In this document: positions 1-64,000 of the stretch, one piece after another
How the letters are laid out: the number at the start of each line of letters is the position of its first letter
Numbering within the stretch: the first letter of the stretch is position 1
Sequence record: PZ179880.1
DNA length: 64,000 nt
Direction: 5' to 3' (one strand)
Origin: a phage
Position numbers and translations under genes: made by a program
The notes under the pieces: model-generated
What the model saw: only the letters and a program-made list of their open reading frames with translations
Told to the model about the DNA's origin: nothing
Databases searched by the model: none

Positions 1-359
1 AAGGCACCGGGAAAAAGAGCATTCAAATTAAATTGACGATTCAACAGAGCGTCAATAGAATCACCCAATGCTGTAACAGCTACAAAATTATAATCTTCCT
101 TTAATTTGTTAATTACACACAGGGCATCTTTATACGGAGACAAGTAACGAATAAAATCTGAACGATTGTATTTTTCAATTAACTTGACGCCAAGTTCTTC
201 GTCACAATTAAAGAGTTTACCTGGAGAAATAAATTTCTCATCTTGGATCATTTTTAAAATATGTTCTAATGGAAGATTATATTTCTGAGCAAAATAAGGA
301 AGGCCTGATTGCCAGCTTAAACATACTCCATCAATATCAGTCAAAATAGTTGGCTTCAT
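1..359 (-). CDS. HAD-superfamily hydrolase-like protein, N-terminal part (3' end outside window)
   Basis: Minus-strand frame from ATG at 357-359 running off the window start; N-terminal LTDIDGV resembles HAD motif I; ATGA overlap with upstream stop. Confidence 0.4.
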   Translation of the reverse strand, partial: MKPTILTDIDGVCLSWQSGLPYFAQKYNLPLEHILKMIQDEKFISPGKLFNCDEELGVKLIEKYNRSDFIRYLSPYKDALCVINKLKEDYNFVAVTALGDSIDALLNRQFNLNALFPGA

Positions 360-820
360 AGAGAGTCTCTTAATAGGTTTAACACATCAATAAATTCAGC
401 TTCGGTTAATATTGTATCATCTTTTGTTAGACCACTAGCCATGCTGTGCTTCAAAACTTTTCCTTTCGAGGCTTGTAATGCATCACGAAAGCCCTTGTTT
501 TGGATCGCTGCTTCAAAGTATGCATTTGTGTATAATTCTTTCCACGCTGGAGAGTATCTTGAAAACGGAACTCCAAGCCAGAAGAGGGTCCCACGGTCTT
601 GAGCTCTAGCATAAGACCTTCCAGCTTGTTGGGCGGCAAGCCCGGATAACCCAAATATACGACGTTGTTGTTCAACATTTTTCACCTTACATCCTTGAAG
701 GAATCCTTCGAGACCTCCAAATTGGATACCATCCATAACGAAAGGCCATTGGGCGAAATTGCTTAATGCACATGATGGCCATCTAAAATTGCTTCTTATC
801 TCTAGCTCAGACATTTTCAA
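356..820 (-). CDS. NADAR (YbiA-like) domain protein
   Basis: 154-aa ORF; segment SNFAQWPFVMDGIQFGGLEGFLQGCKV resembles the NADAR/YbiA signature; by-eye assignment. Confidence 0.45.
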   Translation of the reverse strand: MKMSELEIRSNFRWPSCALSNFAQWPFVMDGIQFGGLEGFLQGCKVKNVEQQRRIFGLSGLAAQQAGRSYARAQDRGTLFWLGVPFSRYSPAWKELYTNAYFEAAIQNKGFRDALQASKGKVLKHSMASGLTKDDTILTEAEFIDVLNLLRDSL

Positions 821-1013
821 TACTTATAATTTCAACATCAGCCCAATGACCATAGCAAGGAAGACGAAATTCAACTGGCCAGTTAGGGTCCTTTTCTAAT
901 ATAATAGACTTAACTTGTGGTTCTTCATGTTCATCGGTATACGGACCTTTATACGTTACTTTATATGTGACCTTAATGTACTGAATTCCAAAAATCTTAT
1001 TAATTATATTCAT
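807..1013 (-). CDS. hypothetical protein (68 aa)
   Basis: ORF in tightly packed minus-strand array, overlaps neighbours by a few nt. Confidence 0.4.
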   Translation of the reverse strand: MNIINKIFGIQYIKVTYKVTYKGPYTDEHEEPQVKSIILEKDPNWPVEFRLPCYGHWADVEIISIENV

Positions 1014-1207
1014 ACTAATTCCTTTAATCCATAGATAGGAGATAATTCATCACCCATACGAAGGTCTTCATTTCCATCTACCCAGGAAACAATATAAGCT
1101 TCTTTTATTTGAACGTCTCTCCATTTAAATGCAGGCAAAACCTTAGAAATTAATCCAGGTATACCGACTCCCTTTAATTCAACAGTTTGACCTAAAAAGA
1201 ATTTCAT
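1010..1207 (-). CDS. hypothetical protein (65 aa)
   Basis: ORF, ATGA-type overlap with upstream gene. Confidence 0.4.
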   Translation of the reverse strand: MKFFLGQTVELKGVGIPGLISKVLPAFKWRDVQIKEAYIVSWVDGNEDLRMGDELSPIYGLKELV

Positions 1208-1545
1208 TAGAACCTCATCTGAAAACCATGCGATTTAACATTACCACCACCAATGTCAGAAATGTTAATTTCACGCGCAATTGAAGGGTCAATGTCAATT
1301 TCACGGTTGAGTTTAGTGATAGCTAGAGTATCACGCCCATTTACAGTACGGAACTCTAAAGGGCAGACTACATTAACGTAGTTTTTAATCGATTCACTGG
1401 TAGGTTGCAAATGAGCAGGAAGGCCTTTAGGCGCCTTTGAGAAAACCACTTCACAGAAATTTTTGCGGGTATCAAAATAAGTAGTCATAAACATAGTATT
1501 TTCCTCAGTAAGGGGCCGAAGCCCCTGTTTTATTTTAAATATCAA
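1207..1545 (-). CDS. hypothetical protein (probable start at internal Met near 1500)
   Basis: ORF; GAGGAAAA Shine-Dalgarno precedes the internal ATG (MFMTTYF...); UUCG hairpin just upstream. Confidence 0.4.
   Translation of the reverse strand: MIFKIKQGLRPLTEENTMFMTTYFDTRKNFCEVVFSKAPKGLPAHLQPTSESIKNYVNVVCPLEFRTVNGRDTLAITKLNREIDIDPSIAREINISDIGGGNVKSHGFQMRF
1512..1525 (-). other. intercistronic UUCG-tetraloop hairpin
   Basis: GGGGC-UUCG-GCCCC 10 nt before SD of next ORF; T-run follows on plus strand. Confidence 0.45.
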
Positions 1546-1900
1546 ATTCGTTAAGAACTACATCAAAGATTGCTTCAAGATGCTCAGGTTTAGCTCTGTT
1601 ACTCAAAATATGACGAATCCAAGTTTTAACTAGAAGCTTACGATTGACGCCATTCCAGCAAGGATGAGTCCCTAAATCACGTTGACGAAAATCATCATCC
1701 AGAGCGATTTTGAAAGAAGAACCTTCTTTCGTGATTGAAACCGTGATGCCATTTTCAAATCGCATATAAACGTAGTTAGGAGTCATATACTGTTCAATTT
1801 CGCATACTGATCCATTTTGATGTTTCCAAAGGCAAATAGTATCAATAGAACCTGCAATACCGTTAGAAACATATTTACGTTCAAAGTTGATGTAGTTCAT
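1535..1900 (-). CDS. hypothetical protein (121 aa)
   Basis: ORF downstream of early promoter at ~1935-1966. Confidence 0.45.
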   Translation of the reverse strand: MNYINFERKYVSNGIAGSIDTICLWKHQNGSVCEIEQYMTPNYVYMRFENGITVSITKEGSSFKIALDDDFRQRDLGTHPCWNGVNRKLLVKTWIRHILSNRAKPEHLEAIFDVVLNEFDI

Positions 1901-1934
1901 TTTTATTCTCCAAGATGTTTAATTGCGGTACAGG

Positions 1935-1966
1935 TATATAATATCATATCCTGTACCAAAGTAAAC
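1935..1966 (-). promoter_or_regulatory. early promoter with stem-loop (PeSL-type)
   Basis: Minus-strand GTTTAC -35, 17-bp spacer, TATTAT; 8-bp inverted repeat GGTACAGG/CCTGTACC spans the -10. Confidence 0.5.
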
Positions 1967-1968
1967 AA

Positions 1969-2301
1969 TTATTTTACTACTTTCCAGTGCTGCATGTCAA
2001 GTTTGCCAACTTTTTTCATCTTCTCAATTAAGCGTTCTGCACGTTGGCGAGCTGTAACATAATACCATTCACCTAATTCATTTTGTTCAATTTTTCCAAC
2101 GATTACTGTATTCAATTCATAAATCCAACCAGTAAAGAAATTATGAACTTGGATTGTAAAGGTGAAATCTGTTCCCATACCTTCTGTTGTTTCTACTTCA
2201 ATAATATCACCTTCAACTGCCATTAAGAACCACATAGTTTCATCATATTTACCATTGAAGCATTTAGTTTTAACTGTAGCGTTCAGATTAATCGTTTTCA
2301 T
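1969..2301 (-). CDS. hypothetical protein (110 aa)
   Basis: ORF downstream of early promoter at ~2322-2358. Confidence 0.45.
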   Translation of the reverse strand: MKTINLNATVKTKCFNGKYDETMWFLMAVEGDIIEVETTEGMGTDFTFTIQVHNFFTGWIYELNTVIVGKIEQNELGEWYYVTARQRAERLIEKMKKVGKLDMQHWKVVK

Positions 2302-2321
2302 TTTATTCTCCTTTGTTTGTG

Positions 2322-2358
2322 TAAGATAATACTATCACAAAGGAACTATACTGTAAAC
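2322..2358 (-). promoter_or_regulatory. early promoter
   Basis: GTTTAC -35 and TAGTAT/TATTAT -10 on minus strand. Confidence 0.45.
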
Positions 2359-2382
2359 AACTTTGTGCAATCTTTGGAAAAT

Positions 2383-2406
2383 AAAAAAGGACTCCCGAAG
2401 GAGTCC
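2383..2406 (-). terminator. intrinsic terminator (UUCG tetraloop hairpin + U-run)
   Basis: mRNA GGACUCC-UUCG-GGAGUCC followed by UUUUUU; identical to 55795-55818. Confidence 0.65.
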
Positions 2407-2411
2407 TCAAC

Positions 2412-2588
2412 TTATGCTTTCTGCTTACCAAAACGAGAAGCATCATCTCGAAGAACCGCACGTGCTCGGCGCATGATCTTCTCAACAGTTTGATTGATAC
2501 GAGAGTTCGACCCACGCTTGTAACCAGCGCGTTTAGAATCACCAACTTTCTTTTCAACTGCTTTCTTTGCTTTAGCTTGTTTTGCCAT
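2412..2588 (-). CDS. small highly basic protein (58 aa from MAKQAK; ORF track extends to 2630)
   Basis: Lys/Arg-rich ORF followed by UUCG-hairpin terminator at 2383-2406. Confidence 0.4.
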   Translation of the reverse strand: MAKQAKAKKAVEKKVGDSKRAGYKRGSNSRINQTVEKIMRRARAVLRDDASRFGKQKA

Positions 2589-2827
2589 TATAAATTCTCT
2601 TTTAAATGAAAATGCAGGACTTATTGGCATTGCCTGCGAAAGCCCTCAAGGGGGTACTTAGGTTTTGAATATTTACCGACAGGATAACCATAAACCTCGT
2701 CAACATTCAAGAGGTACACCGTAAAACTGCCGGGGTCTTAAAACTATAATGATTCGCAAATCATTAATCAGACAGTTCGACGGCTCCTCGATTTTAGCTC
2801 ACACTAAGGCAGTGAATCTCCAATAAA

Positions 2828-3076
2828 TTACTTCAGTGTTACCACAAAGTGACGAACTGCTTTTCGTGCAGCAGAAGCCAGAGGCTTAGCATACTTAAGT
2901 TCATCTTTTTCCTGGAGCTCAGCAGCTAATGCAGTTTGAGCAGGATTCAGATGTTTGAAATAACGCAGGATTTCAAGAGCTTCGGCTTCAACATCAATAG
3001 ATGCGCCATAGTTTTCGTGACCATTATTCCATGCGTTTCGTTGCAGTTCAAGAGCGTGTTGTAATTGTTTAATCAT
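2828..3076 (-). CDS. rIII: lysis-inhibition accessory protein rIII
   Basis: 82 aa, position immediately downstream of gene 31 as in T4. Confidence 0.7.
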   Translation of the reverse strand: MIKQLQHALELQRNAWNNGHENYGASIDVEAEALEILRYFKHLNPAQTALAAELQEKDELKYAKPLASAARKAVRHFVVTLK

Positions 3077-3215
3077 TTAAAAATTCTCGTTAGAGATTAA
3101 AACTCGGTAGTCACGTTCTTCTGAATTTCATCTTCTTTCGACAGATCTCTCAGTTGTAGACTACCACATAGAATTGTTCGGTTAACTTATTATTCCGACA
3201 CCCAATTCATATTAT

Positions 3216-3223
3216 TATTTATA
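3216..3223 (-). promoter_or_regulatory. late promoter-like TATAAATA upstream of rIII
   Basis: Exact TATAAATA on minus strand abutting gene 31 stop. Confidence 0.4.
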
Positions 3224-3559
3224 TCACTTATAAAGACATGGAATAGCTTTATAGTGACAGGTAACGAATTTTTGTTTAATTTCTTTTGGCTGCTTAAGAC
3301 CCAGAGCTACAAAAGGATGCGGAACGTTTCGAATTTGACCAACTGGAAGAGAAGTCAAATCACCAACTTCGCAGAAACCTTCAGGAACATCAGGACCAAC
3401 AGAGTGAATTACACACAGTTCAGGAACTTCACCTTGAACACGTTTACCGATAATAAGTCCTGATTCTGTAACTTCTTCATCACCGGCTTGTGCAGGTTCA
3501 GAAACTAAAATAACATATTCACCGACAGCACGAATTGGTAGCTGTTGTACTTCAGACAT
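3224..3559 (-). CDS. 31: co-chaperonin gp31 (GroES-like) for capsid folding
   Basis: 111 aa; sequence matches remembered T4 gp31; synteny cd-31-rIII. Confidence 0.85.
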
Positions 3560-3589
3560 CGTTTTTCCTTTTTGTTAACAGATGAATTA

Positions 3590-3616
3590 ATAATAACAAA
3601 TAATTCTTAAAGCATT
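3590..3616 (-). promoter_or_regulatory. MotA-dependent middle promoter for gene 31
   Basis: Minus-strand AAATGCTTTA, 12-bp spacer, TATTAT; ~30 nt before ATG. Confidence 0.5.
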
Positions 3617-3924
3617 TATTTACCAATAAATTGAAGCAAATGCTCAACTTTCATACCATTAACGGAAATCAATTTGTCAATAGAAAAACCTCGCCATGCA
3701 CCAAGCTCAACATCAAATACTGGAATCATATCAGTAGATTCTTTCCGAGTAGATTCAGTCAATTTACCAGTTTGCATGGTTGGCATAAAGTCAGCATCAC
3801 GAGTACCTTTCATAGTACGAATAGTACCATCAGACTTTTCAAAAACCACGTTTGAAATACCCATGGACAATTTAGTTTTCAAAATTTCACGAATTGCTAC
3901 TTTTTGTTCAGTCGTCAGTTTCAT
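3616..3924 (-). CDS. hypothetical protein (31.1-like position)
   Basis: 102-aa ORF between cd and 31. Confidence 0.45.
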   Translation of the reverse strand: MKLTTEQKVAIREILKTKLSMGISNVVFEKSDGTIRTMKGTRDADFMPTMQTGKLTESTRKESTDMIPVFDVELGAWRGFSIDKLISVNGMKVEHLLQFIGK

Positions 3925-4161
3925 TTATTTACCTATCACAGTTTTAATATGAGTTGTTCCACGTTCTTTAAGAGTGGAAAGCAATTTTTGGCATTTTTCT
4001 AAATCAGATTTCCAACTATGCGGTCTATCAATACAAACCCAGTTTGACTTATAATACTGCCTCCATTTAGAGAAAAAATACTTCTTATACTCTACAACAA
4101 ATGAAATGTTCTCGTTGGAATAAGAACTAATTGCTGTAAGTTGTACCAAACGAAATTTCAT
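3925..4161 (-). CDS. hypothetical protein (31.2-like position)
   Basis: 78-aa ORF, abuts cd stop. Confidence 0.45.
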   Translation of the reverse strand: MKFRLVQLTAISSYSNENISFVVEYKKYFFSKWRQYYKSNWVCIDRPHSWKSDLEKCQKLLSTLKERGTTHIKTVIGK

Positions 4162-4742
4162 TATTCACCACAGAATTCGTTGATATTTTCCCAGTTTAAC
4201 TTATTCAAGTTTTTCTTAGGAACATTAAACACTTCAATACCCGCATTTCGCAGAATATCATCCCAGCCAGGTTTATTTTTATCGTATGTTTCGCAATAAA
4301 CCAGCTTTTTAATTCCAGATTGAGCTATCGCTTTTGCACAATCTGGGCAAGGAGAAAGTGTTACATACATAGTAGCACCTTCAATTGAAGAACCATTTCG
4401 TGCAGCAAACAAAATCGCATTTAGTTCAGCATGAATTTCATTTTTAGACGACCATTCAGAGTGAGCGCTACGGTGTTCTTTCGCCAAGACAAAACGATCA
4501 GTTGAACCAAATGATACACATTCGGGCTTATGACCTTGAATGATAGTATGTTTAGGCTTATTCAGCAACCAACCTTGCTCGGCAGCATAATCACAGCAGT
4601 TCACACCACCTGCAGGTGAACCATTATATCCAGTAGAAATAATACGTCCATTCTTTTCAATTACTGCTCCTACTTTCCAGGAGCAACATTTTGATTCTTG
4701 TGATACTAAATATGCAATTTGAAGTACTGTACTCGCTTTCAT
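4161..4742 (-). CDS. cd: dCMP deaminase
   Basis: 193 aa; zinc-binding deaminase motifs HAELNAI and SPCPDCAKAI. Confidence 0.9.
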   Translation of the reverse strand: MKASTVLQIAYLVSQESKCCSWKVGAVIEKNGRIISTGYNGSPAGGVNCCDYAAEQGWLLNKPKHTIIQGHKPECVSFGSTDRFVLAKEHRSAHSEWSSKNEIHAELNAILFAARNGSSIEGATMYVTLSPCPDCAKAIAQSGIKKLVYCETYDKNKPGWDDILRNAGIEVFNVPKKNLNKLNWENINEFCGE

Positions 4743-5077
4743 TTCATAATCACCAGATAAGCAGATTTAGCAGTTTCAACACGATAAATTTCGTGACGAA
4801 GTTTAGTTATACTTTTAATAACAGAACTAATTATATTCTGCCCATCTTTAAAGCGGTTTTTCTTATCAATAAAAATTGCGCCAACCATCTTTTTGTGAAG
4901 CTCAACCGGATACTTCGTCACAATAATAGCATCATACACAGAAGGATGAATACTATTCACCAGAGTATCATTCATTAAAGTTATTCTAATGAACTGTGCT
5001 GTTTCAGAATCAAGCGCTCTATGATCGCCAGTATCATTTTCAAGACAATTATCAAATATATCAGTTAAATTCATCAT
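4739..5077 (-). CDS. hypothetical protein (112 aa)
   Basis: ORF, ATGA overlap with cd. Confidence 0.45.
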   Translation of the reverse strand: MMNLTDIFDNCLENDTGDHRALDSETAQFIRITLMNDTLVNSIHPSVYDAIIVTKYPVELHKKMVGAIFIDKKNRFKDGQNIISSVIKSITKLRHEIYRVETAKSAYLVIMK

Positions 5078-5313
5078 AGTACGCCATACACCCTTTGTGC
5101 TTCAACTAATCCATCAAAATCCAATTTGAGATGTGTTATTTGGTCACCATCACCTGGATTCACAATTACTAATGCAGAATCGATTGGAGTTTCGGTAATA
5201 ACACGAACCGACGTTTCAGGAAATCGTTCAGAAACCTTATTTACCAATTCTTGAGCAAATAGTTTAACTTTTTCTTGGAATTCTTTAACAGTAATTGGTT
5301 TTTCGCTTAGCAT
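5074..5313 (-). CDS. hypothetical protein (79 aa)
   Basis: ORF in overlapping array. Confidence 0.45.
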   Translation of the reverse strand: MLSEKPITVKEFQEKVKLFAQELVNKVSERFPETSVRVITETPIDSALVIVNPGDGDQITHLKLDFDGLVEAQRVYGVL

Positions 5314-5834
5314 GTTGATCCTAGCTCCTTACTTTCAACATTTTTAACTAATTTGACAGAAACTAATTCAGCATCTTGGGTAATCATTACCGGACCTTCT
5401 TCATACTCTTCAAGATATTCTAGAGCTTTCTTTTTAGCTTCTTCCTTCGTATCAGTTTGAGCATAGATATAAAACATACAACCAGTAATACCTACTACTT
5501 TCCACTTAATTTCTTTATCAGTTTTAATTTCAAATTTACTTACAGAATCATCTTTTTGAACTTCTTCGAAAAAAGAATATTCTAACATATAAGCAATTGA
5601 AAATAACGGGCTAACTTTATAGGATTCACCCATTACATCAACAGCTTTATACCAACAATCATCAATTTCACGTTTAATGCTAATAACATTTTTCGCAGGA
5701 TCTATTTTTACTTTAAATGAATTTTCCCCAATAAACTGGGCAATTCGTTTATTAGCCCCGCAAGTTTCATTAAAAATATCTTTATACCCAGTTTTAAAGC
5801 GATAAACCTTATCTTCTTCAAACCATTCGCTCAT
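5307..5834 (-). CDS. hypothetical protein (175 aa)
   Basis: ORF downstream of early promoter ~5856-5894. Confidence 0.45.
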   Translation of the reverse strand: MSEWFEEDKVYRFKTGYKDIFNETCGANKRIAQFIGENSFKVKIDPAKNVISIKREIDDCWYKAVDVMGESYKVSPLFSIAYMLEYSFFEEVQKDDSVSKFEIKTDKEIKWKVVGITGCMFYIYAQTDTKEEAKKKALEYLEEYEEGPVMITQDAELVSVKLVKNVESKELGSTC

Positions 5835-5855
5835 TTCAATTTCCTCGTTTGTTTT

Positions 5856-5894
5856 GGTAGAGCTATAATATCACAACTCTACCGTAAAGTAAAC
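5856..5894 (-). promoter_or_regulatory. early promoter
   Basis: GTTTAC, 18 bp, TATTAT. Confidence 0.45.
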
Positions 5895-5895
5895 T

Positions 5896-6201
5896 TTAAA
5901 TTGCTTTGAATTCTGATGTCTGTGATTCAAAGCGAATATCGCCTTTGATGACTAGCTCAGCATCAAGACCGAATACGACAATGATATGCGCGGAACCTGG
6001 ATACAACGTGATGGCAACAGAATCCACCTGGTCTGGAAGCAAAGTGTTCAATACATGAGTCACTTGAGCATGGATTCGAAGCTCAGCTGCGTTATCAAGT
6101 TTTTCAAACATATTATTAGCGATAATTTGGCTAAACACTACTTCTACGATTTTAGAGTAAGTCGGAAACATATTTACCTCACATAATTTTCTTCGAGCCA
6201 A
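5896..6201 (-). CDS. hypothetical protein (101 aa)
   Basis: ORF. Confidence 0.4.
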   Translation of the reverse strand: MARRKLCEVNMFPTYSKIVEVVFSQIIANNMFEKLDNAAELRIHAQVTHVLNTLLPDQVDSVAITLYPGSAHIIVVFGLDAELVIKGDIRFESQTSEFKAI

Positions 6202-6374
6202 TCAATAACATCCAAAGCGTTATCAAAAGTTGCGCCATCTACTTTGTCTTCTGTTTCATAATCAAGAACATCTAGGCCTACTCTTCCGTCAACAATAGGC
6301 CATAGACAAAATAGATATTTCTTTTCTTTTTCAATTTTATCACAAAGACGATAAATCTTTTCTAGGTTATTCAT
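6174..6374 (-). CDS. hypothetical protein (66 aa)
   Basis: ORF. Confidence 0.4.
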   Translation of the reverse strand: MNNLEKIYRLCDKIEKEKKYLFCLWPIVDGRVGLDVLDYETEDKVDGATFDNALDVIDWLEENYVR

Positions 6375-6563
6375 ACGTTTTCCATGGTAAAGGCAGTTTA
6401 GTTTTCTTTACTACTAGTTCAACATCAGGATTCTTTTCTCTTAATTTAAGGCATTCCTCCCATGCTCTATTTTCACTAGTAAATACACAAAATTGCCCAT
6501 TACTAGTACCAACTAAACCGCTATTTACAATAACAATAGCCCAAGTTTCATGATGTAAAGCCA

Positions 6564-6564
<1 letters not shown>
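6367..6564 (-). CDS. hypothetical protein (65 aa)
   Basis: ORF, abuts pseT stop. Confidence 0.4.
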
Positions 6565-7785
<1,221 letters not shown>

Positions 7786-7789
<4 letters not shown>

Positions 7790-8016
7790 TTATTTTTCTC
7801 AACCAATGATTGAATATAATCATGCAGATCTTTAGATGCTTTACCCCACTTATTTTGGTATTCATTTTTAAGATTAGCACGCGATTGAGCTAATAAAACA
7901 TCATTAGTTGGAGGTAAAGATTCTAATCGTTGAATCTGGCGTCCATAAATCATTGCAGCCATCTCGGATTCATAAATCAATCCTTTGAGATGTTCAAATT
8001 GATGCCATGAAATCAT
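7786..8016 (-). CDS. hypothetical protein (76 aa)
   Basis: ORF in overlapping array. Confidence 0.45.
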
Positions 8017-8312
8017 TTACATTTATCCTCTTTTAGCTCTTGACGATAATAACATATCATAGTTTTTTGGTCATGTACATATCGTTTTACATCATTAAGC
8101 CAAATACGAAATTCCTGGGAATCTTCAAATGGCATACCGACCCAAGCTTTACCATCAATAACTTTAACTTGCCAAGATAGTTTAGCTTCATCATATGACT
8201 TTATTTGTACAGGCCAATTAGGATGAACTGTTTCTTTCTTTACTTCTAAAGGCTTTGTCGAACAACCAACTAGAAGACCAATAGATAATATTACTGCCGA
8301 TAGTTTAATCAT
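8013..8312 (-). CDS. outer-membrane lipoprotein, probable o-spanin
   Basis: Signal peptide ending in lipobox LVGC; immediately downstream of TM/coiled-coil protein; matches T4 pseT.2 slot. Confidence 0.55.
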   Translation of the reverse strand: MIKLSAVILSIGLLVGCSTKPLEVKKETVHPNWPVQIKSYDEAKLSWQVKVIDGKAWVGMPFEDSQEFRIWLNDVKRYVHDQKTMICYYRQELKEDKCK

Positions 8313-8662
8313 TTAGAAAGGTCCTGGATGTCTTCTGCGAACTTGTTGAAGGAGTTGTTGATTTGTTTTTCAACCAATCCTGGCTTATGAGCCACCACAT
8401 CCGCCTTCTTTGCATCTTTGCGCAGTTTTTCATTTTCACGCTCAATAGCAGCAATTGCCTCACGATTTTTATTATTCATCGCATCAATATAATTATACTG
8501 AATTCGCAAATTATCTAATGCTAAAGCGTTTTCATTGGCTGTTTTTGTAATTTCAGTAACTGATGTTTCTAATCTTTCTACCTTATTTTTTAAAATAATA
8601 GATGTTCCGCCAAATGCTATTACAAGTAATAGCAATCCAGCTGTAAAATTACTTACATGCAT
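8309..8662 (-). CDS. N-terminally anchored coiled-coil protein, probable i-spanin
   Basis: N-terminal TM helix then charged helical region; paired with lipoprotein; matches T4 pseT.3 slot. Confidence 0.55.
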   Translation of the reverse strand: MHVSNFTAGLLLLVIAFGGTSIILKNKVERLETSVTEITKTANENALALDNLRIQYNYIDAMNNKNREAIAAIERENEKLRKDAKKADVVAHKPGLVEKQINNSFNKFAEDIQDLSK

Positions 8663-9159
8663 AAAGTTTTAATAACCTCTACAATATCGTCTTGAGAAAG
8701 ACCGTTAATTAAAATATGATGTTCAGCTGGAGATTTAGAAATTTTAAAGCATGCCTCAACATCTTCTGCCATATCCGATGCGCTACGATTTGGATTACTA
8801 ATTCCAAGACGATGTTTTCCCGTCAAAGGATTAACGATGATGTAGCATTTACAGCTATTAATGTGAACATTAGGTTGAGTCTGATTAATGAACACATCAC
8901 AATCGTATTTCGCAAGCTGATTTTCTAAAAAGACTTTCATCTCCTCAACCGCATCAGGAAGCATATCACGGGCTTGCTCAAGACGACGATTTCGATATTC
9001 TTTAATGGTCGTTTTCCGTTTGACTTGCTTAGCTAAATCTTTCTTAAGATCGGTGATATATCCAACTCGACGATTTCCTTTAAATACAGAAATCCCATCT
9101 GTAGTATCACCATATGCTTCAACGACCATCTCAGTAGTAATAAGCTGTAAATCCATCAT
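8653..9159 (-). CDS. alc: Alc, inhibitor of host transcription on cytosine DNA
   Basis: 168 aa; position between rnlA and pseT as in T4. Confidence 0.7.
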   Translation of the reverse strand: MMDLQLITTEMVVEAYGDTTDGISVFKGNRRVGYITDLKKDLAKQVKRKTTIKEYRNRRLEQARDMLPDAVEEMKVFLENQLAKYDCDVFINQTQPNVHINSCKCYIIVNPLTGKHRLGISNPNRSASDMAEDVEACFKISKSPAEHHILINGLSQDDIVEVIKTLCM

Positions 9160-9187
9160 AAAGTCCTCATGTTATGTCAGTAAGTCT

Positions 9188-9217
9188 ACTATAACACAAC
9201 ACGAGGGACTTGTAAAC
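9188..9217 (-). promoter_or_regulatory. early promoter upstream of alc
   Basis: GTTTAC, 18 bp, TATAGT. Confidence 0.45.
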
Positions 9218-9220
9218 AGC

Positions 9221-10808
<1,588 letters not shown>

Positions 10809-10816
10809 AATAAAAT

Positions 10817-10830
10817 GGGCCTTGCGGCCC
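10817..10830 (-). promoter_or_regulatory. hairpin between Shine-Dalgarno and start codon of denA (split RBS)
   Basis: mRNA AAGGAG-GU-GGGCC GCAA GGCCC-AUUUUAUU-AUG; hairpin would shorten a 23-nt SD-AUG spacing. Confidence 0.45.
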
Positions 10831-10835
10831 ACTCC

Positions 10836-12005
10836 TTAAAAATATTTTTTAAAACTCATCATAACTTTATCATCAACATCATTATCAATCTGTGCTACAA
10901 GGTAAGATGACAGTTCTACTTCTTGTGGTGCGGATTGAACATTATCAGAATTAAGGTATTCACGAATCCAAGGATATGGATGTTTAACCGGAGCATCGGT
11001 AATTGGGCATGGAAGACCACACTGTTTCATACGAGATACAGTTAAGTAATCAATAAAGCTCCACATGCTATTTGTATTTAATCCAGGAACATCACCATCT
11101 TTAAATAAATGAACCGCCCAGTCTTTTTCTTGGCGGTTAACTTCCATGAAAATATCAACTGCTTCTTGTTCACACTCTTGAGCAATTTTAACCCATTCAT
11201 CACCATCAGTGCCAAGTTGAAGTTGACGAATAATATATTGGGTGCCTTTAAGGTGAAGTTGCTCATCACGAGCAATGAACTTCATAATCTTGGCATTACC
11301 TTCCATGATTTCCATGTTCTTATGGAAGTTAAAGGTACATGCGAAAGATACATAAAAACGAATAGCTTCCAATGCGTTGATTACGTGCAGGCAGAGGTAA
11401 AGAGATTTCATTAGTGCTCGTTTAGTACATTCAACAACTTTGCCTAACTCTTCTTTACGAAATCCTTCTGATAAAATTCCTTCATAATCTTCAACCGCAT
11501 TCTGATATTCACGAGTCTTAACTAGAACGTCATCATAATAACGACCAATAGATTCAGCACGTTTCATGATAGCTTCATCTAGTACAATCTCATCAAATAC
11601 CTTCGATGGATCAGTATAAAGATTTCGCATGATATGGGTATATGAACGGCTATGAATAGTTTCACTAAAAGTCCATGTAGCAACCCATGTATCAAGACTT
11701 GGGTCTGAAATTAATGACATAAGTACTGCAGACGGTGCACGACCCTGAATGCTATCTAGAAGTGATTGATACTTCAGGTTGTTAGTAAAAATATCTTGCT
11801 GATACTGAGGAAGCTTGTTAAATTGTGCAGCATCCATCATTAAGTTTACTTCTTCAGGACGCCAGAAAAATGACAACTGCTTTTCGGTTAAATCTTCAAA
11901 AACTTTATGACGTTGAATATCATAACGCGCAATACCAAGACCTGAACCGAAGAACATAGGTTCTTTTAAAACATCAACTGGGTTTGTATTAAAAACTGTA
12001 GACAT
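10836..12005 (-). CDS. nrdB: ribonucleotide reductase small subunit
   Basis: 389 aa from MSTVFNTNP; di-iron/tyrosyl radical family; contiguous (no intron). Confidence 0.9.
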   Translation of the reverse strand: MSTVFNTNPVDVLKEPMFFGSGLGIARYDIQRHKVFEDLTEKQLSFFWRPEEVNLMMDAAQFNKLPQYQQDIFTNNLKYQSLLDSIQGRAPSAVLMSLISDPSLDTWVATWTFSETIHSRSYTHIMRNLYTDPSKVFDEIVLDEAIMKRAESIGRYYDDVLVKTREYQNAVEDYEGILSEGFRKEELGKVVECTKRALMKSLYLCLHVINALEAIRFYVSFACTFNFHKNMEIMEGNAKIMKFIARDEQLHLKGTQYIIRQLQLGTDGDEWVKIAQECEQEAVDIFMEVNRQEKDWAVHLFKDGDVPGLNTNSMWSFIDYLTVSRMKQCGLPCPITDAPVKHPYPWIREYLNSDNVQSAPQEVELSSYLVAQIDNDVDDKVMMSFKKYF

Positions 12006-12736
12006 TAATTTTTCCTCTTTAAAATTCTGCCGTGTTTCCAACCTGGCGGTATAATATCATCTTTACCTATAAGCGTGCATTCACTTCCATTATTAATCCA
12101 TTTCTTACCGCGGATTCCTTTATAATCTCTTGGTTTTATTTTGTCAAACTTTGCATCAAGTTGATATGACCATCTAAATCCATAAGCATATTGAAATTTA
12201 CCCTCGGCACAATATTTGATATTTGACCCGTTTCCATTAACTGACCGGGACGCTGCCGCAATAGAGTGAAAGGTTTCTATGAAATCCCCATCTAATGAGA
12301 ATTTATGTATTTCTATAGATGGGCATGCATATCTATTCACGTTTGATACATGCTGTTTAGTTTCGCTTTTATGGTGCTTGCCTAACATTCCTTTAGGATG
12401 AGGATTATTTTTCCAATATTTCTTAAAGAACTCAGAATTAGCTTTAGCAAATAATTTTCTGTGTAAGCTGTACAATCTGTTATTAATTCTATTGCCAGCT
12501 TTATCTGTTGCCATTAACGTTAACGCAGAGGCAAGCCCAAAATGGCCTTCATTTATCTTACATAGTAGTAAATGAGCTATAAAATGTTCTCTGGCTGTTA
12601 ATTCAACTAAATTTTCCTTATCATCAGAACCTCCCATACATCTAGGGATTATATGATGTGTCTCTTTATATTCTGATAAAGATTCCCGAGCCTGAGCTCG
12701 GGAAATTAGGTCATTATAGATTTTTTGATAATTCAT
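12005..12736 (-). CDS. HNH homing endonuclease with NUMOD-type DNA-binding modules (MobE-like position)
   Basis: 243 aa; HNH core HHIIPRCMGGSDDKENLVELTAREHFIAH; NUMOD3-like GMLGKHHKSETK; free-standing between nrdA and nrdB. Confidence 0.7.
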   Translation of the reverse strand: MNYQKIYNDLISRAQARESLSEYKETHHIIPRCMGGSDDKENLVELTAREHFIAHLLLCKINEGHFGLASALTLMATDKAGNRINNRLYSLHRKLFAKANSEFFKKYWKNNPHPKGMLGKHHKSETKQHVSNVNRYACPSIEIHKFSLDGDFIETFHSIAAASRSVNGNGSNIKYCAEGKFQYAYGFRWSYQLDAKFDKIKPRDYKGIRGKKWINNGSECTLIGKDDIIPPGWKHGRILKRKN

Positions 12737-15000
12737 TACAATTTACACGCTGCGCAATCATCGGCTTTTGGAGTTTCTATTTCGTAATCATCAGTACCGG
12801 AACCATCACGAGTATTATGATAATAGAAGTTTTTAATGCCATAATACCATCCGTATAGCATGTCATCAATCATTACAGACATTGGAACCTTTCCTTTTGG
12901 AAAAATCTGCGGGTCATAATATGTATTCGCTGAAGCTGATTGACATACCCATTTCAGCATAATAGCTACCTGCGTAAGATAAGGTTTATTGCCTTTCTTA
13001 GCTAATTTCCACGTATAATCATAGAGGTCTATGTTATGCTCAATATTGGGCACGACTTGATTAAAGGAACCCTCTTTTGATTCTTTAACAGAGACTGGTC
13101 CACGTGGAGGCTCGATACCGTTTGTACTGTTAGAAACTTGGGAAGATGACTCACATGGCATAAGTGCTGATAATGTGCTATTACGGATGCCAAAGAGCTT
13201 AAGGTCTTCCCGCAGCGACGACCAGTCACAAACGTATTTTGGAGCTGCGATTTGGTCAATCTTTTTATTGTACCAGTCGATAGGTAATTCGCCTCGAGAC
13301 CAACGAGTGTCTGAATAATATTCGCAAGGTCCTTTTTCTTTGGCGAGCTTAATGGATGCTTTAATGAGCCCATACTGTAATCTCTCAAATAGTTCATGTG
13401 TTAAATCGTTAGCATCTTCATAAGAAGCAAAGTTACTTGCCAGCCAAGCTGCATAGTTCGTAACACCAACACCGAGATTACGACGCTTTTTAGCTTTTAA
13501 AGCTTCTGGAACCGGATAATCTTGATAGTCTAACAGGTTATCAAGTGCACGTACTTGAACTTCTGCTAATTCATTAATTTTATCTTGGTCTTGCCAATCG
13601 AAGTTATCCAACACAAATGCAGATAACGTGCACAATCCAATTTCAGCATCAGGACTATTCACATCATTTGTTGGAATAGCAATTTCACAACACAAGTTAC
13701 TCTGGCGAATAGGCGCCTTTTCACGAATAAACGGAGTATAGTTATTCGTATTATCAATGAACTGCACATAAATCCTTGCTGTTCCTGATCGTTCAGTCAT
13801 GAGTAATTCAAATAGTTCACGGGCTTTAATACGCTTTTTGCGAATATTAGGGTCTTTTTCTGCTGCTTCGTATAATTCGCAGAAACGGTCTTGGTCTTTA
13901 AAATAAGAATAATAAAGCTCACCACCCATTTCATGCGGACTGAACAAAGTAATGTAATCGTTCTTTCCAAAACGTTCCATCATCAAATCATTCAACTGGA
14001 CGCCATAATCCATATGACGGATACGGTTTTCTTCTACACCTTTGTTATTTTTCAAAACGAGAAGATTTTCAACTTCCAAATGCCAAATAGGATAATAAGC
14101 AGTAGCAGCGCCGCCACGAATTCCGCCCTGTGAACATGATTTAACAGCAGTCTGAAAATGTTTCCAAAAAGGAATAACACCAGTATGACGCACTTCACCC
14201 ATGCCAATCTTAGAACCTTCGGCACGAATCATACCAACGTTAATACCAATTCCAGCACGTTTGGAGATATATTCAACAATTGAAGCAGAAGCCTTATTAA
14301 TAGACTTTAATGAATCACCTGCCTCAATAACAACGCATGAACTAAACTGCCGAGTTGGAGTACGGCAACCAGCCATAATAGGAGTTGGTAATGAAATCTG
14401 TCGAGTAGATACTGCTTCATAAAAACGAATAACATGTTTTAATCTATCAACAGGTTCATCTTGATGCAATGCCATTCCAATAGTCATAAATGCAAACTGA
14501 GGAGTTTCATAAATTTGACCAGTGGTTTTATCTTTAACGAGATATTTTTCTTTTAATTGCATCGCCCCGGAATAAGTAAATTCCATATCCCGCTCATGCT
14601 TAATTTTTGATTCTAAAAATGTAATTTCTTCTGCTGAATATTTTGACAACAATTCAGGGTCATATTTACCTTCATTTACGCAGTAAGAAATATGGTCAAT
14701 AAATGAACGTGGTTCATACTGCCCATAAACATGCTTACGAAGAGCGAACATTAAACAGCGCGCAGCTACGTATTGATAATCAGGCTCTTCAACTGAAATA
14801 GAATTCGCAGCAGCCTTAATGACAATAGTCTGAATGTCATCAGTTGTCATTCCATCACGGAGATATGATTTAATATTTTCATATAATTCATAAGGATCTA
14901 CAGATGTTCCTTCAGCTGCCCAAGATAAAACTTTAATAATTTTTTGCGGGTCAAAGCTCTGAGAAACACCACTACTTTTGATAACATTAATTAATTGCAT
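12736..15000 (-). CDS. nrdA: ribonucleotide reductase large subunit
   Basis: 754 aa; ATP-cone N-terminus and class I RNR catalytic motifs. Confidence 0.95.
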   Translation of the reverse strand: MQLINVIKSSGVSQSFDPQKIIKVLSWAAEGTSVDPYELYENIKSYLRDGMTTDDIQTIVIKAAANSISVEEPDYQYVAARCLMFALRKHVYGQYEPRSFIDHISYCVNEGKYDPELLSKYSAEEITFLESKIKHERDMEFTYSGAMQLKEKYLVKDKTTGQIYETPQFAFMTIGMALHQDEPVDRLKHVIRFYEAVSTRQISLPTPIMAGCRTPTRQFSSCVVIEAGDSLKSINKASASIVEYISKRAGIGINVGMIRAEGSKIGMGEVRHTGVIPFWKHFQTAVKSCSQGGIRGGAATAYYPIWHLEVENLLVLKNNKGVEENRIRHMDYGVQLNDLMMERFGKNDYITLFSPHEMGGELYYSYFKDQDRFCELYEAAEKDPNIRKKRIKARELFELLMTERSGTARIYVQFIDNTNNYTPFIREKAPIRQSNLCCEIAIPTNDVNSPDAEIGLCTLSAFVLDNFDWQDQDKINELAEVQVRALDNLLDYQDYPVPEALKAKKRRNLGVGVTNYAAWLASNFASYEDANDLTHELFERLQYGLIKASIKLAKEKGPCEYYSDTRWSRGELPIDWYNKKIDQIAAPKYVCDWSSLREDLKLFGIRNSTLSALMPCESSSQVSNSTNGIEPPRGPVSVKESKEGSFNQVVPNIEHNIDLYDYTWKLAKKGNKPYLTQVAIMLKWVCQSASANTYYDPQIFPKGKVPMSVMIDDMLYGWYYGIKNFYYHNTRDGSGTDDYEIETPKADDCAACKL

Positions 15001-15317
15001 AAGTCCTCAACTTGAAAATCGTCTTTAAACAATCGGTTAACTATATGAGCTATTATATCACCATGACACGGCTTTGGTTTACATGTGCATCCTAGCCTCA
15101 TTCCACGTAAAGGCTCTAAATGTGCTTTAGTTATTTCTCCGGATTTAATTCGACGTATAAAATCTTTTTTGAATAATTCAATGGCAGCCTCCCGGCTGCC
15201 AGCATCTTTACCGACGTAATTTCCCCAAAATGTACCACGGTGAATATTAACATCAAAGTCGGATTTATATTTATTCACTACCTGGCATAGACGGCCCGCG
15301 CGGTGATAATTCGTCAT
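14991..15317 (-). CDS. hypothetical protein (nrdA.1-like position)
   Basis: 108-aa ORF between td and nrdA. Confidence 0.5.
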
Positions 15318-15534
15318 ATTGTTTTTCCGTTAAAACAGTAATATCATAGTAACAATCTGAAGAAGTTTTAACTGTAGAAATTTTATTATCAAAATACTCA
15401 CGAGTCATTTTATGAGTATAATATTTTTTGCCGTAAATGATAATAGGCTGATTTGGTCCTGGAACTTCTAACTCACTTGGATTAGGAAGTGTAAAAAGAA
15501 CTGCACCAGAAGTATCTTTAAATCGTAAAATCAT
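15271..15534 (-). CDS. hypothetical protein (nrdA.2-like position)
   Basis: 87-aa ORF. Confidence 0.45.
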
Positions 15535-15557
15535 ATATCCTCACAATTAATAATTAA

Positions 15558-16418
15558 TTACACCGCCATTTTTCCTTTAATAGGAGGGTGTGATTCGTAA
15601 CCTTTAAGAACGAAATCTTTAGGCCTGAGTTTAAGAACATATTCCAATTGTTCTTTAGTAGAAAGATAGCGGAATTTATAAGGCAATCCGCCTATTACCA
15701 GTTCACAAAGCTCTTTAGGTTCACGACGCAAAATTTCTTTACATTGTTCTACGTGATTCATATAGATATGAGTATTACCGCCAGAAAATATCAAATCTCC
15801 TGGAATAAGATTACACATCTTAGCTACAATATGAACTAATGCAGCATATGATGCAATATTAAATGGAAGACCGAGGAAAACATCTACCGAACGTTGATAC
15901 CACTGCAAATCCAAATAGCCATTACGCACATTAAACTGATAGAACATATGACAAGGCGGTAATGCCATATATTTAAGTTCAGCTGGATTCCACGCCGACA
16001 CAATTTGTCGCCTATCATTTGGTAGTTTTTTAATACGATCAATAACTTCTACAATTTGGTCTACACCGCCAAAATCACGCCATTGTTTTCCGTAAATTGG
16101 ACCAAGTTCACCACTATGATATCCTAAATCTTTTGCTTGGTTTTCGTAATTTTCATCCCAGACTGTTTTGCCTTGAATTAATGAATCGTGTTGAATTAAT
16201 CGTAAATCATTGACATTTGTGCTTCCTGATAAAAACCAAAGTAGCTCAGCAATGCAAGCTTTCCAGGCGAGCTTCTTAGTTGTTACTGCAGGAAAACCTT
16301 TACTTAAATCCCAGCGCAATTTAGTACCGAACAAAGCAATTGTTCCTGTGCCTGTTCGGTCATCAGTTTCATAGCCATTTTCCAGGATATCTTTAATTAA
16401 AAATTGGTATTGTTTCAT
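15558..16418 (-). CDS. td: thymidylate synthase
   Basis: 286 aa, contiguous (no intron); ThyA active-site region ALPPCH. Confidence 0.95.
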   Translation of the reverse strand: MKQYQFLIKDILENGYETDDRTGTGTIALFGTKLRWDLSKGFPAVTTKKLAWKACIAELLWFLSGSTNVNDLRLIQHDSLIQGKTVWDENYENQAKDLGYHSGELGPIYGKQWRDFGGVDQIVEVIDRIKKLPNDRRQIVSAWNPAELKYMALPPCHMFYQFNVRNGYLDLQWYQRSVDVFLGLPFNIASYAALVHIVAKMCNLIPGDLIFSGGNTHIYMNHVEQCKEILRREPKELCELVIGGLPYKFRYLSTKEQLEYVLKLRPKDFVLKGYESHPPIKGKMAV

Positions 16419-16426
16419 TAGTTCAT

Positions 16427-17447
<1,021 letters not shown>

Positions 17448-17455
17448 ATTATCTC

Positions 17456-17791
17456 CTAATATAAAGGATCAGGAACATATCCACTGGCTTTAATCATTTT
17501 AATTAACGTTAACATTCCTTTATTAACTGCTCGTGAAATTTCATCAAAAACTTCATCACTAAAAAGTTCTAACACGCCCTTCTGAACTTTTAATTTACAG
17601 CCAACAATTTCGTCATCGCCTATAGTAAATTCGTTTCCGCCAATTCCGCCGAAAAACTTAATTGCACCAGTCAACTGCCTTCCACGAGAATATGGGTCGT
17701 GTGATAAAGTAATATGAGTCACCCCAGGTACAGTTTTAAATTGGCAGCGAATGTTTACTTGGGAAATTCCAGTTACATGAATGTCAGACAT
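17456..17791 (-). CDS. hypothetical protein (frd.2-like)
   Basis: 111-aa ORF. Confidence 0.45.
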   Translation of the reverse strand: MSDIHVTGISQVNIRCQFKTVPGVTHITLSHDPYSRGRQLTGAIKFFGGIGGNEFTIGDDEIVGCKLKVQKGVLELFSDEVFDEISRAVNKGMLTLIKMIKASGYVPDPLY

Positions 17792-17801
17792 AATATTTTC
17801 C

Positions 17802-18101
17802 TCAGACGGACTTTTTCACAATTTTCCAATCGGCTTTAAACTGTTCAACGTCAGAATGGTAAATCCAGAATCCTGCGCTTTCTCCATCCTCATAAAGAGG
17901 GCATCCATCACATTCATCTTCCCACCCCATGTCACGTAAAAGATGTTCAGCTTTTTCAACAAGTTCAGAATCTTTACCGATGATATTAAAATACCATTTA
18001 CCTTTAACTTCTGAATCTTTGATGCTCTGACGTTGTAATCTCATTTTATTCTCCTTAGTTGATAAGGCTATAGTATCACTACCATAGCCCGTTGTAAACA
18101 A
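17802..18101 (-). CDS. hypothetical protein (frd.3-like)
   Basis: 99-aa ORF downstream of early promoter ~18070-18099. Confidence 0.45.
   Translation of the reverse strand: MFTTGYGSDTIALSTKENKMRLQRQSIKDSEVKGKWYFNIIGKDSELVEKAEHLLRDMGWEDECDGCPLYEDGESAGFWIYHSDVEQFKADWKIVKKSV
18070..18099 (-). promoter_or_regulatory. early promoter with stem-loop
   Basis: GTTTAC, 18 bp, TACTAT; imperfect inverted repeat across the -10. Confidence 0.45.
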
Positions 18102-18404
18102 TTATTTTTGAATTTTATCGAGCCACTTACCAAGCTTAATCATTTCTTTAGTAGCCTTTTCCATACTTCTGAACTTAACCAATAGAGGATAGGTATCGAC
18201 ACCCATAACTAAACTGGTTACAAGACTGTGTTCACCCACAAGCCATAACGAATACGTTTGAATATCGAGTCCGTAATTTCTGTCTTTATGGACCCGTACA
18301 CCCATCACTTCAAATTTCTCACTAGCTTTTTCTACCGCATCCAGGAAATCATCTTTAGTCATATTAGGCCTTAAAAGTTTTTCGCAAAAGTTCAATGATT
18401 TCAT
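18102..18404 (-). CDS. hypothetical protein (100 aa)
   Basis: ORF. Confidence 0.4.
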   Translation of the reverse strand: MKSLNFCEKLLRPNMTKDDFLDAVEKASEKFEVMGVRVHKDRNYGLDIQTYSLWLVGEHSLVTSLVMGVDTYPLLVKFRSMEKATKEMIKLGKWLDKIQK

Positions 18405-18765
18405 CTACATTGTTTTCGTCTACAATGCAGTGAATTTTTGTTACGCCAGAAACCTTGTCTTCGACTTCATCTTCTTCAGAAGTCGGTTCTTTATACTCGC
18501 GGAAACAATAAAACTCTTCTTCACTAAGTTCAAAATAATCATCACCTATGCCATCATTATAATAGATTTCGCCATTAGCACAAATGATTTCGGTTACATA
18601 ATCAAAGCCATCTAAACTTGATATTGATTTAACTTCAAACCAACCGCCATTTTCTTGAATGATGCTGACCATATTAGCATTTGATGAACTAATATCAATG
18701 AAAGATTTAATACGGTGTGGATTTAACTCATATTTTTTGCCGATTTCCATTTTGATTTTCCTCAT
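18364..18765 (-). CDS. hypothetical acidic protein (start may be internal Met)
   Basis: 133-aa ORF. Confidence 0.4.
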   Translation of the reverse strand: MRKIKMEIGKKYELNPHRIKSFIDISSSNANMVSIIQENGGWFEVKSISSLDGFDYVTEIICANGEIYYNDGIGDDYFELSEEEFYCFREYKEPTSEEDEVEDKVSGVTKIHCIVDENNVDEIIELLRKTFKA

Positions 18766-18795
18766 TTTAACGGGACTGTAATAGCCCCTTGATAA

Positions 18796-19023
18796 TTATT
18801 GTTCAATCAGTCCCATATAAAATTCTGCGTCTTCAGAATCCATGCCATCACAGTATTCATTAGCCATAAAGCGGGTGAGGTCTTCAAGAGGACCTTCAAT
18901 AACGATTTGAATACTCCAAAACTTAGAATCTTGCACATTTGTGATTCTAAGTTCAGGATAACGATTACGAATAATTTCTTCAATATATTCAAAATCAACG
19001 ATGTCAATATCAACTTTAGCCAT
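18796..19023 (-). CDS. hypothetical protein (75 aa from MAKVDID)
   Basis: AGAGGAAA SD precedes ATG at 19021-19023. Confidence 0.4.
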
Positions 19024-19057
19024 GTTATTTTCCTCTTTAATCATCAGCAGTATTGCC

Positions 19058-19096
19058 GATAGTTGTATAGTACCATAGAAGAGCAAGGATGTAAAC
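19058..19096 (-). promoter_or_regulatory. early promoter cassette (PeSL-type), copy A
   Basis: GTTTAC -35, TGGTACTAT -10, conserved leader CAACTATC; ~80 bp near-identical to 35380-35448. Confidence 0.55.
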
Positions 19097-19120
19097 CATT
19101 TTGTGAAAAAATTTTGAAAT

Positions 19121-19149
19121 AAAAAAAAAGGGGGACCTCTAGGGTCCCC
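19121..19149 (-). terminator. intrinsic terminator downstream of gene 32
   Basis: GGGGACC/GGUCCCC stem followed by U9. Confidence 0.7.
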
Positions 19150-19171
19150 AATTAATTAGTAATATAATCTA

Positions 19172-20080
19172 TTAAAGGTCATTCAAAAGGTCATCCAGGT
19201 CCGTGTCATCAGCACTAGATGAACTGTCAGAGCTTGAGCTCATAAAATCATCTTCAGTTTTTGTTTTGAAGTCATCAACATTGAATGCATCCAAATCATC
19301 AGCAACTTTATCAGCTTTCTTAGCGGCAGTTGCTGCGGCACCACCCATAGCAGCAGTTCCCATAACTTGACTGAACTTAGTGCTCAGTTCTTCAAACGAT
19401 TTGAATTTATCTTTAGAAGTCATTTCAGAAAGGTCAACCATTTGTTCGAACAGTTCTTTCTGGAAAGATTCATCATCAATGTTTGGAATCGCAGATTGAT
19501 TCAGGAATTTAGATTCGTCGTAGTTACTAAAACCAGAAACTTGTTTAACTTTCAGTACAAAGTTAGCACCTTCCCACGGACAAGTTACATCAACCGGAGT
19601 TTCACCCATTTCAACATCAACTGCAATCATTGCATTGATTTTATCCCAAATTTTCTTACCGAAACGGTATTTAAATACTTTACCTTCATTTTCTGGAGCA
19701 GCTGGGTCTTTTACTACAAGAATGTTAGCCCAGTAAGAAGTTTTACGTTTAACAAGACCATACTCTTTATTGTCAGTGTTGTACAAATCATTTTTACTGA
19801 TGTACTGACATACTGGACAAGAATCGTAATCACCGTGGGTAGATGAACAGTTTTCAATATACCATTTACCATTTTTCTTGAAACCGTGATTTACAAGAAT
19901 TGCGAATGGTGCTTGTTCATCATTTTTAGACGGAAGAAAACGAATTACTGCTTGACCGTTACCCGCATTATCGAGTTTCAGTTTCCACTCGCCTTTATCT
20001 TCAGAAGAAAAACCACCTTTATTTCCAGCCAGTTTAGCCATTTGTGCAGCGAGTTCAGCAGTAGATTTACGTTTAAACAT
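19172..20080 (-). CDS. 32: single-stranded DNA-binding protein gp32
   Basis: 302 aa; acidic C-terminal tail ending LDDLLNDL; UUAAA-repeat operator in leader; strong terminator downstream. Confidence 0.95.
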
Positions 20081-20112
20081 TTTTATTTCCTTTTTAATTT
20101 AATTAACAGTTG
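20081..20112 (-). promoter_or_regulatory. gene 32 translational operator (autoregulatory leader)
   Basis: mRNA leader ...UUAAUUAAAUUAAAAAGGAAAUAAAAAUG with reiterated UUAAA elements. Confidence 0.6.
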
Positions 20113-20154
20113 GTGCTATGACGATGTATGACCTCATAGCTGGTCAGTGAGATA

Positions 20155-20181
20155 ATTATAATCTATTTATAATAAGCAATT
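20155..20181 (-). promoter_or_regulatory. MotA-dependent middle promoter for gene 32
   Basis: Minus-strand AATTGCTTAT (MotA box), 12-bp spacer, TATAAT. Confidence 0.55.
20164..20171 (-). promoter_or_regulatory. late promoter-like TATAAATA upstream of gene 32
   Basis: Exact TATAAATA on minus strand inside the gene 32 middle-promoter spacer. Confidence 0.45.
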
Positions 20182-20833
20182 AATACTTACAAGATTTCAC
20201 AGTTTCAATGAAAACACTTTTGGCTTTCTGCGAATCAATATTTAAAATTTTTCTATAAGCCTTTAACTTTATAGAATAATTATTCCAGACTAAATTATCA
20301 GTCTGTTCATCATGTTTATCAATTATATTTAAAAACGAATCAAGCAAGATAAACGTCTCAAACGAAATTATATTCGATTGAAGTAGTTTAAAAATATAAC
20401 TTGATTGAACTTTTGGATTATACTCAAAGATTTCTTTAAAAGCAGAAACTTCAACTTTTTTACTAAAATAGTAAATATTGCGAATATCTTCTTCAAACTT
20501 AAATTTAATTTGCTTTAAGCGTCCGATATATTCACGATAAAACACAAGTGCATCAGCGTCAGAGATGTCACCAATCCAAGCATCTTGGTTAGCAACAAGA
20601 TTGCTTATAAAGATTAAAGCAAGTTCCTTTAATTTATATTTTTCTGATAACTTCTGGAAAAAATACTTATCCCTTCGCTTTTGATAAGCGGCATCAGACA
20701 CCCGCATGCACCAATTATACTTAATTACGTCATACTTTCCATTCATATGTTGTTTTATCATTAAGTATAATTTATAAACTGATTTACCATCAATATATCT
20801 TTCACCACCAGCAGGCATGCGGAGTTTAATCAT
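20180..20833 (-). CDS. 59: helicase loader gp59
   Basis: 217 aa, synteny 33-59-32. Confidence 0.85.
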   Translation of the reverse strand: MIKLRMPAGGERYIDGKSVYKLYLMIKQHMNGKYDVIKYNWCMRVSDAAYQKRRDKYFFQKLSEKYKLKELALIFISNLVANQDAWIGDISDADALVFYREYIGRLKQIKFKFEEDIRNIYYFSKKVEVSAFKEIFEYNPKVQSSYIFKLLQSNIISFETFILLDSFLNIIDKHDEQTDNLVWNNYSIKLKAYRKILNIDSQKAKSVFIETVKSCKY

Positions 20834-21168
20834 AGCAGAAAATCTAAGGTATTAGTTTTTTCACAACGAACAACAGAAGGACGTAAAAGATTTTCGTCAA
20901 TAGCTTCTGACTGAATTTTTTCAATTATACCCGAAGGAATAAATTTAGCAAATTGAGTTTCAGGAATAGAATTTTCTTCCAAGAATGCTGTTGTAGCTTC
21001 AAGATAACTCATTCCAAACTCTTCTACCATTTTTTCAATAATAAATCCATTTTCTTGACGGTCAAGAAGCTTTGCAATTTCATCCTTTTCTTTCTTAATT
21101 GAAAGTTCTTTTTCTGAAAGACCGGTCTCATCGACCGGACGAATATCATTTAGAGAAAACTGTGTCAT
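20830..21168 (-). CDS. 33: late transcription accessory protein gp33
   Basis: 112 aa from MTQFSLN; ATGA overlap with gene 59. Confidence 0.8.
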   Translation of the reverse strand: MTQFSLNDIRPVDETGLSEKELSIKKEKDEIAKLLDRQENGFIIEKMVEEFGMSYLEATTAFLEENSIPETQFAKFIPSGIIEKIQSEAIDENLLRPSVVRCEKTNTLDFLL

Positions 21169-21415
21169 AAAGTTCAACTACCTCTTCGGTTTCAGCTTCA
21201 AACACATCACGGTTATCTTTATGATACAAAGCTAATAGACGATTAAACATCTTACCATCAACACCAAGTTCATCTTTGGCACGAATTCGAATGTCTTTAA
21301 TCAATTCATTATAACCAGAAATTTTCAGTTTATGATCAGATGCTTCTTTGATAAATTTGGCCAAGTCTTCGCTATGAATAGCTTCGTCAAATTCAACCAT
21401 TTCTTTTTTAGCCAT
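21146..21415 (-). CDS. dsbA: dsDNA-binding protein DsbA
   Basis: 89 aa; synteny rnh-dsbA-33. Confidence 0.75.
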   Translation of the reverse strand: MAKKEMVEFDEAIHSEDLAKFIKEASDHKLKISGYNELIKDIRIRAKDELGVDGKMFNRLLALYHKDNRDVFEAETEEVVELYDTVFSK

Positions 21416-21423
21416 TATTCACC

Positions 21424-22341
21424 TCAAAATTCATTAATGCTATTAGTTAATTTAGAAAGACCCGCTTTTACAAAATATGAATAAATTTTGCCACGCGGTG
21501 GTAATTTATATGAATTATAGTAATTCACAATGTTTGAAGCAATATTATCAGGAATATAATCAAAGTCAATTAGAACTAAATTTTCTTTATATCGATTATA
21601 TTCAGATTCAGTGAGAAGCACCTTAGCTTGCTCACGGTCATTAGCAATAGCTTCAACAATAGATGTTTTCATTGAAGGAGTTCGTTCACCTTCAACTCTG
21701 GTAAACCAAAAGTCAGATCGTACTTTAACTGAAGCAACGTTATCCTTTTTGTCGCCTTTAAGGATTTTAGTCATGCAATCAATTTCAGCAGAACCGCTTT
21801 TAATTTTAACCCATTTCTTATGCATCGGTGACCATTGCTTAACATTTGGATACTTGTGAAGTTGAGTAAAGTCACCATCCGATGAAATGATTAAAATTTT
21901 ATGTCCTTCTAAAGAGAACTTTTTAACAAGCACAGCAATGTGGTCATCTGCTTCATACTTATCAATATCCATAACAATGTATGGCATATAAGCTTTCAAT
22001 TCATCTATAACTTTATGACTGGATTCAAAATAACCTTCCCAGTCCCAAGTAGATTCTTCTCGTGCTTTTCCACGGTTTTTCTTATAATAATAAGCAAAAT
22101 CACGACGCCAGTATCCGGATTTTGCGTTATCGATACACAATACAATTTTAGTGTATCCAAGAGTTTTTGCTTTTTTGACATTAAACTTAATTGAGTTCAA
22201 TATCAAATGACGAACCATTGATAAGTTAATTTTTTCTTTATCTGGAAAGTTTACTAAAGCAGTTGAAAGCGCAATTTGACTAAAGTCAATTAAGCAAATT
22301 CCTTCTTTGTAATCTTCATCCAGCATCATTTCTAAATCCAT
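21424..22341 (-). CDS. rnh: RNase H / 5'-3' exonuclease (FEN family)
   Basis: 305 aa from MDLEMMLDEDYK; divergent from gene 34. Confidence 0.9.
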   Translation of the reverse strand: MDLEMMLDEDYKEGICLIDFSQIALSTALVNFPDKEKINLSMVRHLILNSIKFNVKKAKTLGYTKIVLCIDNAKSGYWRRDFAYYYKKNRGKAREESTWDWEGYFESSHKVIDELKAYMPYIVMDIDKYEADDHIAVLVKKFSLEGHKILIISSDGDFTQLHKYPNVKQWSPMHKKWVKIKSGSAEIDCMTKILKGDKKDNVASVKVRSDFWFTRVEGERTPSMKTSIVEAIANDREQAKVLLTESEYNRYKENLVLIDFDYIPDNIASNIVNYYNSYKLPPRGKIYSYFVKAGLSKLTNSINEF

Positions 22342-22370
22342 ATGAACCTCGTTCAATTAGTGAGATTTCT

Positions 22371-22400
22371 ATTATATACTATCCAAATCTTAAAGTAAAC
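22371..22400 (-). promoter_or_regulatory. early promoter for rnh operon
   Basis: GTTTAC, 16 bp, TATATAAT. Confidence 0.5.
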
Positions 22401-22403
22401 AAG

Positions 22404-22411
22404 TATAAATA
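22404..22411 (+). promoter_or_regulatory. late promoter TATAAATA for gene 34
   Basis: Exact TATAAATA ~35 nt upstream of gene 34 ATG. Confidence 0.7.
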
Positions 22412-22445
22412 CTTATTATTGAAAACACAATAGGAGCCCGGGAGA

Positions 22446-25400
22446 ATGGCCGAGATTAAAAGAAAGTTCAGAGCAGAAGACGGTCTGGACGCAGGTGGCG
22501 ATAAAATAATCAATGTAGCTTTAGCTGATCGTACCGTAGGAACTGACGGTGTTAACGTTGATTACTTAATTCAAGAAAACACAGTTCAACAATATGATCC
22601 AACTCGTGGATATTTAAAAGATTTTGTAATCATTTATAATAATCGTTTTTGGGCAGCAACGGATAATATTCCAAAACCTGCTGGAAGTTTTAATAGAATT
22701 CGTTGGAAAGCATTACGTACTGATGCCGTATATACAACCGTATCATCTGGACCATATCAATTAAAATCCGGAGAAGCAATTTCAGTAGATACATCAGTTG
22801 GTAATGACATTGAGTTTAATTTACCGCCTTCTCCGCTTGATGGAGAAACCGTAATAATTCAAGATATTGGTGGAAAACCTGGTATAAATCAGGTTAAAAT
22901 AAATTCTTCAAATCAGAGTATTGTTAATTTTAGAGGTGAACAAGTACGTTCAGTTCTAATGACTCATCCAAAGTCACAGATGATATTCATTTTTAATAAT
23001 CGTTTGTGGCAAATGTATGTTGCTGATTATAGCAGAGAAGCTGCGATTGTTACTCCATCGACTGCATATCAAGCACAATCTAATGATTTTATCGTGCGTA
23101 GATTTACTTCCGCTGCGCCGATTAATATTAAACTTCCGAGATTTGCTAATCATGGCGATATTATTAATTTCGTTGATTTAGATAAATTAAATCCACTTTA
23201 TCATACAATTGTCACGACATATGATGAAACAACTTCAGTACAAGAAGTTGGAACTCATTCTATTGAAGGCCGTACATCGATTGACGGTTTCTTGATGTTT
23301 GATGATAATGAAAAATTATGGAGATTGTTTGACGGGGATAGTAAAGCGCGTTTACGCATTATAACAACTAATTCTAATATTCGTCCAAATGAAGAAGTTA
23401 TGGTATTTGGAGCGAATAACGGAACAACCCAAACAATTGAACTTCAGCTTCCAACTGATATTTCCATTGGTGATACTGTTAAAATTTCCATGAATTACAT
23501 GAGAAAAGGACAAACAGTTAAAATCAAAGCTGCTGGTGAAGATAAAATTGCTTCTTCAGTTCAATTGCTGCAATTCCCAAAACGCTCAGAATATCCACCT
23601 GAAGCTGAATGGGTGACTGTCCAAGAATTAGTTTTCAATGGTGAAACTAATTATGTTCCGGTTTTACAACTTGCTTATATAGAAGATTCTGACGGAAAAT
23701 ACTGGGTTGTACAACAAAACGTTCCAACGGTTGAAAGAGTCGATTCTTTAAATAATTCTACTAGAGCAAGATTAGGCGTAATTGCTTTAGCTACACAAGC
23801 TCAAGCAAATGCTGATTTAGAAAATTCTCCGCAAAAAGAATTAGCAATTACACCAGAAACATTAGCTAACCGTACTGCTACAGAAACTCGTAGAGGTATC
23901 GCAAGAATAGCAACTACTGCTCAAGTAAATCAGAACACTACATTCTCTTTTGCTGATGACCTTATCATCACTCCTAAAAAGCTGAATGAAAGAACTGCTA
24001 CAGAAACTCGTAGAGGCGTTGCTGAAATTGCCACGCAACAAGAAACTAATACAGGTACTGATGATACTACAATCATCACTCCTAAAAAGCTTCAAGCTCG
24101 TCAAGGTTCTGAATCATTATCTGGTATTGTAACCTTTGTATCTACTGCAGGAGCTACTCCAGCTTCTAGTCGTGAATTAAATGGTACAAATGTTTATAAT
24201 AAAAACACTAATAATTTAGTTGTTTCGCCTAAAGCTTTGGATCAGTATAAAGCTACTCCAACGCAACAAGGTGCAGTAATTTTAGCAGTTGAAAGTGAAG
24301 TAATTGCTGGACAAAGCCAAGAAGGATGGGCAAATGCGGTTGTAACGCCAGAAACGTTACATAAAAAGACATCAACTGATGCAAGAATTGGTTTAATTGA
24401 AATTGCTACGCAAAGTGAAGTTAATACAGGAACTGATTATACTCGTGCAGTCACTCCTAAAACTTTAAATGACCGTAAAGCAACTGAAAGTTTAAGTGGT
24501 ATAGCTGAAATTGCTACACAAGTTGAATTCGACGCAGGCGTCGACGATACTCGTATCTCTACACCATTAAAAATTAAAACCAGATTTAATAGTACTGATC
24601 GTACTTCTGTTGTTGCTCTATCTGGATTAGTTGAATCAGGAACTCTCTGGGACCATTATACCCTTAATATTCTTGAAGCAAATGAGACACAGCGTGGTAC
24701 ACTTCGTGTGGCTACGCAAGTTGAAGCTGCTGCAGGAACATTGGATAATGTTCTAATAACTCCTAAAAAGCTTTTAGGTACTAAATCTACTGAAGCGCAG
24801 GAAGGCGTTATTAAAGTTGCAACTCGGTCTGAAACTGTAGCTGGAACGTCAGCAAATACTGCTGTATCTCCAAAAAATTTAAAATGGATTGTGCAGAGTG
24901 AACCTACTTGGGCAGCTACTACTGCGATAAGAGGTTTTGTTAAAACCTCATCTGGTTCAATTACGTTCGTTGGTAATGATACAGCTGGTTCTACGCAGGA
25001 CTTAGAACTATATGAGAAAAATAACTATGCAGTATCACCATATGAATTAAACCGCGTATTAGCAAATTATTTGCCGTTAAAAGCAAAAGCTGTAGATAGT
25101 AATTTATTAGATGGTTTAGATTCACTCCAGTTCATTCGTAGGGATATTGCGCAGACGGTTAATGGTTCACTAACCTTAACACAGCAAACGAATCTGAGTG
25201 CCCCTCTTGTATCATCTAGTACTGCTACATTTGGTGGATCAGTTTCAGCAAATAGTACATTAACTATTTCTAATACTGGAACGGCAACTCGTCTGATTTT
25301 TGAGAAAGGACCTCAAACTGGAACAAACCCGGCTCAAACGATGACAGTCAGAGTGTGGGGAAATCAATTTAGTGGGGAGTCAGACACAACACGTTCTACT

Positions 25401-26315
25401 GTATTTGAAGTTAGTGATGAAACTTCTAGTCATTTTTATTCTCAGCGTAATAAAGCTGGTAATATAACATTTAATATCAACGGTACAGTAACACCGATAA
25501 ATGTGAATGCTTCAGGAACATTGAATGCGAATGGCGTTGCAACATTTGGTAATTCAGTCACTGCAACTGGTGAAATTATTTCTCGAAGCGCAAATGCTTT
25601 CCGTGCTATTAATGGAAATTACGGTTTCATTATTCGTAATGACGGGTCAGTAACGAATTTTATGCTTACTGCATCAGGCAATCAAACTGGTGGATTTAAT
25701 GGATTGCGTCCATTGTCCATTAATAATCAATCTGGGCAGGTCACAATTGGTGAAAGCTTGATCATTGCTAAAGGTGCTACTATAAATTCAGGTGGTTTAA
25801 CTGTTAACTCGAGAATTCGTTCTCAAGGTGTTAAAACATCTGATTTATATACCCGCGCTCCGACATCTGATACCGTAGGATTCTGGTCAATCGATATTAA
25901 TGATTCAGCCACTTATAACCAGTTCCCGGGTTATTTTAAAATGGTTGAAAAAACTAATGAAGTTACTGGACTTCCATACTTAGAACGTGGCGAAGAAGTT
26001 AAATCTCCTGGTACATTGACTCAGTTTGGTAACACACTTGATTCACTTTACCAAGATTGGATTACTTATCCAACGACTCCAGAAGCACGTACCACTCGCT
26101 GGACACGTACATGGCAAAAAACTAAAAACTCTTGGTCAAGTTTTGTTCAGGTATTTGACGGAGGTAACCCTCCTCAACCTTCAGATATAGGAGCGATCCC
26201 ATCTGATAATGGAATAATAGGTAATCTTACTATTCGTGATTTCTTACGAATTGGTAATGTTCGCATTATTCCTGACCCAGTGAATAAAACTGTTAAATTT
26301 GAATGGGTTGAATAA
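22446..26315 (+). CDS. 34: long tail fibre proximal subunit gp34
   Basis: 1289 aa; repeated tail-fibre motifs (ITPKKL..TATETRRG..IAT); late promoter TATAAATA upstream. Confidence 0.95.
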   Translation: MAEIKRKFRAEDGLDAGGDKIINVALADRTVGTDGVNVDYLIQENTVQQYDPTRGYLKDFVIIYNNRFWAATDNIPKPAGSFNRIRWKALRTDAVYTTVSSGPYQLKSGEAISVDTSVGNDIEFNLPPSPLDGETVIIQDIGGKPGINQVKINSSNQSIVNFRGEQVRSVLMTHPKSQMIFIFNNRLWQMYVADYSREAAIVTPSTAYQAQSNDFIVRRFTSAAPINIKLPRFANHGDIINFVDLDKLNPLYHTIVTTYDETTSVQEVGTHSIEGRTSIDGFLMFDDNEKLWRLFDGDSKARLRIITTNSNIRPNEEVMVFGANNGTTQTIELQLPTDISIGDTVKISMNYMRKGQTVKIKAAGEDKIASSVQLLQFPKRSEYPPEAEWVTVQELVFNGETNYVPVLQLAYIEDSDGKYWVVQQNVPTVERVDSLNNSTRARLGVIALATQAQANADLENSPQKELAITPETLANRTATETRRGIARIATTAQVNQNTTFSFADDLIITPKKLNERTATETRRGVAEIATQQETNTGTDDTTIITPKKLQARQGSESLSGIVTFVSTAGATPASSRELNGTNVYNKNTNNLVVSPKALDQYKATPTQQGAVILAVESEVIAGQSQEGWANAVVTPETLHKKTSTDARIGLIEIATQSEVNTGTDYTRAVTPKTLNDRKATESLSGIAEIATQVEFDAGVDDTRISTPLKIKTRFNSTDRTSVVALSGLVESGTLWDHYTLNILEANETQRGTLRVATQVEAAAGTLDNVLITPKKLLGTKSTEAQEGVIKVATRSETVAGTSANTAVSPKNLKWIVQSEPTWAATTAIRGFVKTSSGSITFVGNDTAGSTQDLELYEKNNYAVSPYELNRVLANYLPLKAKAVDSNLLDGLDSLQFIRRDIAQTVNGSLTLTQQTNLSAPLVSSSTATFGGSVSANSTLTISNTGTATRLIFEKGPQTGTNPAQTMTVRVWGNQFSGESDTTRSTVFEVSDETSSHFYSQRNKAGNITFNINGTVTPINVNASGTLNANGVATFGNSVTATGEIISRSANAFRAINGNYGFIIRNDGSVTNFMLTASGNQTGGFNGLRPLSINNQSGQVTIGESLIIAKGATINSGGLTVNSRIRSQGVKTSDLYTRAPTSDTVGFWSIDINDSATYNQFPGYFKMVEKTNEVTGLPYLERGEEVKSPGTLTQFGNTLDSLYQDWITYPTTPEARTTRWTRTWQKTKNSWSSFVQVFDGGNPPQPSDIGAIPSDNGIIGNLTIRDFLRIGNVRIIPDPVNKTVKFEWVE
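23860..24110 (+). repeat. ~120-bp tandem repeat units within gene 34
   Basis: actgctacagaaactcgtagagg at ~23875 and ~23995; atcatcactcctaaaaagct at ~23960 and ~24075. Confidence 0.6.
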
Positions 26316-26323
26316 GAGGTATT

Positions 26324-27439
26324 ATGGAAAAATTTATGGCAGAGTTTGGACAAGGATATGTCCAAACGCCATTTTTATCGGAAAGCAATTCAGTAAGATA
26401 TAAAATAAGCATAGCGGGCTCTTGCCCGCTTTCTACTGCAGGGCCATATGTTAAATTTCAGGATAATCCCGTTGGAAATCAAACATTTAGTGCAGGTCTT
26501 CATTTAAGAGTTTTTGACCCTTCTACGGGAGCATTAGTTGATAGTAAGTCATATGCTTTTTCTGCTTCAAACAATACAACATCTGCCGCTTTTGTCAGTT
26601 TTATGAATTCTTTGTCAAACAATAGACTTGTTGCTATATTAACTAGCGGAAAGGTTAATTTTCCTCCTGAAGTGGTATCTTGGTTAAGGGGAGCAGGAAC
26701 TTCAGTTTTTCCATCAGATTCAGTATTGTCAAGATTTGACGTATCATATGCTGCTTTTTATACTTCTTCTAAAAGAGCTATTGCATTAGAGCATGTTAAA
26801 CTAAGTAATAGAAAAAGCACAGATGATTATCAAACTATTTTAGATGTTGTATTTGATAGTTTAGAAGACGTCGGAGCTACGGGATTTCCTAAAAGAACAT
26901 ATGAAAGTGTCGAGCAATTTATGTCAGCGGTTGGTGGAACTAACAACGAAATTGCGCGATTGCCAACTTCAGCTGCTATAAGTAAACTATCTGATTATAA
27001 TTTAATTCCTGGTGATGTTCTTTATCTTAAAGCACAGTTATATGCTGATGCTGATTTACTTGATCTTGGAACTACAAATATATCTATCCGTTTTTATAAT
27101 GCATCAAATGGATATATTTCTTCAACACAGGCTGAGTTTACTGGGCAAGCTGGGTCATGGGAATTAAAGGAAGATTATGTAGTTGTTCCTGAAAATGCAG
27201 TCGGATTTACTATATATGCGCAGAGAACTGCTCAAGCTGGTCAAGGCGGAATGAGGAATTTAAGCTTTTCTGAAGTATCAAGAAATGGCGGCATTTCAAA
27301 ACCTGCCGAATTTGGCGTCAACGGTATTCGTGTTAATTATGTCTGTGAATCGGCTTCACCTCCAGATATAATGGTACTTCCTACACAAGCCTCTTCTAAA
27401 ACTGGCAAAGTGTTTGGGCAAGAATTTAGAGAAGTTTAA
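26324..27439 (+). CDS. 35: long tail fibre hinge/connector gp35
   Basis: 371 aa; follows gene 34 by 8 nt; terminator downstream. Confidence 0.9.
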   Translation: MEKFMAEFGQGYVQTPFLSESNSVRYKISIAGSCPLSTAGPYVKFQDNPVGNQTFSAGLHLRVFDPSTGALVDSKSYAFSASNNTTSAAFVSFMNSLSNNRLVAILTSGKVNFPPEVVSWLRGAGTSVFPSDSVLSRFDVSYAAFYTSSKRAIALEHVKLSNRKSTDDYQTILDVVFDSLEDVGATGFPKRTYESVEQFMSAVGGTNNEIARLPTSAAISKLSDYNLIPGDVLYLKAQLYADADLLDLGTTNISIRFYNASNGYISSTQAEFTGQAGSWELKEDYVVVPENAVGFTIYAQRTAQAGQGGMRNLSFSEVSRNGGISKPAEFGVNGIRVNYVCESASPPDIMVLPTQASSKTGKVFGQEFREV

Positions 27440-27444
27440 ACTGA

Positions 27445-27470
27445 GGGAGCCTTCGGGTTCCCTTTTTCTT
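27445..27470 (+). terminator. intrinsic terminator downstream of gene 35
   Basis: GGGAGCC-UUCG-GGUUCCC followed by UUUUUCUUU. Confidence 0.65.
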
Positions 27471-27478
27471 TATAAATA
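27471..27478 (+). promoter_or_regulatory. late promoter TATAAATA for gene 36
   Basis: Exact TATAAATA directly after gene 35 terminator. Confidence 0.65.
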
Positions 27479-27501
27479 ATATTAAAATAAAGGGGCATAT
27501 A

Positions 27502-28152
27502 ATGGCTGATTTAAAAGTAGGTTCAACTGTGGGTGGATCTGTCATTTGGCATCAAGGAAATTTTCCATTGAATTCAGCCGGTGACGATGTACTCTACAAA
27601 TCATTTAAAATATATTCAGAATATAATAAACCACAGGCAGCTGATAACGATTTCGTTTCTAAAGCTAATGGTGGTACTTACACCGGTCCAATTACTATTA
27701 ATTACGGGGTAAATAGTTATCTTCAATTAAGTAATAATGAAACCCCTATCCGAATTCGTTCTGGTGGCGGCACCGGTAATACTCTTGTAATCGGTGGCTC
27801 TTCTGGTGGTATTAGTTTTAGACCTGCAGGTAGTGAAATCACTACTGGACAAATTACTATTACGCCAGAAGGTTTGACAACATTCACTAAAGCTGTAAAG
27901 GCTCCATCTGTAACTGTTACATCTACTCCTTCCGCAGCATCAGATGCTACTCGTAAAGATTATGTTGATGGAGCAATAAATACTGTTACAGCAAATGCAA
28001 ACTCTAGAGTGTTACGATCTGGTGACACCATGACAGGAAATTTAACTGCGCCAAACCTTTTTTCACAGAATCCTGCATCTCAACCTTCACACGTTCCACG
28101 ATTTGACCAAATCGTAATTAAGGATTCTGTTCAAGATTTCGGCTATTATTAA
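27502..28152 (+). CDS. 36: long tail fibre distal connector gp36
   Basis: 216 aa; late promoter TATAAATA at 27471-27478. Confidence 0.9.
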   Translation: MADLKVGSTVGGSVIWHQGNFPLNSAGDDVLYKSFKIYSEYNKPQAADNDFVSKANGGTYTGPITINYGVNSYLQLSNNETPIRIRSGGGTGNTLVIGGSSGGISFRPAGSEITTGQITITPEGLTTFTKAVKAPSVTVTSTPSAASDATRKDYVDGAINTVTANANSRVLRSGDTMTGNLTAPNLFSQNPASQPSHVPRFDQIVIKDSVQDFGYY

Positions 28153-28160
28153 GAGGACTT

Positions 28161-31112
28161 ATGGCTACTTTAAAACAAATACAATTTAAAAGAAGCAAAA
28201 CCGCAGGTCAACTTCCTGCTGCTTCAGTATTAGCCGAAGGTGAATTGGCTATTAATTTAAAAGATAAAACAATTTTCACAAAAGATGACTCAGGCAATGT
28301 TATAGAATTAGGTTTAAAATATGGAGGAACAATTGATGGTTCTTTAACTGTTAATGGAAATATAATTGGAAATTTAACAGGTAACGCTGCAACTGCAACG
28401 AAATTAAAAACAGCACGAAAAATTAATGGTATATCCTTTGATGGGTCAAAAGATATCACGCTAACTCCATCTGACATAAATGTCAATAGCACAACATTTA
28501 TAAAAAATAACGGCGAATTACCTGTTGATGCTAATTTAGATGAGTACGGGCCTGTTGAAGAATATCTTGGAGTTTGGTCGAAAGCAACTTCAACCAACGC
28601 TCAACCAGCAAATAAATTTCCAGAAGAAAATGCTGTAGGTGTGCTAGAAGTATTTGTAGCCGGTCAATTTGCTGGTACTCAGAGATATACAACTAGATAC
28701 GGAAATGTTTATATTCGTTCCTTGACTGCTACATGGAACGGAGTAAATGGTCCGTGGAGTGTGTGGCGAAATATTCAATCCGGTACTCGTCCACTGTCAA
28801 CAACAATTGATCTTAATGATCTAGGAGGCGCTGAACACTTTGGTTTGTGGCGAAATAGTTCAAATTCCATTGCTACCTTTGACAGAAATTTCCCAGAAGA
28901 GGGGTCGTCAGCTAAAGGTCTTTTGGAAGTATATGAAGGGGGAAGCTATTCTCGTACACAAAGATATACAACCATGTTTGGTGTTGTTTATACTCGCTGT
29001 CTTACTGCTGCGTGGGATGCTTCTGCGCCTAAATGGGGACCGTGGCAACAAGTCGGTAATGTCACACCAGCGACTTTTTATGATGGAGATCTGAATGATT
29101 TTAAAACTCCTGGGTTATATAATATTTTAGGCACTGATGCCGTTATTAATTGTCCTACAGGCGAAGGTTTACCAGCCGTTATTGTTGGTTTGCTGGAAGT
29201 TAAACAGCGTGCTTCTGGCGGTGCTATTTTCCAAAAATTTACTACTGCCGGAACAGGTGCAACTACTCGCGATCGTATTTTTGAGCGTGCATATACTGGT
29301 GGTGCGTGGGGTGCATGGAACGAAGTATATACATCTTATTCTCTGCCAATTACTTTGGGTATGGGTGGCATTAAAGCTCAATTAGCGGAGTTAGATTGGC
29401 AAACCTTTGATTTTGTCCCTGGTAGTATGTTTAGCGTTCCTTTGAATAAAATAAAGAACATGCCAGCAAATATGAATTGGGGGACGATTGATGGAAACTT
29501 GGTTATGTTTTCTGTCGGTCCTAGCGAGCATACTGGCACAGGGCGTACTGTTCAGGTTTGGCGTGGTACTGTATCCCAGACAAACTACCGTTATTTTGTC
29601 GTTCGTGTATTCGGTAATTCAGGAAATAGAACTTGCACAGTTCGTCGTGTTGTTCTTGAAGACGGATCACATACTTGGACTGCTCAACAAAACTTTAGAG
29701 GATTGTTGAATATCACTGCTGTTGTTAATCTTGGCGCTAATCAGAAAATTTCACTTGCTCCAGGAGCATATATTCAAGCCCCTGCTAGCGGTTCTGGTTC
29801 TAATACTTACGCAAATCAGAATACTACTATTGCGCCATTATATCAGGCCATTGACGATTCAAATAAAAACCAGTTTGCTCCTATTGTAAAACAGAAAAAC
29901 ACTGTAACAAATATTACTATGGCTTCTGGTATGGATATTGCTAGTTCAGAATATCGTATCATTGCTCAAGGTGATTTATCCGCTACTGGAACTACAGCTA
30001 ATGAATTAGCTACATGGCGTTTCTTGCCGTCTGGCCGATTCATGTCACAAAGCCGAGTTTATGCTGGCGCAGCATTCTTGAACACTGATGGTAACATTGC
30101 TGGTTCAATCTGGAAGAAATACAACAATGCAACCAACTTAGACGCTGCTTTGAATACTCGCGTAGGTAAAAGCGGTGATACGATGACAGGTCGGTTAACA
30201 ATCAATGCACCTAATGATGTTATTGTATTATCAACAACTGCTAGTAATTCTTTGTATATTCGCGGTGATATAGACGGGACTGGTAACTGGTATATTGGTA
30301 GGGGTGGTGGTGATGATAATGGATTAGCGTTCCATAGTTATGCTAATAATGCTGGTGTATACATTACAAACAATGGTGAGATTGCGTTAAACCCGCAAAA
30401 TACCGCAATGGTTAACGTTAACCGTGACCGTGTACGCATTAACGGTTCTGGATGGATTGCTAGACAACCGGGTGATTGGGGCAACCAATGGCGAGTAGAA
30501 GCTCCATTATTCGTTGATCATGGTTATGTTTCACCGGATTGTTATTATCCAATTATTAAAGGAAGAAGTGTAATCACCAATCAAGGATATAGCACCGCTG
30601 TTGACTTTGGTATGCGTCGTATTCCATCACAGTGGGGGCAAGCAATCATTCGTGTCGGATCCACGGAGGCTTCTCCTGATGCTGGACACCCACAAGCTGT
30701 GTTTGAATTCCATCATGATGGATTCTTTTATACACCAGGAAATGGTAGCTTTAGCGATGTGTATATTCGTTCTGACTCCCGTCTCAAGATTAATAAAGAA
30801 GAATTAGAATATGGAGCAGTCGAAAAAGTTTGCCGACTGAAAGTTTATATTTACGATAAAGTTAAGTCTATTAAAGACCGTAGTGTTATTAAACGTGAAG
30901 TTGGTATTATTGCTCAGGACCTTGAAAAGGAATTACCGGAAGCTGTATCTAAGGTTGAAGTTGATGGATCTGATGTTCTGACAATTTCTAACTCTGCTGT
31001 GAATGCTCTTTTAATTAAGGCTATTCAGGAAATGAATGAAGAAATTAAAGAATTGAAAACGCCTCTCTTTACTAAAATTGCTCGCAAAATTAGTAAATAT
31101 TTTAAATTCTAA
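28161..31112 (+). CDS. 37: long tail fibre distal subunit gp37 with C-terminal intramolecular-chaperone (S74-like) domain
   Basis: 983 aa; three internal ~60-aa repeats; C-terminus SDSRLKINKEELEY... typical of auto-cleaving chaperone domains. Confidence 0.9.
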   Translation: MATLKQIQFKRSKTAGQLPAASVLAEGELAINLKDKTIFTKDDSGNVIELGLKYGGTIDGSLTVNGNIIGNLTGNAATATKLKTARKINGISFDGSKDITLTPSDINVNSTTFIKNNGELPVDANLDEYGPVEEYLGVWSKATSTNAQPANKFPEENAVGVLEVFVAGQFAGTQRYTTRYGNVYIRSLTATWNGVNGPWSVWRNIQSGTRPLSTTIDLNDLGGAEHFGLWRNSSNSIATFDRNFPEEGSSAKGLLEVYEGGSYSRTQRYTTMFGVVYTRCLTAAWDASAPKWGPWQQVGNVTPATFYDGDLNDFKTPGLYNILGTDAVINCPTGEGLPAVIVGLLEVKQRASGGAIFQKFTTAGTGATTRDRIFERAYTGGAWGAWNEVYTSYSLPITLGMGGIKAQLAELDWQTFDFVPGSMFSVPLNKIKNMPANMNWGTIDGNLVMFSVGPSEHTGTGRTVQVWRGTVSQTNYRYFVVRVFGNSGNRTCTVRRVVLEDGSHTWTAQQNFRGLLNITAVVNLGANQKISLAPGAYIQAPASGSGSNTYANQNTTIAPLYQAIDDSNKNQFAPIVKQKNTVTNITMASGMDIASSEYRIIAQGDLSATGTTANELATWRFLPSGRFMSQSRVYAGAAFLNTDGNIAGSIWKKYNNATNLDAALNTRVGKSGDTMTGRLTINAPNDVIVLSTTASNSLYIRGDIDGTGNWYIGRGGGDDNGLAFHSYANNAGVYITNNGEIALNPQNTAMVNVNRDRVRINGSGWIARQPGDWGNQWRVEAPLFVDHGYVSPDCYYPIIKGRSVITNQGYSTAVDFGMRRIPSQWGQAIIRVGSTEASPDAGHPQAVFEFHHDGFFYTPGNGSFSDVYIRSDSRLKINKEELEYGAVEKVCRLKVYIYDKVKSIKDRSVIKREVGIIAQDLEKELPEAVSKVEVDGSDVLTISNSAVNALLIKAIQEMNEEIKELKTPLFTKIARKISKYFKF

Positions 31113-31116
31113 CAGC

Positions 31117-31137
31117 AAGGGGGAAATTTCCCCCTTT
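31117..31137 (+). terminator. stem-loop downstream of gene 37 (weak terminator)
   Basis: GGGGGAAAUUUCCCCC palindrome followed by UUUGG. Confidence 0.4.
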
Positions 31138-31149
31138 GGAGTATAAATT

Positions 31150-31932
31150 ATGGCAGTAGTTGGAGTTCCTGGCTGGATTGGAAGTTCAGCCGTAAATGAA
31201 ACGGGACAGCGCTGGATGAGTCAAGCGGCTGGTCAATTAAGATTGGGTGTTCCTTGCTGGATGAGTCAATTTGCAGGTCGCTCACGAGAAATTATTCACA
31301 CGCTTGGAGCAGACCATAACTTCAATGGTCAATGGTTCCGAGATAGATGTTTTGAGGCAGGTAGTGCACCTATAGTGTTTAATATCACTGGAGATTTAGT
31401 ATCATATTCTAAAGATGTTCCTTTATTCTTCATGTACGGAGATACACCGAATGAATATGTTCAGTTGAACATACATGGTGTAACGATGTATGGCCGTGGC
31501 GGGAATGGCGGTAGCAATAGTCCTGGCTCAGCTGGGGGTCATTGTATTCAAAATGATATTGGTGGGAGACTAAGAATTAATAATGGCGGAGCTATTGCTG
31601 GCGGCGGTGGCGGTGGCGGCGGCGGGTATTATTCTCCTTTTTCACAAATGAGATTGACCTTTGGCGGTGGCGGCGGTCGTCCGTTTGGCGCACCGGGCGG
31701 ATCTATTGATATGCAATCAGGAGCAACTGCTGGTACTATTTCTTCGCCAGGCGCAGGGTCTGTGAACGGTATCTACAACGGCGGGTCTGGTGGTGAAGTT
31801 GGCTCCGCAGGAGGTAGATGTAATATTCGTGGTCAAGGATATGAATACGATGGCGGAGCTGCTGGTTATGCCGTCATAGGGTCTACACCGACATGGCAAA
31901 ACGTTGGAGCAATATATGGTCCAAGAGTATAA
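31150..31932 (+). CDS. 38: T2-type tail-fibre adhesin gp38 (glycine-rich motifs)
   Basis: 260 aa; poly-Gly blocks [10 protein letters not shown] and [13 protein letters not shown] separated by variable segments. Confidence 0.85.
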
Positions 31933-31962
31933 TTTGAATAAATATCCTTAAAAGGAGGGTCT

Positions 31963-32619
31963 ATGGCAGCACCTAGAATATCATTTTCGCCCTCTGATAT
32001 TCTGTTTGGTGTTCTAGATCGCTTGTTCAAAGATAATGCTACCGGGAAAGTTCTTGCTTCCCGGGTAGCTGTCGTAATTCTTTTGTTTATAATGGCGATT
32101 GTTTGGTATAGGGGAGATAGTTTCTTTGAGTACTATAAGCAATCAAAGTATGAAACATACAGTGAAATTATTGAAAAGGAAAGAAATGCACGCTTTGAAT
32201 CTGTCGCCCTGGAACAACTCCAGATAGTTCATATATCATCTGAGGCAGACTTTAGTGCGGTGTATTCTTTCCGCCCTAAAAACTTAAACTATTTTGTTGA
32301 TATTATAGCATATGAAGGAAAATTACCTTCAACAATAAGCGAAAAATCACTTGGAGGATATCCTGTTGATAAAACTATGGATGAATATACAGTTCATTTA
32401 AATGGACGTCATTATTATTCCGACTCAAAATTTGCTTTTTTACCAACTAAAAAGCCTACTCCCGAAATAAATTACATGTACAGTTGTCCATATTTCAATT
32501 TGGATAATATCTATGCTGGAACAATAACCATGTACTGGTATAGAAATGATCATATAAGTAATGACCGCCTTGAATCAATATGTTCTCAGGCGGCCAGAAT
32601 ATTAGGAAGGGCTAAATAA
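31963..32619 (+). CDS. t: holin T
   Basis: 218 aa; single N-terminal TM (VAVVILLFIMAIVW) plus large periplasmic domain. Confidence 0.9.
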   Translation: MAAPRISFSPSDILFGVLDRLFKDNATGKVLASRVAVVILLFIMAIVWYRGDSFFEYYKQSKYETYSEIIEKERNARFESVALEQLQIVHISSEADFSAVYSFRPKNLNYFVDIIAYEGKLPSTISEKSLGGYPVDKTMDEYTVHLNGRHYYSDSKFAFLPTKKPTPEINYMYSCPYFNLDNIYAGTITMYWYRNDHISNDRLESICSQAARILGRAK

Positions 32620-32892
32620 TTATTTGTTTGTATACATCTCTAGATATCGATATACACCCTCAAAACCCTCGTTGAATTCGTCGATGAGGGTTTTCTTATC
32701 TTCTTGAGTTAATTCAGAAACAATTTTACGGAATGAATTCTGATTTAACTTTCTACCTTCATGCGTTACTCCAATCTCATTCAGAAATGCGATAAAATTA
32801 GCACGATTCTCAACAATATCTTCTCTGGAAAATTTAATCAAAATAGACGCAACAGTAATAATTTCACGAACTGTATCAATGTTTTTATTCAT
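32620..32892 (-). CDS. asiA: anti-sigma-70 factor AsiA
   Basis: 90 aa; sequence matches remembered T4 AsiA (MNKNIDTVREIITVASILIKF...). Confidence 0.9.
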   Translation of the reverse strand: MNKNIDTVREIITVASILIKFSREDIVENRANFIAFLNEIGVTHEGRKLNQNSFRKIVSELTQEDKKTLIDEFNEGFEGVYRYLEMYTNK

Positions 32893-32920
32893 TAACTATA
32901 CCACTCAATTAGTTGACTTT

Positions 32921-32953
32921 ATTATAATATCATCAGACACTTGATTTGTAAAC
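32921..32953 (-). promoter_or_regulatory. early promoter for asiA
   Basis: GTTTAC, 18 bp, TATTATAAT. Confidence 0.5.
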
Positions 32954-33053
32954 TGGTCTGTGTTATTTTCTTCAAAAATTTTTTCTACGAATTCCTTGAA
33001 CGACTCACGTTCCTGAGCTACATTATGCTCGATTACCTTTTCAAGATTATGAC

Positions 33054-33332
33054 TCATTCAAAATAATCTTCAATTTCGTAATCATGGACATAAATCATTA
33101 TAGTTTTTAATACATCATCAATACTTTTTCCTGGAGCTGGAATTACGTAAAAATATCCTGCTTTTGAGAGGTCTTTATAAGTTCCAACCAAGAAATCATT
33201 ATTCTCGAGATGTAGTTCTTCAACTAATTCATTAACAATTGAGTGGTATAAATTTGGTAGAAGCTTATATAGCTTTTCTAGAATATCAATTTTGATTGTA
33301 TATTGAACCACAGATTGAGAATCAATAATCAT
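33054..33332 (-). CDS. arn: anti-restriction nuclease Arn (McrBC inhibitor)
   Basis: 92 aa, acidic; position between asiA and motA. Confidence 0.7.
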   Translation of the reverse strand: MIIDSQSVVQYTIKIDILEKLYKLLPNLYHSIVNELVEELHLENNDFLVGTYKDLSKAGYFYVIPAPGKSIDDVLKTIMIYVHDYEIEDYFE

Positions 33333-33415
33333 AGACCTTCCCCTTATGTTTCTGTTTGCGATTAGATTCTTTAAACGCTTTCTTCTTATCCTTATGGACA
33401 GAAGCTTTATTAAAA

Positions 33416-33634
33416 TTATGTTTTGCGACTAAATTGTTCATAGTGCTGAATTACCTCTCTTAAACATTTGCATGTGAATGAAAACTTTTTAGCTACACCA
33501 CATTCAAATATATGTTCTCTTAAATCACGCGTGTCAGTATATCCCATCTCAACAATAAAATGCCGTATTAGATTTTTATCTTTATCGTTGAGGGAATTAA
33601 AATAATCGGATTTTGAATTAATTTCCCTGGCCAA
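33416..33634 (-). CDS. hypothetical Cys-containing small protein (72 aa)
   Basis: ORF (arn.x slot). Confidence 0.4.
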   Translation of the reverse strand: MAREINSKSDYFNSLNDKDKNLIRHFIVEMGYTDTRDLREHIFECGVAKKFSFTCKCLREVIQHYEQFSRKT

Positions 33635-33914
33635 ATTGAATCACCTTCAGTTGACGTTTTAGTTCTTTTATCATTTCTTCGTTCATCGCAATATAAAGAT
33701 CACGTAAAGCAGGTTTTAGCATTCCATTTATTGGGGAACTAAATGGACATACATAATCTTTTCCTACGAGCTTTTTAGTTAATTCCATATCGCAAAACTG
33801 AAATGCAGGTTCATTAGCATAAATTCCCCAATTAGTTGACATCATTTTATTGGCATATTCCAACGCCTGGATTTGATTAGTAATTCCATCAATTTGAAAC
33901 TTTTTAATATTCAT
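33618..33914 (-). CDS. hypothetical protein (98 aa)
   Basis: ORF. Confidence 0.4.
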   Translation of the reverse strand: MNIKKFQIDGITNQIQALEYANKMMSTNWGIYANEPAFQFCDMELTKKLVGKDYVCPFSSPINGMLKPALRDLYIAMNEEMIKELKRQLKVIQFGQGN

Positions 33915-34375
33915 TAGTAAAGGTCCTCAGAGTAAAGTTCTTTTTCACTACCACCACGTTCAATACGTACTTGTCCAGCGTAAGTTGCAATAATCATTGC
34001 TTCTTCACGTGTCCAATAATTACTATATTGGTCAATAAACCCTTGATCATCATCACAAACTTGCTGAGTAACTAATTGAGGTTTAACTACATCTAAAACT
34101 TCTGCCATATCTTTAGAATAATGACGAGCACCCGGAATAATAAGAGTTCGTCCATCTTTTAATTTAAAACGGTTGGCTGCGCAAACAATTCGTCGTTGAT
34201 ACTTTTGGTTTTCGTCCCAATATGCGGTCTGCCAACAGATTTCAGGAACTTCTTTTAGAATATCTTCTTCTGTGCATTTATAACCATGTGCTTTAAATTT
34301 TTCAACAAGACTTTCTGGAGTTTCACGAGATAAAGGAACATTCAACATTTTTAAACGATTAATAAATGGATTCAT
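33914..34375 (-). CDS. hypothetical protein (153 aa)
   Basis: ORF. Confidence 0.45.
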
Positions 34376-34701
34376 TTAAACCATCCTTTAATACGCTGCC
34401 ACAAAGTTTTCTGCTGAGCTTTGTTAACACCAATTGAGCGAATAACTGGTTGAGATTCCTGGAATTCTTTATAATCAGCAAGGTAAATTTCGTAAGCTGA
34501 ATCTGTAAAGGAACTTATAGCTGCCATGAAATTATTGCGAATACCTACTGGAGCATCTTTACTTTCACGAATAATCATGTATTTACCAGTCTTAATCTTT
34601 ACAATAGTTCCAAGATAAGCTCCGTGGTACCAGATGTCCCATCCCTCTTGAGTGGGTTCTGCACAACGACGAAGTTCATTGATAATTTCTAACTTGTTCA
34701 T
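34372..34701 (-). CDS. hypothetical protein (109 aa)
   Basis: ORF, ATGA overlap. Confidence 0.45.
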
Positions 34702-34711
34702 TATTTATTCC

Positions 34712-35347
34712 TCATAGTTCAGATGCTACGGTGATTACAGCTTCAATGTTTTCTGCTGAGCGTTTAATGTCAAGATACACATTACCGTTTTTAGCGATTT
34801 TACATGACATTCCGATATCAATAAATTTCTGAATATGATGTTCCATCATTTTGTATCCAAAAATTCGCATATTTCCATTGTTGTTAATTTCAAAATTACG
34901 AATTCCGTGAGTGCGTTTTTCTAAAATAGCGAGATAGTTACTACGATAAGTTTCAACCTTTTTAAGAACAAATCCATTTTCATCTAAAAGTTTTAACATA
35001 AAGTCTTTATCTTCTTCCATATCAGAAGTAATCTCGCGAGCTTTACGAGTTGCTCGTTTTTTCAGCAGTTCAGGAGCGTTTTCCTGTGCGTATAAAGTTG
35101 CTGCATTTGAAATAATATCCTGAGCTTCACCAGTAATGATTAATCCATCACCAGATTTCTCTACTAGGCCTTTTTTAATCAATACCCCAATATTACTATT
35201 AACTACTGCATTACCTAAATCTGGATGCACCTCACGAACTTCTGCAGCTGCAATGAAATCTTTCTTAGCAATGGTAATTAAAATCGCAGCAGTTTTTTCA
35301 TTCAGAACATCGTTAGAAGCTTTGATGATGTAAGTTACTTTAGACAT
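34712..35347 (-). CDS. motA: middle-transcription activator MotA
   Basis: 211 aa; sequence matches remembered T4 MotA N-terminus; early promoter and terminator upstream. Confidence 0.9.
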   Translation of the reverse strand: MSKVTYIIKASNDVLNEKTAAILITIAKKDFIAAAEVREVHPDLGNAVVNSNIGVLIKKGLVEKSGDGLIITGEAQDIISNAATLYAQENAPELLKKRATRKAREITSDMEEDKDFMLKLLDENGFVLKKVETYRSNYLAILEKRTHGIRNFEINNNGNMRIFGYKMMEHHIQKFIDIGMSCKIAKNGNVYLDIKRSAENIEAVITVASEL

Positions 35348-35379
35348 TTTCTAATCTCCGTAATTCTGTATCAGTAGTT

Positions 35380-35418
35380 GATAGTTGTATAGTACCACAG
35401 TATGCTTTGGTTGTAAAC
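35380..35418 (-). promoter_or_regulatory. early promoter cassette (PeSL-type), copy B, for motA
   Basis: GTTTAC -35, TGGTACTAT -10, conserved leader; A/T-rich UP region and terminator immediately upstream. Confidence 0.55.
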
Positions 35419-35442
35419 CGTTTTGTGAAAAAAATTTTGAAA

Positions 35443-35469
35443 TAAAAAAGGGAGAGCCGAGGCTCTCCC
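35443..35469 (-). terminator. intrinsic terminator downstream of gene 52 / small membrane ORF
   Basis: 9-bp stem GGGAGAGCC/GGCUCUCCC followed by UUUUUUAUUU. Confidence 0.7.
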
Positions 35470-35477
35470 TAAAATTA

Positions 35478-35624
35478 CTACATGACTGTGATAACTGTCA
35501 TGATAACACGTTGAATTCCGAACGCAAGAAGACCTCCTGCTACGGCAGGAACAACACCTAAACCCGCCAGTAAAATGCTACCGGATACTAATGCAGCGCT
35601 TGTAATACCTATGAATGGACTCAT
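35478..35624 (-). CDS. small hydrophobic membrane peptide (48 aa)
   Basis: Not in ORF track (<60 aa); ATGA overlap with gene 52 stop; Gly/Ala/Val-rich TM sequence; terminator directly downstream. Confidence 0.45.
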   Translation of the reverse strand: MSPFIGITSAALVSGSILLAGLGVVPAVAGGLLAFGIQRVIMTVITVM

Positions 35625-36949
35625 TTGATTTCCTCTAAATCTTTGGTGTATTCTGTAACTACATCAGTAGTTTTCCAATATTCGTTTTCTTCTTTTTTAG
35701 CTTTAGCTTCTTCAGCAAGTTTCTTTGCTTCGTCGGAAGTCATATGAAAAATGTTCATTCCAACTAGTTTATCAACATAAGAAGAATACATCTCAATTTT
35801 AGAAAGTTCTTCGGTCAGTTCTTTACGAGTTTTACCCTGCACCACAATTTCACCTGAAATTACTTTCTTAATGAAATGTGCCTTGGCAAAGGCTAGACGA
35901 AATGCTGATTCAGTTTCTTTGATTTTGTTATCAATTCGTTTTTGGACATAAGTTTTACGAACTTCAACGAAGTCTTTGATTAAATCAACTACGTTGTCGT
36001 AAACTTGCAGCTTTCCTTTCTCATTAATAACGGTAATATTCTGGGAACGACGCTCAATCAACCCGAAGTCTTTCATAATTTTCGCGTGACGTTCTTCTTC
36101 GTTATCGCTCAAAGAGTATTCTTTGCGGAATTTAACTTTAAAGCCAAAGCCATGCTCACCACAAGCATCATCCCATGTAATGAAGCCTTTATCTTCAAGC
36201 GGGTCTAAGATTTTACTCACATAAGTTTCACGATCATACTTATATGGAATCTCAGTGATATGCATTTGGGTTCGTGAAGTAAACTTGTACGTTCCACGAA
36301 TTTCATATTGGCCATCAATTTCAACGACTTCACCACGAAATTCTGGGAATTCTACCTTCGGTTTAGTTACTTTCTTTCCTTGAAGAGCTTGTAGTACAGC
36401 TTTCTTGACAGAAGAAACACTATGAGGAAGAATGTAAGTTGCATAACCAGTTGCAATACCGGAAACACCATTAAGAAGAACAGTAGGAATAATAGGCAAA
36501 TAGAAAGCAGGAGGAATGTGTTCTTTATCTTGATGTACCGGAGCATATTCAGTATCTTTATATACGTTATAGAAATTTTTACTTACACGAGCAAAAATAT
36601 AACGACTTGCCGCTGCTTTTTGAACAGTACGAGAACCAAAGTTTCCTTGACCATCTAACAAAGGAAAGTTATTATTCCAAGTGTTAGCCATCAAAGCCCC
36701 CGCATCTTGTGCGGAGTTTTCGCCATGATGATATCCAAGGTCAGCTACACCACCTGCAATAGAAGCGAGTTTGTGAAACTTATCTTTATTTCCCCGTGCC
36801 AAATCAAGAGCTCGAGCGATAACAAATCGTTGAACTGGCTTAAATCCATCAATCATATTTGGAATAGCACGATTTTCAACCGTGTACATAGCATAAGCCA
36901 ATGCTTCATTATCAATGATACTTTTTAAATCACGATTATTCAGTTGCAT
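35621..36949 (-). CDS. 52: DNA topoisomerase II medium subunit gp52
   Basis: 442 aa; GyrA/ParC-like N-terminus with DNA-breakage region. Confidence 0.95.
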   Translation of the reverse strand: MQLNNRDLKSIIDNEALAYAMYTVENRAIPNMIDGFKPVQRFVIARALDLARGNKDKFHKLASIAGGVADLGYHHGENSAQDAGALMANTWNNNFPLLDGQGNFGSRTVQKAAASRYIFARVSKNFYNVYKDTEYAPVHQDKEHIPPAFYLPIIPTVLLNGVSGIATGYATYILPHSVSSVKKAVLQALQGKKVTKPKVEFPEFRGEVVEIDGQYEIRGTYKFTSRTQMHITEIPYKYDRETYVSKILDPLEDKGFITWDDACGEHGFGFKVKFRKEYSLSDNEEERHAKIMKDFGLIERRSQNITVINEKGKLQVYDNVVDLIKDFVEVRKTYVQKRIDNKIKETESAFRLAFAKAHFIKKVISGEIVVQGKTRKELTEELSKIEMYSSYVDKLVGMNIFHMTSDEAKKLAEEAKAKKEENEYWKTTDVVTEYTKDLEEIK

Positions 36950-36953
36950 AAAT

Positions 36954-37094
36954 TTACCATACTAGTGAATGTAGTGCCATAATAACATCAGAAATGAAAA
37001 GCACGACTTGAATTAATCCGAACATTACTCCATAATATAGCGCTATCAATAAAATAGCAAGGGCTACCGAGTAGCCCAAGATTTTCTTAATCAT
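36954..37094 (-). CDS. small hydrophobic peptide (46 aa, 52.1 slot)
   Basis: Hand-translated MIKKILGYSVALAILLIALYYGVMFGLIQVVLFISDVIMALHSLVW. Confidence 0.45.
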   Translation of the reverse strand: MIKKILGYSVALAILLIALYYGVMFGLIQVVLFISDVIMALHSLVW

Positions 37095-37245
37095 TAGTAG
37101 ATAACAACACAAATGTTAAATATGCACACATACCCTGGGCTAAAGCTTGTGAAAACACACTGCTAGCATCGATACAGATAGTTAAAACACATGCTACTAT
37201 CCAACAAATAAATGAAATAACTCCTAATAATTTTGCAATATTCAT
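37087..37245 (-). CDS. ac: small membrane protein Ac (acriflavine sensitivity)
   Basis: 52-aa hydrophobic ORF between stp and gene 52, as in T4. Confidence 0.55.
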   Translation of the reverse strand: MNIAKLLGVISFICWIVACVLTICIDASSVFSQALAQGMCAYLTFVLLSTND

Positions 37246-37252
37246 ATTTTCC

Positions 37253-37333
37253 TCACTGGCGTCCGAAGACGCCTTTAGTTTTAAGATTGTTACGATAGAA
37301 CTGCATCACGTGTTCGTTATGGAAATTACTCAT
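37253..37333 (-). CDS. stp: Stp peptide (activator of host PrrC anticodon nuclease / restriction alleviation)
   Basis: Hand-translated 26 aa [26 protein letters not shown], matching remembered T4 Stp. Confidence 0.8.
37262..37277 (-). other. UUCG-tetraloop hairpin within stp 3' coding region
   Basis: GGCGUC-UUCG-GACGCC encoding GVFGR, 6 nt before ac SD. Confidence 0.45.
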
Positions 37334-37788
37334 TAATATGCCTGCAAAACAAATTTAAAGTTATCAGCCAACATACGGTTCATTTCTTCAAGTGTTTGAT
37401 ACTCAGAATGATGATTACGAGTAAACGCTAAAGCTAACTGACCTTTTCCAAATCCCGTCGTCAGAGGTTTCATCTTAGAAGCAGGTAGATAAAATACTGT
37501 GTATGGAACATTGTTATTTGCAATAGTACGCGCGAGCTGGGACCGACGCTGACGAATATGACTTAGAACTGCACTGAATCCTTGCTTAGAACGCTGATTA
37601 CCTACATAAAATCGCGCAGATACACACGGACTATCAAATGGACCACCAAATTTACTCACTAAAAAGTAAAATCCAGGGTTAGATAAAATATCTTTATGCG
37701 GAGTTCCCAAAAACCACTCACCACCCTTGATTGTACCAATAACAGTAGCGCCTGCATTATTCAGATCAGTAACAGTCATGTATTTCAT
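37333..37788 (-). CDS. ndd: nucleoid disruption protein Ndd
   Basis: 151 aa from MKYMTVTDL (ORF track adds 16 codons); position upstream of stp. Confidence 0.7.
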
Positions 37789-37848
37789 ATTAATTTCCTC
37801 TAAATTATTTTCTACTCCAAGGCCACATGAATACACGCGGCCATTAAA

Positions 37849-38064
37849 TTAATCGTCGCAGTCGACGCTCAATTCCCAAAACTCTTCTACGGTATAAGTT
37901 TCAGTATCATTTTCAATACAGAAACGTTCATTACTGTTATTTGCTAAAGTAGCATTAACTGTCATTTTTTCGCTAGTGCTCTTAAGAGGTGAAATACGAA
38001 TTAACTGATCACCATTATCTAAACAGAAAATTTCACCAACTTTTACATCTTTAAAAATTTTCAT
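37849..38064 (-). CDS. hypothetical protein (71 aa)
   Basis: ORF. Confidence 0.4.
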   Translation of the reverse strand: MKIFKDVKVGEIFCLDNGDQLIRISPLKSTSEKMTVNATLANNSNERFCIENDTETYTVEEFWELSVDCDD

Positions 38065-38072
38065 AATTCACC

Positions 38073-38180
38073 TCAGGGAGTATAAAATCCAAATGCAGTT
38101 GTTGACCATCCCATCCAATATGGGATATTTGCGCCAATGTAAAATACAAGAATATAAAACCAAATGCTTAGTAAATTCAT
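38073..38180 (-). CDS. small hydrophobic peptide (35 aa)
   Basis: Hand-translated MNLLSIWFYILVFYIGANIPYWMGWSTTAFGFYTP; TAATG overlap. Confidence 0.35.
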   Translation of the reverse strand: MNLLSIWFYILVFYIGANIPYWMGWSTTAFGFYTP

Positions 38181-38398
38181 TATTTTACACCATTCCAAAT
38201 TGTTTCAACCACAGATTTCAAACCATTTTGGTGAATATCCATTCCGACAACTGCCATCAAATAGATTCCAACCACAACTGAAACCAAGGCGAAAATCAGC
38301 ATGAAAATGAATAAAGCTGGAAAAATATTATCGAAAAACCATTCCATAAATGTAAAAGCACTGCGTTTACGCTTCATATTTTCCTCACATAAATCCAA
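38180..38398 (-). CDS. small membrane protein (72 aa)
   Basis: Two hydrophobic helices. Confidence 0.45.
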   Translation of the reverse strand: MDLCEENMKRKRSAFTFMEWFFDNIFPALFIFMLIFALVSVVVGIYLMAVVGMDIHQNGLKSVVETIWNGVK

Positions 38399-38498
38399 AG
38401 TAAGCGTTTAATACATCAATCATTAAAACAATTGGGAATATACTCAAAACTACTAGTATTATAACTACATTCCATATAGCTTTAACAATCTTTTTCAT
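38385..38498 (-). CDS. small hydrophobic peptide (37 aa)
   Basis: GGAGGAA SD before ATG at 38496-38498; MKKIVKAIWNVVIILVVLSIF... Confidence 0.35.
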   Translation of the reverse strand: MKKIVKAIWNVVIILVVLSIFPIVLMIDVLNAYFGFM

Positions 38499-38524
38499 TT
38501 TCTGTTCCTCCGTAGTTGATAGGG

Positions 38525-38556
38525 TAATAATACCACAGAGGAACAGTCTTGTAAAC
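38525..38556 (-). promoter_or_regulatory. early promoter
   Basis: GTTTAC, 18 bp, TATTAT preceded by TGG. Confidence 0.45.
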
Positions 38557-38563
38557 AACTTTT

Positions 38564-38662
38564 TTAAAAATATTCGTAATAAATGTGAATGCCAATCACT
38601 ACTGCCGAAACTTGCGCAACCCACCATGCACAAGCAATAAGTACAGAATTCAAAATTTTCAT
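38564..38662 (-). CDS. small hydrophobic peptide (32 aa)
   Basis: Hand-translated MKILNSVLIACAWWVAQVSAVVIGIHIYYEYF. Confidence 0.35.
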   Translation of the reverse strand: MKILNSVLIACAWWVAQVSAVVIGIHIYYEYF

Positions 38663-38741
38663 AATAACCTCATCACAAAAGTAAATGTTAAACAAATTAA
38701 TGGAATACTAATTAACCAAATAAAACACCACCATAATGAAC

Positions 38742-39014
38742 TCATAGTTCAATCTCAGCGATTTTCATTTCATTACTATTAATAGCCGCTTTAAGACTAT
38801 CTGAAAGAATTACATTCCAGTGGTCATTCATATGACCATTAACCAAGCGTGTAATTTCTTCGGGAGTTGAAAAATAAGGCGTATCAGACTCCCAATGCGA
38901 TAGTCCCAAGCGAGTATAAATCATACCTTCATCATCGCTAGAATATTCAACTGACACAAACTCATCAGTTATTTTATGTTTAGCGTAATAAAATTTAAAT
39001 TTCATTTTACTCAA
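38742..39014 (-). CDS. hypothetical protein (90 aa)
   Basis: ORF. Confidence 0.45.
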   Translation of the reverse strand: MSKMKFKFYYAKHKITDEFVSVEYSSDDEGMIYTRLGLSHWESDTPYFSTPEEITRLVNGHMNDHWNVILSDSLKAAINSNEMKIAEIEL

Positions 39015-39217
39015 TAATCCGCTAAAAGATCGACGATTGCATCACGAAGACACTTATTCGCAATACGCTTAAGAGCAATTTCAGTTTCTGGAGCATTTTG
39101 AATAATCATTGAATTCAATTCAGCCTCAGCAAACTGAAGTTCTTTAACTAATTCAGCTTTATATTTTCCTTGCCCTTTCTTAGCTTTTGCTCGTTTTAAT
39201 TCAGCTGTAGTAAACAT
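39011..39217 (-). CDS. hypothetical basic protein (68 aa from MFTTAELKRAK)
   Basis: Early promoter at 39252-39291 lies inside the longer ORF-track version, so the internal start is preferred. Confidence 0.4.
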   Translation of the reverse strand: MFTTAELKRAKAKKGQGKYKAELVKELQFAEAELNSMIIQNAPETEIALKRIANKCLRDAIVDLLADY

Positions 39218-39242
39218 TTTATTCTCCAAATCCGTATCAGTT

Positions 39243-39291
39243 GATAGTTGTATAGTACCACAGTCCTTGTGGTATGTAAACTGTTTTGTGA
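39243..39291 (-). promoter_or_regulatory. early promoter cassette (PeSL-type), copy C
   Basis: GTTTAC, TGGTACTAT, conserved leader CAACTATCAACTGATAC; 7-bp hairpin TACCACA/TGTGGTA. Confidence 0.5.
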
Positions 39292-39297
39292 AAATTT

Positions 39298-39855
39298 TTA
39301 AATGGAAAGATACCATCCGTTGTAGTTGCTTTTTCTTACAACCTTACGAAGGTCTTCTCTATCACCGATGAACTTCGGAGTGTACTGGATGACACCTGGA
39401 TGAATTTCTTTAGTGTTGAATATAATTATACAGTCAGCGACTTGATGATTTAGAATGGGCCCTAGATTTATTCCAGAACCGTATGGATACTCTCCGCTGC
39501 ATCCGGTTGTTACCGAAATCCAACGTGAGTCAGTTTGATGTGTTTTGACTTCTACACGAAGCCCGCAGTATTTTGGATGCGCCAGTACATCCCACGCATA
39601 TGTATACGGGTCATTAACATCCTCTTGGCCTTTGTTAACGTACCCGCTTAGCCAATCTGCTACAAAAAATTCTGCGTACACAGCGATACGACATCTTTCA
39701 ATAACTTCTGCTTTATCCTGATTAGGATTTTGTTTTAAAGAGTATCTTGCTGTATCAGCAATTTTGACCTTCATTTCACTAGTCAAATCATTGTTCGATA
39801 GGGTAAATGTCGGAATCTGAAATAGTCTCTGTAAACCCGGATTCGTTTTCTGCAT
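39298..39855 (-). CDS. denB: endonuclease IV (cytosine-DNA specific)
   Basis: 185 aa; synteny rIIB-denB-ndd. Confidence 0.75.
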   Translation of the reverse strand: MQKTNPGLQRLFQIPTFTLSNNDLTSEMKVKIADTARYSLKQNPNQDKAEVIERCRIAVYAEFFVADWLSGYVNKGQEDVNDPYTYAWDVLAHPKYCGLRVEVKTHQTDSRWISVTTGCSGEYPYGSGINLGPILNHQVADCIIIFNTKEIHPGVIQYTPKFIGDREDLRKVVRKSNYNGWYLSI

Positions 39856-40117
39856 TTAGACTTTCCTTTTTACCGCTGAGATAAGCGTTATATACTTTAA
39901 GAGTACCATAATAAATTCTGTCATTTTCATCTAAAGACTCACGGTCGAGTTCATCGAGTTCCTTTTTATCCATGACTATAACATCATTACAGTAAAGAAA
40001 CCCAAGTTTTTCGTGACCAAACTCAAATTTATTGCAGTACACAATATTAGCGTGATGATTTCCGTGTAGATTAATCTCTTTTATGTCGGAATCACCGATA
40101 TTCATACAATAAATCAT
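39788..40117 (-). CDS. hypothetical acidic protein (109 aa)
   Basis: ORF, overlaps denB start. Confidence 0.4.
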   Translation of the reverse strand: MIYCMNIGDSDIKEINLHGNHHANIVYCNKFEFGHEKLGFLYCNDVIVMDKKELDELDRESLDENDRIYYGTLKVYNAYLSGKKESLNAENESGFTETISDSDIYPIEQ

Positions 40118-40127
40118 AATTTCCCTT

Positions 40128-40150
40128 AAAACAAAAGGGCCGAAGCCCTT
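40128..40150 (-). terminator. UUCG hairpin flanked by U-runs on both strands
   Basis: AAGGGC-UUCG-GCCCUU then UUUGUUUU on mRNA. Confidence 0.45.
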
Positions 40151-40153
40151 ATT

Positions 40154-40348
40154 TTATTTGAATTGTGCAATTCTTTTCTCTAAACAATCTGCGTAAGATT
40201 TCATTGAGATAAATTGTGAAAGCAACAGTTCTTGTTCAACTTCATTAATCGTTAGAAACTTTGTGCTTTCTAAAAATTTGCTCAGTGCATTAATTTTGAG
40301 CATTAATTGATCGTATTCTTCTTTTACTCGTGCTTGATAACCTAACAT
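40154..40348 (-). CDS. hypothetical protein (64 aa)
   Basis: ORF flanked by two UUCG hairpins. Confidence 0.45.
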   Translation of the reverse strand: MLGYQARVKEEYDQLMLKINALSKFLESTKFLTINEVEQELLLSQFISMKSYADCLEKRIAQFK

Positions 40349-40361
40349 AATTTTCCTTAGT

Positions 40362-40379
40362 TAAGGGCCGAAGCCCTTA
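40362..40379 (-). other. intercistronic UUCG-tetraloop hairpin at rIIB 3' end
   Basis: UAAGGGC-UUCG-GCCCUUA immediately before next gene's SD. Confidence 0.45.
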
Positions 40380-41315
40380 TTTAAATTGTTCAGTAACGTC
40401 TTCAACTACTTCGTATTGACAGGTACGCATTTTAGCATCGTTATAATCAATCGGAATTGATACTACATCACGCGGATGTACTTTAACTTTTACAACTCGA
40501 CTGGTTGAACTGCCAAAGTGACGAATATAAGATTTAGAACACACATGCAGACCACGAGAACAAGTTTGTGTATCATCGTCATTCACACGAGTACGTGGCA
40601 TTTTAACTACTTTACCAGGACTGTTATCAAAGGTATTTGAGTGACAGTCAAAGTAATTGCTGCGAACTACTTTCCAAGCATAGAAGTAACCGTCTTCTGT
40701 AATTTCAATATCGTTTGCTACCAAGAAATCAAAGAGTCGAGATACCGCTTTTTGGCTCGGGTTTTCCAGCAGATTTTCCAAGAACGGAAAATAAAATTCA
40801 AAGTTTTCACCTTTTTCCATCGAATCGAGAATACGATCAACTAAACCAGACCGCAATTCAATATTTTGATAGAACAGGCTTCCACCTTCAATTCGAACAT
40901 CACCGGAAATATATTTTTCAACTGCGCGACGAACATTAATTTTTTGTGCCGCTTCTTCCAATTTATCTGCAACAAGCAGATTAAGAATTTCCTGGAAGTT
41001 TGAATGAGTATTAGGAGTTGCGTTGTAAGTTACGCCATCAACAGTAATTGAAATGAATTTTTTAGATGCATTCCAAATAATGTCAGATTTAGCAACTGAA
41101 GCAATAGCTACATCACTCTTAACTTCAACTGTAATGTCACCGCTAATGGTAACTTTGGAACGCTCAGCTTCTTCAGCATTTTTCAAAACACGACGGATTG
41201 TGTCAACCGATACACCTTGCCAATCAGCCAATTCCTGTTGGGTATAATTACCACTTGAATACAGTTTAACAATTTCAGCTTGTTCGTTTTTGGTCAGGCA
41301 TTTAATATTGTACAT
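40377..41315 (-). CDS. rIIB: rIIB protein
   Basis: 312 aa; immediately downstream of rIIA. Confidence 0.9.
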   Translation of the reverse strand: MYNIKCLTKNEQAEIVKLYSSGNYTQQELADWQGVSVDTIRRVLKNAEEAERSKVTISGDITVEVKSDVAIASVAKSDIIWNASKKFISITVDGVTYNATPNTHSNFQEILNLLVADKLEEAAQKINVRRAVEKYISGDVRIEGGSLFYQNIELRSGLVDRILDSMEKGENFEFYFPFLENLLENPSQKAVSRLFDFLVANDIEITEDGYFYAWKVVRSNYFDCHSNTFDNSPGKVVKMPRTRVNDDDTQTCSRGLHVCSKSYIRHFGSSTSRVVKVKVHPRDVVSIPIDYNDAKMRTCQYEVVEDVTEQFK

Positions 41316-41320
41316 AATTT

Positions 41321-41335
41321 TCCTTATTAGGCCGC
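41321..41335 (-). other. stem-loop at rIIA/rIIB junction
   Basis: GGCC-GCAA-GGGCC palindrome in the 11-nt intergenic space. Confidence 0.35.
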
Positions 41336-43504
41336 AAGGGCCTTCATAGTTTTAGCGATTTGGGAAACTTCATCATCACTTAAAGAGTTGCGATAACCGA
41401 TGAAGTCGGAAACAATACGGAATTTCTTGGTAAACTCAGCAACCATTTTATCACTGTTTTTTGAAGCATTATTTGATAATACATCAAAAAGATTAGTTAC
41501 TGTCCAGATGTCATGACCGATGGTATCTTTTCCACCGTTGAAATATACACCCTGTAATGAACTAACCATATTAGCGAGTCGTGTATATTCTTCAGAAACT
41601 TCATCTACACTGAAGTACTTCATCATAAAATCTAGTTCAGGATACTTGATAATTTTATCAATATATCGTTTAGCTGAACTTGAATAACCTACATACTTAT
41701 CATAATCTACATCATCAAAAGCATCTACATATAAATCACGCAAAGTTTCAAAAATACATTGGCACTGACCGAGTTCTTTTACCTTTTTCTGCAAAAGCGG
41801 ACGAATAACATAAAACTCATTAATGCCAATAAGATTAGCCATACGAATCAAAATATTCATAGATGGATGACAAAGAGATGTAGTACCATCCATAGAGAAA
41901 ATATCAGAACGATGCATATACGCTACATACCCAGTAATTTCATCTGCTTCTGATGTGAGCGTAAATAATTCCTCTTTTTCCCAGCGCCCGTCTTTAATTT
42001 CAAACTTAAATGCTGTAGCAGCTTTAGGACGAGGAGCTTTACTTTTAACTACCTTTGGAATATAGCTTTTAACTAAAGCTTCAATTTCTGACAAATAATG
42101 AATGTTAACTTCATCACTTTCAAACATCGCCATAATATCAGGAAGCAAATCAATCTGCGATTCTACTTCTGGATTAATAAACAGAAGGCGTTCGTTGTGA
42201 TGAATATTCAAAGTGTTATTAAATTCACTATCATCTAACGCATGTGCTAATCCACGGACAATATTAACACGATTTTTAATATTATCAATAACGATATTAA
42301 TTTTTGTTGCATTAATACCAAACAGACGATAACTTGATGCAACGGCTGAAGTTTCATGACTTTGCTTAATGCGCTTCAGTCGAGGGTCAAGATTTACTTC
42401 ATACACAACTCCTGCATTGCATAACTTACTATCAGGTTCAAACATGCTTTGCATCTTCTTATATGACAGATTTTTAGTCGTAAATTTGACTGAATTACTA
42501 ATCATATAATCTCGAGCAGAATACCCCATCTTCATCAATTCACGATATGTATGACGGGGAGATGTGGATTCTTTAAATCGTTTTACATCTTCATTAAATG
42601 CTTTCTCACTGAGTTCTTTAACTCGTTCAATAATATTTTTACGAGTACGATCATCCAGTGAAAGAGCCTCGCGAGATGGAGCAATATCAAGTGAACCCAT
42701 TGGAAACTTAATGTAATTCACTTCATTGCGGATGCTTAACCAGTTACGGTCTCTAATGACACCATCAATAGGATAAACAATACCACCATAGATAGCATAC
42801 AATCCACCACGATCTGGCCAGTATCTTTCTGGATTTACGCCGTAATAATCATCAAAATCCGGAAAATAATCAATTTCGCGGTCAAGACCATTAATGATAG
42901 CCAAATCTTTGAATGGTCGCATGATATAGGAAACTTCATAAGCAAAGTTTCTAAAGTCTTTTTCTTCAACTGGAACTACGATTTCAATACCAGTTTTATC
43001 GTCTGGACCCATTTCTTTTACGAATGTAGGTTTAATCTGCGGACCGTCACCATCCATATAAGCTACATAACCGCGAATTTCACCTTTATGGTACGAAGTA
43101 ATACTAAACGTATCAGTATAACTAAACGGAGATTTAGAACCTAAACCAAATCCACCAATGAAATCGTTAGATTCAGCCTTAGATGAACTGAAGTATGAAT
43201 TATACAACCCAGGAGAATTATCATCACCCTGAATATCAAAATCGCTCATACCCGGACCAAAATCTCGGCAAACAAATCGCGGATCTAATCGTCCTGGAAC
43301 TTGAATGATAAATTTTTCAGGATTTCCATTGAGAGCATGGGCATCAATCATGTTGGTAATCAATTCACGTACTACTGCGCGAATCTTGTTTGTGTACAAA
43401 TCAGATGATAGAATTTTAAATACTTTAGGAGATGCTGTGATGCTAAATGCTTTTGATTTAGAACCATTACCAAGAATTGTTTCTTTTTCAGTGGTGATAA
43501 TCAT
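41327..43504 (-). CDS. rIIA: rIIA protein
   Basis: 725 aa; ATPase-like N-terminal region. Confidence 0.9.
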
Positions 43505-43514
43505 AATTTCCTCA

Positions 43515-43718
43515 TTAATTCATATTGCGTTTAATAACTTCAGCAACTTCTAGTAGTTCATCTTTAGTTGCGGTGTCGGATTGAATTTTATCTCTAATAT
43601 CCTTAAAGCGGTTTTTAAACTCTTCGGCTTCTCCCATATCGAAAAAGCGTTGAATGATTCTATATTCTCGATGAACTGCTTTATCAAAAAGTTCTAAATT
43701 TACTTTATATGATTTCAT
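43515..43718 (-). CDS. hypothetical protein (rIIA.1 slot)
   Basis: 67-aa ORF downstream of early promoter ~43741-43773. Confidence 0.5.
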
Positions 43719-43740
43719 TTCAATATCCTCATTTACCCAA

Positions 43741-43773
43741 TTAATTATACCACATCCTTGTGGTAAAGTAAAC
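43741..43773 (-). promoter_or_regulatory. early promoter between gene 39 and rIIA.1
   Basis: GTTTAC and TATAAT with CCACA/TGTGG hairpin in spacer. Confidence 0.45.
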
Positions 43774-45593
43774 TATTGGCTCATCCATTCTTTACGAAGG
43801 TCAGCGTTATCTCCCATGAGCATTTCAAAAAGCTCTTTCCAGTTCTCAGGAAGTTTAACAACATCATATACTGGGTTTTGAATCATCTCACGATATTCAG
43901 ATTTTTCCAAAGAGCCAAGTCCCTTAATATAACGGATGCTATGTTTAGGTAGAGCATCTTTGGCACTCTCATATTCAGCGACTGTATAAAACCATTCTTG
44001 TTTTTTACCGACCTGAGCGATGATTACAGGAGTTTTGACGAAGCGAATTCTTCCTTGTTCAAACAGTTCTGGCCAATTACTAAAAAATCCGAGCAGAGAA
44101 GGATAAATGCTTCCTAGACCATCATGGTCAGCATCGGTCATAATAGCAATATTATGATAATTCAAGTTTTCGGCTTTTTCACCAAGAACTAATCCAGTGA
44201 TTGCGCAAATATCAAACAGTTCTTTGTTTTTAAGCATATCAGCATATGACATACCCCAACTGTTGAGAACTTTACCACGTAATGGATAACCACCATGAAG
44301 TTCTTTATCACGAACATCAATAAGATATCCGATAGCAGAATCGCCCTCAGTCAAGAAAAGAGTAGTATCAGCATCTTTACCACAAAGATTCGCTTTAATA
44401 TGTTTATGAACCTTAGCTTTAGAAGCCTTTTTAGCTGCTTTAGTTTCTGCTGCTTTTTCTGCCGCCAATTTACGAGCCAAAGCAGCTTCAATAATTGGCA
44501 TTAAAATTGCTTCATTATTTAAAATAGCGCGTGAAATCTTTTTAGCATCAAGCTGAATATGACTACGAATTTCACCAAATGGAGAAGTCAAACGCTCTTT
44601 AGTTTGAGAATCAAATCGCATGTTTTTCATATCACGAACAAACATGACGATAGTCAAACATTCTTTAACACGTGCTTTAGTTACATCAATTTTGAACTTA
44701 CGTTTGATTTGTGGAATAAGGTCTTCACAAATATCATCCATAACACAGTCAATATGATGGCCACCATTCTTAGTATGAATGTTATTGACGTATGTTAATT
44801 GACGAAAACCATCCGGTGAACGACCAACCGCAATAGAACAATTTTCTTGTTCTTGAACGATAGCATGCTCATCATATTGGCGTGCATATTTCTTAAAATT
44901 ACCCTGAACCTTTTTACCATTAAAGGTAAATTGAATATCAGGATAAACTACTGCAAGTGTCTGGAGACGATCCAGTGTAATGTCAAGATAAACCTGAGAC
45001 AGCTCATTAGTTTCAAATGACATAAAATCAGGAATGAAAGTAACACGAGTTCCTTTCCATTTTCCAGGAATATCTTCCCATGATTTATTTTCCATGCCAT
45101 TTGAACAACGAACTACAATATTATTTTGACCGTCGCCAGTTTCACCGACAAACATCACAGAAAAAATGTTAGTTAAACTAGAACCAACACCGTTCATACC
45201 ACCAGTGACGCGTTCTTTGTCATCACCAAAGTTACCACCTGCTTTTGGAATAGTCCAGGCAGCAACAGGACCAGGAATTTCTTCACCAGTAGGTGTTTTA
45301 ACCATTGCCTGTGGAATACCACGACCGTTATCTTCAACTGTTACTTGGTTGTTTTTGATAGTAACATTAATTTTATTTGCGAATTTAAACTTAGTACGAA
45401 TACCTTCATCTACTGAGTTATCGATAATTTCATCAATAAGCTTAACAAGACCAGGTACATACTGAACACTTTCCCATTTACCAAACAGAAAGCGCTCATG
45501 CATTTCATTAGCAGAAGAGCCAATATACATGCCGCTACGCTTTTTGATATGTTCAATATCGCTCAGAATTTTAATTTCATTCTTAATCATCAC
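43773..45593 (-). CDS. 39: DNA topoisomerase II large subunit (fused gp39+gp60 equivalents)
   Basis: 606 aa; GHKL ATPase N-terminus and Toprim (EGDSA, DADHDG) in one continuous frame. Confidence 0.9.
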   Translation of the reverse strand: MMIKNEIKILSDIEHIKKRSGMYIGSSANEMHERFLFGKWESVQYVPGLVKLIDEIIDNSVDEGIRTKFKFANKINVTIKNNQVTVEDNGRGIPQAMVKTPTGEEIPGPVAAWTIPKAGGNFGDDKERVTGGMNGVGSSLTNIFSVMFVGETGDGQNNIVVRCSNGMENKSWEDIPGKWKGTRVTFIPDFMSFETNELSQVYLDITLDRLQTLAVVYPDIQFTFNGKKVQGNFKKYARQYDEHAIVQEQENCSIAVGRSPDGFRQLTYVNNIHTKNGGHHIDCVMDDICEDLIPQIKRKFKIDVTKARVKECLTIVMFVRDMKNMRFDSQTKERLTSPFGEIRSHIQLDAKKISRAILNNEAILMPIIEAALARKLAAEKAAETKAAKKASKAKVHKHIKANLCGKDADTTLFLTEGDSAIGYLIDVRDKELHGGYPLRGKVLNSWGMSYADMLKNKELFDICAITGLVLGEKAENLNYHNIAIMTDADHDGLGSIYPSLLGFFSNWPELFEQGRIRFVKTPVIIAQVGKKQEWFYTVAEYESAKDALPKHSIRYIKGLGSLEKSEYREMIQNPVYDVVKLPENWKELFEMLMGDNADLRKEWMSQ

Positions 45594-45642
45594 TTATCCT
45601 CGTTTGGTTTCGGGAATATTATACTCCGGTAATCATAAAGCT

Positions 45643-45656
45643 AAAGGCCCGAAGGC
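45643..45656 (-). other. UUCG-tetraloop hairpin upstream of gene 39
   Basis: GGCC-UUCG-GGCC overlapping lipoprotein ORF end; T-run on plus strand. Confidence 0.4.
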
Positions 45657-45659
45657 CTT

Positions 45660-45920
45660 TTATTTAAAACGGATAGTCGAATCCTTGAAGAATAGACCAG
45701 AACATACGGTTCCTTCTACTTTCTGCCCAGTAGGTCCAATAGCACGAAATCCAGTATGTTGGAAATCATTTTCAGAGCAACCGAACCAATTGTATCCAGT
45801 GATTTCAATATTAGTAAAACCGCTTGAAGACAAAACTTTGGTTGCGTTATCAGCATCAGTACATCCTACTAAAGATACTGCTAATACTAATGCCGCGATA
45901 GAACGATTAACATATTTCAT
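45660..45920 (-). CDS. putative lipoprotein
   Basis: Signal peptide with lipobox LVGC; start taken at ATG 45918-45920. Confidence 0.5.
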   Translation of the reverse strand: MKYVNRSIAALVLAVSLVGCTDADNATKVLSSSGFTNIEITGYNWFGCSENDFQHTGFRAIGPTGQKVEGTVCSGLFFKDSTIRFK

Positions 45921-45925
45921 AATTT

Positions 45926-46081
45926 TCACTTAAATTTAATGGCTTGAAGAAGACTAATAACTCTCAAACGACTTCTTTCATCTTTAACCGTAAAAGAAAG
46001 AGGGTCACCAGATTTCATAGTGATAGTGCATTCAAAATCAAAATCTTCGCGAATGCGATATTTCTTACTGATTTTAAACAT
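45926..46081 (-). CDS. hypothetical small protein (51 aa)
   Basis: Hand-translated ORF below track threshold. Confidence 0.3.
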   Translation of the reverse strand: MFKISKKYRIREDFDFECTITMKSGDPLSFTVKDERSRLRVISLLQAIKFK

Positions 46082-46083
46082 AA

Positions 46084-46260
46084 TTACCCTTTAAGTAAGT
46101 CGTAAAATCCACCATTCACATGCTTAGGAGCGGAAACTAACCGAATAGCAATCCGATGACAATCAGGACATACATCAGTATCCCTTTCAGAAATTTTCTT
46201 GATTTTTTCGTATTCTTTTGCGCAGTCTTTGGATTGGCATTTATAATCATAAAGCGGCAT
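46084..46260 (-). CDS. zinc-ribbon small protein (58 aa)
   Basis: Hand-translated; two Cys pairs (CQSKDC ... CPDC). Confidence 0.4.
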   Translation of the reverse strand: MPLYDYKCQSKDCAKEYEKIKKISERDTDVCPDCHRIAIRLVSAPKHVNGGFYDLLKG

Positions 46261-46262
46261 AA

Positions 46263-46676
46263 TTATTCCTTAAAGTGAGCTTTCAACATCTGATACAAAG
46301 ACCATGCCTGTTCATTATTTTCAATAGTAACTTTCATTACAGGGAATTCTGTAAAATCTTCTATTTGTTCTTGCTCTTCCTGCTCTTGCTCTTCGGCTGC
46401 CTGGTATGGATTTTCCACTTCATCAAAGAACTTTGCATCGTCCGCTAAAAGACAAATATAATTTTCATCGCAAATATCTTTATATAAAAATAATGTTCTG
46501 CTAGATGTCATAATTTTAATTGGAGTTTGAAGAGAATCAACATCCAAGATTTTAAAAGGTTGCATATCTAAACGTTGTGCATAAATTTTATTCTCAGTAT
46601 GGTCTTCAATAAAAGCTTCTTGAGCTTGTTTATTTTTAAATTGATACCATTTATTAACTTCAAATTTAATAGCCAT
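46263..46676 (-). CDS. hypothetical acidic protein (goF-like position)
   Basis: 137-aa ORF with [10 protein letters not shown] tract. Confidence 0.45.
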
Positions 46677-46891
46677 TAATAAATTTCCTTCCAGTAAGTT
46701 GTACCGCCTTCAGTGATTTCACGGAATACACCGTAAATTGGTTGTTTATCACCGACTTTCTCATACACATAAACCGAAGTTAAGTGAGTAAACTTGCTAG
46801 TATGTTCCTTTTGAACTACTACCAAATCTGGATCGAATAATACATCTTCAAATTCGTTATTAGTGCAGTTCTGAACAATTTTACGTTTCAT
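46676..46891 (-). CDS. hypothetical protein (cef-like position)
   Basis: 71-aa ORF. Confidence 0.4.
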
Positions 46892-46976
46892 TACAATTTC
46901 CTCATTAATTGAACATTGGAGTGATGCGTTTCAGAAGAGTAGTAGCACCTTTGGCAAATTTTCCATTTTATTCTCC

Positions 46977-47063
46977 AAGTTGTTTTCTGTATCAGTAGTT
47001 GATATTGATATAGTACCATAATCAACTACTGATGTATATAGTTTTATGAAAAAATTTTAAACT
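46977..47063 (-). promoter_or_regulatory. promoter-like element with perfect 13-bp inverted repeat flanking the -10
   Basis: ATCAGTAGTTGAT (46981-46993) and ATCAACTACTGAT (47011-47023) flank TGGTACTAT; A/T-rich UP region upstream. Confidence 0.4.
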
Positions 47064-47552
47064 TTATGCATAGAGAGCTTTGCTATAGTGTTTAATCCAG
47101 CTTTCAGGAATGACTTTGTATGTTCCTAAAAATACCACATTATACAGCTTAACACCGTCTTCTACCCACTGATCGGTAATGTATGCGCACATAGCACGAG
47201 TATAAACAGCCGCACCATCATCTTTGATAAATTTAAATTCACAAGGAGCAATGAACTTAATAGCCTGACCGAGTTTCCACTTAAAGTCTACACCTACGTG
47301 CGAAGTATCAATCGTTTCAATTCCTTTAGCAGGAACAGCTTTCAAAAACGCAGACTCAAGAAATTTCGCGCGAACATAGCCAAACTGGGGTTTAGACTTT
47401 CCATCTTTAGGAATGATACGCACTTTTACTTCAGAATCTTCATCTTTAACACCATGTTTAAGCTGAATGCTTACAATTTCAACCAATTTTCCTGCTGCTT
47501 TAGAACGGGATTTATCAGATACACGAGCAATTTCACCAATATTAATAATCAT
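47064..47552 (-). CDS. motB: MotB-like protein
   Basis: 162 aa; position as T4 motB; paralogous to next ORF. Confidence 0.55.
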   Translation of the reverse strand: MIINIGEIARVSDKSRSKAAGKLVEIVSIQLKHGVKDEDSEVKVRIIPKDGKSKPQFGYVRAKFLESAFLKAVPAKGIETIDTSHVGVDFKWKLGQAIKFIAPCEFKFIKDDGAAVYTRAMCAYITDQWVEDGVKLYNVVFLGTYKVIPESWIKHYSKALYA

Positions 47553-47589
47553 AGTTATCTCTCACTTGTTAAAAAGATTTTATACTCCA

Positions 47590-47626
47590 CGGGACCATTA
47601 TACTCTGGTCCCAAGAGTTTGTAAAC
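47590..47626 (-). promoter_or_regulatory. early promoter with -10 in hairpin loop
   Basis: GTTTAC, then GGGACCA-GAGTATAAT-GGTCCC. Confidence 0.45.
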
Positions 47627-47628
47627 TA

Positions 47629-48168
47629 TTAATTCAAAATAGCTACCACTGCACTACGAGGTACTACGCTAAAATCACCTGCATGAACAACGTTCAGAAG
47701 TTCAACACCATCTTCAATCCACTGGTCTGTTACCCAACCACAGACCGAAATAAATGGGGTCTTAATAGCTACTGCACGAGTCAAAAGGTCAGTAGGATCG
47801 CATTCTTGGAAGAGGATAAGCTCTGCTTCAAAAACTATAGTTTTAATTACTTCATCATTATCTAAACGGTGCACTCGAATCACGTAAGCTTTATTCTTAT
47901 CATGCCAATTACTTTTTGAAAAACTTTTAACCACGAACTCGCCTTCACCAAAAACGCTAGTCAATGCTTTATAACCCAAATCTAGTTCAGTAGTTTTAAT
48001 TTCAGTTTCAACCAGTTTGTAGGTTTTGCCGATTTCAATAGCGGTAGTCATAGTAGGTTCCTTAATTTCCAGTGGTTTAACAGGGCATACATAAGTGCTT
48101 ACAACATCAAAATCAATCAGTTTAGCTACCGGATTTGGTGTGTATTCAGGATTATAATTAAATTTCAT
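47629..48168 (-). CDS. MotB-family paralog
   Basis: 179 aa; shares C-terminal motif (TDQW[IV]EDGV.L.NVV) with 47064-47552. Confidence 0.5.
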   Translation of the reverse strand: MKFNYNPEYTPNPVAKLIDFDVVSTYVCPVKPLEIKEPTMTTAIEIGKTYKLVETEIKTTELDLGYKALTSVFGEGEFVVKSFSKSNWHDKNKAYVIRVHRLDNDEVIKTIVFEAELILFQECDPTDLLTRAVAIKTPFISVCGWVTDQWIEDGVELLNVVHAGDFSVVPRSAVVAILN

Positions 48169-48169
48169 A

Positions 48170-48709
48170 TTATCTCATTTCAATAAAATCTACGAGTTCA
48201 GCATGTGATTTGCGGAACATTACTTGGTGCCCGCCAATGATAACTTCATCTTCAGGAACTTCATATACAGCGAGATAAAATCCTTTAGAAGATAATTCTT
48301 CGCGTTCTTCTCGCGTGAACCATCTCATCATATCATATTCGCTAGCGAAAGCAAAATGATAAAGAGCTATAAACCATCCTGGAATATGATATTCTACTCC
48401 AACATAATCTTTCTTGAACTTAGTATTAATTACTATATTAGCGTTTTTAACTAATAGTTTATCTTCGTGTGGTAAAGGAATTCTTTTATTATTATCGCTA
48501 TGATGCATAAAATTAGGTCTATCATAACCTACGTGTAATAACCACTCTTCGCTCCATGAATCTATTATACTCCTGTATGGTGTTATTTGAACACAAAGAT
48601 TTCGACGCATTGTTATAGCATCTTCATAATCAAGAATGCTAAACGATGATTCAACACGATAAATTTTCATTTTATTATCCTCAGTAGCTATGATGTTATA
48701 ATACCACAA
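48170..48709 (-). CDS. hypothetical protein (179 aa)
   Basis: ORF. Confidence 0.45.
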   Translation of the reverse strand: MWYYNIIATEDNKMKIYRVESSFSILDYEDAITMRRNLCVQITPYRSIIDSWSEEWLLHVGYDRPNFMHHSDNNKRIPLPHEDKLLVKNANIVINTKFKKDYVGVEYHIPGWFIALYHFAFASEYDMMRWFTREEREELSSKGFYLAVYEVPEDEVIIGGHQVMFRKSHAELVDFIEMR

Positions 48710-48727
48710 CTAACCGAGGAAGTAAAC
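48695..48727 (-). promoter_or_regulatory. early promoter upstream of motB.2-like ORF
   Basis: GTTTAC and TATTATAAC on minus strand. Confidence 0.4.
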
Positions 48728-48733
48728 AACTTT

Positions 48734-49417
48734 TTATCGTTTTGTTGGAAGAGATAGAGGATCGCACTCTTCCTCTGACGGAGCATCTTCAAGACCCATA
48801 GCATATCGCAAAGCATACTTCATCATCAGGATGTCTTTCGCACAGTCATGAATAGAATCATGTGCAACGAATCCATCCAAAGTTCCCTTTGGAAGAGGAC
48901 ACGTGGTCATATCACGAACAAGCAGAAGTGCTTCAATTCTGGTACGAATATCACGCTGATTCCAGAATTTACAAGGTTCTAACTTAAATGTGTCAAGCTC
49001 ATTCTCGGAAACGCCGTTAAGACGTTGAATATCGCGAATGAGATCAACTAAAATTGGAAAATCAAACGACATTCCACGGCACCAGCCCTGAGATTTCCAA
49101 GGATCGATATTATGCGCATTGATGTAATCATTAAATTTTGCAATACCATCGATAGTGCTTACATCTTCATTTGATGGTGCAATATTTTTTCGAGCTTCAG
49201 GAGACTGATTTTTCCACCATTCGATAGTGCTTTTAGTAAAAAGACGATGTCCTTTTTGGCTTTTTAAATCAAATTTGATTTTAATGCCGCGTGAAACTAA
49301 TTCATCAAATGTTTCAACTACTTCTGGATTAGGGTCAAAGGCAATAACAGCCAAATCAATAACAGCTGCCTTTTCACCGCTTCCCATTGTTTCAAAATCT
49401 ATAATAAAATCAAACAT
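48734..49417 (-). CDS. dexA: exonuclease A (DnaQ-like 3'-5' exonuclease)
   Basis: 227 aa from MFDFIIDFETMG; DEDD exonuclease-like N-terminus. Confidence 0.7.
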   Translation of the reverse strand: MFDFIIDFETMGSGEKAAVIDLAVIAFDPNPEVVETFDELVSRGIKIKFDLKSQKGHRLFTKSTIEWWKNQSPEARKNIAPSNEDVSTIDGIAKFNDYINAHNIDPWKSQGWCRGMSFDFPILVDLIRDIQRLNGVSENELDTFKLEPCKFWNQRDIRTRIEALLLVRDMTTCPLPKGTLDGFVAHDSIHDCAKDILMMKYALRYAMGLEDAPSEEECDPLSLPTKR

Positions 49418-49670
49418 TAATAATCGCCTTATAAAGATGGCTAATTTCACCTAAAATATAATCACTGATTGTGACAGTTTTCACTCTACCACAAAAGAAT
49501 TCTAACGCAGTCAAATCTCGTTCAATTTCTTCCAATTGAAGCATTAACTTACTAGACTCAATTTTTACAGTTTCATAATTTTTACTATAAGATATTTCAT
49601 AAATTTCGCTTACTTTATCTTGAAGAAGATAAAACTGATCTTTAGTTATTTCCACGAATAGCTTCCTCAA
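49410..49670 (-). CDS. hypothetical protein (dexA.1 slot)
   Basis: 86-aa ORF. Confidence 0.45.
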   Translation of the reverse strand: MRKLFVEITKDQFYLLQDKVSEIYEISYSKNYETVKIESSKLMLQLEEIERDLTALEFFCGRVKTVTISDYILGEISHLYKAIINV

Positions 49671-49902
49671 ATTTAATCAGCAGCTTACAGACACTTTCAT
49701 CTAGCGTAATTACCGTGTCTGTATTACTATGATATGATTGTTTTTCAATTCGTTTAATTGCTAGTATAGTATCACTTATAAGATTAAGCTTATAAAGGAG
49801 CTCAGCTCCTGTTATCATAACACTGAGGTTATCTTGCTTGTCAGTATGCTTCTTTATACCATCTATTAGACGATTTAAATATTTTGAATTGATGTTAATC
49901 AT
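49642..49902 (-). CDS. hypothetical protein (dexA.2 slot)
   Basis: 86-aa ORF. Confidence 0.45.
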   Translation of the reverse strand: MININSKYLNRLIDGIKKHTDKQDNLSVMITGAELLYKLNLISDTILAIKRIEKQSYHSNTDTVITLDESVCKLLIKFEEAIRGNN

Positions 49903-49908
49903 ATATCC

Positions 49909-51228
49909 TCACACATAAAACACATCATAACGACCACGAGTGACACCAACATAAAGAAGCTGCTGAGCCAATTCAGCGTCTGCATAATGAATACAAGGCG
50001 TATAGATGAAAGCACGATCTACAGACATGCCCTGAGCTTTGTGGAATGTTGATGCAGGAAGTGCTTTCACTTTACTAAACTGTGATTTAGCATCCCAAAA
50101 ATCACTCCATGGAGCTTTTCCACCTTTATTCCAATTTTTATAAGTTTCTGCCGTTTTACCTAAAAATAAGTTAAACTTATACAGCTCTTCATCAGATGAA
50201 ATTATTTTAATCTTTTCACGATAATATTCATCATCGCCGTAAGTTTCTACTGTTAAATCCCAATGACGAATTAAATATTCTCCAGGAATACCACGAGCTT
50301 TAACAAATGTTGATGTATACTCTGCTTCTATAATACGAACTAATTGTCCGTTATTAAAAATAATTTCTGACACAGGCTTTCCATCAATTTTATATGTTTT
50401 AATTAATGGTTCCTGCATTACAATAATTTCACCGACAATAAAATCTTTATCAGTTTCAAAAATCTTTTTACGAATAATGCTATTTAACTTGTCAACAGAT
50501 TTATTTGTAAATGCCATTACACGATTTTCAAACAAATCATCTAGTGATTTAACGATTGAAAAATAATTTACCATAAAATCGCGTAAAGCGGTATCACCAG
50601 TAAATCCACGTACTCCATGCCCGTCAATAATTTTATCATAAATCCACTTACCGTTACGAACATCAGTAGCTACATCAATAATAGGAGCATTACTGCGTTT
50701 AACTTCGGTGAGTTCACACTGATAAAAATCTTTGTGCGTAAAGAATGGACTGATATAAGCAGTGTTTTCTCCCGGGTCAACAGGTCTAATTTGCTTATTA
50801 TCACCTATTCCAATTATAGTACACCACGGTGGAATAGTTGAAAGCAGAATTTTAAATAGCTTTCTATCATACATTGACACTTCGTCACAGATTAATACTC
50901 TACATTTAGCCAAATCTGGCACTTCTTTTTGCTCAAAAAGAACGTTTTCTTCGTATGTTACTGGGTTAATTTTAAGAATACTGTGAATAGTACTCGCTTC
51001 TTTCCCTGATAGTTTTGAAAGAATCTTTTTAGCTGCATGAGTAGGAGCTGCTAAAATAATGCCAGTTTCGCCTGTAGATATTAAAGCTTCAATGATGAAC
51101 TTAGTAAGAGTAGTCTTACCAGTACCAGCAGGTCCATTAATAGTTACATGATGTTTCTTTTCTTTAATAGCCCTCATAACGATGTTAAAGGCATTTTTCT
51201 GGCCTTCGGTCAAATCATCAAATGTCAT
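49909..51228 (-). CDS. dda: Dda DNA helicase (SF1B)
   Basis: 439 aa; Walker A GPAGTGKTT. Confidence 0.9.
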   Translation of the reverse strand: MTFDDLTEGQKNAFNIVMRAIKEKKHHVTINGPAGTGKTTLTKFIIEALISTGETGIILAAPTHAAKKILSKLSGKEASTIHSILKINPVTYEENVLFEQKEVPDLAKCRVLICDEVSMYDRKLFKILLSTIPPWCTIIGIGDNKQIRPVDPGENTAYISPFFTHKDFYQCELTEVKRSNAPIIDVATDVRNGKWIYDKIIDGHGVRGFTGDTALRDFMVNYFSIVKSLDDLFENRVMAFTNKSVDKLNSIIRKKIFETDKDFIVGEIIVMQEPLIKTYKIDGKPVSEIIFNNGQLVRIIEAEYTSTFVKARGIPGEYLIRHWDLTVETYGDDEYYREKIKIISSDEELYKFNLFLGKTAETYKNWNKGGKAPWSDFWDAKSQFSKVKALPASTFHKAQGMSVDRAFIYTPCIHYADAELAQQLLYVGVTRGRYDVFYV

Positions 51229-51536
51229 CGTAAATTCCCTGCAATTGGTATACTAACAATACGCCCAGTATCTAAAATTCGCCGATATAATCTTTGCGTG
51301 TCTACATCAGGCTTAACATGTTTAACTTCTATTTTATTAAACCAAAACTTACGTGGAGTCTCAACTAATCTCGGAATTCCCATACCTAAAGCTAGTCGAT
51401 ACTGATCTTTAAGAGTGGTAAATACTTTATCAGCAATCTCCCTTTCAAAAAATACAGCAGGGTGGTGTTCATCAAGAGGAACAGGCACTGCAAATCCATC
51501 TTTGTCTCTATACACTATCGCATATACATAAAACAT
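51225..51536 (-). CDS. hypothetical protein (dda.1 slot)
   Basis: 103-aa ORF, ATGA overlap. Confidence 0.5.
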   Translation of the reverse strand: MFYVYAIVYRDKDGFAVPVPLDEHHPAVFFEREIADKVFTTLKDQYRLALGMGIPRLVETPRKFWFNKIEVKHVKPDVDTQRLYRRILDTGRIVSIPIAGNLR

Positions 51537-51537
51537 A

Positions 51538-52284
51538 TTATCCTCGGATAAGTTTAAAAATTGAACAATTTAGCGGGTATCCTCTTTTTAGTTTAAGTTT
51601 ATCAATAAAAGACAAGTTTTGATACCGCTCTACACCTTGAATAATTTTATCACACATATCATATTGCATTTCTGCTTCTGACAACTTTTTCACAGTTTTC
51701 CAATCAGAGCCTTTAAGAAGAACGTTCAATTTAACAACTTCAGTTCCTTCTGCTATACGAGAACCATCAATACGAGCTTTGAGTGCTACAATCGTTAGCT
51801 TAATATCAGAGGTTTGTTTTGATTTAGAAAGCTGAGAAATGTGCTCAATTCGGTTTTCACGTTTTTTCTGTATAGCTTTAATTTGATTATAAGTCTTTTT
51901 GATTTTAGCCCATTTCTTTTCATCTAAATTTAGTTTATGAACTTTTTTCGCAGATGAACGACCAATTCGCAAAGCAAATAAATCACGCTTTTCAATCAAC
52001 TCTTCTAAAGTATAATCAGAACGAAATGTATTGTACTTTTTCTTTACTGCAATAACATTCCCTTTAATGTATCCAACGTTATTATCAAAACGTTCTAATG
52101 ATAATTTCTCTCCTTCAATACGATTATCAAAAGGTTCTCCCGAGTAAGCGCAAACTTTCTGATCTAAAATGTTCTTAATGTAATTGAAGTCTAAGTTAAA
52201 ATCTTTAGAACGTCTTTTAGCGGATGCCTGAGTGTGCTCTAGACGACGTGTAATTTTACGAATTTGATTTTTAGACAGTTTCAT
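51538..52284 (-). CDS. srd: basic protein at srd position (putative anti-sigma/sigma-like Srd)
   Basis: 248 aa, Lys/Arg-rich; synteny modA-srd-dda.1. Confidence 0.5.
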   Translation of the reverse strand: MKLSKNQIRKITRRLEHTQASAKRRSKDFNLDFNYIKNILDQKVCAYSGEPFDNRIEGEKLSLERFDNNVGYIKGNVIAVKKKYNTFRSDYTLEELIEKRDLFALRIGRSSAKKVHKLNLDEKKWAKIKKTYNQIKAIQKKRENRIEHISQLSKSKQTSDIKLTIVALKARIDGSRIAEGTEVVKLNVLLKGSDWKTVKKLSEAEMQYDMCDKIIQGVERYQNLSFIDKLKLKRGYPLNCSIFKLIRG

Positions 52285-52307
52285 ATTTTTCTCACGGACG
52301 GGTTAAC

Positions 52308-52344
52308 TACTTATACTATAACATTTTTACTTCAGCTTGTAAAC
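52308..52344 (-). promoter_or_regulatory. early promoter for srd
   Basis: GTTTAC, 18 bp, TATAGT. Confidence 0.45.
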
Positions 52345-52353
52345 AACTTTATG

Positions 52354-52384
52354 AAAAATGCTTTAAAACTTTCATGGTATAATG
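52354..52384 (+). promoter_or_regulatory. plus-strand MotA-box promoter-like sequence (antisense to modA)
   Basis: AAATGCTTTA, 12 bp, TGGTATAAT on the plus strand; no plus-strand ORF downstream. Confidence 0.3.
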
Positions 52385-52400
52385 AATCTAAGTCCTTCCA

Positions 52401-53003
52401 TTATAGATTAAATCCTTCAAAGTCAAGAGTATAGATAGTGTATGTTGAATACTTTTTATATTCATATCTATCAGCAATTCTAAATACACTTCCAGCTGGT
52501 ATCATTACTTCTTGTTCATCTGAAACTAATTCCATATTACGATAGCGATGGCTATCTGGAAACTTAAAACTCGGACTATATTCTTTACAACGTAGAGCTT
52601 TTATAGCATACTCCTGGAAATTGAATACCATAGGAGCTTTGAATTCAAAAATAACTTGTGTGTTATATTCTAAACCGGAAGCAAAGTGTAGAGCTATATT
52701 TTTATCATATGAAGCTGATACGACTTTATCAAATGTAATAATATCAATTCCTTGATTTAATACTTGTTTAGTCTCAGCTGGAACACCTCTCCAAAGAGGT
52801 TTATCGTTTGGAACCAAACGAGATTTGATTATTTCATTTAACCAAGAGTGGTCATCTGGCTTATTAGTAATACAATGAATTAAAAGTTCAATTTCAGATA
52901 AATTAAATCCTTCAGAAAGTAATTCTTCACGAATAGAAGCACGCACCGATGCATCCATTGATTTTATTTTAAAATCTTTTAATTGCATTGCCGAATATTT
53001 CAT
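52401..53003 (-). CDS. modA: ADP-ribosyltransferase ModA
   Basis: 200 aa; R-S-E type motif (LWRG ... SASYD ... E). Confidence 0.7.
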   Translation of the reverse strand: MKYSAMQLKDFKIKSMDASVRASIREELLSEGFNLSEIELLIHCITNKPDDHSWLNEIIKSRLVPNDKPLWRGVPAETKQVLNQGIDIITFDKVVSASYDKNIALHFASGLEYNTQVIFEFKAPMVFNFQEYAIKALRCKEYSPSFKFPDSHRYRNMELVSDEQEVMIPAGSVFRIADRYEYKKYSTYTIYTLDFEGFNL

Positions 53004-53635
53004 TCAACTACCTCAATATCATACACTTTAAATGTTCCAAATGAATCGTGTAATTTTTCTTTTGAAATAAAAGTTATTTTATACTTTCCAATTGGAATCA
53101 TCCATTCTTGTTCACGTACAATCATCATTAAGTTATCAGTACGTTCTGAATCTAGCCCATCAGTATCTTCATATGTGTACTTGAACTCAGTATTAGGAGA
53201 AGAAAGTATAATATCGCTGATATGGTCAGAATAATTAAAAGCTTTATCAGTTTTTAAGCGAAGTATTATTTTAGTAAAATATTCAGCATAAGAAAAAGAA
53301 CATGCTGTGAGTAAACTAGTAGTAAATGAATCTACCCTGTTCGTTGAAAACACTTCTCCAACTTGTAAATCTTTAATAAGTTCTTTTGTCGATTTTGATA
53401 TACCACGATATAACTGATAAGGCGATTTAGTTAAATGCTTTTTAATGATTTTATTCAATTGCCGATGAAGAGCTTCATTCTTTTTGGCTTCCATACATTG
53501 CCAAAGAATTGACTGTTCAAAGTCAGTAAATTTTTCACAGACCTTTTTATACATATCATATTGAAAATCAACGCTTTCAGCTTTTATAGATAACTGTTCA
53601 ACATCTGCAAGATTAATAATCATGATAGCCTCCAT
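53000..53635 (-). CDS. modB: ADP-ribosyltransferase ModB
   Basis: 211 aa; paralogous ART motifs (LYRG ... FSTNR). Confidence 0.7.
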   Translation of the reverse strand: MEAIMIINLADVEQLSIKAESVDFQYDMYKKVCEKFTDFEQSILWQCMEAKKNEALHRQLNKIIKKHLTKSPYQLYRGISKSTKELIKDLQVGEVFSTNRVDSFTTSLLTACSFSYAEYFTKIILRLKTDKAFNYSDHISDIILSSPNTEFKYTYEDTDGLDSERTDNLMMIVREQEWMIPIGKYKITFISKEKLHDSFGTFKVYDIEVVE

Positions 53636-53644
53636 ATACTTCAG

Positions 53645-53679
53645 AAGCTATCATATCATTGTTAGGAAGGAAAGTAAAC
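53645..53679 (-). promoter_or_regulatory. early promoter for modB
   Basis: GTTTAC, 18 bp, TATGAT. Confidence 0.45.
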
Positions 53680-53690
53680 AACTTTTTGAA

Positions 53691-53873
53691 TTATTTTGCC
53701 CAGGGAGCCCAGGGCGGAGGGTCAAGATGGTATGAAGCTAGTTCTTCTAGAAGAGCATCTGGGGCTTCAATTCCATAATTCTGTAATACTATACGGTACT
53801 CTTTCTTATAATCACTAGAATCATTCTGGATATTCGTAGAATGATTATCTTCTAACATCTCAAATAAATCCAT
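53691..53873 (-). CDS. hypothetical protein (60 aa)
   Basis: ORF. Confidence 0.35.
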   Translation of the reverse strand: MDLFEMLEDNHSTNIQNDSSDYKKEYRIVLQNYGIEAPDALLEELASYHLDPPPWAPWAK

Positions 53874-53881
53874 ATTAATTC

Positions 53882-54352
53882 CTAGCGATAAAAACCAAAA
53901 TAACGATTAGTTTCAATAATCTTTCTTTCTTCTTCGGACATTCTCCAGCGTAGTCCAACATCAAAATGAGCCCAGACCATCTTAACAAATGCATTTATAT
54001 CTTTAATATCTTCAATAATGAATGTTTTACTTTTAGAAGGTTGACTCGCTAATTTAACTTTATCGTCTTCAAATAGGTCAAAAAGACCATATTCATGAGC
54101 TCTTTTATAGCCTTTGATAGTTAAAGCCTCAGAAGAAGAAAATGGTGAATCAGTATGCTGCAAAATATCTTCAGTATGCTTTATAATTAGAATAACATCT
54201 TCTGGATATTTTCTTTCTTTTATATCTTTAATTAAAATATCCGGATTTTCTGCTAAAGGAATAATTAATGAACACTTTTTATCAAGTGTATTTACTGATT
54301 TACCTTCTTTAGACATAAATTCTATTGAATAATGTTTTGCTACTTCAATCAT
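53882..54352 (-). CDS. hypothetical protein (156 aa)
   Basis: ORF in modB-soc accessory cluster. Confidence 0.4.
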
Positions 54353-54505
54353 TCGATTTCCTCTTGCCTACTAATGGACCGTCAGGAATTTTGTTTTCCT
54401 GGATATATTTCTCATTTTCTTCCATCATTTTACTGCCAATTTTAAGAAGCAAATCCAATGCTTCATTTGCTTTAGCCTTGGCCTCTTCTAACGTTATATC
54501 TCTGT

Positions 54506-54709
54506 TCATGATTTATCCCCATAGATGTCTCTCATCAATTTAAGCGCTGAGCGTTCTAATTTCTTTTCTTTCTCAACGCTAATCATTGATTTCATCCATT
54601 CTTCTGATTCGTTCTGCATTTCTTTATTTGCTTGTTCAACCCAACCATCGTCAAGGTACATTGAGTTTGGTCTATTGAACCATTCAAGTATTTTCTTCAG
54701 AACTTTCAT
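54506..54709 (-). CDS. hypothetical protein (67 aa)
   Basis: ORF. Confidence 0.4.
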
Positions 54710-55181
54710 TTGTTTTACCTAAAACAACAGTAGGAGCATCGTCAAATTCATGAATTTTTAGCAAATTTGGATGTAAACTATTCCATACAGAAGAAATAAA
54801 ATATGATAAAGCATCTTCACTCGCAATTATAAATTTGTTTCCTTTATCTATTTTCCAGTTATATAATGAATCGTACGAATAGAAAGATAAAGGTTTATCA
54901 TTATATTGTTCTGCGCTAACATTAATGTATTCGGATTTAGTAAATGCTTCAATTGCTCTAAATGGAATATTTGGTACAGTTTCAATAATTCCGATCTTTT
55001 TAAGTTTTATTTCAGCATCTTCTGGAACTGGCATTGAAACGAAATTTTCTACGAGATACATTGGGTCACAATAACCCTTATCAATCATTACTGCTACGGT
55101 AATTGGAACATCTTTAGCAAATGACATGCTATTACTGCTAATATACATTTCAAACAAAATCGCTTCCATAATTTTCCTCAA
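54684..55181 (-). CDS. hypothetical protein (165 aa)
   Basis: ORF. Confidence 0.45.
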
Positions 55182-55561
55182 TCACAAGATGTAGATGAAC
55201 AACTAGAATCACAAGAACTTCCACATGAATCGCCCGTCCACACATGAACAGGAACATTAGTATCATATGAATCAGAACTAGACTGTGTATTCTGCGTATT
55301 AGATGATGTAGGTGTTGACCAACGCCAAGGATTTTTATAATATTCCTGGGCTTCTTCATAAGTCATAGTAACTGCTTCTACTGTTCCATCTCCCATATAA
55401 ACATATTCAACTACAGTTAAAGGAAGGTAGTCATTTGAAATAGGAACTACACCTTCTCCGGGAGTTGTAGAGAAAAAATCCGTAAAGAAACTTTTAAACC
55501 AATTAAAGATAAACATTACAAAAAGCCTCTTTGAAATTCGACTCTTTGAAATCCACCCCAA
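55178..55561 (-). CDS. hypothetical protein with hydrophobic N-terminus and Ser/Cys-rich C-terminal tail
   Basis: 127 aa; C-terminus ...[20 protein letters not shown]. Confidence 0.45.
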
Positions 55562-55728
55562 TCAGTGTATCGCATTTCAGCATTGAACTCGACTGAACCA
55601 TCTGCATGCATCATGAATGAATGCGTGACGATATCACAATCCCAGCTTTTCATACCCCATTTATCAGAGATAGCTTTATCAAGAACCTTCTGGAGGTCTT
55701 CATTTGGTTTAATCCAGCGATTTAACAT
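55516..55728 (-). CDS. hypothetical protein (70 aa)
   Basis: ORF. Confidence 0.4.
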   Translation of the reverse strand: MLNRWIKPNEDLQKVLDKAISDKWGMKSWDCDIVTHSFMMHADGSVEFNAEMRYTDWGGFQRVEFQRGFL

Positions 55729-55749
55729 AGTGCTCTCCTCTATAAGATA

Positions 55750-55784
55750 ATTTTATTATACCATACTCATTTTGGAAAGTAAAC
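55750..55784 (-). promoter_or_regulatory. early promoter
   Basis: GTTTAC and TGGTATAAT on minus strand, just downstream of soc terminator. Confidence 0.4.
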
Positions 55785-55794
55785 CGGTAAAATG

Positions 55795-55818
55795 AAAAAA
55801 GGACTCCCGAAGGAGTCC
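55795..55818 (-). terminator. intrinsic terminator downstream of soc
   Basis: Same GGACUCC-UUCG-GGAGUCC hairpin + U6. Confidence 0.65.
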
Positions 55819-55824
55819 TTGAAT

Positions 55825-56070
55825 TTATTCACCAGTTACTTTCCACAAATCTTCGTTTGCAGTAATCCATTCAGTACGTTGATTTTCTTCATATACTGTA
55901 GAATATGCTGCTTTTTCTGAAGGGAATATCTGATAATGAGCGCCAGAAATTTTGTGAACGTCAGAATAAAGAGGGAAAGCTACAGAAATTTCCTTTCCTT
56001 CAATTTTCTTATTTCCATCTAATTTTTGCTCAAATGTTTTAATATTAACATAACCGCGAGTACTAGCCAT
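55825..56070 (-). CDS. soc: small outer capsid protein Soc
   Basis: 81 aa; late promoter TATAAATA 30 nt upstream; terminator downstream. Confidence 0.85.
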   Translation of the reverse strand: MASTRGYVNIKTFEQKLDGNKKIEGKEISVAFPLYSDVHKISGAHYQIFPSEKAAYSTVYEENQRTEWITANEDLWKVTGE

Positions 56071-56085
56071 GTAATTCTCCTTTAT

Positions 56086-56295
56086 TTAAATTACATGACT
56101 ATTTATAATAAATTCTTGTGGAACGTTAAAATACCCAATTTTAGTTAATATAACAACATCACCGTTAATAATTACCGGAGAATAATCGGCTGGAGCATTA
56201 AACTTCCAATGAGCTCTAATATTATATCCATCAGAACCAAATGCTCAACTAGCCGGTCTCCCGGCTTTTTGCCATGCATAAAAATCAAATTTCAT
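56086..56295 (-). pseudogene. 70-codon frame interrupted by in-frame TGA (codon 17)
   Basis: ATG at 56293-56295 overlaps upstream stop (ATGA); TGA at 56245-56247; frame continues 52 codons to TAA at 56086-56088. Confidence 0.4.
56100..56107 (-). promoter_or_regulatory. late promoter TATAAATA for soc
   Basis: Reverse complement is TATAAATA, 30 nt upstream of soc ATG. Confidence 0.65.
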
Positions 56296-56492
56296 TTTGA
56301 ATGCTCTATAATTAATTTTAAGGCTTCTTCATGCACCTTACCTAATTGTATATGTCCAGTTTTAATTGTGTAAGCTTTGTGGAGCTGATTAGATAGGAGC
56401 TCGTATGTGAGCTCCTTGTCATAATTTTTAAATAGCTGGTCAATACGTTTCTTGTGGGCTTTCTTAAGTTGACGTTTATTTAAACGAGCCAT
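56292..56492 (-). CDS. hypothetical basic protein (66 aa)
   Basis: ORF abutting gene 56 stop. Confidence 0.45.
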   Translation of the reverse strand: MARLNKRQLKKAHKKRIDQLFKNYDKELTYELLSNQLHKAYTIKTGHIQLGKVHEEALKLIIEHSK

Positions 56493-57010
56493 TAATAACC
56501 TCGGTCTTGACGAGCGAAGTTTTCAGCATTTTTCAGATAATAAAGTTTAAAGATTTCTTCAGCCGTAAGACCGAGACCTTGGAACATGTTCAGAACGAAA
56601 TGAAGAATATCAATCATTTCGAATTTAATTTCCAACTGGTCTTGTGGAGACAAATCAGTAATCAGAGTTTCACGTCGTTCACCATGTTGAGCTTTCCAAG
56701 GCTTCCATACAGCAGATGCATCTTTTTCACCATTGCTCATACCACCAAGAGAAGTCAATAGTTCGCGGAATTCATCATCAATATAATCTTTCTGATTACG
56801 CAGCCAATCAACAACTTCACCCGCAGTAGCCAAATCATCAGGATGACGGTTATATTCAGGTTTATCTTTAGCTAAACGAACCTGTAGAGATTTCTGCATA
56901 TCAAGCATAACCTGCAGCGGGTCTTTTTCATCACCGAGAATATCCCAGTATTCATTTTGAGCTTTATCAGCGCCTTCGATCAGTTGACTACATTCGTTAA
57001 AGTAAGCCAT
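56492..57010 (-). CDS. 56: dCTP pyrophosphatase gp56 (MazG-like)
   Basis: 171 aa from MAYFNECSQ; middle promoter upstream. Confidence 0.85.
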   Translation of the reverse strand: MAYFNECSQLIEGADKAQNEYWDILGDEKDPLQVMLDMQKSLQVRLAKDKPEYNRHPDDLATAGEVVDWLRNQKDYIDDEFRELLTSLGGMSNGEKDASAVWKPWKAQHGERRETLITDLSPQDQLEIKFEMIDILHFVLNMFQGLGLTAEEIFKLYYLKNAENFARQDRGY

Positions 57011-57044
57011 TATTTTTCCTTTCAATTCATTAATAAGTTAAATA

Positions 57045-57070
57045 ATTATATCATTTGAGTATGTAAGCAA

Positions 57071-57071
<1 letters not shown>
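57045..57071 (-). promoter_or_regulatory. MotA-dependent middle promoter for gene 56
   Basis: Minus-strand AATTGCTTAC, 13-bp spacer, TATAAT. Confidence 0.5.
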
Positions 57072-58410
<1,339 letters not shown>

Positions 58411-58435
58411 TATATCATCCTCAGCAATTTATTTT

Positions 58436-58465
58436 ATAATACCATAACAAGCTGAGAAAGTAAAC
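58436..58465 (-). promoter_or_regulatory. early promoter for nuclease-like ORF and dam
   Basis: GTTTAC, 18 bp, TATTATAAAA. Confidence 0.45.
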
Positions 58466-58509
58466 AAATTTATGAAATTTGTGATAAATATTAATTTAAA
58501 GGAGGACAT

Positions 58510-58710
58510 ATGGCACAAAAATTAATGGCACTTGTTAATGCCATCAAAGGTAATAAGAAACGTATAGCTTTTACTATTTCTGCTATGGTAGGAATTTTAC
58601 TCTGGAACTTTATTTTATCACCAATTGCAATTGCGCATGGTGTTAATATTCCAGTAGTTACTCTTGATACATTCGTAGATCTAGCATTTGCTTTAGTTGG
58701 GTTAATTTAA
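58510..58710 (+). CDS. small two-helix membrane protein (66 aa)
   Basis: Plus-strand ORF in a gap with no minus-strand ORF; strong SD AAAGGAGGA 5 nt before ATG; hydrophobic. Confidence 0.4.
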   Translation: MAQKLMALVNAIKGNKKRIAFTISAMVGILLWNFILSPIAIAHGVNIPVVTLDTFVDLAFALVGLI

Positions 58711-59735
58711 ATCTTGGCATATTTAGATAACCGCATTTTAGCCATTAACCCCTGGGCAATATTATTTTTCATATATTCCATAATTTGTTCAGGGGTTGCA
58801 CCTTCCTTTCTAATCATATCATTAACATCTTTTGATTTCCAGGGAGATTTATCCCAAAACATAACCCTTTCTCCTGCATCAACTAATTTAGTCATTCGCT
58901 TGATAGTGTCAGGGTGACGAGGTTCATTATCTAAAACCCACACTCGTCTATCTTTAAATGGAACAACTTCTAGGTCTAATTGACCACCCGTAATAGCTAT
59001 ACCATTTTCAATAAAAAGCGAATCTATAGGTCCTTCTAGAACATATACATCACCATCTTTGACTCGTTCGACTCCATAGATTTTTGTTGCCTCAGGATAA
59101 GCTTTGATGGTGATATATTTTTGAGGAGCATCTTTCTTTAATGCACGTCCTTGAAAAGACTCAGCTTTTCCGTTAGCATTATAAATTGGAATAACAAGAC
59201 GAGGCTCAGGTGTTTCCTTTTTATATGTTCCTGGAGCTATACTATTAACTAATTTAGGCCATTCAGTTGTAAACCAAAGATATTTCCATTTATCCTTTGG
59301 AATACAACGAGCTTTTACATATTTTATAATTGGATGGTCTTCCGCCAATTTATCTAATCTGATGCATGACGGAAGAGATTTAATTATTTTCTTCTCAGGT
59401 TGTTTAGGAAGTTCTTTAGGTTTTTCTACTGGACGACTTTTACCTTTTTCTTTTCTTATTTCAAAGATATACTCACGATATAAATCAGGTTCAAACTCCT
59501 TTAAATATATTCCGATTGGTGCATGATAGTTACAGTTATAACAATGAATATTTCCTTCATTATTATCACCGTAATACCATCCACGGGCTTTATTTTGGTC
59601 GGTTTTTGAATCTCCACAAACAGGGCATCTAAACCTTAATTTAAAAGTTGAACTATTATTTACTTGTGTGAATTTAGGTAAATGAGCTAATGCACGATAT
59701 GCAAACTCATTATCAATCCAAGGTATTGATGACAT
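58707..59735 (-). CDS. 61: DNA primase gp61
   Basis: 342 aa; N-terminal zinc ribbon (CPVCGDS ... CYNCNYH), Toprim-like core. Confidence 0.9.
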   Translation of the reverse strand: MSSIPWIDNEFAYRALAHLPKFTQVNNSSTFKLRFRCPVCGDSKTDQNKARGWYYGDNNEGNIHCYNCNYHAPIGIYLKEFEPDLYREYIFEIRKEKGKSRPVEKPKELPKQPEKKIIKSLPSCIRLDKLAEDHPIIKYVKARCIPKDKWKYLWFTTEWPKLVNSIAPGTYKKETPEPRLVIPIYNANGKAESFQGRALKKDAPQKYITIKAYPEATKIYGVERVKDGDVYVLEGPIDSLFIENGIAITGGQLDLEVVPFKDRRVWVLDNEPRHPDTIKRMTKLVDAGERVMFWDKSPWKSKDVNDMIRKEGATPEQIMEYMKNNIAQGLMAKMRLSKYAKI

Positions 59736-59737
59736 TT

Positions 59738-59902
59738 TTACTCTTCTTTTTCTTTAGATTCCTCTTTTTTCTTTTTAGGAATCTGTTCAGGGCCTTTATT
59801 TACTACAGCACCTGACGTTGTTCCAGTAGAGATATTTTCAGGATTACCACCTGAATCTCCAGCTACCATATCTTCTTTAATAAATTCTTTATATGTTTTC
59901 AT
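59738..59902 (-). CDS. hypothetical small protein with Lys/Glu-rich tail (54 aa)
   Basis: Hand-translated; GAGG SD; fills the 61/61.1 gap. Confidence 0.3.
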   Translation of the reverse strand: MKTYKEFIKEDMVAGDSGGNPENISTGTTSGAVVNKGPEQIPKKKKEESKEKEE

Positions 59903-59903
59903 A

Positions 59904-60260
59904 TTAACCTCTATTCATAAAAGCATTAAAAATTTGGTCATCAATCGATGGAATAGCAATCTTTTCTGCGTCATTTAGCAAATCATTAATTTCATCAGAT
60001 AGCATAACACATGTACCTTTATTTCCTGTAATTGTTACTGCACAATTACGAACGTTTTCTTTATCAAATTTTAGGTTAATATTTTCGTAATGAAAATCCT
60101 TTAATGCCGAATATATTTTTAAAATGAAATTGTCTTTTACTACAATAAAACCGACTTCACTGTTAAAACGCGGCTCATGAAAACTGTAATAAACCTTTTC
60201 ATCTATAAAATCGTATGAAATTTTTTCCATTTTTAAATAAGAAAATTCAGAACTATACAT
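59904..60260 (-). CDS. hypothetical protein (61.1 slot)
   Basis: 118-aa ORF. Confidence 0.45.
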   Translation of the reverse strand: MYSSEFSYLKMEKISYDFIDEKVYYSFHEPRFNSEVGFIVVKDNFILKIYSALKDFHYENINLKFDKENVRNCAVTITGNKGTCVMLSDEINDLLNDAEKIAIPSIDDQIFNAFMNRG

Positions 60261-60272
60261 ATTAACCTCTAA

Positions 60273-60566
60273 TTACTCACCTACCACTTCAGCGATGATA
60301 TTTTTATTATTGAAGTTTTTATCGCAATACAGAACATAATTATACTGCATTACACCACCAGACTTAAGTTGTTTTTGCACTTCAGCTTTCATTTCAGGAC
60401 GATCACGCTCAACGATATTCATAATATCTGCTTCAATCTGAGTTTCAACCTCAGTCTGATCTGCAGTCATAGACCATTCGCACAAATCTTTATCATAACC
60501 TGCCATAGCAGGCTGAGCAGCACAAGAAGCTAAAGCAAAAATTGCAGCAAAAACAAATTTTTTCAT
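60273..60566 (-). CDS. sp: Spackle periplasmic protein (superinfection immunity / lysozyme inhibitor)
   Basis: 97 aa; cleavable signal peptide (ALASCAAQPAMA). Confidence 0.65.
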   Translation of the reverse strand: MKKFVFAAIFALASCAAQPAMAGYDKDLCEWSMTADQTEVETQIEADIMNIVERDRPEMKAEVQKQLKSGGVMQYNYVLYCDKNFNNKNIIAEVVGE

Positions 60567-60626
60567 GATAATCTCCTCAGTAGTTTATGTTTATATAATA
60601 TCTCAATTTTCAATAAAAGTAAACAC

Positions 60627-60929
60627 TTATTTTAAAACTTTTGCATAATCACATGTTACAAACTGTTTCTCTAACTTGACGATTTTACGAAAGTATCTTT
60701 TGCATTGACGAATCTGTCGCTTCGTAGGACGCACAGCAAACTTAATAGATTCCACTCGACCAAATGGAGGACTTTCTTCTGCTGAAATATCTAACACCAA
60801 TTCCCACGTATCCGCAATAAGTGCTTTGAATTGTGTATTTTTCCTGATGTTATACGGAGTAGGTTTAAATAAAACCGTATGCATATTACCCTCGCCAATC
60901 AGATTCAAAAACTTTTTTATCATTAACAA
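60627..60929 (-). CDS. hypothetical basic protein (61.2-61.4 slot; start may be internal MHTVLF)
   Basis: 100-aa ORF overlapping dmd 3' end. Confidence 0.4.
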   Translation of the reverse strand: MLMIKKFLNLIGEGNMHTVLFKPTPYNIRKNTQFKALIADTWELVLDISAEESPPFGRVESIKFAVRPTKRQIRQCKRYFRKIVKLEKQFVTCDYAKVLK

Positions 60930-61068
60930 ATGCTTTAACTAGTGCTTTATTAACTTCAGCATATTGAGTAGTAGCCCATTGAACGTCATCTTTCATCATT
61001 GTGGTCTCTTTAGTAAACATGCTTTCATTCTTAAACCACCCCATAAAAACTACCTTTACCAATTCCAT
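60886..61068 (-). CDS. dmd: Dmd (antitoxin against host RnlA/LsoA RNase toxins)
   Basis: 60 aa; adjacent to gene 41; matches remembered T4 Dmd. Confidence 0.6.
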   Translation of the reverse strand: MELVKVVFMGWFKNESMFTKETTMMKDDVQWATTQYAEVNKALVKAFVNDKKVFESDWRG

Positions 61069-61099
61069 AACAATCTCCTCATTTAACCAACAAGACTAC

Positions 61100-61127
61100 T
61101 ATACCATAGTCTTGTCAGCTTGTAAAC
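61100..61127 (-). promoter_or_regulatory. early promoter with 8-bp inverted repeat across -10
   Basis: GTTTAC; CAAGACTA/TAGTCTTG inverted repeat around TGGTATAG. Confidence 0.45.
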
Positions 61128-62554
61128 TAAAATTTTAATTCATTCGCCAAAGCATCTAACTGAGCTCGAGTGGATTCATTTCTTTGATAGCGATTCTGCT
61201 CAGCTTGTATCTGTTGTGAACCTGCTACCTCACTCACTTCAGTTGGAGTAGAATCTTGTTCAATTTCTACCCATTTCTGATTTCCTTTTTGAACACCCAT
61301 CAAAAACTTATTCCATTTATTCTTATCACCATATCGTGATTTGATTTGCTTAATAAGTTGTTGTTCAGCAGCTGCTAACTCCTCGGTTTCAATGACCGCA
61401 AGCATAAAATCAGCTGTTGCTGGAAGACCGGCAGATTCTGCAATATCGCTCATGTTAACATCAGAAGAATCCCAAGCTTGCTTACCAACCTGTGCTGCGG
61501 TCCAAAGAACAGTTTCGGTTTCAACAGCCAGAGCACGCAATTCCTCTGCGATAGCTTTAACAGTTGTGTAACTATTTTCTGAATACACTCTGATGCGGCA
61601 AGATTTACAAATACCTAGATAGTCGACAATAATGATTGTTGGAACAAAATTCTTCTTGAGTTTCAATTCATTTAAAAGAGATCGAAATGTATTAGCGTCT
61701 GCTCCACCAGTAGGATACTGTTTAACGATTAAACGACCGAGAGTAGATTTCTCACGCCATTTTTCCATTTTTCCTTTATACTCAGCGTAAGAAATATGCC
61801 CATCATCAATGTCATCAAGAGAAACATCAAGCATATTAGCGTCAATACGTTTAGCACAGACTTCTTCTGCCATTTCCATGGAAATGTAAAGAACATTATG
61901 TCCGAGCTGCAAATAATCTGCTGCCAATGAACACAATCCTAATGACTTACCAACGTTAACACCAGCCATTAAAACATTCAGTGTTCCAGTTTCAGCTCCA
62001 CCTTTAGTAATTTTATTTAGAATTTTGAGTTTAAATGGAACCTTACGCGCTTTATTCATATAAGATAGCCAACGTGCTTCATAGTCATCCATCCAATCAT
62101 GACCAACGTAACTATCAAATGAAATTGATAATGCTTGACGCATGATGTCAGGAATAGCACCTACATCTGGCATTTTCTTATTTCGTTTTTCCGGAGGAAG
62201 CTCAGCATTAGTTTGAATTTCAATTATTTTAGATGTGGCATTAAACATCGCCCTTTGCTGAACATATTTTTCTGTTTCTTTTACTAACCAGCTGTGGTCT
62301 TCTGGAGAATCGGCTAGTTTTGAAATAAGTGTTTTTACACCAGAATATTCTGTTTCAGTAAATGAACTATTTTCTAATGCAACATTTAACGCATTAATAG
62401 ATGGAACGCTATGGTACTCATTAACATGAGACTTAATTAATTTGAATGTATTTTTAGCTGGACCACTTTCAAAATATTCTGAATCCATATATGGCCAAAC
62501 TTTTGAAAAATAAGCTTGATCAAATATGAGATGAGAAAGAATAATTTCTACCAC
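61127..62554 (-). CDS. 41: replicative DNA helicase gp41 (DnaB family)
   Basis: 475 aa; Walker A GVNVGKS. Confidence 0.95.
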   Translation of the reverse strand: MVEIILSHLIFDQAYFSKVWPYMDSEYFESGPAKNTFKLIKSHVNEYHSVPSINALNVALENSSFTETEYSGVKTLISKLADSPEDHSWLVKETEKYVQQRAMFNATSKIIEIQTNAELPPEKRNKKMPDVGAIPDIMRQALSISFDSYVGHDWMDDYEARWLSYMNKARKVPFKLKILNKITKGGAETGTLNVLMAGVNVGKSLGLCSLAADYLQLGHNVLYISMEMAEEVCAKRIDANMLDVSLDDIDDGHISYAEYKGKMEKWREKSTLGRLIVKQYPTGGADANTFRSLLNELKLKKNFVPTIIIVDYLGICKSCRIRVYSENSYTTVKAIAEELRALAVETETVLWTAAQVGKQAWDSSDVNMSDIAESAGLPATADFMLAVIETEELAAAEQQLIKQIKSRYGDKNKWNKFLMGVQKGNQKWVEIEQDSTPTEVSEVAGSQQIQAEQNRYQRNESTRAQLDALANELKF

Positions 62555-62563
62555 ACTTACTCC

Positions 62564-62926
62564 TTAAAAGAATTTAAATTTTTTCTTTGACCTTTTATTA
62601 AATGCATCTTGCAGTTGCATTGTAATACATTTTTCTACATGAGGAGCTAACTCAGCTTTTCTTTCTTGGTCAAGAACAGCAAAGTCCATTACGACTTTTC
62701 CATCAACCCAATCTAATTTTGTCACATACACAATGTGTGTAGAACCATCTTCTAGTTTAATGACAATCTCCTGGATAACATTTTCCATAGCAGATTTAAT
62801 TATCTTAAGAGATTCATTAAAAAGACGTTCTTTTCTTTCTTCTTCCCCCTCCGAAGAGGGGGATTCGTCGATAATTTCTAGATCTAAATCTAAATCATCT
62901 TTATTCATTAAATTCTTCCATATCAC
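62564..62926 (-). CDS. 40: gp40 head-assembly accessory protein
   Basis: 120-aa ORF between uvsX and 41. Confidence 0.5.
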   Translation of the reverse strand: MIWKNLMNKDDLDLDLEIIDESPSSEGEEERKERLFNESLKIIKSAMENVIQEIVIKLEDGSTHIVYVTKLDWVDGKVVMDFAVLDQERKAELAPHVEKCITMQLQDAFNKRSKKKFKFF

Positions 62927-64000
62927 TTAACTGATCTAGGTCAGTTTCTAAATCAGCTGCTGATTTGTTTTTACTTTCTGGAGATTTAAATTTTTCAACC
63001 TTTGAGTTAATCAATTCATCAACTTCAGCTTCAACAATTTCATTACTATCAATAGCACCTAACTGATAAGCACGTTTAATAGCATCTCGGAATGGTTGAT
63101 GCTTAAATAAAGGACCCCAGAATGTAGTGCAATTGGTATCTTTTGCACGCCAAGATTTTTCTTCGCGAATCATCTCACCGGTTTCTTCATCAAGAAATTC
63201 ACGGGCATACCAGCCATTTTTAGGTTTTACTACAAATCCTAATTCTAGAGCCATATCTAACAATCCAGAATAAGGATCGATACCACCGTCAAATTTAACA
63301 TCAATAAAGAATTTACTTTTTTCTTTGACGGTACGAGATTTTTCTACATTTAGAACAAATTGATACCCCTGAAGATCAGAACCATCTTTAATTTGACGTT
63401 TACCGATAATGAATACAGTATCAGCCGAATACATTACGCCTGTACCACCTGTCATCACGGTTTTACTAAACATTTCAATTGTTTCAATTGTATGGTTAAC
63501 CGCAACACATGGAATATTTTTAATGCTAAAATAAGGAGTAACAATACGGAATAATGACTTCAGTGATTTAGCACGAGTCATATCTGCCACAGATTTTTCA
63601 TTCAAGGCATCTTCCGTTTCTTTCTTAGAAGCCATATTACCGATTGAGTCGATGAATACAATAACTTTTTCACCGCGCTCAATAGCTTCAAGCTGATTCA
63701 CCATATCAATTTTCAGTTGTTCAACTGACTGAATTGGCGTATGAATTACTCGTTCCGGGTCAACTCCCATGGATCGCAAATAAGCTGGAGTAATACCAAA
63801 TTCGCTATCATAGAATAGACAAACCGCGTCAGGATATTTGTTCAAATATGCCGCAACCATAGTCAAAGACATATTTGATTTAAAGTGTTTAGAAGGCCCT
63901 GCAAAAATAGTTAAACCAGACTGCATACCGCCATCAATCGCACCAGAAATAGCAATATTCAGCATTGGAATTTTTGTACGGATTACATCCTTTTCATTAA
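62901..64000 (-). CDS. uvsX: UvsX recombinase (RecA-like), C-terminal ~370 codons; 5' end outside window
   Basis: Frame stays open to window edge (upstream reads ...NEKDVIRTKIP-MLNIAISG); Walker A GPSKHFKS; acidic C-terminus. Confidence 0.9.
   Translation of the reverse strand, partial: NEKDVIRTKIPMLNIAISGAIDGGMQSGLTIFAGPSKHFKSNMSLTMVAAYLNKYPDAVCLFYDSEFGITPAYLRSMGVDPERVIHTPIQSVEQLKIDMVNQLEAIERGEKVIVFIDSIGNMASKKETEDALNEKSVADMTRAKSLKSLFRIVTPYFSIKNIPCVAVNHTIETIEMFSKTVMTGGTGVMYSADTVFIIGKRQIKDGSDLQGYQFVLNVEKSRTVKEKSKFFIDVKFDGGIDPYSGLLDMALELGFVVKPKNGWYAREFLDEETGEMIREEKSWRAKDTNCTTFWGPLFKHQPFRDAIKRAYQLGAIDSNEIVEAEVDELINSKVEKFKSPESKNKSAADLETDLDQLSDMEEFNE

Follow-up and report, generated by a model that had tools for sequence, protein, structure and literature searches.

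Two overlapping genes at the start of a T4-like phage genome raise the question of whether the phage carries an enzyme that undoes a host defence by itself, or one that works together with the product of the neighbouring gene. They lie in the first 820 nucleotides of the window, by which we mean the whole 64,000-nucleotide stretch of phage DNA that was analysed (record PZ179880.1). An earlier note, made from the letters of the sequence, had read one gene as encoding a NADAR-like protein that could reverse DNA ADP-ribosylation imposed by DarT-type toxins, the truncated gene next to it as encoding a HAD-like hydrolase, and the pair as a possible module for nucleotide or ADP-ribose processing. 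We are highly confident that the first of these genes is adfN, which is gene 30.3 on the T4 map, and that it encodes a stand-alone ('orphan') NADAR enzyme with which the phage escapes DarTG1. In this analysis the assignment is based on sequence identity, the fold and the conserved residues, together with gene organisation and synteny. The activity of AdfN, its specificity for guanine and the DarTG1 phenotype are known from published work with the T4 protein, which is 99% identical.

Genomic setting and start codon of adfN

The window is a Tequatrovirus (T4-like) genome. A megablast search with positions 1..3000 matched 784 phage records; the best are Tequatrovirus genomes, and many T4-like phages are 97-98% identical in DNA. 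The first 5 kb hold a run of minus-strand genes that matches the T4 map, in the order dCMP deaminase, 31.2, 31.1, gp31, rIII, 30.9 to 30.1, and then ligase.

The peptide that had been quoted as NADAR-like, SNFAQWPFVMDGIQFGGLEGFLQGCKV, is found in the minus-strand ORF that the ORF list gives as 356..820. Judged by annotation, residue numbering and gene overlap, the true start of adfN is the ATG at 814..812 (MSELEIR..., 152 aa) and not the TTG at 820, because the T4 and RB14 annotations use the same start (459 nt, 152 aa), the published numbering of E36 and K43 fits no other start, and the stop codon of gene 30.4 overlaps this ATG as ATGTCTGA. Given this overlap, translation of adfN is probably coupled to that of 30.4. 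No Shine-Dalgarno sequence precedes the adfN ATG. At the other end of the gene, the ATGA at 356..359 joins the stop codon of adfN to the start codon of gene 30.2, and both genes have the same orientation. The coordinates of these features are collected in Table 1.

In a scan of positions 1..3200, sigma-70 promoters and terminators were as numerous as expected from shuffled sequence; the scan, which does not cover T4 middle and late promoters, is thus uninformative on the transcription unit. An overlapping ORF, 30.3' (451..678), was considered as a part of the system and given no weight: the frame is open in relatives and its start codon is not conserved.

Table 1. Features of the adfN locus (all on the minus strand; positions are those of the window)
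Feature	Coordinates	Strand	Basis or remark
adfN (T4 gene 30.3), CDS including stop codon	356..814	-	152 aa, NADAR-family DNA ADP-ribosylglycohydrolase; PF08010, T4 and RB14 annotations
Gene 30.2, first 119 codons, predicted HAD-superfamily hydrolase	1..359	-	Cut by the edge of the window
Gene 30.4	807..1013	-	68 aa, immediately upstream of adfN; ORF list
AdfN E36 codon (GAA), catalytic glutamate	707..709	-	The same in all 62 aligned sequences; pairs with the Glu in YbiA 'SEHYFQAQK'
AdfN K43 codon (AAG), second residue needed for activity	686..688	-	At least 90% conserved; aligns with the YbiA Lys
AdfN H123 codon (CAC), last-strand histidine	446..448	-	Invariant in the alignment; follows predicted strand 120-122
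AdfN M125 codon, sole difference from T4 AdfN (I125M)	440..442	-	Pairwise comparison with T4 gp30.3
AdfN C-terminal helix, residues 138-151, intact	359..400	-	AlphaFold2 model; segment absent from the inactive RB69 allele
gp30.2 HAD motif I, D8-I-D10-G-V (DIDGV, residues 8-12)	324..338	-	T7, D8, D10 and G11 invariant among homologues
gp30.2 HAD motif II threonine, T96	72..74	-	Invariant T96 within VAVTALG

Predicted fold and conserved residues of AdfN

AdfN of the window shares 151 of its 152 residues with T4 gp30.3, and that the ORF is far beyond chance is confirmed on sequence grounds. Homologues were found by tblastn in 1511 phage records, which span T4-like phages of Escherichia, Klebsiella, Aeromonas, Acinetobacter, Vibrio and others. 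The protein falls in PHROG 652, a PHROG of unknown function, and has no match among the NCBIfam models.

Searches against NADAR and HAD profiles, as proposed in the earlier note, gave a divided answer. The Pfam family PF08010 ('Bacteriophage protein GP30.3') was matched over its entire length (profile positions 1-138 of 138) with a score of 235.2 bits (E=2.3e-70; the cut-off is 36), whereas the gp30.2 fragment matched no HAD model and AdfN did not match the Pfam NADAR family PF08719 at E<=1. PF08719 was reached by 8 of the 62 family members that we aligned (best E=1.5e-7). Membership of AdfN in the NADAR superfamily therefore rests on its fold, on profile-profile comparison and on these family members. 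When the sequences in the PDB were searched with single sequences, both AdfN and gp30.2 gave chance matches alone, so profiles and structure prediction were needed.

The AlphaFold2 model of AdfN (pLDDT 93.5, pTM 0.89) has the alpha+beta fold of YbiA, with a helical core and flanking small beta-hairpins. In a Foldseek search of the PDB the best match was Escherichia coli YbiA (2b3w; E=1.4e-4, TM 0.68), and the other two were 8bau, the Phytophthora PnNADAR with ADP-ribose, and 8bat, the Geobacter lovleyi GlNADAR/DarG1. These three NADAR structures are the only significant or near-significant matches, all further ones having E>4. A profile of the AdfN family also matches YbiA at the sequence level (E=0.006), with the SNFA and E...Q..K motifs in register, and hhalign relates the family to YbiA with a probability of 94% (residues 29-82 of the YbiA sequence used there agree with the profile match). 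The claim of NADAR identity is thus borne out by PF08010, by the near identity to T4 gp30.3 and by the modelled fold.

The alignment comprised 62 sequences, AdfN of the window together with metagenomic and genomic homologues. Invariant in all of them are P13, A16, L17, S18, N19, F20, F25, E36, G37, F38, Q40, H123, T134, L136 and T137, and K43 is conserved in at least 90%. AdfN thereby has both the SNF motif (S18-N19-F20) and the residues of the E-x-F/Y-x-Q-x-x-K helix (E36, Q40, K43). The hhalign alignment stops at AdfN K122 and YbiA V124; an ungapped extension places H123 opposite YbiA E125.

The residue at this last-strand position differs among NADARs: it is Glu in the YbiA family, Asp in DarG1 and BC4488, and His in phage NADARs (PMC11125620, PMC12945103). 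De Souza and Aravind, as cited in later papers, defined phage NADARs by this replacement of the last-strand Glu or Asp with His. The earlier note named absence of the conserved catalytic Glu as grounds for rejecting the assignment. In AdfN E36 is present, whereas the last-strand Glu of the YbiA type is a His (H123). A His at this position is usual in the phage clade and does not preclude activity, so absence of a 'catalytic Glu' is ambiguous as an argument against the assignment.

AdfN of the window has the same length as T4 AdfN, the same gene position and the same overlaps with 30.4 and 30.2, and it retains E36, K43, H123 and the C-terminal helix. The allele differs by I125M and comes from another Tequatrovirus isolate, whose DNA matches the nearest records at about 97-98% identity. 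Because position 125, two residues after H123, is variable in the family, we infer that the change is neutral. The helix at residues 138-151 distinguishes the allele from that of RB69, which is orthologous and has the same gene position; there a frameshift removes the last 15 residues, including this helix, and DarTG1 is effective against RB69 (PMC11825919). The AdfN of the window is full length and, by analogy with the T4 protein, is very probably an active G-ADPr hydrolase.

AdfN compared with other NADARs

DarG1, the antitoxin of DarTG1 (represented by the Geobacter lovleyi NADAR, 8bat), has the same fold as AdfN and catalyses the same reaction, the hydrolysis of guanine-N2-ADP-ribose in DNA, as published for T4 AdfN. 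However, AdfN is an orphan that consists of the core domain alone, whereas extra N-terminal elements belong to DarG1; the last-strand catalytic position is His in AdfN and Asp in DarG1; and T4 AdfN is published to be no antitoxin in uninfected cells. No DarT1 toxin gene lies beside adfN, whose neighbours are 30.4 and the HAD-like gene 30.2; PMC11825919 likewise describes the gene as an orphan. A role as a DarG1-type antitoxin was considered and rejected, because adfN has no toxin gene next to it and AdfN has another catalytic residue.

YbiA of E. coli (PF08719), the closest structural match, shares the SNFA...E...Q..K motif with AdfN, but the two proteins are only about 18-24% identical and YbiA E125 is replaced by His. 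Furthermore, the roles assigned to YbiA are swarming motility and the detoxification of riboflavin intermediates, and counter-defence in phages is not among them (PMC11125620). One may ask, then, whether the main substrates of the phage NADAR are small molecules, either soluble immune signals derived from ADP-ribose or intermediates of the riboflavin pathway. YbiA is an N-glycosidase of such riboflavin intermediates, and some phages have a NADAR gene beside genes for NAD salvage. Against these points stand the direct demonstration that the T4 protein removes ADP-ribose from DNA, and a DarTG1 phenotype that is strong and specific. Gene 30.3 is neutral on RexAB and RnlAB hosts and has no other phenotype among the transposon conditions examined. 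We regard small molecules as very improbable main substrates and favour DNA.

Published experiments on T4 AdfN

Work published between 2023 and 2026 has already established what AdfN is, how it folds, which substrate it acts on and that it counters DarTG1. Schuller et al. (2023) described the guanine ADP-ribosylation by DarT1 and its reversal by NADARs. Johannesman et al. (Nat Commun 2025, PMC11825919) mapped the DarTG1 resistance of T-even phages to gene 30.3 and renamed it adfN. Deletion of the gene makes T4 sensitive to DarTG1, a defect that adfN supplied by itself in trans corrects completely, and adfN on a plasmid rescues RB69; in T-even infection the gene is both necessary and sufficient for resistance (PMC11825919). 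In the same study purified T4 AdfN stripped ADP-ribose from DarT1-modified DNA, AdfN(E36A) was inactive, and E36A, K43A and a C-terminal truncation were all impaired, and no interaction of AdfN with DarT1 was found in a two-hybrid assay (PMC11825919).

As to specificity, purified T4 gp30.3 hydrolyses G-ADPr and not T-ADPr (Toxins 2024, PMC11125620), and C-ADPr is not removed by it (Toxins 2026, PMC12945103). The DarTG1 phenotype of 30.3 has been confirmed independently in a transposon screen of T4 (HIDEN-SEQ preprint). The proposal that a phage NADAR could reverse DNA ADP-ribosylation imposed by DarT has therefore already been demonstrated for the T4 protein.

Two observations make it incomplete to say that the enzyme alone suffices. 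T4 gp30.3 cannot rescue uninfected E. coli from DarT1 (Toxins 2024, PMC11125620), and T5 and Bas25 are only weakly rescued by AdfN-T4 (PMC11825919). A T-even factor or context in addition to AdfN-T4 appears to be required.

Gene 30.2 as a predicted HAD-like phosphohydrolase

The ORF at 1..359 on the minus strand, with a translation that begins MKPTILTDIDGV, corresponds to codons 1-119 of the 278-codon gene 30.2 and is identical to T4 gp30.2 at 119 of 119 residues. The gp30.2 homologues have, without variation, HAD motif I (T7-D8-x-D10-G11), motif II (T96 in VAVTALG), motif III (S131-K132) and motif IV (D152-D153). Motifs I and II lie inside the window; K132 and D152-D153 lie beyond its edge and were read from full-length homologues, including that of T4. 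Most homologues have 196-209 residues, and the T4-type proteins are longer by a C-terminal tail of about 80 residues.

A model of a homologue that is 88% identical to gp30.2 (pLDDT 76 overall) contains a Rossmann-like HAD core with a cap insertion. Confidence is high for the core and low for the helical cap that separates motifs I and II. The model resembles the capped HAD phosphatases PH1655 (2hoq), a beta-phosphoglucomutase-like protein (3e58) and the pyrimidine 5'-nucleotidase SDT1 (3opx), which have in common with gp30.2 the Rossmann-like core, a helical cap after motif I and four catalytic motifs. However, identity to these proteins is at most 20%, the T4-type protein has its additional tail, and no curated HAD model was reached from gp30.2. 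Neither the fragment in the window nor full-length T4 gp30.2 matched any Pfam or NCBIfam model, those for HAD proteins included, and the protein belongs to PHROG 420, which is of unknown function. Single homologues gave weak matches to PF00702 (E=0.0047) and NT5C (E=0.15), and there were profile hints below the threshold to a 5'(3')-deoxyribonucleotidase (E=0.7) and to the phosphatase domain of PNKP (E=0.17). A search of the literature on gp30.2 found no paper.

The HAD-like character that the earlier note saw in a single motif therefore holds for motifs I-IV and for the modelled fold, and fails for curated sequence models of the superfamily. We predict that gp30.2 is a capped HAD-superfamily phosphohydrolase, an assignment supported structurally, and we infer that it may be an active phosphatase.

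Throughout the T4-like phages gene 30.2 tracks the DNA ligase gene, its constant neighbour. Among 80 viral-contig loci that encode AdfN homologues, a 30.2 homologue was found within 6 kb in 20, and in 20 of these 20 the ligase gene follows 30.2, either directly or with 30.1 or small ORFs in between. The same arrangement of 30.2 and ligase is seen in T4-like phages of Acinetobacter, Vibrio and Aeromonas; in Aeromonas phage phiAS4 and Vibrio phage phi-Grn1, 30.2 lies just upstream of ligase with no AdfN nearby.

One reading of this linkage is that gp30.2, considered by itself, serves the DNA ligase gp30, either as a 3'-phosphatase that heals nucleic-acid ends or as a nucleotidase. The profile hints to PNKP, the deoxyribonucleotidase and NT5C point the same way, yet every one of them is below significance, and the synteny of 30.2 with ligase may be mere collinearity of T4-like core genomes. 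The cap matters here as well. A helical cap is typical of small-molecule HAD phosphatases, and DNA-end phosphatases such as Pnkp are cap-less; gp30.2, unlike Pnkp, has about 80 residues of cap between motifs I and II. In addition, gene 30.2 is non-essential on K-12 (HIDEN-SEQ transposon data). We consider a role in the service of ligase unlikely.

Evidence on a module of AdfN and gp30.2

The arrangement of the two genes suggests an attractive scheme, in which AdfN frees ADP-ribose and gp30.2 dephosphorylates it or its breakdown products; alternatively, gp30.2 could be the T-even factor that AdfN-T4 appears to need. The genes are co-oriented and overlap by ATGA, and the order AdfN-30.2-ligase is kept in Tequatrovirus, Mosigvirus and one T4-like phage of Acinetobacter. 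When four ORFs on each side of AdfN were clustered for 66 distant loci, 30.2-like HAD proteins were the most frequent neighbour family, although the count was 7 of 66. No conserved operon partner of AdfN emerged, this largest family included.

Genetic data speak against a joint function. In the T4 transposon experiment (HIDEN-SEQ supplementary sheet 'resampling_Control_vs_DarTG1'), insertions in 30.3 were lost on the DarTG1 host (log2FC -7.25, adjusted p 0), whereas those in 30.2 were neutral (log2FC -0.12, p=0.61), with 71 insertion sites undepleted. Two genes were significant in all, 30.3 and 30.4, and 30.2 is not among them. The full complementation and the rescue of RB69 by adfN in trans were likewise obtained with adfN alone.

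The distribution of the genes agrees with this. No 30.2 lies within 6 kb in 60 of the 80 AdfN loci, and where AdfN is absent from the neighbourhood 30.2 stays beside ligase. Homologues of 30.2 occur in 1440 phage records against 1511 for AdfN, and such similar counts are as expected for two accessory genes common to T4-like genomes. An ADP-ribose processing module of AdfN and gp30.2 is not supported, because 30.2 insertions are neutral on the DarTG1 host, adfN alone complements, most distant AdfN loci lack an adjacent 30.2, and 30.2 tracks the ligase gene instead. The module that had been proposed from the adjacency of the two genes is largely refuted as regards DarTG1, and we think a partnership of either kind highly improbable.

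Gene 30.4 in the transposon screen

The second significant gene on the DarTG1 host was 30.4 (log2FC -1.79, adjusted p 0.014). Its product has no Pfam match. The simplest explanation of the signal is polarity, or lost translational coupling to adfN, because of the overlap of the two genes, the lack of a Shine-Dalgarno sequence before adfN and the partial effect. A different explanation is that the signal is not merely polar and that gp30.4 is a T-even-specific helper of AdfN, for instance one that targets AdfN to replicating phage DNA. We rate such a helper as improbable and keep to polarity or coupling. Were gp30.4 such a helper, gp30.2 could act as a clean-up enzyme encoded in the same string of genes, and a dispensable one. 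The depletion of 30.4 is not discussed in the HIDEN-SEQ preprint.

Proposed mechanism and significance

In the mechanism that we propose, the DarT1 toxin of the host would ADP-ribosylate guanines in replicating phage DNA, and AdfN would hydrolyse the N-glycosidic bond that links ADP-ribose to the base. Unmodified DNA would be restored and replication allowed, and the phage would escape the DarTG1 toxin-antitoxin defence. AdfN would work catalytically on the DNA, without binding the toxin. The gene would be transcribed within an overlapping early or middle gene string, 30.4-30.3-30.2-30.1-30, in which 30.2 would be linked to adfN by synteny and not by a shared function.

The earlier note had correctly recognised an enzyme of phage counter-defence from raw sequence, and the analysis presented here contains nothing new on AdfN itself. 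It adds a negative answer on the partnership with a phosphatase, as well as a structural assignment of gp30.2, the product of a widely conserved T4 gene, to the HAD superfamily, together with the constant linkage of that gene to the ligase gene. It also draws attention to 30.4 as an overlooked hit of the transposon screen, which bears on why AdfN-T4 works in T-even infections alone.

Genes around adfN

In the T4 transposon screen published as a preprint, significant depletion on the DarTG1 host is confined to 30.3 and gene 30.4 (for 30.4, log2FC -1.79 with an adjusted p of 0.014); the preprint does not comment on 30.4. The product of 30.4 has no Pfam match. Given that the gene overlaps the start of adfN, polarity or disturbed coupling probably explains its depletion on DarTG1; a helper role for 30.4 on this host is less likely but conceivable.

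A second frame, annotated in T4 as gene 30.3', lies within adfN. In relatives whose AdfN is ~86% identical this frame is open, except in one (L014), where it is broken, and in most of them the ATG start is replaced by ATT, ATC or ACG. Given the replaced start codon and the broken frame, there is no good evidence that 30.3' is a real gene.

Between genes 30.7 and 30.6 there is a perfect GC-rich palindromic hairpin (AGGGGCCGAAGCCCCT), and the annotation of phage DalCa has a rho-independent terminator at the corresponding position. The string of genes from 30.6 to ligase may therefore be transcribed from a promoter of its own, located downstream of the hairpin.

Errors in public records and a discrepant construct length

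In phage DalCa and several database clusters, adfN is called from the internal Met27, giving a protein of 126 aa that lacks the invariant residues P13 to F25. The AdfN homologue of Acinetobacter phage phi1_092060 is labelled "DprA-like DNA recombination-mediator protein". Both are annotation errors. The T4 gp30.3 construct is given as "residues 1-208" in the methods of a published study (Toxins 2024; PMC11125620), which disagrees with the 152-aa gene 30.3; this numbering possibly includes tag residues.

Coordinates of the features discussed
Feature	Locus	Position	Strand	Remarks
Gene 30.4	Window	807..1013	-	68 aa; overlaps adfN start
ORF 30.3'	Window	451..678	-	75 codons; other frame within adfN
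Hairpin, 30.7/30.6	Window	1511..1526
adfN, Met27 call	L001 (DalCa)	3356..3736
AdfN homologue	L084 (phi1_092060)	1990..2472
30.2-ligase adjacency	L084	2474..4657
30.2-ligase adjacency	L085 (phage)	2483..4908
30.2-ligase adjacency	L086 (phage)	2489..4710
30.2-ligase adjacency	20 viral loci
gp30.2 C-terminal extension	L003 (T4)	5478..5720		T4 residues ~200-278; outside window

gp30.2 and DNA ligase

In Tequatrovirus, gp30.2 continues at its C terminus into an extra segment of ~80 aa (…FNPYNPYHPYQTHPFQTWNY…) in which Pro, Asn and aromatic residues are abundant; the ~200-aa homologues in other T4-like phages lack it. The HAD-like gp30.2 gene is followed directly by the gene for ATP-dependent DNA ligase in all T4-like genomes that were compared, and this arrangement is also kept in genomes where AdfN is encoded elsewhere. 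The constant adjacency is a hint that gp30.2 may have a function connected with ligase or with nucleotides.

Follow-up and report, generated by a model that had tools for sequence, protein, structure and literature searches.

C(UUCG)G hairpins in the intercistronic regions of phage T4 are said to be a classic finding of Tuerk et al. in 1988 (PNAS 85:1364). T4 terminators consist of a GC-rich stem, a 4-nt loop, and a poly(U) run, and many of them were identified computationally (PMC2988022). Terminators and early promoters also occur together in T4-type phages, in composites named promoter-early stem-loops, or PeSLs (Arbiol et al., 2010, PMC2839356; Comeau et al., 2014, PMC4122927). PeSLs of phages RB49 and phi1 have been shown to terminate transcription, to promote it, and to recombine into mini-circles (PMC2839356). 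The T4/PST PeSL consensus is a stem AGNA-loop-TCNT and a promoter TTTACW-N17-TAYWAT (PMC4122927). For soc, a review mentions that the 3' end of the transcript was examined for poly(A), giving no coordinates (PMC3014915), and our literature search found no T4 study of the transcript 3'-end mapping or Term-seq type. In the literature searched, we likewise found no statement that the T4 terminators after gene 30.9 and soc match each other.

Here we analysed a stretch of 64,000 nt of phage DNA (the window), which is Tequatrovirus and shares 98-100% identity with many T4-like coliphages. The 25-mer AAAAAAGGACTCCCGAAGGAGTCCT occurs in the window as two exact copies, given on the + strand as 2383-2407 and 55795-55819. 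An earlier note on this DNA had described a verbatim repeat; there are indeed exactly two copies, but the ends that it gave (2406 and 55818) fall one base short. We found no third match in the window with up to 3 mismatches allowed, and none of 100 dinucleotide-preserving shuffles of the window produced a match. In repeat family D7 the two copies are similar over 28 of 30 bases, and an alignment shows that the similarity then ends. Reference T4 (NC_000866) carries the same 25-mer at both homologous sites. Both sites are annotated as 'terminator' in the GenBank record of phage e11/2 (KJ668714.2), as is the equivalent of the first site in the NBG2 record (MH243439.1). We consider it very probable that the two hairpins encoded here are the counterparts of the phage T4 Rho-independent terminators after 30.9 and soc, lying in PeSL-type cassettes and belonging to one reused stem-loop family. 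The observation holds but is unremarkable, both elements being essentially already known.

Read on the minus strand, both copies have the form (A/G)AGGACUCC-UUCG-GGAGUCCUU followed by a U-run, with the loop closed by a C-G pair. The predicted elements are as follows.

2387-2408, minus strand: predicted terminator hairpin 1, GAGGACUCC-UUCG-GGAGUCCUU, with 9 pairs, the outermost being G.U, and the loop at 2396-2399.

2378-2388, minus strand: U-tract of predicted terminator 1, with U6 at 2383-2388, then A, then U4 (from the sequence and a terminator scan).

55799-55820, minus strand: predicted terminator hairpin 2, AAGGACUCC-UUCG-GGAGUCCUU, with 9 Watson-Crick pairs and the loop at 55808-55811.

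55795-55800, minus strand: U6 tract of predicted terminator 2, its first two U paired in the stem base (from the sequence and a terminator scan).

This anatomy is that of an intrinsic terminator at both sites, with 9 pairs including 5 G-C, a 4-nt loop, and a U6 that overlaps the base of the stem on the minus strand; the first two U of the tract at 2383-2388 are also paired within the stem base. On the + strand of site 1, the terminator scan found no comparable U-run 3' of the stem. In a 56-nt context, hairpin 1 folded at -17.7 kcal/mol (z = -3.7) and hairpin 2 at -26.1 kcal/mol (z = -6.3), each better than all 200 of 200 shuffles. The minus-strand hairpin plus U6 that had been proposed at both copies is therefore present at each, as a 9-pair stem with a C-G-closed UUCG loop and a U6. 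The likeness to the C(UUCG)G terminators of T4 covers the GC-rich stem, the C-G-closed UUCG loop, the U-run, the intercistronic position, and the coding strand, and the differences amount to nothing material, these being the same elements in a close T4 relative. The hairpins also share their loop, closing pair, and outer GGAC...GUCC arms with GGAC(UUCG)GUCC, reportedly the NMR model hairpin of Cheong, Varani and Tinoco (1990), but have 3 extra pairs (UCC/GGA) between these arms and the loop.

At hairpin 2, the minus-strand fold across 55782-55837 adds a further helix, in which the last soc codons (AACUGGUGAA) form 10 pairs with the stretch immediately ahead of the -35 hexamer (UUUACCGGUU). This outer helix is possible only in read-through RNA and is kept only partly in T4. 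It is probably a chance pairing, since relatives with a different Soc C-terminus or an altered downstream spacer do not have AACUGGUGAA pairing with UUUACCGGUU, and we rejected it as a part of the element.

The genes and putative promoters around the two hairpins are all on the minus strand.

2412-2630, minus strand: gene 30.9-like ORF, 72 aa; its stop codon (2412-2414) precedes hairpin 1 by 3 nt.

2329-2358, minus strand: putative T4 early-type promoter of gene 30.8, with G-TTTACA (-35, 2352-2358), a 17-nt spacer, and a TG-extended TAGTAT (-10, 2329-2334).

1969-2301, minus strand: gene 30.8-like ORF, 110 aa, first gene of the next transcription unit after predicted terminator 1.

56100-56107, minus strand: late-promoter motif TATAAATA upstream of soc, from the upstream sequence.

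55825-56070, minus strand: soc, small outer capsid protein, 81 aa, with its stop codon at 55825-55827, 4 nt before hairpin 2 (from its translation and T4 annotation).

55755-55784, minus strand: putative T4 early-type promoter of the mrh.2-like gene, with G-TTTACT (-35, 55778-55784), a 17-nt spacer, and a TG-extended TATAAT (-10, 55755-55760).

55516-55728, minus strand: mrh.2-like ORF, 70 aa, first gene past predicted terminator 2.

Each hairpin lies downstream of a gene and on the strand of that gene, the location expected of a terminator. The 72-aa ORF at 2412-2630 sits where T4 has gene 30.9, between rIII on its upstream side and 30.8 on its downstream side, with homologous loci found; hairpin 1 adjoins this 30.9-like ORF and not rIII. 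The second copy had been placed directly after soc, and it does start 4 nt past the soc stop codon. With a late-promoter motif upstream of soc, terminator 2 should end both late and early read-through transcripts. The interval between soc and gene 56 (window 56071-56492) contains a 66-aa ORF (56292-56492); in reference T4, this place is taken by the homing-endonuclease gene segF. Positions 55000-57000 are 100% identical to phage a51 (OQ067376.1). Overall, the window is a mosaic relative to OQ067376.1, in which the coordinate offset shifts over a dozen times and exact 25-mer matches are missing from long stretches; for this reason, a51 gene names were not transferred and ORF context was computed directly.

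Both intergenic spaces show the PeSL layout, in which a stem-loop, a sigma-70-like early promoter, a Shine-Dalgarno sequence, and an ATG share one space. The order at site 1 is the hairpin, 24 nt, TTTACA-17-TAGTAT, GGAG, and the ATG of 30.8; at site 2 it is the hairpin, 10 nt, TTTACT-17-TATAAT, GAGGAG, and the ATG of mrh.2. The stem AGGA...TCCT fits the T4/PST consensus at both sites, and the promoter of site 2 matches that consensus in full against one mismatch in the -10 (TAGTAT) of site 1 (PMC4122927). The promoter parts of both sites align with the early-promoter repeat family of the window, with which the putative 30.8 promoter has the CACAAA..GTTTAC and TATC elements in common. Promoter function at 2329-2358 and 55755-55784 is a prediction from motifs. 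Like PeSLs, the cassettes are repeated round the genome, as repeat families D1, D4, D7, and D13 of the window, and their promoter parts align across 7 cassettes. They also adjoin an indel in a relative: compared with window positions 1537-2305, the contig IMGVR_UViG_2974742932_000001 is missing 30.8 and 30.7 (769 bp), and the junction (1818-1826 of its locus) has the early promoter that comes after terminator 1 on one side and the 1511-1526 UUCG hairpin on the other. Two differences from the described PeSLs stand out. The recombining cassettes of RB49 and phi1 lie a few hundred bases apart, whereas the window copies are 53 kb apart, so that recombination between them would delete essential genes. 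Furthermore, the two sites of the window share their hairpin while their promoter parts differ.

The working that we infer from this layout, comprising termination, RNA stabilisation, promoter activity, and a copying mechanism, would be as follows. As host RNA polymerase moves along the minus strand, the emerging RNA would fold into a G+C-rich stem of 8-9 bp with a very stable C(UUCG)G cap, and the U6 after the stem would leave a weak RNA-DNA hybrid from which the transcript is released. The hairpin, now at the RNA 3' end, may shield the upstream message (soc or 30.9) from 3' exonucleases. Within 10-25 nt, each terminator gives way to an early-type promoter, and then to a Shine-Dalgarno sequence and the following gene, so that the whole would act as a terminator-promoter insulator cassette of the PeSL kind. 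The family (A/G)GGACUCC-UNCG-GGAGUCC(U/C) is reused at several sites per T4-like genome, and the two hairpins would be identical because both are members of it. Selection on a good terminator, along with occasional recombinational copying or replacement between dispersed copies, could then keep the family alike.

To follow both elements at orthologous sites, we used loci of relatives that encode Soc and gp30.9 homologues. Variants were read from loop-anchored sequences, and pair counting in MAFFT alignments was abandoned, because MAFFT shifted alternative stems by one column. At the soc site, (A/G)GGACUCC-UUCG-GGAGUCC(U/C) with its U-run is kept even where Soc is only 50-63% identical. Variation at this site takes the form of a compensatory GGAAUCC/GGAUUCC in two contigs, a different and fully paired stem in one contig (GGGAACC-CUUGU-GGUUCCC), and a loop flipped to CGAA in one contig. 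At the 30.9 site, relatives have the same core stem with UUCG, UACG, UAUG, or AUAU loops, or else replacement stems (GGGAACC-CUAGU-GGUUCCC or GGGAGAC-UUCG-GUCUCCC). Compensatory changes thus occur, and pairing and the U-run are retained in every variant at the soc and 30.9 sites, which supports an RNA hairpin terminator. The variants also indicate that a small set of hairpin families displace each other at fixed sites. Taking anatomy, conservation, and public annotation together, the reading of both hairpins as terminators is well supported, as a prediction from sequence.

Two of the relatives have a CGAA loop on the transcribed strand in a hairpin that is otherwise identical, one at the soc site (IMGVR_UViG_2974573174_000001, at about 1744 of the extracted locus) and the other at the 30.9 site (IMGVR_UViG_2706796299_000001, at about 131.87 kb). 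Loop flips of this kind are the expected product of strand switching at a perfect palindrome. That they occur at different sites in two related genomes suggests recurrent palindrome-mediated loop inversion, and the flip should weaken the hairpin. In several other genera, at the soc site and other loci of RB69-like and related contigs, the U-run of the hairpin reads directly into TTTTTTGCTTTTAAA or TTTTTTGCTTTCTA, and a -10-like TATAAT or TAGAAT follows ~12 nt beyond. This fusion looks like a MotA-box (TGCTT) middle promoter joined to a terminator, the 'PmSL' type described for phage nt-1.

We next consider how widely the stem is used. In a complete scan, the exact 18-mer GGACTCCTTCGGGAGTCC was present in 105 IMG/VR stretches, with 1-4 copies per genome of T4-like size. 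The positions of these copies recur, namely the soc and 30.9 sites, one near 2.7 kb, and a few more. A complete contig of 167,948 bp that is close to the window has exactly two copies. The ORFs ending just upstream of the hairpin fall into at least 19 unrelated protein clusters, among them gp23-like capsid proteins in environmental (marine-looking) contigs. A 36-mer query of the GenBank phage collection returned 1920 places in 1148 records; among the records listed, most of those of Tequatrovirus have 2 places, a T4 record having 2 and a T2 record 1. The hairpin also occurs in unrelated phages (Felixounavirus, Mooglevirus), and some of those records annotate it as 'terminator'. As a control we scanned for the arms-swapped hairpin GGAGTCCTTCGGGACTCC (GGAGUCC-UUCG-GGACUCC), which occurs in at least 120 stretches against 105 for the real one, and a degenerate scan in which both inner pairs were varied recovered 12 of the 16 possible paired combinations, with similar frequencies in the samples. 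These two results argue against a uniquely favoured stem, a reading that we rejected. Viral contigs contain close variants at comparable rates, with the central pair swapped or with GC/GC, GG/CC, or GA/TC as inner pairs. Viewed across all viruses, then, the (A/G)GGACUCC stem is one among many; in enterobacterial T4-like phages, it is clearly over-represented.

These distributions bear on why the two hairpins are identical. The earlier note had called them duplicated or convergently fixed, and this alternative fits the evidence, but a recent segmental duplication is out, given that the identity in the intergenic alignment is confined to the hairpin and U6, and that promoter spacing differs. Nor is the sequence unique, since this hairpin recurs at many sites and also in phages that are unrelated. 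The distance from hairpin to -35 hexamer differs in that alignment (24 nt against 10 nt), and the A/T-rich CACAAA segment is missing at site 2; because the promoters differ in spacing and in this upstream A/T-rich part, the whole cassette was not copied between the sites. We lean towards a dispersed family that is maintained by selection with occasional copying.

Pure convergence, in which two terminators arose independently and were driven to the same sequence because selection in an A+T-rich genome favoured a UUCG terminator that is strong and does not slip, is a serious possibility, if not the reading that we prefer. The arms-swapped hairpin, the other GGA-NN-CC stems, and the occurrence in unrelated phages mean that convergence could explain the identity without copying, and the 18-mer with its U-run does follow genes of all those unrelated protein families. 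A rough upper bound, estimated from the stems in the fetched loci, gives up to about 0.5 identical stem pairs by chance among 9 UUCG hairpins, and the window has two such pairs. Against convergence, however, six other UUCG stem sequences are used in the window, so no single stem is required, and the 3-4 copies of one stem per genome seen in relatives are not predicted by the broad distribution of stems. Moreover, the identity takes in the pair below the core stem and the U6 as well. That eighth pair co-varies between copies within genomes, being uniformly A-U or uniformly G-C in 15 multi-copy genomes and mixed in 3-4, a concordance that represents only about five independent clades. Together with the CGAA flips, it gives a hint of DNA-level exchange between copies.

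Direct copying between these two loci, by duplication or gene conversion in the T4 lineage, appears rather unlikely. In its favour are the exact 25-mer (28 of 30 with flanks) and the state of the eighth pair at the 30.9 site: among the loci compared, T4-type contigs alone have A-U there, as they do at their soc site, and other lineages with the same stem have G-C. The CGAA flips at either site in relatives further indicate that DNA-level palindrome events do occur there, and recombination between such cassettes is documented in RB49 and phi1 (PMC2839356). Yet the identity does not reach past the functional element: promoter spacing differs, and so does the sequence lying 5' of the stem. T4 and most of the listed Tequatrovirus records already have the pair, so any event must be old, and the same core stem stands at both sites in lineages whose Soc is only 50-60% identical, which means that the similarity predates the T4 lineage.

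A more far-reaching proposal is that the hairpin is an actively homogenised and movable unit, in which copies convert each other, families displace one another at fixed sites, possibly a stem-recognising factor takes part, and the result is a small dispersed-repeat system shaping genome plasticity. Mutual conversion of copies would explain both the concordant eighth pair and the recurrent CGAA flips, the latter through palindrome-mediated strand switching, but we regard the proposal as a whole as improbable. The REP/BIME elements of enterobacteria are an instructive comparison, being dispersed intergenic palindromes that can stabilise upstream mRNA and serve as recombination substrates. They resemble the window hairpins in being short palindromic units repeated between genes; unlike these, REP units are longer and imperfect, lack a tetraloop and U-tract, exist in hundreds of copies, and have a dedicated transposase, none of which holds for the window hairpins.

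The two hairpins belong to a larger set of UUCG hairpins. With a stem of at least 6 pairs, C(UUCG)G hairpins number 10 in the window against a mean of 0.085 (maximum 1) in 200 dinucleotide shuffles. The six further hairpins that had been listed earlier are all present (1511-1526, 27443-27464, 37258-37273, 40135-40150, 40362-40379, and 45643-45660), the one at 27443-27464 being on the + strand, and we found an additional one at 62844-62863 on the minus strand, within the start of a 114-aa ORF call. Eight of the nine strong UUCG hairpins lie between ORFs, and all nine read UUCG rather than CGAA on the strand of the local genes. The suggestion that UUCG is the dominant intercistronic structure is right in so far as this is the commonest strong class, at 9 of about 25 loci, but it makes up no majority; other strong terminators of the window have GCAA, UCAG, CUAGA, or CUCG loops. 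Only four of the nine have a U-tract (those starting at 2387, 27443, 40135, and 55799), and two of these are predicted terminators outside the identical pair.

27443-27464, plus strand: UUCG terminator, predicted, between tail-fibre genes 35 and 36, GAGGGAGCC-UUCG-GGUUCCCUU with a U-run.

40135-40150, minus strand: UUCG terminator, predicted, of a second hairpin family, AAGGGC-UUCG-GCCCUU with a U-rich tail, in repeat family D4.

The terminator between genes 35 and 36 was predicted in all 6 of 6 genomes in a published comparison (PMC1524935). The five C(UUCG)G hairpins that have no U-tract are all on the minus strand (1511-1526, 37258-37273, 40362-40379, 45643-45660, and 62844-62863), and within a few bases each is followed by a Shine-Dalgarno-like or A/G-rich sequence (GAGGAA, AAGGAA, AGAAGAAAG). 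Because a ribosome-binding site or A/G-rich sequence comes directly after them, these five are intercistronic hairpins and not canonical terminators; they look like stabilising or processing hairpins. Terminators make up only a part of the UUCG hairpins of this genome. Another pair of identical hairpins, AAGGGCUUCGGCCCUU, is found at 40135-40150 and 40363-40378 on the minus strand, with a near-copy at 1511-1526. This pair brackets a single 64-aa ORF (40154-40348), with 228 nt between the copies. Its similarity reaches into the preceding stop-codon context (family D4, 85-92%), and the U-rich tail is on the downstream copy only, a layout which is that of the reported RB49 PeSL mini-circles.

The weakest of the alternatives, which we judge very unlikely, is that the two hairpins are mainly something other than terminators, whether RNA processing or stability elements, sites for sequence-specific factors (e.g. 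RegB, for the GGAG in the 3' arm), or DNA-level cruciform or recombination sites: the five of nine hairpins without a U-tract do imply non-terminator roles of UUCG hairpins in this genome, the stem sequence itself is conserved beyond pairing in distant relatives, and the PeSL authors speculated on a DNA-binding protein that recognises the stem-loops (PMC2839356), but both copies have U6 directly after the stem and come right after stop codons, whole-stem replacements keep pairing and U-run and not sequence, which a sequence-specific factor does not predict, a RegB site was rejected on the report that GGAG within stable, often UUCG-capped stem-loops, terminators included, resisted RegB (PMC1702504), and there is no Rfam family at the curated threshold. 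Across the whole window, Rfam gave no match at the gathering score, and below that score matches were confined to the terminator ends of unrelated sRNAs.

Further repeats in the window concern the promoter part of such cassettes. A dispersed repeat of 74 nt has five copies with 62-77% identity (19042-19115, 35364-35437, 38502-38575, 39227-39300, and 46985-47058) and corresponds to the T4 early-promoter consensus, with an A/T-rich part, GTTTAC, and GGTACTATAC. An exact 21-nt repeat (19106-19126 and 35429-35449) joins this 74-nt repeat to terminators of two kinds, namely GGGGACC-CUAGA-GGUCCCC, which follows gene 32, and AGGGAGAGC-CUCG-GCUCUCCCU, which precedes motA, so that one promoter module is paired with different hairpins.

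The counterparts of the T4 terminators after 30.9 and soc mark transcription-unit boundaries and so help annotation. As a discovery their value is small, this being well-understood regulatory punctuation of a model phage, with the same pair in reference T4. More broadly, a small number of hairpin and promoter modules are used repeatedly by T4-like phages, which fits the published idea of cassettes that help to shuffle accessory genes. If copying between dispersed hairpins were demonstrated, it would be a concrete, small-scale case, from a virulent phage, of regulatory elements evolving in concert.

Follow-up and report, generated by a model that had tools for sequence, protein, structure and literature searches.

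A conserved, structured RNA with a universal pseudoknot and mosaic accessory modules between rIII and 30.9 of T4-like phages

What fills the long gap between rIII and the next gene of a T4-type phage, and does this sequence act as RNA, as DNA or as the remains of a gene? T4 is the best-studied phage, yet this stretch of 239 nt carries no annotation. We examined it in a window of 64,000 nucleotides (record PZ179880.1), the whole stretch of DNA analyzed here, which comes from a T4-type (Tequatrovirus) genome with all local genes on the minus strand. The genes and transcription signals around the gap are as follows.

3224-3559, minus strand: gene 31
3216-3223, minus strand: late promoter, a perfect TATAAATA, just past the gene 31 stop
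2828-3076, minus strand: rIII, 82 aa, lysis-inhibition accessory protein (phrog_1457), upstream neighbor of the spacer
2412-2588, minus strand: 30.9, a 58-aa basic protein starting MAKQ... in all relatives, always the next gene after the spacer
2387-2408, minus strand: intrinsic terminator behind 30.9, with a 9-bp stem, UUCG loop and U-run
2329-2357, minus strand: early-promoter-like site for 30.8, TTTACA-N17-TAGTAT
1969-2301, minus strand: 30.8

The noncoding spacer extends from 2589 to 2827, between the rIII stop and the conserved start of 30.9. An interval of this kind had been placed at 2611-2827 in the initial annotation; it exists, with a true extent that is slightly longer because the 30.9 ATG lies at 2588. 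Gaps of at least 60 nt have a GC content of 0.32 ± 0.05 and the window as a whole has 0.354; the spacer, at 0.40-0.43, has the top value among window gaps of at least 100 nt. The long, GC-rich noncoding interval after rIII is therefore real and the GC-richest large gap in the window. The spacer is also long, although to call its length exceptional was an overstatement: by a crude ORF cover of the window it ranks seventh among 67 uncovered stretches (median 55 nt), with six longer. Two stems had been offered as examples of its structure. The first, gcctgcgaaagccctcaagggggtac (2632-2657, plus strand), is real, corresponding to the complement of hairpin E and the 5' strand of hairpin H described below, but the second (ggtagtc...gactacc) falls outside the interval, with its halves at 3106-3112 and 3159-3165 in the spacer between gene 31 and rIII.

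One account of such a gap is that it is the remnant of a lost gene (a pseudogene scar), or that it holds a small protein gene that has escaped annotation. The minus strand does hold short ORFs of 34 and 32 aa and the plus strand short ORFs of 20 and 25 aa, and hypothetical proteins are annotated at the spacer in several GenBank records. However, comparison of approximately 40 spacers, drawn from several genera, revealed no ORF that keeps its length, frame or start codon, and in phage KIT06, whose spacer is the longest (397 nt), no ORF exceeds 45 codons. Single-nucleotide indels between close relatives break every reading frame of the spacer; these frequent indels are compensated in RNA helices and not in frame, and substitutions in stems are compensatory. 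Length differences among relatives reflect whole modules or blocks gained or lost, not the decay of a reading frame, and conservation of the spacer is above that of the real genes next to it. The suggested scar of a deleted gene is not supported by these observations: an intact ORF at this site was looked for in the approximately 40 spacers and is absent, no relative examined has an intact gene here, and the changes in length involve entire RNA modules. We consider a gene remnant or an unannotated small gene scarcely credible.

Two coding candidates at the edges of this question were also rejected. The ATG at 2630 would give 30.9 an upstream extension of 14 codons, and annotations with 68, 72 or 97 aa imply an N-terminally extended 30.9; the upstream ATGs are not conserved, being ACG, absent or out of frame in other phages. 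The second candidate, a conserved upstream ORF that would begin with the AUGAUG preceding the pseudoknot, spans 3 to 34 codons depending on the phage, has no consistent Shine-Dalgarno sequence and lacks the AUG in some phages.

The signals around the spacer indicate the transcript to which it would belong. A late promoter is annotated in the T4 record X54536 at the same position as TATAAATA, and the terminator after 30.9 is annotated in fPS-90 and G50. On the minus strand of the spacer, we found no sigma-70-like, T4 late or T4 middle promoter and no terminator; terminator-like sites occur only at 2408-2387 and 2450-2434, behind and inside 30.9. With a promoter upstream, none inside, no internal terminator and a terminator behind 30.9, the spacer is predicted from these sequence signals to be internal to an rIII-30.9 transcript that would run from the late promoter at 3223 to the terminator at 2408-2387. 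An intrinsic terminator or 3' UTR of rIII was rejected, as the rIII stop is not followed by a GC-rich hairpin and U-run on the minus strand. A late-promoter-like TATAAATT with one mismatch at 2589 on the plus strand was set aside as well, since such sites are found at chance frequency (1.5 per kb).

The minus strand of the spacer contains the following RNA modules.

2797-2821, minus strand: A1, GGAGAUUCACUGCCUUAGUGUGAGC, a diverged copy of the small pseudoknot module G
2711-2789, minus strand: A2, a 79-nt long irregular hairpin (fold, RNAalifold)
2657-2701, minus strand: PK, an H-type pseudoknot (covariation, covariance model)
2637-2657, minus strand: E, a small hairpin GUA-CCCC(C)-UUGA-GGG-CUUUCG, judged by inspection
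2614-2637, minus strand: H (T4 type), a hairpin GCAGG-[GGC AAU GCC]-AAUAAGU-CCUGC
2595-2612, minus strand: predicted RBS hairpin, UUUUC-AUUUAAAA-GAGAA, over the purine-rich ribosome-binding stretch of 30.9

The module on which most of the evidence bears is PK. Its first stem (S1) pairs 2701-2695 with 2683-2678 (GAC(G)AGG/CCUGUC, one bulged G), and its second (S2) pairs approximately 2692-2688 with 2662-2658 ((UU)UAUGG/CCUAA); the invariant UU after S1 is probably loop 1, leaving an S2 of 5 bp. Loop L2 is UUAU, and a conserved 15-nt A-rich loop, GGUAAAUAUUCAAAA, covers 2677-2663 (consensus GKUAAAUAYCAAAA). PK is present in 41 of 41 spacers from several genera, where its stems differ by genus and keep their complementarity (GUCGUGG/CCAGAC, GUGGAUG/UCUCCAC, UUGUGAG/CUCACAA and UUAGUAG/CUACUAA). 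In Tequatrovirus, the allele of the window type and that of the T4 type are related by 1-nt indels that shift the bulged G to the other strand of S1. In alignments that were motif-anchored by the analyst and consist of related sequences, so that significance from shuffling is inflated and the values are supportive and not formal probabilities, S1 has a mean of 5.6 out of 6 pairs compared with 4.1 ± 0.2 after shuffling (0 of 2000; Python count), S2 is 78% paired compared with 67 ± 2.5% (0 of 2000; Python count), the whole pseudoknot is 80% paired compared with 66.4 ± 1.9% (0 of 500; gap-free four-strand alignment) and the covariation score is 0.44 compared with 0.22 (0 of 500). Pairing falls to 33-54% once the partner strands are slid against each other, and 8 of the 13 pairs have changed on both sides.

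A covariance model of the pseudoknot (R1) scores 64.7 bits at 2652-2707 on the minus strand, with a runner-up of 16 bits in the 64-kb window, and its matches in the window are on the minus strand only. The strand is also indicated by invariant or frequent G-U pairs in PK and A2, which would be C-A mismatches on the plus strand and point to an RNA on the minus strand. The idea of a structured noncoding RNA or extended UTR, raised at the outset, has gained support from compensatory changes in stems, modules that are more conserved than the flanking genes and a strand-specific signal. We conclude that, on the minus strand, the spacer is very probably a functional structured RNA. Covariation points to at least two RNA structures in the window, PK and A2.

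A2 has the layout GAGG.CCGUC.AACUGUCU...UGAUUAAUGAUU-UGCG-AAUCAUUA...CGGCAGUU.ACGG...CCUC and folds at -24.5 kcal/mol (z = -3.3); RNAalifold gives 25 pairs, five of them with compensatory double changes. Natural mini versions of this hairpin (G50 and L148) have lost exactly the distal half and retained the base of the stem. A1 has a fold z-score of 0, which is weak taken alone. It is linked to module G of other genera (GGUGAUUYGCUACC..AGUGCRG) by its second stem, UUCAC/GUGAG, which is retained, with the first stem impaired in T4-type phages; in one relative (L027) a G module occupies the position of A1. Hairpin E is near-universal and in some phages sits immediately 3' of the rIII stop. Its stem alternates between CCCC/GGGG, CCUC/GAGG and UCC/GGA, as judged by inspection only. 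By inspection only, too, H has a conserved loop and a covarying outer stem, which is GAACUGG/CCAGUUC in L148 and L152; the H position carries different hairpins in other genera.

Relatives add or substitute further modules, including a 135-nt module B, a 43-nt block in T2, a hairpin F with the hexaloop UGUACG and the pseudoknot G, and the evidence points to B, F and G as additional covariation-supported structures. We found 21 arrangements among the 41 spacers, with variable module order, and the sole parts common to all 41 are PK and the tail that leads up to the start codon. The conserved single-stranded loops (loop 3 of PK, the loop of H and an invariant stretch of 20 nt in B) suggest recognition by a partner. 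None of the modules is repeated elsewhere in the 64-kb window, BLAST detects spacer modules at one place per genome and ARAGORN identified no tRNA- or tmRNA-like pieces in them. Cleavage by RegB was considered and rejected, as the two GGAG motifs of A1 and A2 match the consensus GGAGRAYARAA (PMC1702504) poorly, and a pairing of the AUGAUG flank with loop 3 of PK is, by eye, inconsistent across phages.

Conservation of the modules exceeds that of the adjacent genes. In comparison with JS98-type phages, A2 is 98.9%, PK 93% and E plus H 95% identical, while rIII has 83.9% and 30.9 77.4% identity; in comparison with L148, A1 is identical over 30 nt (100%) and PK is 95.6% identical, with rIII at 72.7%. 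By BLAST, the region is present in approximately 800-1000 sequenced phage genomes. The order rIII-spacer-30.9 was observed in every retrieved locus, with spacers of 120-460 nt in Tequatrovirus, Jiaodavirus, Karamvirus and unclassified T4-like contigs, and PK lies anywhere between about 55 and about 300 nt from the 30.9 start, with other modules able to intervene. When the PK model was applied to 762 kb of other viral loci, only the 17 loci carrying rIII matched. In Acinetobacter T4-like phages (Twarogvirinae), an unrelated gene comes directly after rIII, and 30.9, the spacer and any match to PK are all absent. Given the adjacency in every locus and this joint absence, the spacer travels with 30.9 in T4-like phages.

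Outside the T4-like phages, the PK model matched a locus (L104) that is not T4-like. An IMG/VR motif scan with CCYTTGAGGGCTTKCG returned mostly chance matches, as expected for a 16-mer, and yielded JS98-type loci together with a phi92-type locus. Phage phi92 and 16 other phi92-like records (Justusliebigvirus) carry an insert of 332 bp between tRNA-Gly and tRNA-Gln, in the sense orientation. The insert is a circularly permuted T4-type fragment in which the spacer, from CACUGCC through the ATG of 30.9, is joined to the last 27 codons and stop of rIII. It is flanked by a 13-bp direct repeat, TTTATTGGAGATT, which in T4 types is located after the rIII stop and in phi92-like phages provides the leader and initial 7 nt of tRNA-Gln; in sister phages the site is empty and holds a single copy of the 13-mer. 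One crossover of a small circle at the 13-bp homology would produce this arrangement, and excision and integration of mini-circles have been documented in T4-type phages (PMC4122927). Four phi92-like records share the same junctions and have a T2-type interior, which indicates that the inserted copy later exchanged sequence with a T-even spacer. In these four, the mini-ORF from the rIII tail is frameshifted and the RNA modules are intact. The insert of phage arall has only two substitutions, which are in the A1 and E stems. The phi92-like phages show that the spacer element moves and persists without 30.9, and their capture of it in a tRNA operon provides a clean natural experiment on what the RNA does when 30.9 is missing.

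The gene that follows the spacer in T4-like phages is itself an orphan. 30.9 occurs only in T4-like phages of Enterobacterales, with no named relatives; searches matched no Pfam family and no PDB entry, yielded a PHROG of 'unknown function' alone and gave no homology to RNA-binding proteins. Its alignment has a variable Lys/Ala-rich tail with in-frame indels and a strongly conserved basic, arginine-rich core; AlphaFold models the protein with low confidence (pLDDT 66) as a disordered tail plus one long arginine-rich helix. The model would be compatible with binding of nucleic acid, and proves nothing in this respect. In the window, predicted accessibility of the 30.9 ribosome-binding site is 0.32, equal to the 7th-15th percentile of 72 control genes, but the mean of 21 relatives is 0.46 and that of controls 0.50 ± 0.18. 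General sequestration of the ribosome-binding site is not supported on this basis, with the relatives at control level.

A covariance-model search against Rfam had been proposed in the initial annotation, and when it was run at permissive thresholds it returned only noise. No family of Rfam 15 matched at any threshold applied, in the 1-kb region, the 248-nt spacer, four longer relatives or the whole window. A match to Atu_C8 is the terminator of 30.9, and one to CopA is noise (E = 2.5-10). A weak match concerned RF03084 ('DUF2815 RNA'): the segment from the 3' part of E through H and the RBS to the AUG aligns weakly end to end with the 62-nt model; the hairpin is similar, and an A-rich tail runs as far as the AUG. 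However, the gene downstream of the spacer does not encode a DUF2815 protein, the score is 14.6 bits for a gathering threshold of 41.2 (E = 4.3) and L148, which has the most consensus-like stem, has no match, so this assignment was rejected.

In topology, PK resembles the preQ1-I (RF00522) and SAM-II (RF00521) riboswitches, with a hairpin, a conserved A-rich stretch and a 3' strand that returns into the hairpin loop, and like them it sits upstream of a start codon. Its stems and loop 3 are much longer, however, and membership was rejected since neither family matched at E ≤ 10 in searches of 1001 and 248 nt and the next gene is always 30.9, for a 58-aa basic protein, with no metabolic gene context. 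The other parallel is in T4 itself, where gp32 regulates its own synthesis through a pseudoknot in its leader, and RegA and gp43 are translational repressors too. The gene 32 operator is an H-type pseudoknot in the untranslated leader, away from the ribosome-binding site and conserved among T-even phages. The spacer pseudoknot belongs to the same phage group and is likewise of H type, in the leader of a gene for a small protein; in contrast to the gene 32 operator, to which no sequence relation was seen, its distance to the start codon is variable, modules are interspersed and binding by 30.9 is only putative. PK thus has the topology of preQ1-I, SAM-II and the gene 32 operator and is a member of no family tested.

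Among other phage RNAs, the stable RNAs rnaC and rnaD of T4 (species 1 and 2 of the tRNA cluster) are also structured, and the phi92-like copy of the spacer is in a tRNA operon as well; in contrast, BLAST places the spacer modules once per genome, with no homology to other T4 loci detected, and the T4 tRNA region is outside this window. Lambda nutL-N may offer a further analogy: in both cases a structured RNA directly precedes the gene of a small arginine-rich protein, which in lambda binds RNA, and a terminator follows closely. Antitermination is not known at the terminator behind 30.9. In the literature on the spacer, T4 noncoding RNAs and gp30.9 we found no description of this element; earlier mapping of rIII/30.9 transcripts is possible, as Driukas and Nivinskas reportedly studied rIII/30.9 expression in 2003.

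How the RNA might work can be approached from these comparisons. Our tentative proposal, to which we give somewhat less than even confidence, is that PK is a cis-acting operator for 30.9 and that the other hairpins are insulators or barriers. The spacer is predicted to be part of an mRNA initiated at the late promoter at 3223 and at early and middle promoters further upstream, and terminated behind 30.9; on the transcribed strand A1, A2, PK, E, H and the RBS hairpin line up as separate folding units. PK could then be the binding site of a protein, most plausibly the arginine-rich 30.9 product. The spacer may in this way uncouple 30.9 from translation of rIII and set the amount of 30.9, with the remaining hairpins acting as folding insulators or nuclease barriers that would be swapped between phages by recombination. 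The choice of PK as the operator is based on its being the sole internal module in every spacer, on its covarying stems and on its sequence-conserved A-rich loop, and the model draws further on the strict association of PK with 30.9, the basic, arginine-rich product, the precedent of gp32 and the low accessibility of the ribosome-binding site in the window. Several observations weigh against it. The variable distance from PK to the start codon and the variable module order are awkward for a simple steric operator, and sequestration of the ribosome-binding site is not general, as the 21 relatives do not differ from controls. The whole spacer persists in phi92-like phages without 30.9, the leader of one gene is not expected to need such a number of interchangeable modules, and the low-confidence model of 30.9 (pLDDT 66) comes with no homology to RNA-binding proteins. 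If PK is the operator of 30.9, it would offer a first point of entry to this orphan gene, which always accompanies the lysis-inhibition gene rIII.

The main rival, which we judge somewhat unlikely, is an RNA acting in trans, with modules that are cut from the mRNA or act within it as aptamer-like units. Such modules might bind or sponge host or phage factors such as S1, RNase E, Hfq or a defence protein, or might form a ribonucleoprotein with 30.9 that acts elsewhere, for example in N/nut-like antitermination; they would make up an accessory repertoire of recombining RNAs, analogous to accessory protein genes. A beads-on-a-string architecture with 21 arrangements in 41 spacers and variable order would be in line with this reading, as would modules that are self-contained and covary each by itself and conserved single-stranded loops that suggest partner recognition. 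It also fits that phi92-like phages hold the entire spacer, read in the sense direction and lacking 30.9, within a tRNA operon, where tRNA processing would release a spacer RNA. On the other hand, the spacer in Tevenvirinae is always accompanied by 30.9, the only two substitutions of arall fall in the A1 and E stems as if these were unconstrained, and the phi92 insertion can be explained by a single crossover at 13 bp of homology and need not be adaptive. A broader form of this idea, unlikely on present evidence, is that T-even phages carry accessory genetic material of a class not recognized before, namely small RNA modules that fold independently and recombine as an array (the universal pseudoknot, B, the UGUACG hairpin, G and A2), acting in trans alone or as a ribonucleoprotein with 30.9 on host or defence factors or on transcription and termination, and spreading across phages and families, from T4-like to phi92-like, in the manner of accessory protein genes. 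Should the modules act in trans, virulent phages would turn out to have a novel type of 'accessory genome' made of shuffled RNA. The hairpins might alternatively be a passive feature of mRNA architecture with no specific ligand, a barrier to RNase E scanning, to 3' exonucleases or to Rho loading on a long untranslated stretch, which would also insulate 30.9 from rIII translation. An untranslated spacer inside an operon, stable hairpins, an H position that accepts many unrelated hairpins and an E that can directly adjoin the rIII stop like a 3' stabilizer would all agree with a passive role, but it leaves unexplained the sequence-invariant loops, a pseudoknot with covarying stems in every genus, nucleotide conservation above that of the coding neighbors and the very existence of the gap, given that Acinetobacter relatives join rIII directly to the next gene. 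We consider it distinctly unlikely. The spacer region is a genuine, conserved and structured RNA; its pseudoknot is universal, its accessory modules form a mosaic and there is evidence for transfer between families. The questions it raises are directly testable with standard T4 genetics.

An element that works at the level of DNA, such as a recombination hot spot, a mobile cassette or a replication or packaging signal, would account for the recombinational mosaic at this locus and for the mini-circle-type integration into phi92. The closest known counterparts are the promoter-early stem-loop (PeSL) cassettes of T4-type phages, which combine a terminator stem-loop with an early promoter and are sites of DNA recombination (PMC2839356, PMC4122927); these cassettes and mini-circles are both documented in T4-type phages (PMC4122927). 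Like them, the spacer modules are short noncoding units of T4-type genomes that are shuffled in modular fashion, and the mini-circle mechanism fits the phi92 insertion. In contrast to PeSL cassettes, the modules have neither a terminator nor an early promoter, occur in single copy and covary at the RNA level. The spacer was rejected as a PeSL since no pair of a terminator and an early promoter of the form TTTACW-N17-TAYWAT, as known from the T4/PST pair, exists at 2589-2827 on the minus strand and its modules are single-copy in the window. G-U pairs and the strand-specific match of the PK model favor RNA, the modules are not repeated elsewhere in the window and no promoter- or terminator-like site is present on the transcribed strand of the spacer, all of which makes a DNA-level function very improbable. 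The PeSL-like site of this locus is downstream of 30.9, in the terminator-promoter pair at 2408-2329.

The T4-type spacer is also found in another phage group, the phi92-like phages (Justusliebigvirus). In 17 phi92-like records, the whole spacer together with the last 27 rIII codons lies between tRNA-Gly and tRNA-Gln, circularly permuted and in the sense orientation, with a 13-bp direct repeat (TTTATTGGAGATT) on both flanks. The site is empty in sister phages of the insert carriers, as exemplified by comparison locus L158. Three of the loci are as follows:

FR775895.2 (L157), ~555-900 of the reverse complement: phi92 insert
PD06 (L104/L156): further insert-bearing locus
Campylobacter phage A150 (L159): ‘UNVERIFIED’ record with Justusliebigvirus in its taxonomy line

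Four 146-kb records named Campylobacter phage are phi92-like genomes, and the insert of A150 was compared with those of L157 and a further locus, L160. All four records retain the junctions unchanged around a T2-type insert interior, which has an additional 43-nt module and the window-type allele of the pseudoknot PK. This combination of original junctions and T2-type interior implies that the insert subsequently exchanged sequence with a T-even spacer. The mini rIII-tail ORF is frameshifted in the same four records, and the A1 and E stems of the insert in phage arall are struck by two substitutions. At the Twarogvirinae loci of Acinetobacter phages Henu6 and Melin (L154, L155), an unrelated 106-aa gene begins 0-8 nt after rIII, and 30.9, the spacer and PK are all absent.

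Spacers of T4-like relatives carry further recurrent modules, of which B, a 135-nt element, is not in the window:

KIT06 (L002), 916-1050: module B; also in KP179, PG7, L134-L153, L026 and L055
Spacers of L007 (KP179), L145, L144, L134 and L135: modules F and G

Module B is 90-95% identical across T4-like phages of Escherichia, Klebsiella and Enterobacter, contains the invariant stretch GCUAACGGUGUGCAACAGAU, and has compensatory changes in 16 of its 38 predicted pairs. It has no match in Rfam. Module B probably constitutes a separate, novel RNA with a complex fold. In module F, an internal loop (CCCA/GUAA) separates the outer from the inner stem, both of which covary, and the hexaloop UGUACG is conserved. 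The small pseudoknot GGUGAUUYGCUACC..AGUGCRG makes up module G. The positions of modules F and G vary from phage to phage.

GenBank records are inconsistent in the length of 30.9 (58, 68, 72, 97 or 102 aa) and call spurious small spacer ORFs hypothetical proteins or, in several cases, ‘1,4-alpha-glucan branching enzyme’. In the spacers of L149 and L150, an anti-Shine-Dalgarno mimic, ACCUCCUUA, which matches the 3' end of 16S rRNA exactly, stands a few bases 5' of GGAAGA, the ribosome-binding site for 30.9. In the window, the strong 30.9 terminator directly adjoins a downstream early-promoter-like site, forming a terminator-promoter cassette of the PeSL (promoter-early stem-loop) type. Two promoter-bearing stretches of the window are:

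2329-2408, minus strand: terminator, then early-promoter-like TTTACA-N17-TAGTAT
3223-3216, minus strand: perfect late promoter within the gene 31-rIII spacer

A sub-threshold Rfam match to the Rhizobiales sRNA Atu_C8 is spurious and was produced by this terminator. The gene 31-rIII spacer (3077-3223) is likewise long, at 147 nt. The ggtagtc/gactacc stem that the initial annotation placed downstream of rIII does exist as an inverted repeat, but its arms (3106-3112 and 3159-3165) lie in this gene 31-rIII spacer.

Six more stretches of 200-300 nt in the window (39856-40153, 33333-33617, 35348-35620, 49418-49641, 56071-56291 and 60924-61126) fall outside every ATG-initiated ORF of 50 or more codons. 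They may contain short genes, start codons other than ATG, or further non-coding elements. The stretch at 35348-35620 is comparatively GC-rich (0.40).

Follow-up and report, generated by a model that had tools for sequence, protein, structure and literature searches.

The region between nrdB and denA appears to carry a split ribosome-binding site for denA, in which an intercistronic hairpin would serve as the bridge; it would be a further example of the device known from T4 genes 38 and 25, and we put the probability of this reading at roughly 0.55. On a polycistronic nrdB-denA mRNA, the sole Shine-Dalgarno (SD) sequence, AAGGAG, would be presented where it overlaps the nrdB stop codon; the hairpin of 14–16 nt, capped by a GNRA or UUCG loop, would fold and be looped out of the mRNA track of the 30S subunit, leaving SD and AUG separated by 7–9 unpaired nt and the width of the helix base in place of a non-functional 23 nt; and initiation would then take place at ATG 10808 to yield a 136-aa EndoII. 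We infer that the 30S subunit uses the distal SD across the folded hairpin. In the sequence of T4 type, the hairpin with the UUUUAUU that follows it would probably act in addition as a partial intrinsic terminator, or as a 3'-end stabiliser for nrdB transcripts, and with partial termination denA would be made from read-through mRNA only, at a low level.

The window, i.e. the whole stretch of 64,000 nucleotides that was analysed, was placed by a 1-kb query around the nrdB-denA junction. The query matched 731 phage records, 503 of them at 95% identity or more, with Escherichia phage JEP6 the best match (99.2%); because of these matches, and because the annotated order in them is nrdB, denA, rnlA, the window is taken to be from a Tequatrovirus closely related to T4. 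The ORF list places nrdB, denA and rnlA on the minus strand. The denA product, endonuclease II (EndoII), cuts host DNA. A consensus scan found no promoter of denA's own within the 3' end of nrdB. The start regions of the neighbouring genes are ordinary: nrdB has its own SD in a canonical arrangement (AAGAGGAAAAAUUA-AUG), and rnlA reads AAGAGGAUACA-AUG with a hairpin of its own upstream. The features of the junction are collected in Table 1.

Table 1. Positions of the features at and near the nrdB-denA junction, numbered along the window.
Feature	Position	Strand	Remarks
nrdB coding sequence	10836..12005	-	without intron in this phage; ORF list, annotation of relatives
nrdB stop codon TAA	10838-10836	-	read from sequence
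Shine-Dalgarno AAGGAG	10837-10832	-	overlaps the nrdB stop by the final two bases of that codon
In-frame GTG, alternative start (144 aa)	10830..10832	-	first start in ORF list; used by T4 RefSeq
Single U between SD and stem	10831	-	sequence
Hairpin GGGCC-GCAA-GGCCC, 5 GC pairs and GNRA tetraloop	10830-10817	-	folding and covariation
Stem 5' arm GGGCC	10830-10826	-	sequence
Tetraloop GCAA	10825-10822	-	sequence
Stem 3' arm GGCCC	10821-10817	-	sequence
U-rich spacer AUUUUAUU	10816-10809	-	8 nt, without SD; also candidate terminator U-tract
denA, endonuclease II, GIY-YIG (136 aa)	10398..10808	-	ATG 10808-10806; ORF list
mobE internal terminator	12704-12683	-	window hairpin scan; Wilson and Edgell

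The minus-strand sequence of the junction runs ...AAAAAAUAUUUU-UAA-GGAG-U-GGGCC-GCAA-GGCCC-AUUUUAUU-AUG-AAA-GAA.... AAGGAG was the sole SD-like sequence upstream of the denA ATG, and the distance from its last G to the A of the ATG is exactly 23 nt; the preliminary description, which had called it the only good SD, overlapping the nrdB stop at this distance, is borne out by the sequence. The 5-bp GC hairpin that it had placed in the gap was recovered by RNA folding, with a pairing probability of 1.00 for the core in a 143-nt context. The stem energy was −10.0 kcal/mol at 5 bp and −11.6 kcal/mol at 6 bp, U10831-A10816 being a possible sixth, closing pair, and a 91-nt fold around the hairpin gave z = −2.39 relative to shuffled sequences. 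With the hairpin folded, the SD and the ATG are separated by 1 + 8 = 9 unpaired nt (5 bp), as had been estimated, or by 7 nt when the U-A pair closes. The sequence features of a split site were found at denA together: a distant SD with none proximal, a stable hairpin intervening, a folded spacing of 7–9 nt, which falls within the 5–11 nt of the T4 precedents, and compensatory changes in the stem (see below). The split-site interpretation is partly supported, in that every part of it that can be checked by sequence holds apart from a slightly misplaced GTG.

The denA helix can be extended by G.U, A-U and G.U pairs (GGAG with UUUU) to 10 bp and −15.4 kcal/mol, and this extension would partly mask the SD. 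Both the minimum free energy and the centroid structures pair GAG/GGAG with the U-run, at pairing probabilities of 0.63–0.96 for positions 10835-10832 (predicted for naked RNA); such pairing would hinder initiation, and on this count it speaks against bridging. It is conceivable that the extended helix, stacked upon the GC core, sequesters the SD and represses denA in the manner of the inhibitory hairpins of T4 homing-endonuclease genes, since inhibitory structures of this kind are noted at I-TevI, mobE (Aeh1) and segB in the review of Uzan and Miller. We consider sequestration very improbable: the extension is made only of G.U and A-U pairs worth about −3.8 kcal/mol, it is unconserved (14 of the 27 junctions leave alignment pair 22-39 unpaired or have a gap there), and an SD set free would still be 23 nt away from the AUG as long as the core stays unfolded.

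Other candidate roles for the region were set aside. The GGAG was rejected as a strong site for the RegB endoribonuclease, for which the published consensus is GGAGRAYARAA and structure protects sites; the denA GGAG runs into UGGGCCGC, i.e. the hairpin, and not into an A-rich unstructured tract, and GGAG or GGAU was found in only about half of the lineages (26 junctions). A long-range pairing of the denA AUG with upstream nrdB codons, predicted for the T4-type sequence, was rejected as not conserved in 20 lineages; RNAalifold over 100 nt recovered the denA hairpin only, from which it follows that this T4-type pairing is not conserved. The element matched no curated Rfam family (the best match scored 23.4 bits, where the gathering threshold is 58.7).

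Reference record NC_000866 annotates T4 denA at 137517-137951 as a 144-aa protein beginning at a GTG, and the corresponding GTG comes first in the ORF list for the window. The preliminary description had put this codon inside the hairpin; it straddles the border between the two, taking the last G of the SD, the U that follows and the G with which the stem opens. It therefore shares its first G with the SD, at zero spacing, and there is no SD upstream of it. Of 23 lineages, only 3 offer an in-frame start upstream of the ATG, and the junction does not keep a constant frame with denA. Thirteen diverse homologues align at Met-1 of the 136-aa form; denA is annotated from the ATG in JEP6, RB9 and vB_EcoM_P8; and the EndoII that was crystallised (PDB 2WSH) consists of a His tag followed by MKEIAT..., i.e. 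the 136-aa form. The annotation of Klebsiella phage Marfa lists ribosome-binding sites, with none under or beside the denA start. Translation from the GTG to give a 144-aa protein, as in the T4 reference, is scarcely credible against this evidence. The comparative grounds settle the start codon: the GTG is probably unused, the ATG is favoured, and the T4 reference annotation appears to be wrong, so that the practical consequence concerns the annotated start of T4 denA.

Conservation of the junction was assessed by two scans of IMG/VR with DenA, which yielded 49 loci and, from these, 26–27 distinct junctions whose DenA proteins are 58–100% identical. In all lineages except one the layout was a stop codon (TAA or TAG) with (A)AGG or GAG, 0–2 nt, the hairpin, a spacer and the ATG. 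All 26 distinct junctions scored had the (A)AGG/GAG motif 0–2 nt 5' of the hairpin, and in each of them a spacer of 6–10 nt without an SD preceded the ATG. The hairpins have GC stems of 4–7 bp with tetraloops that are UUCG in most junctions, GCAA or GUAA among phages of the T4 group, and UUUG or UUAG in some, besides one 5-nt loop; their range takes in phages of Klebsiella, Enterobacter, Serratia and Salmonella. Covariation was scored for a 7-pair helix on a MAFFT alignment of 27 junctions, using shuffled alignments and slid helices as controls. Helix cells were paired in 93.9% of cases, compared with 22.9–68.2% for the slid controls and a shuffle mean of 78.9%; double-sided changes numbered 29 cells compared with a shuffle mean of 9.2 (none of 500 shuffles reached 29) and 0–6 for the slid controls; and the covariation score was 0.445, compared with at most 0.24 in controls. 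By this alignment the denA helix is kept by compensatory changes, more than expected by chance. Chance is also made less likely by the limited number of comparable GC hairpins in the window, only about 31 per strand. The loop class varies within the stable UNCG and GNRA families, which points to selection upon folding or stability and not upon a sequence-specific ligand or protein.

The spacing itself is less informative. Over the 26 junctions the linear SD-to-AUG distance had a mean of 23.5 nt (sd 1.4), and the looped-out GGA-to-AUG distance was 6–10 nt with a mean of 7.9 (sd 1.2). The linear spacing is about as constant as the looped-out one, hence spacing favours neither bridging nor a simple lack of insertions and deletions; that the linear distance is conserved nearly as well is to be counted against bridging. 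Some lineages dispense with the element altogether. In L025/L067 there is neither hairpin nor SD and the nrdB stop overlaps the denA start as ATGA; in Aeromonas phages denA overlaps the upstream ORF by 4 nt; and in L079/L081, with DenA 51% identical, denA follows a different gene and a GNRA hairpin is succeeded by a proximal SD belonging to denA. Replacement of the whole element by a stop/start overlap in some lineages, and the proximal SD of L079/L081, are likewise observations that weigh against bridging. Given the stop/start overlaps of L025/L067 and of the Aeromonas phages, coupling by itself can express denA.

These overlaps, which do without a hairpin, also lend some force to the proposal that ribosomes ending nrdB at the UAA, 26 nt upstream, simply restart at the denA AUG, the hairpin being generic and its position irrelevant. 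The overlap of the nrdB stop codon with the SD is in keeping with such reinitiation, as is the great abundance of intercistronic hairpins, both in the window and in phage contigs at large. A scan of the window found about 31 GC-rich hairpins per strand in 64 kb that are comparable to that of denA; five on the minus strand (1526-1511, 37273-37258, 40150-40135, 40379-40362 and 41343-41329) are ordered stop codon, hairpin, SD, AUG, and several others are terminator-like, combining stems of 7–9 bp with extended U-runs. Among 122 GGGGCUUCGGCCCC hairpins sampled as a control, 86 showed the generic layout, their start codon being 12–45 nt downstream, and in 72 of these 86 the spacer contained an SD. 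Like the denA element, generic T4-type intercistronic C(UUCG)G hairpins sit just past a stop codon and consist of a short GC stem capped by UUCG or GNRA, and in some of them a U-run follows, with partial termination; many such hairpins are present in the window. They differ in having the SD of the next gene on the 3' side of the hairpin (all 5 in the window, 72 of 86 controls); at denA it is on the 5' side, and the short 3' spacer leaves no room for an SD. The generic layout thus keeps a proximal SD and the denA junctions never do, which tells against reinitiation past a generic hairpin; so does the preservation of AAGG in noncoding sequence past the stop codon in all lineages. In the window the stop and start codons neither overlap nor abut, and their gap of 26 nt, holding a hairpin of −11 kcal/mol, would be a poor path for a restarting ribosome. 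We regard reinitiation as the main route as improbable.

By the hairpin scan, denA was the only gene of the window with an SD 5' of a hairpin; it is a local outlier in the layout of its start region, and the other UUCG hairpins, nrdB and rnlA are ordinary. A second SD-hairpin-AUG candidate at 45660-45643 was dropped, as its ATG opens an ORF of 5 codons only.

A more serious competitor to the bridging of a split site is that the hairpin, placed after nrdB, acts first of all as a Rho-independent terminator, an attenuator or a 3'-end stabiliser and limits transcription into the nuclease gene; denA would then be translated from rare read-through RNA through coupling or through SD-independent initiation on a U-rich leader, and the AAGGAG would be incidental. 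Immediately past a stem of 5–6 GC-rich pairs comes UUUUAUU (6 U in 8). Scored by a d'Aubenton-Carafa-type discriminant, supplied with ViennaRNA energies in place of the original ones so that the values serve for relative ranking only, the denA hairpin of the window reached +24.7, similar to the clear terminator-like hairpins at 35470, 19149, 2407 and 55820 and within the +16 to +45 of the obvious terminators in the window, and above the −1.6 of the verified weak mobE terminator. That internal mobE terminator was mapped by Wilson and Edgell, who reported 30–50% termination. In 18 of 26 lineages, four or more of the first 6 nt are U; the denA spacers are rich in U, unlike those of the window's canonical start regions, which are A-rich; and a terminator-like hairpin precedes denA in L079 too, where the upstream gene is not nrdB. 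That the T4-type element scores as a terminator is again to be set against bridging. A ready-made terminator scan did not call the denA site, probably because it extended the stem via G.U pairs and so lost the U-run.

Against a terminator as the primary function, the score was above 0 in only 13 of 26 lineages, and several that keep the hairpin and the 5' SD were strongly negative (tails GUAAAGCU, ACUUUAUU and CUUUAGU), some tails lacking U. Because only half of the lineages score above 0, and because those with GUAAAGCU-type tails keep the hairpin and the 5' SD, termination is not the sole conserved function. The persistence of hairpin and 5' SD in lineages with a poor U-tract (L006, L016, L018, L030/31) is an observation on the side of bridging. 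The stem is short, and the discriminant, fed with substituted energies and fit for relative ranking only, is itself a reason to discount the score. An AAGG-type motif lay just upstream of the hairpin in about 15% of the control UUCG hairpins, compared with all denA junctions, and the T4 gene 38 element, whose layout is identical, is a documented enhancer of translation. A primarily transcriptional function is in our judgement possible and rather doubtful; a terminator role is compatible with bridging and, for the T4 group, makes a plausible second function. The preliminary description had missed this terminator-like score, as well as the GGAG.UUUU extension and the lineages that lack the element.

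The nearest precedents for the denA element are the two split sites of T4. As reviewed by Uzan and Miller, an intervening hairpin cuts the SD-to-AUG distance from 22 to 5 nt at gene 38 and from 27 to 11 nt at gene 25, and mutations that destabilise these hairpins lower initiation. Gene 38 of the window encodes a T2-type adhesin and has an ordinary start region, for which reason T4 (NC_000866) was used in the comparison; its 37-38 junction reads gcaTAAGGAGAGGGGCTTCGGCCCTTCTAAATATG (TAAGGAGAGGGGCTTCGGCCCTTCTAAATATG). As at denA, the upstream stop overlaps a TAAGGAG, a GC stem with a stable tetraloop follows directly, a short A/U-rich spacer precedes the AUG, and the linear SD-to-AUG distance is about 22–23 nt; nearly the same hairpin (AGGGGC UUCG GCCCCU) is found in several relatives of denA. 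The two differ in the loop (GCAA for denA in the T4 group) and in the spacer, which is 7–8 nt and U-rich at denA and 5 nt (UAAAU) at gene 38; the denA spacer makes the element terminator-like, with +24.7 compared with −34 for the T4 gene 38 hairpin on the same relative scale. Furthermore, denA is an early/middle gene that encodes a nuclease, and it lies on the opposite strand. At T4 gene 25 (26-25 junction) a hairpin likewise draws a distal SD nearer to the AUG and is conserved among close T-even phages, but its stem is AU-rich and lies inside the coding sequence of gene 26, with several candidate SDs; the denA hairpin, in contrast, is noncoding, GC-rich, tetraloop-capped, and conserved much more widely. 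The likeness to genes 38 and 25 that had been proposed earlier therefore stands with regard to the anatomy, which matches the gene 38 junction, and is only inferred with regard to bridging itself, the gene 38 mechanism being backed by mutations and the denA likeness by sequence. The searchable literature gave no account of the denA hairpin, of denA expression or of an nrdB-denA terminator, and no map of T4 transcript 3' ends, though papers on split sites may mention one. If the reading is correct, denA would be the third case in T4 of initiation assisted by structure, across a hairpin that is looped out, and among the three the one conserved most widely.

The wider occurrence of the arrangement was assessed by a pattern search of IMG/VR for AAGGA-N0-3-GGGCTTCGGCCC-N6-10-ATG, which gave 90 matches. 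In 72 of the 90 the ATG begins an ORF of 50 aa or more, against a baseline of 27.5% for all ATGs of the same loci (nominal p 6e-25, the matches not being independent). The ORFs behind the motif fell into 21 families: DenA (20 matches), T4-type gp38 (1), and 19 others that include a tail protein and a Cas4-domain exonuclease. These matches, taken with the control sample, indicate that the SD-hairpin-AUG order is a recurrent minority design in phages, and hint that the layout is perhaps reused before many unrelated phage genes. As a tentative and bolder proposal, which we think is more apt to fail than to hold, the element would be a dual-purpose module, a leaky terminator joined to a looped-out bridge of a split ribosome-binding site, that gates the nuclease gene twice, at transcription and, on read-through RNA, at translation; and the module, made up of stop codon, AAGGA, C(UUCG)G hairpin, 6–10 nt and AUG, would be general, forming an under-recognised class of phage start region beyond T4 genes 38 and 25. 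The element suggests how expression of a potentially toxic nuclease may stay low. Gene callers and ribosome-binding-site models that assume a spacing of 5–13 nt will mis-start or miss genes of this layout.

The ATG start of denA (136 aa), the EndoII gene, is found in JEP6, RB9 and vB_EcoM_P8, and in the construct of PDB entry 2WSH. In the T4 reference record (NC_000866) denA occupies 137517–137951 (3518–3952 of the T4 stretch L037) and is begun from the GTG, equivalent to 10830–10832 in the window, to give 144 aa; since the comparative data favour the ATG, this annotated GTG start is probably wrong. The surroundings of the denA start codon (10800–10816, minus strand) are A/U-rich, AUUUUAUUAUGAAAGAA, and this stretch resembles the RegA operators, which are A+U-rich and AUG-containing (as quoted in the review of Uzan and Miller); denA may possibly be repressed by RegA.

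Some denA junctions depart from the split layout. In one IMG/VR contig (L067, 1990–2004; L025 is the same contig) denA has lost its hairpin along with the Shine-Dalgarno sequence, and its start is overlapped by the nrdB stop codon (ATGA); a close relative (L064/L023) kept a hairpin, with a 5-nt loop. In a more distant phage (L079, 1940–2000, also L081), whose DenA is 51% identical, the gene upstream of denA is an unrelated 132-aa ORF, not nrdB, and denA is preceded by GGCGGGA-GAAA-UCCCGCC followed by UUUGUUGUG, then by a proximal Shine-Dalgarno sequence of its own, GAGGAAAGGA; in that phage nrdB and the following ORF overlap without a hairpin.

The split order AAGGA, C(UUCG)G hairpin, 6–10 nt and ATG was found in many IMG/VR contigs of unrelated viruses, and among the pattern matches (L092–L181) it lies upstream of ORFs of at least 50 aa belonging to 21 protein families. 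One small family (M.IIYL[KR]HP.HG, ~60–80 aa) has a recurrent hairpin 8–10 nt before the ATG, even where no Shine-Dalgarno sequence lies upstream of it. Within the window, the five C(UUCG)G-type hairpins tabulated all have a canonical Shine-Dalgarno sequence on their 3' side, either GAGGAAA or AAGGAAA, and then AUG; stop codon, hairpin, Shine-Dalgarno and AUG in this order is a generic intercistronic layout. The split site of T4 gene 38 is absent from the window, as gene 38 here encodes a T2-type adhesin instead of the chaperone of T4 type and is preceded by the hairpin, GGAG and TATAAAT box tabulated below.

Coordinates of hairpins and of gene 38 in the window
Feature	Position	Strand	Location or remark
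C(UUCG)G-type hairpins	1526-1511, 37273-37258, 40150-40135, 40379-40362, 41343-41329	minus	immediately 3' of stop codons
Hairpin TTCCCGAGC-TCAG-GCTCGGGAA + UCUUUAU	12704-12683	minus	within mobE ORF
Hairpin AAGGGGG-AAAUUU-CCCCCUU, then GGAG + TATAAAT late-promoter-like box	31117-31152	plus	upstream of gene 38
Gene 38, T2-type glycine-rich adhesin, 260 aa (MAVVGVPGW...)	31150-31932	plus	

The nrdB ORF runs without interruption in the window (10836–12005, minus strand), whereas nrdB of T4 and RB9 is joined from two pieces flanking a group I intron with I-TevIII; the nrdB intron is thus absent from this phage. mobE was retained upstream of the intronless nrdB, and the hairpin within it is the internal terminator that Wilson and Edgell (2009) mapped, with a measured termination of 30–50%.

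Follow-up and report, generated by a model that had tools for sequence, protein, structure and literature searches.

The open reading frame (ORF) of 243 residues located between nrdA and nrdB is very probably a selfish, free-standing HNH homing-endonuclease gene, namely mobE in its RB3-type allelic form, as judged from sequence comparisons. The window, that is, the whole stretch of 64,000 nucleotides that was analysed, belongs to a Tequatrovirus (T4-like phage). Its closest genomes are those of phages P922 and SF2-1, with approximately 97% identity over 25 kb. The original prediction of a free-standing HNH homing endonuclease agrees with the sequence data obtained here. The ORF (732 nt, with an ATG start) is present as claimed and lies on the minus strand, which had not been specified. 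As proposed, it occupies the position of MobE between nrdA and nrdB, and it overlaps both neighbours. The overlap of its stop codon with the nrdB start codon, described as TAATG, was seen at 12003..12007.

Both td and nrdB had been described as intron-less. This is the case: td is an uninterrupted ORF (15558..16418, 286 residues), as is nrdB, and a scan with the whole of Rfam gave no group I intron or any other family above threshold across the 64 kb. The GC content of mobE (0.346) shows no anomaly when compared with that of the window (0.354), and no paralogue of mobE was found in the window by similarity search. It should be mentioned that a second TAATG, formed by the nrdA stop and the mobE start, had not been noted before. 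The features of the locus are listed in Table 1.

Table 1. Positions of mobE, its neighbours and associated features in the window
Feature	Position	Strand	Basis
mobE (RB3-type allele), 243-residue free-standing HNH homing-endonuclease gene (predicted)	12005..12736	-	ORF, PHROG 655 match, identity with SF2-1 and P922
HNH catalytic core, residues 27-55 (HHIIPRC...REHFIAH)	12572..12658	-	Pfam HNH, identity with T4 MobE core, invariant residues, match of model to I-HmuI
Degenerate NUMOD3-like helix, residues 116-128	12353..12391	-	homologue alignment; residues 124-137 helical in model
NUMOD1 DNA-binding domain, residues 147-177	12206..12298	-	
C-terminal extension, residues 192-243, with conserved WINNG...IPxGW motif and beta strands	12008..12163	-	family alignment; model strands 211-215 and 220-224
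nrdA (754 residues), upstream host gene whose transcripts would carry mobE	12736..15000	-	ORF and annotation of matching records
nrdB (388 residues from the ATG at 12005), intron-less downstream host gene	10836..12005	-	ORF and annotation of matching records
TAATG, nrdA stop overlapping mobE start, no Shine-Dalgarno sequence upstream	12734..12738	-	sequence
Last 25 nt of nrdA, mobE-linked haplotype (...CAACKL versus ...CSSCKL in empty-site phages)	12739..12763	-	fixed differences
nrdB codon 2, TCT (Ser2), versus AGC in empty-site phages	12000..12002	-	sole fixed difference in nrdB nt 1-450
nrdB nt 122-126, equivalent of the mapped T4 MobE nick site; here the same as in T2 (susceptible)	11880..11884	-	nick site from PMC2790892
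Intrinsic-terminator hairpin within mobE nt 33-54, 9-bp stem, UCAG loop, then U-rich tail	12673..12704	-	terminator scan
GAGG ribosome-binding site for nrdB in the last mobE codons, and TAATG of mobE stop/nrdB start	12003..12017	-	reads AAAGAGGAAAAATTAATG; invariant in 10 RB3-type alleles
Candidate MotA-type middle promoter for nrdB, CGCTTA-N13-TATTAT	12051..12075	-	loosened pattern; invariant in 10 RB3-type alleles

Copies with exactly the same nucleotide sequence are present in Shigella phage SF2-1 (XPO97928.1) and in phage P922 (WYD66348.1), where both are annotated "homing endonuclease". The protein shows 96.7% identity to the 243-residue product annotated "mobE, putative homing endonuclease (nrdB.2)" in RB3 (AIT72962.1, "mobE / nrdB.2", KM606994), RB5, RB6, RB7, and RB10. 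As in the window, the gene lies between nrdA and nrdB in RB3, SF2-1, and P922 and is joined to both neighbours by TAATG overlaps. The nrdB gene of RB3 carries the I-TevIII intron, whereas that of the window phage does not. The RB3-type mobE is an ordinary gene that has already been catalogued; dozens of sequenced Tequatrovirus genomes carry it under the name mobE or "homing endonuclease". Sandegren et al. (2005) are said to have described mobE in RB2, RB3, RB15, and LZ7, together with the Hef enzyme.

The protein is matched by PHROG 655 ("homing endonuclease") with an E value of 5.5e-58, and 840 homologues were found in the databases. Three modules had been assigned to it: a canonical HNH core (HHIIPRCMGGSDDKENLVELTAREHFIAH, residues 27-55), a NUMOD3-like segment (GMLGKHHKSETKQ, residues 116-128), and a NUMOD1-like module (FHSIAAASRSV, residues 156-166; GFRWSY, residues 186-191). 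The NUMOD1 assignment stands, with a score of 25.9 bits against a Pfam cut-off of 22.8. The Pfam HNH profile scored 20.8 bits against a cut-off of 21.4, i.e., 0.6 bits short. The NUMOD3-like assignment did not hold in Pfam: PF07460 gave no match at E <= 10, the isolated C-terminal fragment included. However, in an alignment of 28 homologues residues 116-128 are aligned with clear GKxHSEETKxxIS motifs, and on this alignment the segment is best called a degenerate NUMOD3. The HNH core itself is canonical, as had been claimed: its catalytic residues are intact, and it is identical to the core of T4 MobE. His27, His28, Pro31, Cys33, Gly36, Asn42, Glu50, His51, and His55 are invariant in the 28 homologues, which show 36-98% identity.

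The AlphaFold model of the protein has a mean pLDDT of 86. From the N-terminus, a strand-strand-helix unit around the HNH residues is followed by long helices; the NUMOD1 region then forms a small, well-defined domain, and the tail is rich in beta structure. The fold is modular, with an HNH domain and a NUMOD-type DNA-binding domain as in the I-HmuI type, and the best structural match of the model is I-HmuI. A sequence search of the PDB was uninformative, with weak matches to HNH motifs only, namely in McrA and in the maturase of a group II intron (E = 0.029). By sequence and model, the protein has an extended I-HmuI-type layout, in which an N-terminal HNH nuclease of the beta-beta-alpha-metal type is joined via the long helices to a DNA-binding half made of the NUMOD3-like helix, the NUMOD1 domain, and the beta-rich tail. 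The C-terminal extension, which contains this tail, would provide extra DNA contacts.

The signals around the 5' end of mobE are those known from T4. T4 mobE is promoterless and co-transcribed with nrdA (PMC2790892), and the UAAUG overlap of nrdA and T4 mobE has been interpreted as translational coupling (PMC2988022). In the window, the UAAUG overlap with nrdA, the lack of a ribosome-binding site proper to mobE, and a hairpin approximately 27-30 nt past the AUG were all found. The stem-loop (12704..12683) folds at -18.3 kcal/mol (z = -3.7) and is identical to the T4 mobE hairpin, which lies 27 nt past the AUG and was found by experiment to end approximately 30-50% of transcripts (PMC2790892). 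In more distant relatives, the equivalent position carries a hairpin built of other sequence: CCCGGG/CCCGGG in YenM_P8 and RZ, and GGAGAGGC/GCCUCUCC with a UUU behind it in DK-13 and the S16-like and CF1-like contigs. Among the relatives compared, it is absent in the Vibrio phage. These replacements indicate that the terminator is kept by compensatory changes across genera, and such conservation supports the view that expression of the nuclease must be throttled. A scan for sigma-70-type promoters gave 7 sites, with 5.0 +/- 2.5 expected by chance, and carries no weight; one such match straddles the mobE start and would initiate within the ORF.

From the identity with the 5' module of T4, mobE, which lacks a ribosome-binding site of its own and presumably also a promoter, would ride on nrdA transcripts and be translated by termination-reinitiation at the UAAUG overlap, with the weak terminator holding its expression low. 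The 3' end of mobE in turn provides the ribosome-binding site of nrdB and perhaps a middle promoter. The candidate promoter is 70 nt upstream of the nrdB ATG. It was obtained with a loosened pattern, and no strict MotA box was found in the 3' part of mobE, whereas the corresponding region of the T4 allele does contain a strict match (PMC2790892).

Marks of mobility were observed when 10 RB3-type, 3 T4-type, and 9 empty-site Tequatrovirus loci from GenBank phage records were compared. Presence or absence of the gene is polymorphic at one exact site, and the empty-site phages have a conserved nrdA-nrdB gap of 54 nt, stop codon included, at the place of mobE. Fixed differences between the 10 RB3-type and the 9 empty-site loci lie in the tail of nrdA at positions -25, -22, -15, -12, -10, and -1, and those at -15, -12, -10, and -1 are common to the T4-type carriers too. 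The first 165 nt or so of mobE are common to all carriers of both types. PYps55T and CHD16UKE1 belong to the same species, the former with the gene and the latter without it. Nine SNPs separate them within the final 90 nt of nrdA, and three more lie in nrdB nt 4-6; farther from the insertion, the differences fall to near zero. Co-conversion of flanking DNA has been described for T4 mobE (PMC2790892). A scan of IMG/VR with NrdB gave 34 loci only, few of them close.

The distribution of the gene is patchy. Its C-terminal half is found at >=95% identity in 55 phage records, and approximately 500 records are at least 90% identical over a 3-kb query of nrdB, mobE, and nrdA; both counts include RefSeq and GenBank duplicates. 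Homologues at the same junction, with 46-73% identity, are present in Gaprivervirus, Roskildevirus, Schizotequatrovirus, and the S16-like and CF1-like phages, and those in other groups mostly have the same design of overlapping stop and start codons. Decayed copies occur as well: the gene is frameshifted in an STML-198-like contig, CT01 has a deletion derivative, and in T4 the gene is split. The pattern of invasion, persistence, and decay that these comparisons suggest is that of a homing element. In a mixed infection, the enzyme would, by analogy with its family, nick or cut the nrdA/nrdB region of a mobE-less relative. Recombinational repair off the mobE-bearing genome would then transfer the gene and, with it, approximately the last 25-90 nt of nrdA and nt 4-6 of nrdB.

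The T4 enzyme is the only MobE that has been studied experimentally (PMC2790892). Loss of its HNH motif abolishes the nick and lowers inheritance; this evidence is in vivo only, and the authors could not exclude an indirect role (PMC2790892). T4 shares with the window the nrdA/nrdB gap, the last 15 nt or so of nrdA, the UAAUG coupling, and the internal terminator. Residues 1-56 of the two proteins are near-identical and include the whole HNH core, in which residues 27-55 are identical. From approximately residue 57, however, the proteins are unrelated, and past residue 60 or so neither T4 MobE nor the intact T4-type allele of 213 residues shows any detectable similarity to the protein of the window.

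The ORF had been considered longer than MobE, and it is: annotated MobE of T4 (NP_049844) has 141 residues and is followed by nrdB.1 (83 residues) within the same gap. The ORF looks long because the T4 copy is a shortened, split variant, and its C-terminal DNA-binding half also differs. An intact T4-type gene of 213 residues is present in G2540, slur02, HY03, and many database entries. The last 78 residues of its product correspond to T4 NrdB.1 at 98.7% identity, so that T4 mobE and nrdB.1 together look like a split copy of the 213-residue gene. NrdB.1 matches Pfam NUMOD3. The 213-residue protein has HNH, NUMOD3 repeats, and a zinc-finger-like CPHC...C tail; the RB3-type protein has HNH, the NUMOD3-like helix, NUMOD1 in place of these repeats and tail, and the beta-rich tail. 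Therefore, at least three forms occur in this slot: the RB3-type form of 243 residues, the T4-type form of 213 residues, and the split T4 version of the latter. The gene in the window is thus, on these alignments, not a full-length orthologue of the studied T4 enzyme. The name "mobE" is given to two or more alleles whose DNA-binding halves are unrelated, so that the T4 nick site should not be transferred to RB3-type genes merely because the name is shared.

This bears on the target of the enzyme. The nick site of T4 MobE was mapped to nrdB nt 122-126 (PMC2790892). Across nrdB nt 39-141, a stretch that includes this site, 16-21 fixed substitutions are present in the three T4-type carriers, whereas the ten RB3-type carriers have none. 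In the window, nrdB nt 91-160 are identical to those of T2, and T4, G2540, and slur02 differ; nrdB substitutions around nt 114-131 that would protect a carrier from its own enzyme are absent. Either the RB3-type enzyme has another target, or it tolerates cutting of its own genome. Because its DNA-binding half is unrelated to that of T4 and the nick site carries no protective changes, its cleavage site need not be that of T4 MobE. The nrdA-nrdB junction destroyed by the insertion would be the simplest candidate, because all the fixed differences lie there. It is quite possible, if by no means assured, that the two "mobE" genes encode functionally different homing endonucleases, that the RB3-type site differs from that of T4 MobE and is most simply the junction, and that the alleles compete for the slot. 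The opposite reading, that the RB3-type protein is functionally the same enzyme as T4 MobE and that its target in mobE-less phages is likewise the non-coding strand of nrdB, nicked at nt 122-126 and reached by way of the different C-terminal half, seems rather unlikely. The insertion site, nrdA tail, terminator, and HNH module are all as in T4, which agrees with a single enzyme, and the published target-site logo pools RB3 mobE with T4 mobE (PMC2790892). Since these were pooled, the distinction between the two types may not have been drawn there. Donors and recipients are near-identical over nrdB nt 7-130, so that the co-conversion tracts fit a cut at the junction or at nt 122-126 alike. Against a single enzyme stand the lack of similarity in the C-terminal half, the different DNA-binding modules (NUMOD3 repeats and zinc-finger-like tail in the T4-type, NUMOD1 in the window), and the substitutions confined to the T4-type carriers.

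Two further explanations concern whether the gene is active at all. The ten RB3-type alleles are all intact, with dN/dS values of 0.08-0.25 (about 0.1). Because of the low dN/dS, the intact alleles, and the invariant residues, the gene is considered to be real and under selection, and it is a predicted nuclease by every sequence test available. That the gene is a pseudogene in decay, or that the annotation is an artefact due to a chance open frame in an AT-rich gap, can therefore hardly be credited. Decayed copies are known elsewhere, as described above, but the ORF in the window is intact, full-length, and identical to those of two other isolates, and 82 phage records cover at least 80% of the C-terminal half in one piece. 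For the copy in the window, the PHROG 655 match, the 840 homologues, the dN/dS, and the invariant residues rule out a chance ORF or pseudogene. A domesticated or inactive passenger, no longer mobile and kept for the nrdB ribosome-binding site, perhaps a promoter, and the terminator that sets the nrdA:nrdB ratio, is improbable. The embedding of the gene speaks for it: the nrdB Shine-Dalgarno sequence lies in the last mobE codons, there is an overlap with a host gene at either end, and the hairpin has been conserved between genera. According to Wilson and Edgell, deletion of a gene embedded in this way is selected against (PMC2790892). However, the whole protein, with its catalytic residues, is under purifying selection. 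This would not be needed if the gene served as regulatory DNA, and empty-site phages express nrdB without mobE. The patchy occurrence among very close relatives, with sharp boundaries, is what is expected of active homing and loss.

The points that weigh against the RB3-type homing endonuclease are the HNH score just under the cut-off, the lack of a NUMOD3 match, and the lack of a protective change at the nick site. If the two alleles do encode different enzymes, one catalytic and regulatory cassette (nrdA tail, HNH core, and terminator) would have been fused to unrelated DNA-binding halves. RB3-type genomes would then stay open to attack by T4-type MobE, because they keep the T2-type nrdB sequence, and the two alleles would compete for the slot via their shared homology. 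As a discovery the gene carries little weight: work on T4 has established how the family functions, and nothing here would surprise a specialist. The refinements are modest, namely the allele structure, the split of T4 mobE and nrdB.1, and the compensatory conservation of the terminator.

In comparison with other known systems, the C-terminal half (residues 57-243) shows 58-59% identity to proteins of S16-like phages and Melville, which are also encoded between nrdA and nrdB, and 29.6% identity to T4 MobB over residues 68-191. In sequence, this half is nearer to the S16-like "MobB-like" proteins and T4 MobB than to T4 MobE, although T4 MobB is encoded at another locus, in the alpha-gt region (PMC2988022). 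According to the same source, the endonuclease Hef of phage U5 is also found at the mobE position and cuts nrdB. Because Hef is described there as a "unique endonuclease" (PMC2988022), it is not expected to be the same gene as mobE of the window. I-HmuI (PDB 1U3E) is an intron-encoded HNH nicking homing endonuclease of 174 residues from Bacillus phage SPO1. It shares only 12% sequence identity with the protein of the window, and the gene studied here is free-standing and encodes approximately 50 more residues at the C-terminus. On every feature that could be compared in the sequence and the model, the gene in the window belongs to the mobE locus family and is predicted to encode a homing endonuclease of the I-HmuI-type HNH class.

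The gap between nrdA and nrdB differs widely in length among IMG/VR contigs of T4-like phages (L006-L039). It is 41-59 nt when empty, 109-508 nt in other contigs, and about 1600 nt where unrelated inserts are present. This spread fits an insertion hotspot in T4-like phages. The features located in this region are listed in the table.

Features in and around mobE
Feature	Location	Strand	Remarks
Sigma-70-like match, TTGTAA-17-TATAAT	window 12713-12741	-	10/12 matches
Terminator hairpin inside mobE	window 12673-12704	-	compared with loci L013, L017, L053, L054, L056 and L057
T4 mobE + nrdB.1	L002 5717-6417 = NC_000866 139716-140416		annotated as 141 aa + 83 aa
mobE-nrdB deletion junction	L003 1551-1712		Shigella phage CT01, OK018184

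Degraded or deleted copies of mobE are also found. In CT01, a deletion fused codon 45 of mobE to codon 11 of nrdB, out of frame with nrdB, and the junction spans a short GTTGA repeat. It should be mentioned that nrdA is likewise annotated in pieces in this record; either mobE and the start of nrdB were lost naturally, or the record is misassembled. An IMG/VR contig matching Salmonella phage STML-198 (L019) carries the RB3-type gene at the nrdA-nrdB junction, and this copy is probably inactive because it is frameshifted. In the empty-site Escherichia phage ES12, a patch at nt 96-134 of nrdB is similar to the "immunity" substitutions of T4-type carriers. It could have been left behind by a T4-type mobE that has since been lost, or recombination could have brought in a resistance allele. 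Furthermore, many pairwise nrdB alignments of closely related Tequatrovirus genomes are interrupted at about nt 495-499 (about nt 495-500 is window about 11506-11511). Such breaks suggest that a short indel or the edge of a mosaic segment lies there; the nrdB of Sf23 is shorter by 12 nt.

The sigma-70-like match spans both the stop codon of nrdA and the start of mobE. Transcription from it would begin within mobE, immediately upstream of the terminator hairpin. TATAAT lies directly past the nrdA stop in empty-site phages, and the total of sigma-70-like matches in the region is not above chance expectation. In other genera, the position of the mobE-internal hairpin is unchanged and the stems are wholly different in sequence: one is CCCGGG/CCCGGG, and another is GGAGAGGC/GCCUCUCC, followed by UUU. 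In this comparison, the hairpin of Erwinia phage IT22 is weak, and Vibrio phage PC-Liy1 has no terminator hairpin within mobE.

The counterpart of T4 mobE and nrdB.1 combined is one intact 213-aa ORF in G2540, slur02, and HY03. NrdB.1 corresponds to its final 78 aa (98.7% identity) and gave a NUMOD3 score. Compared with this ORF, the middle section of the T4 copy is diverged and changes reading frame; the experimentally studied T4 mobE therefore has the appearance of a copy that is split or mosaic. Some homologues of the RB3-type protein (P0016 and P0020, from Vibrio phages) have an additional C-terminal tail, CPHCxKxTNKGNALRWHYDNCK, the same zinc-finger-like module that ends T4 NrdB.1 and the 213-aa T4-type MobE. 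The common tail shows shuffling of DNA-binding modules among these genes.
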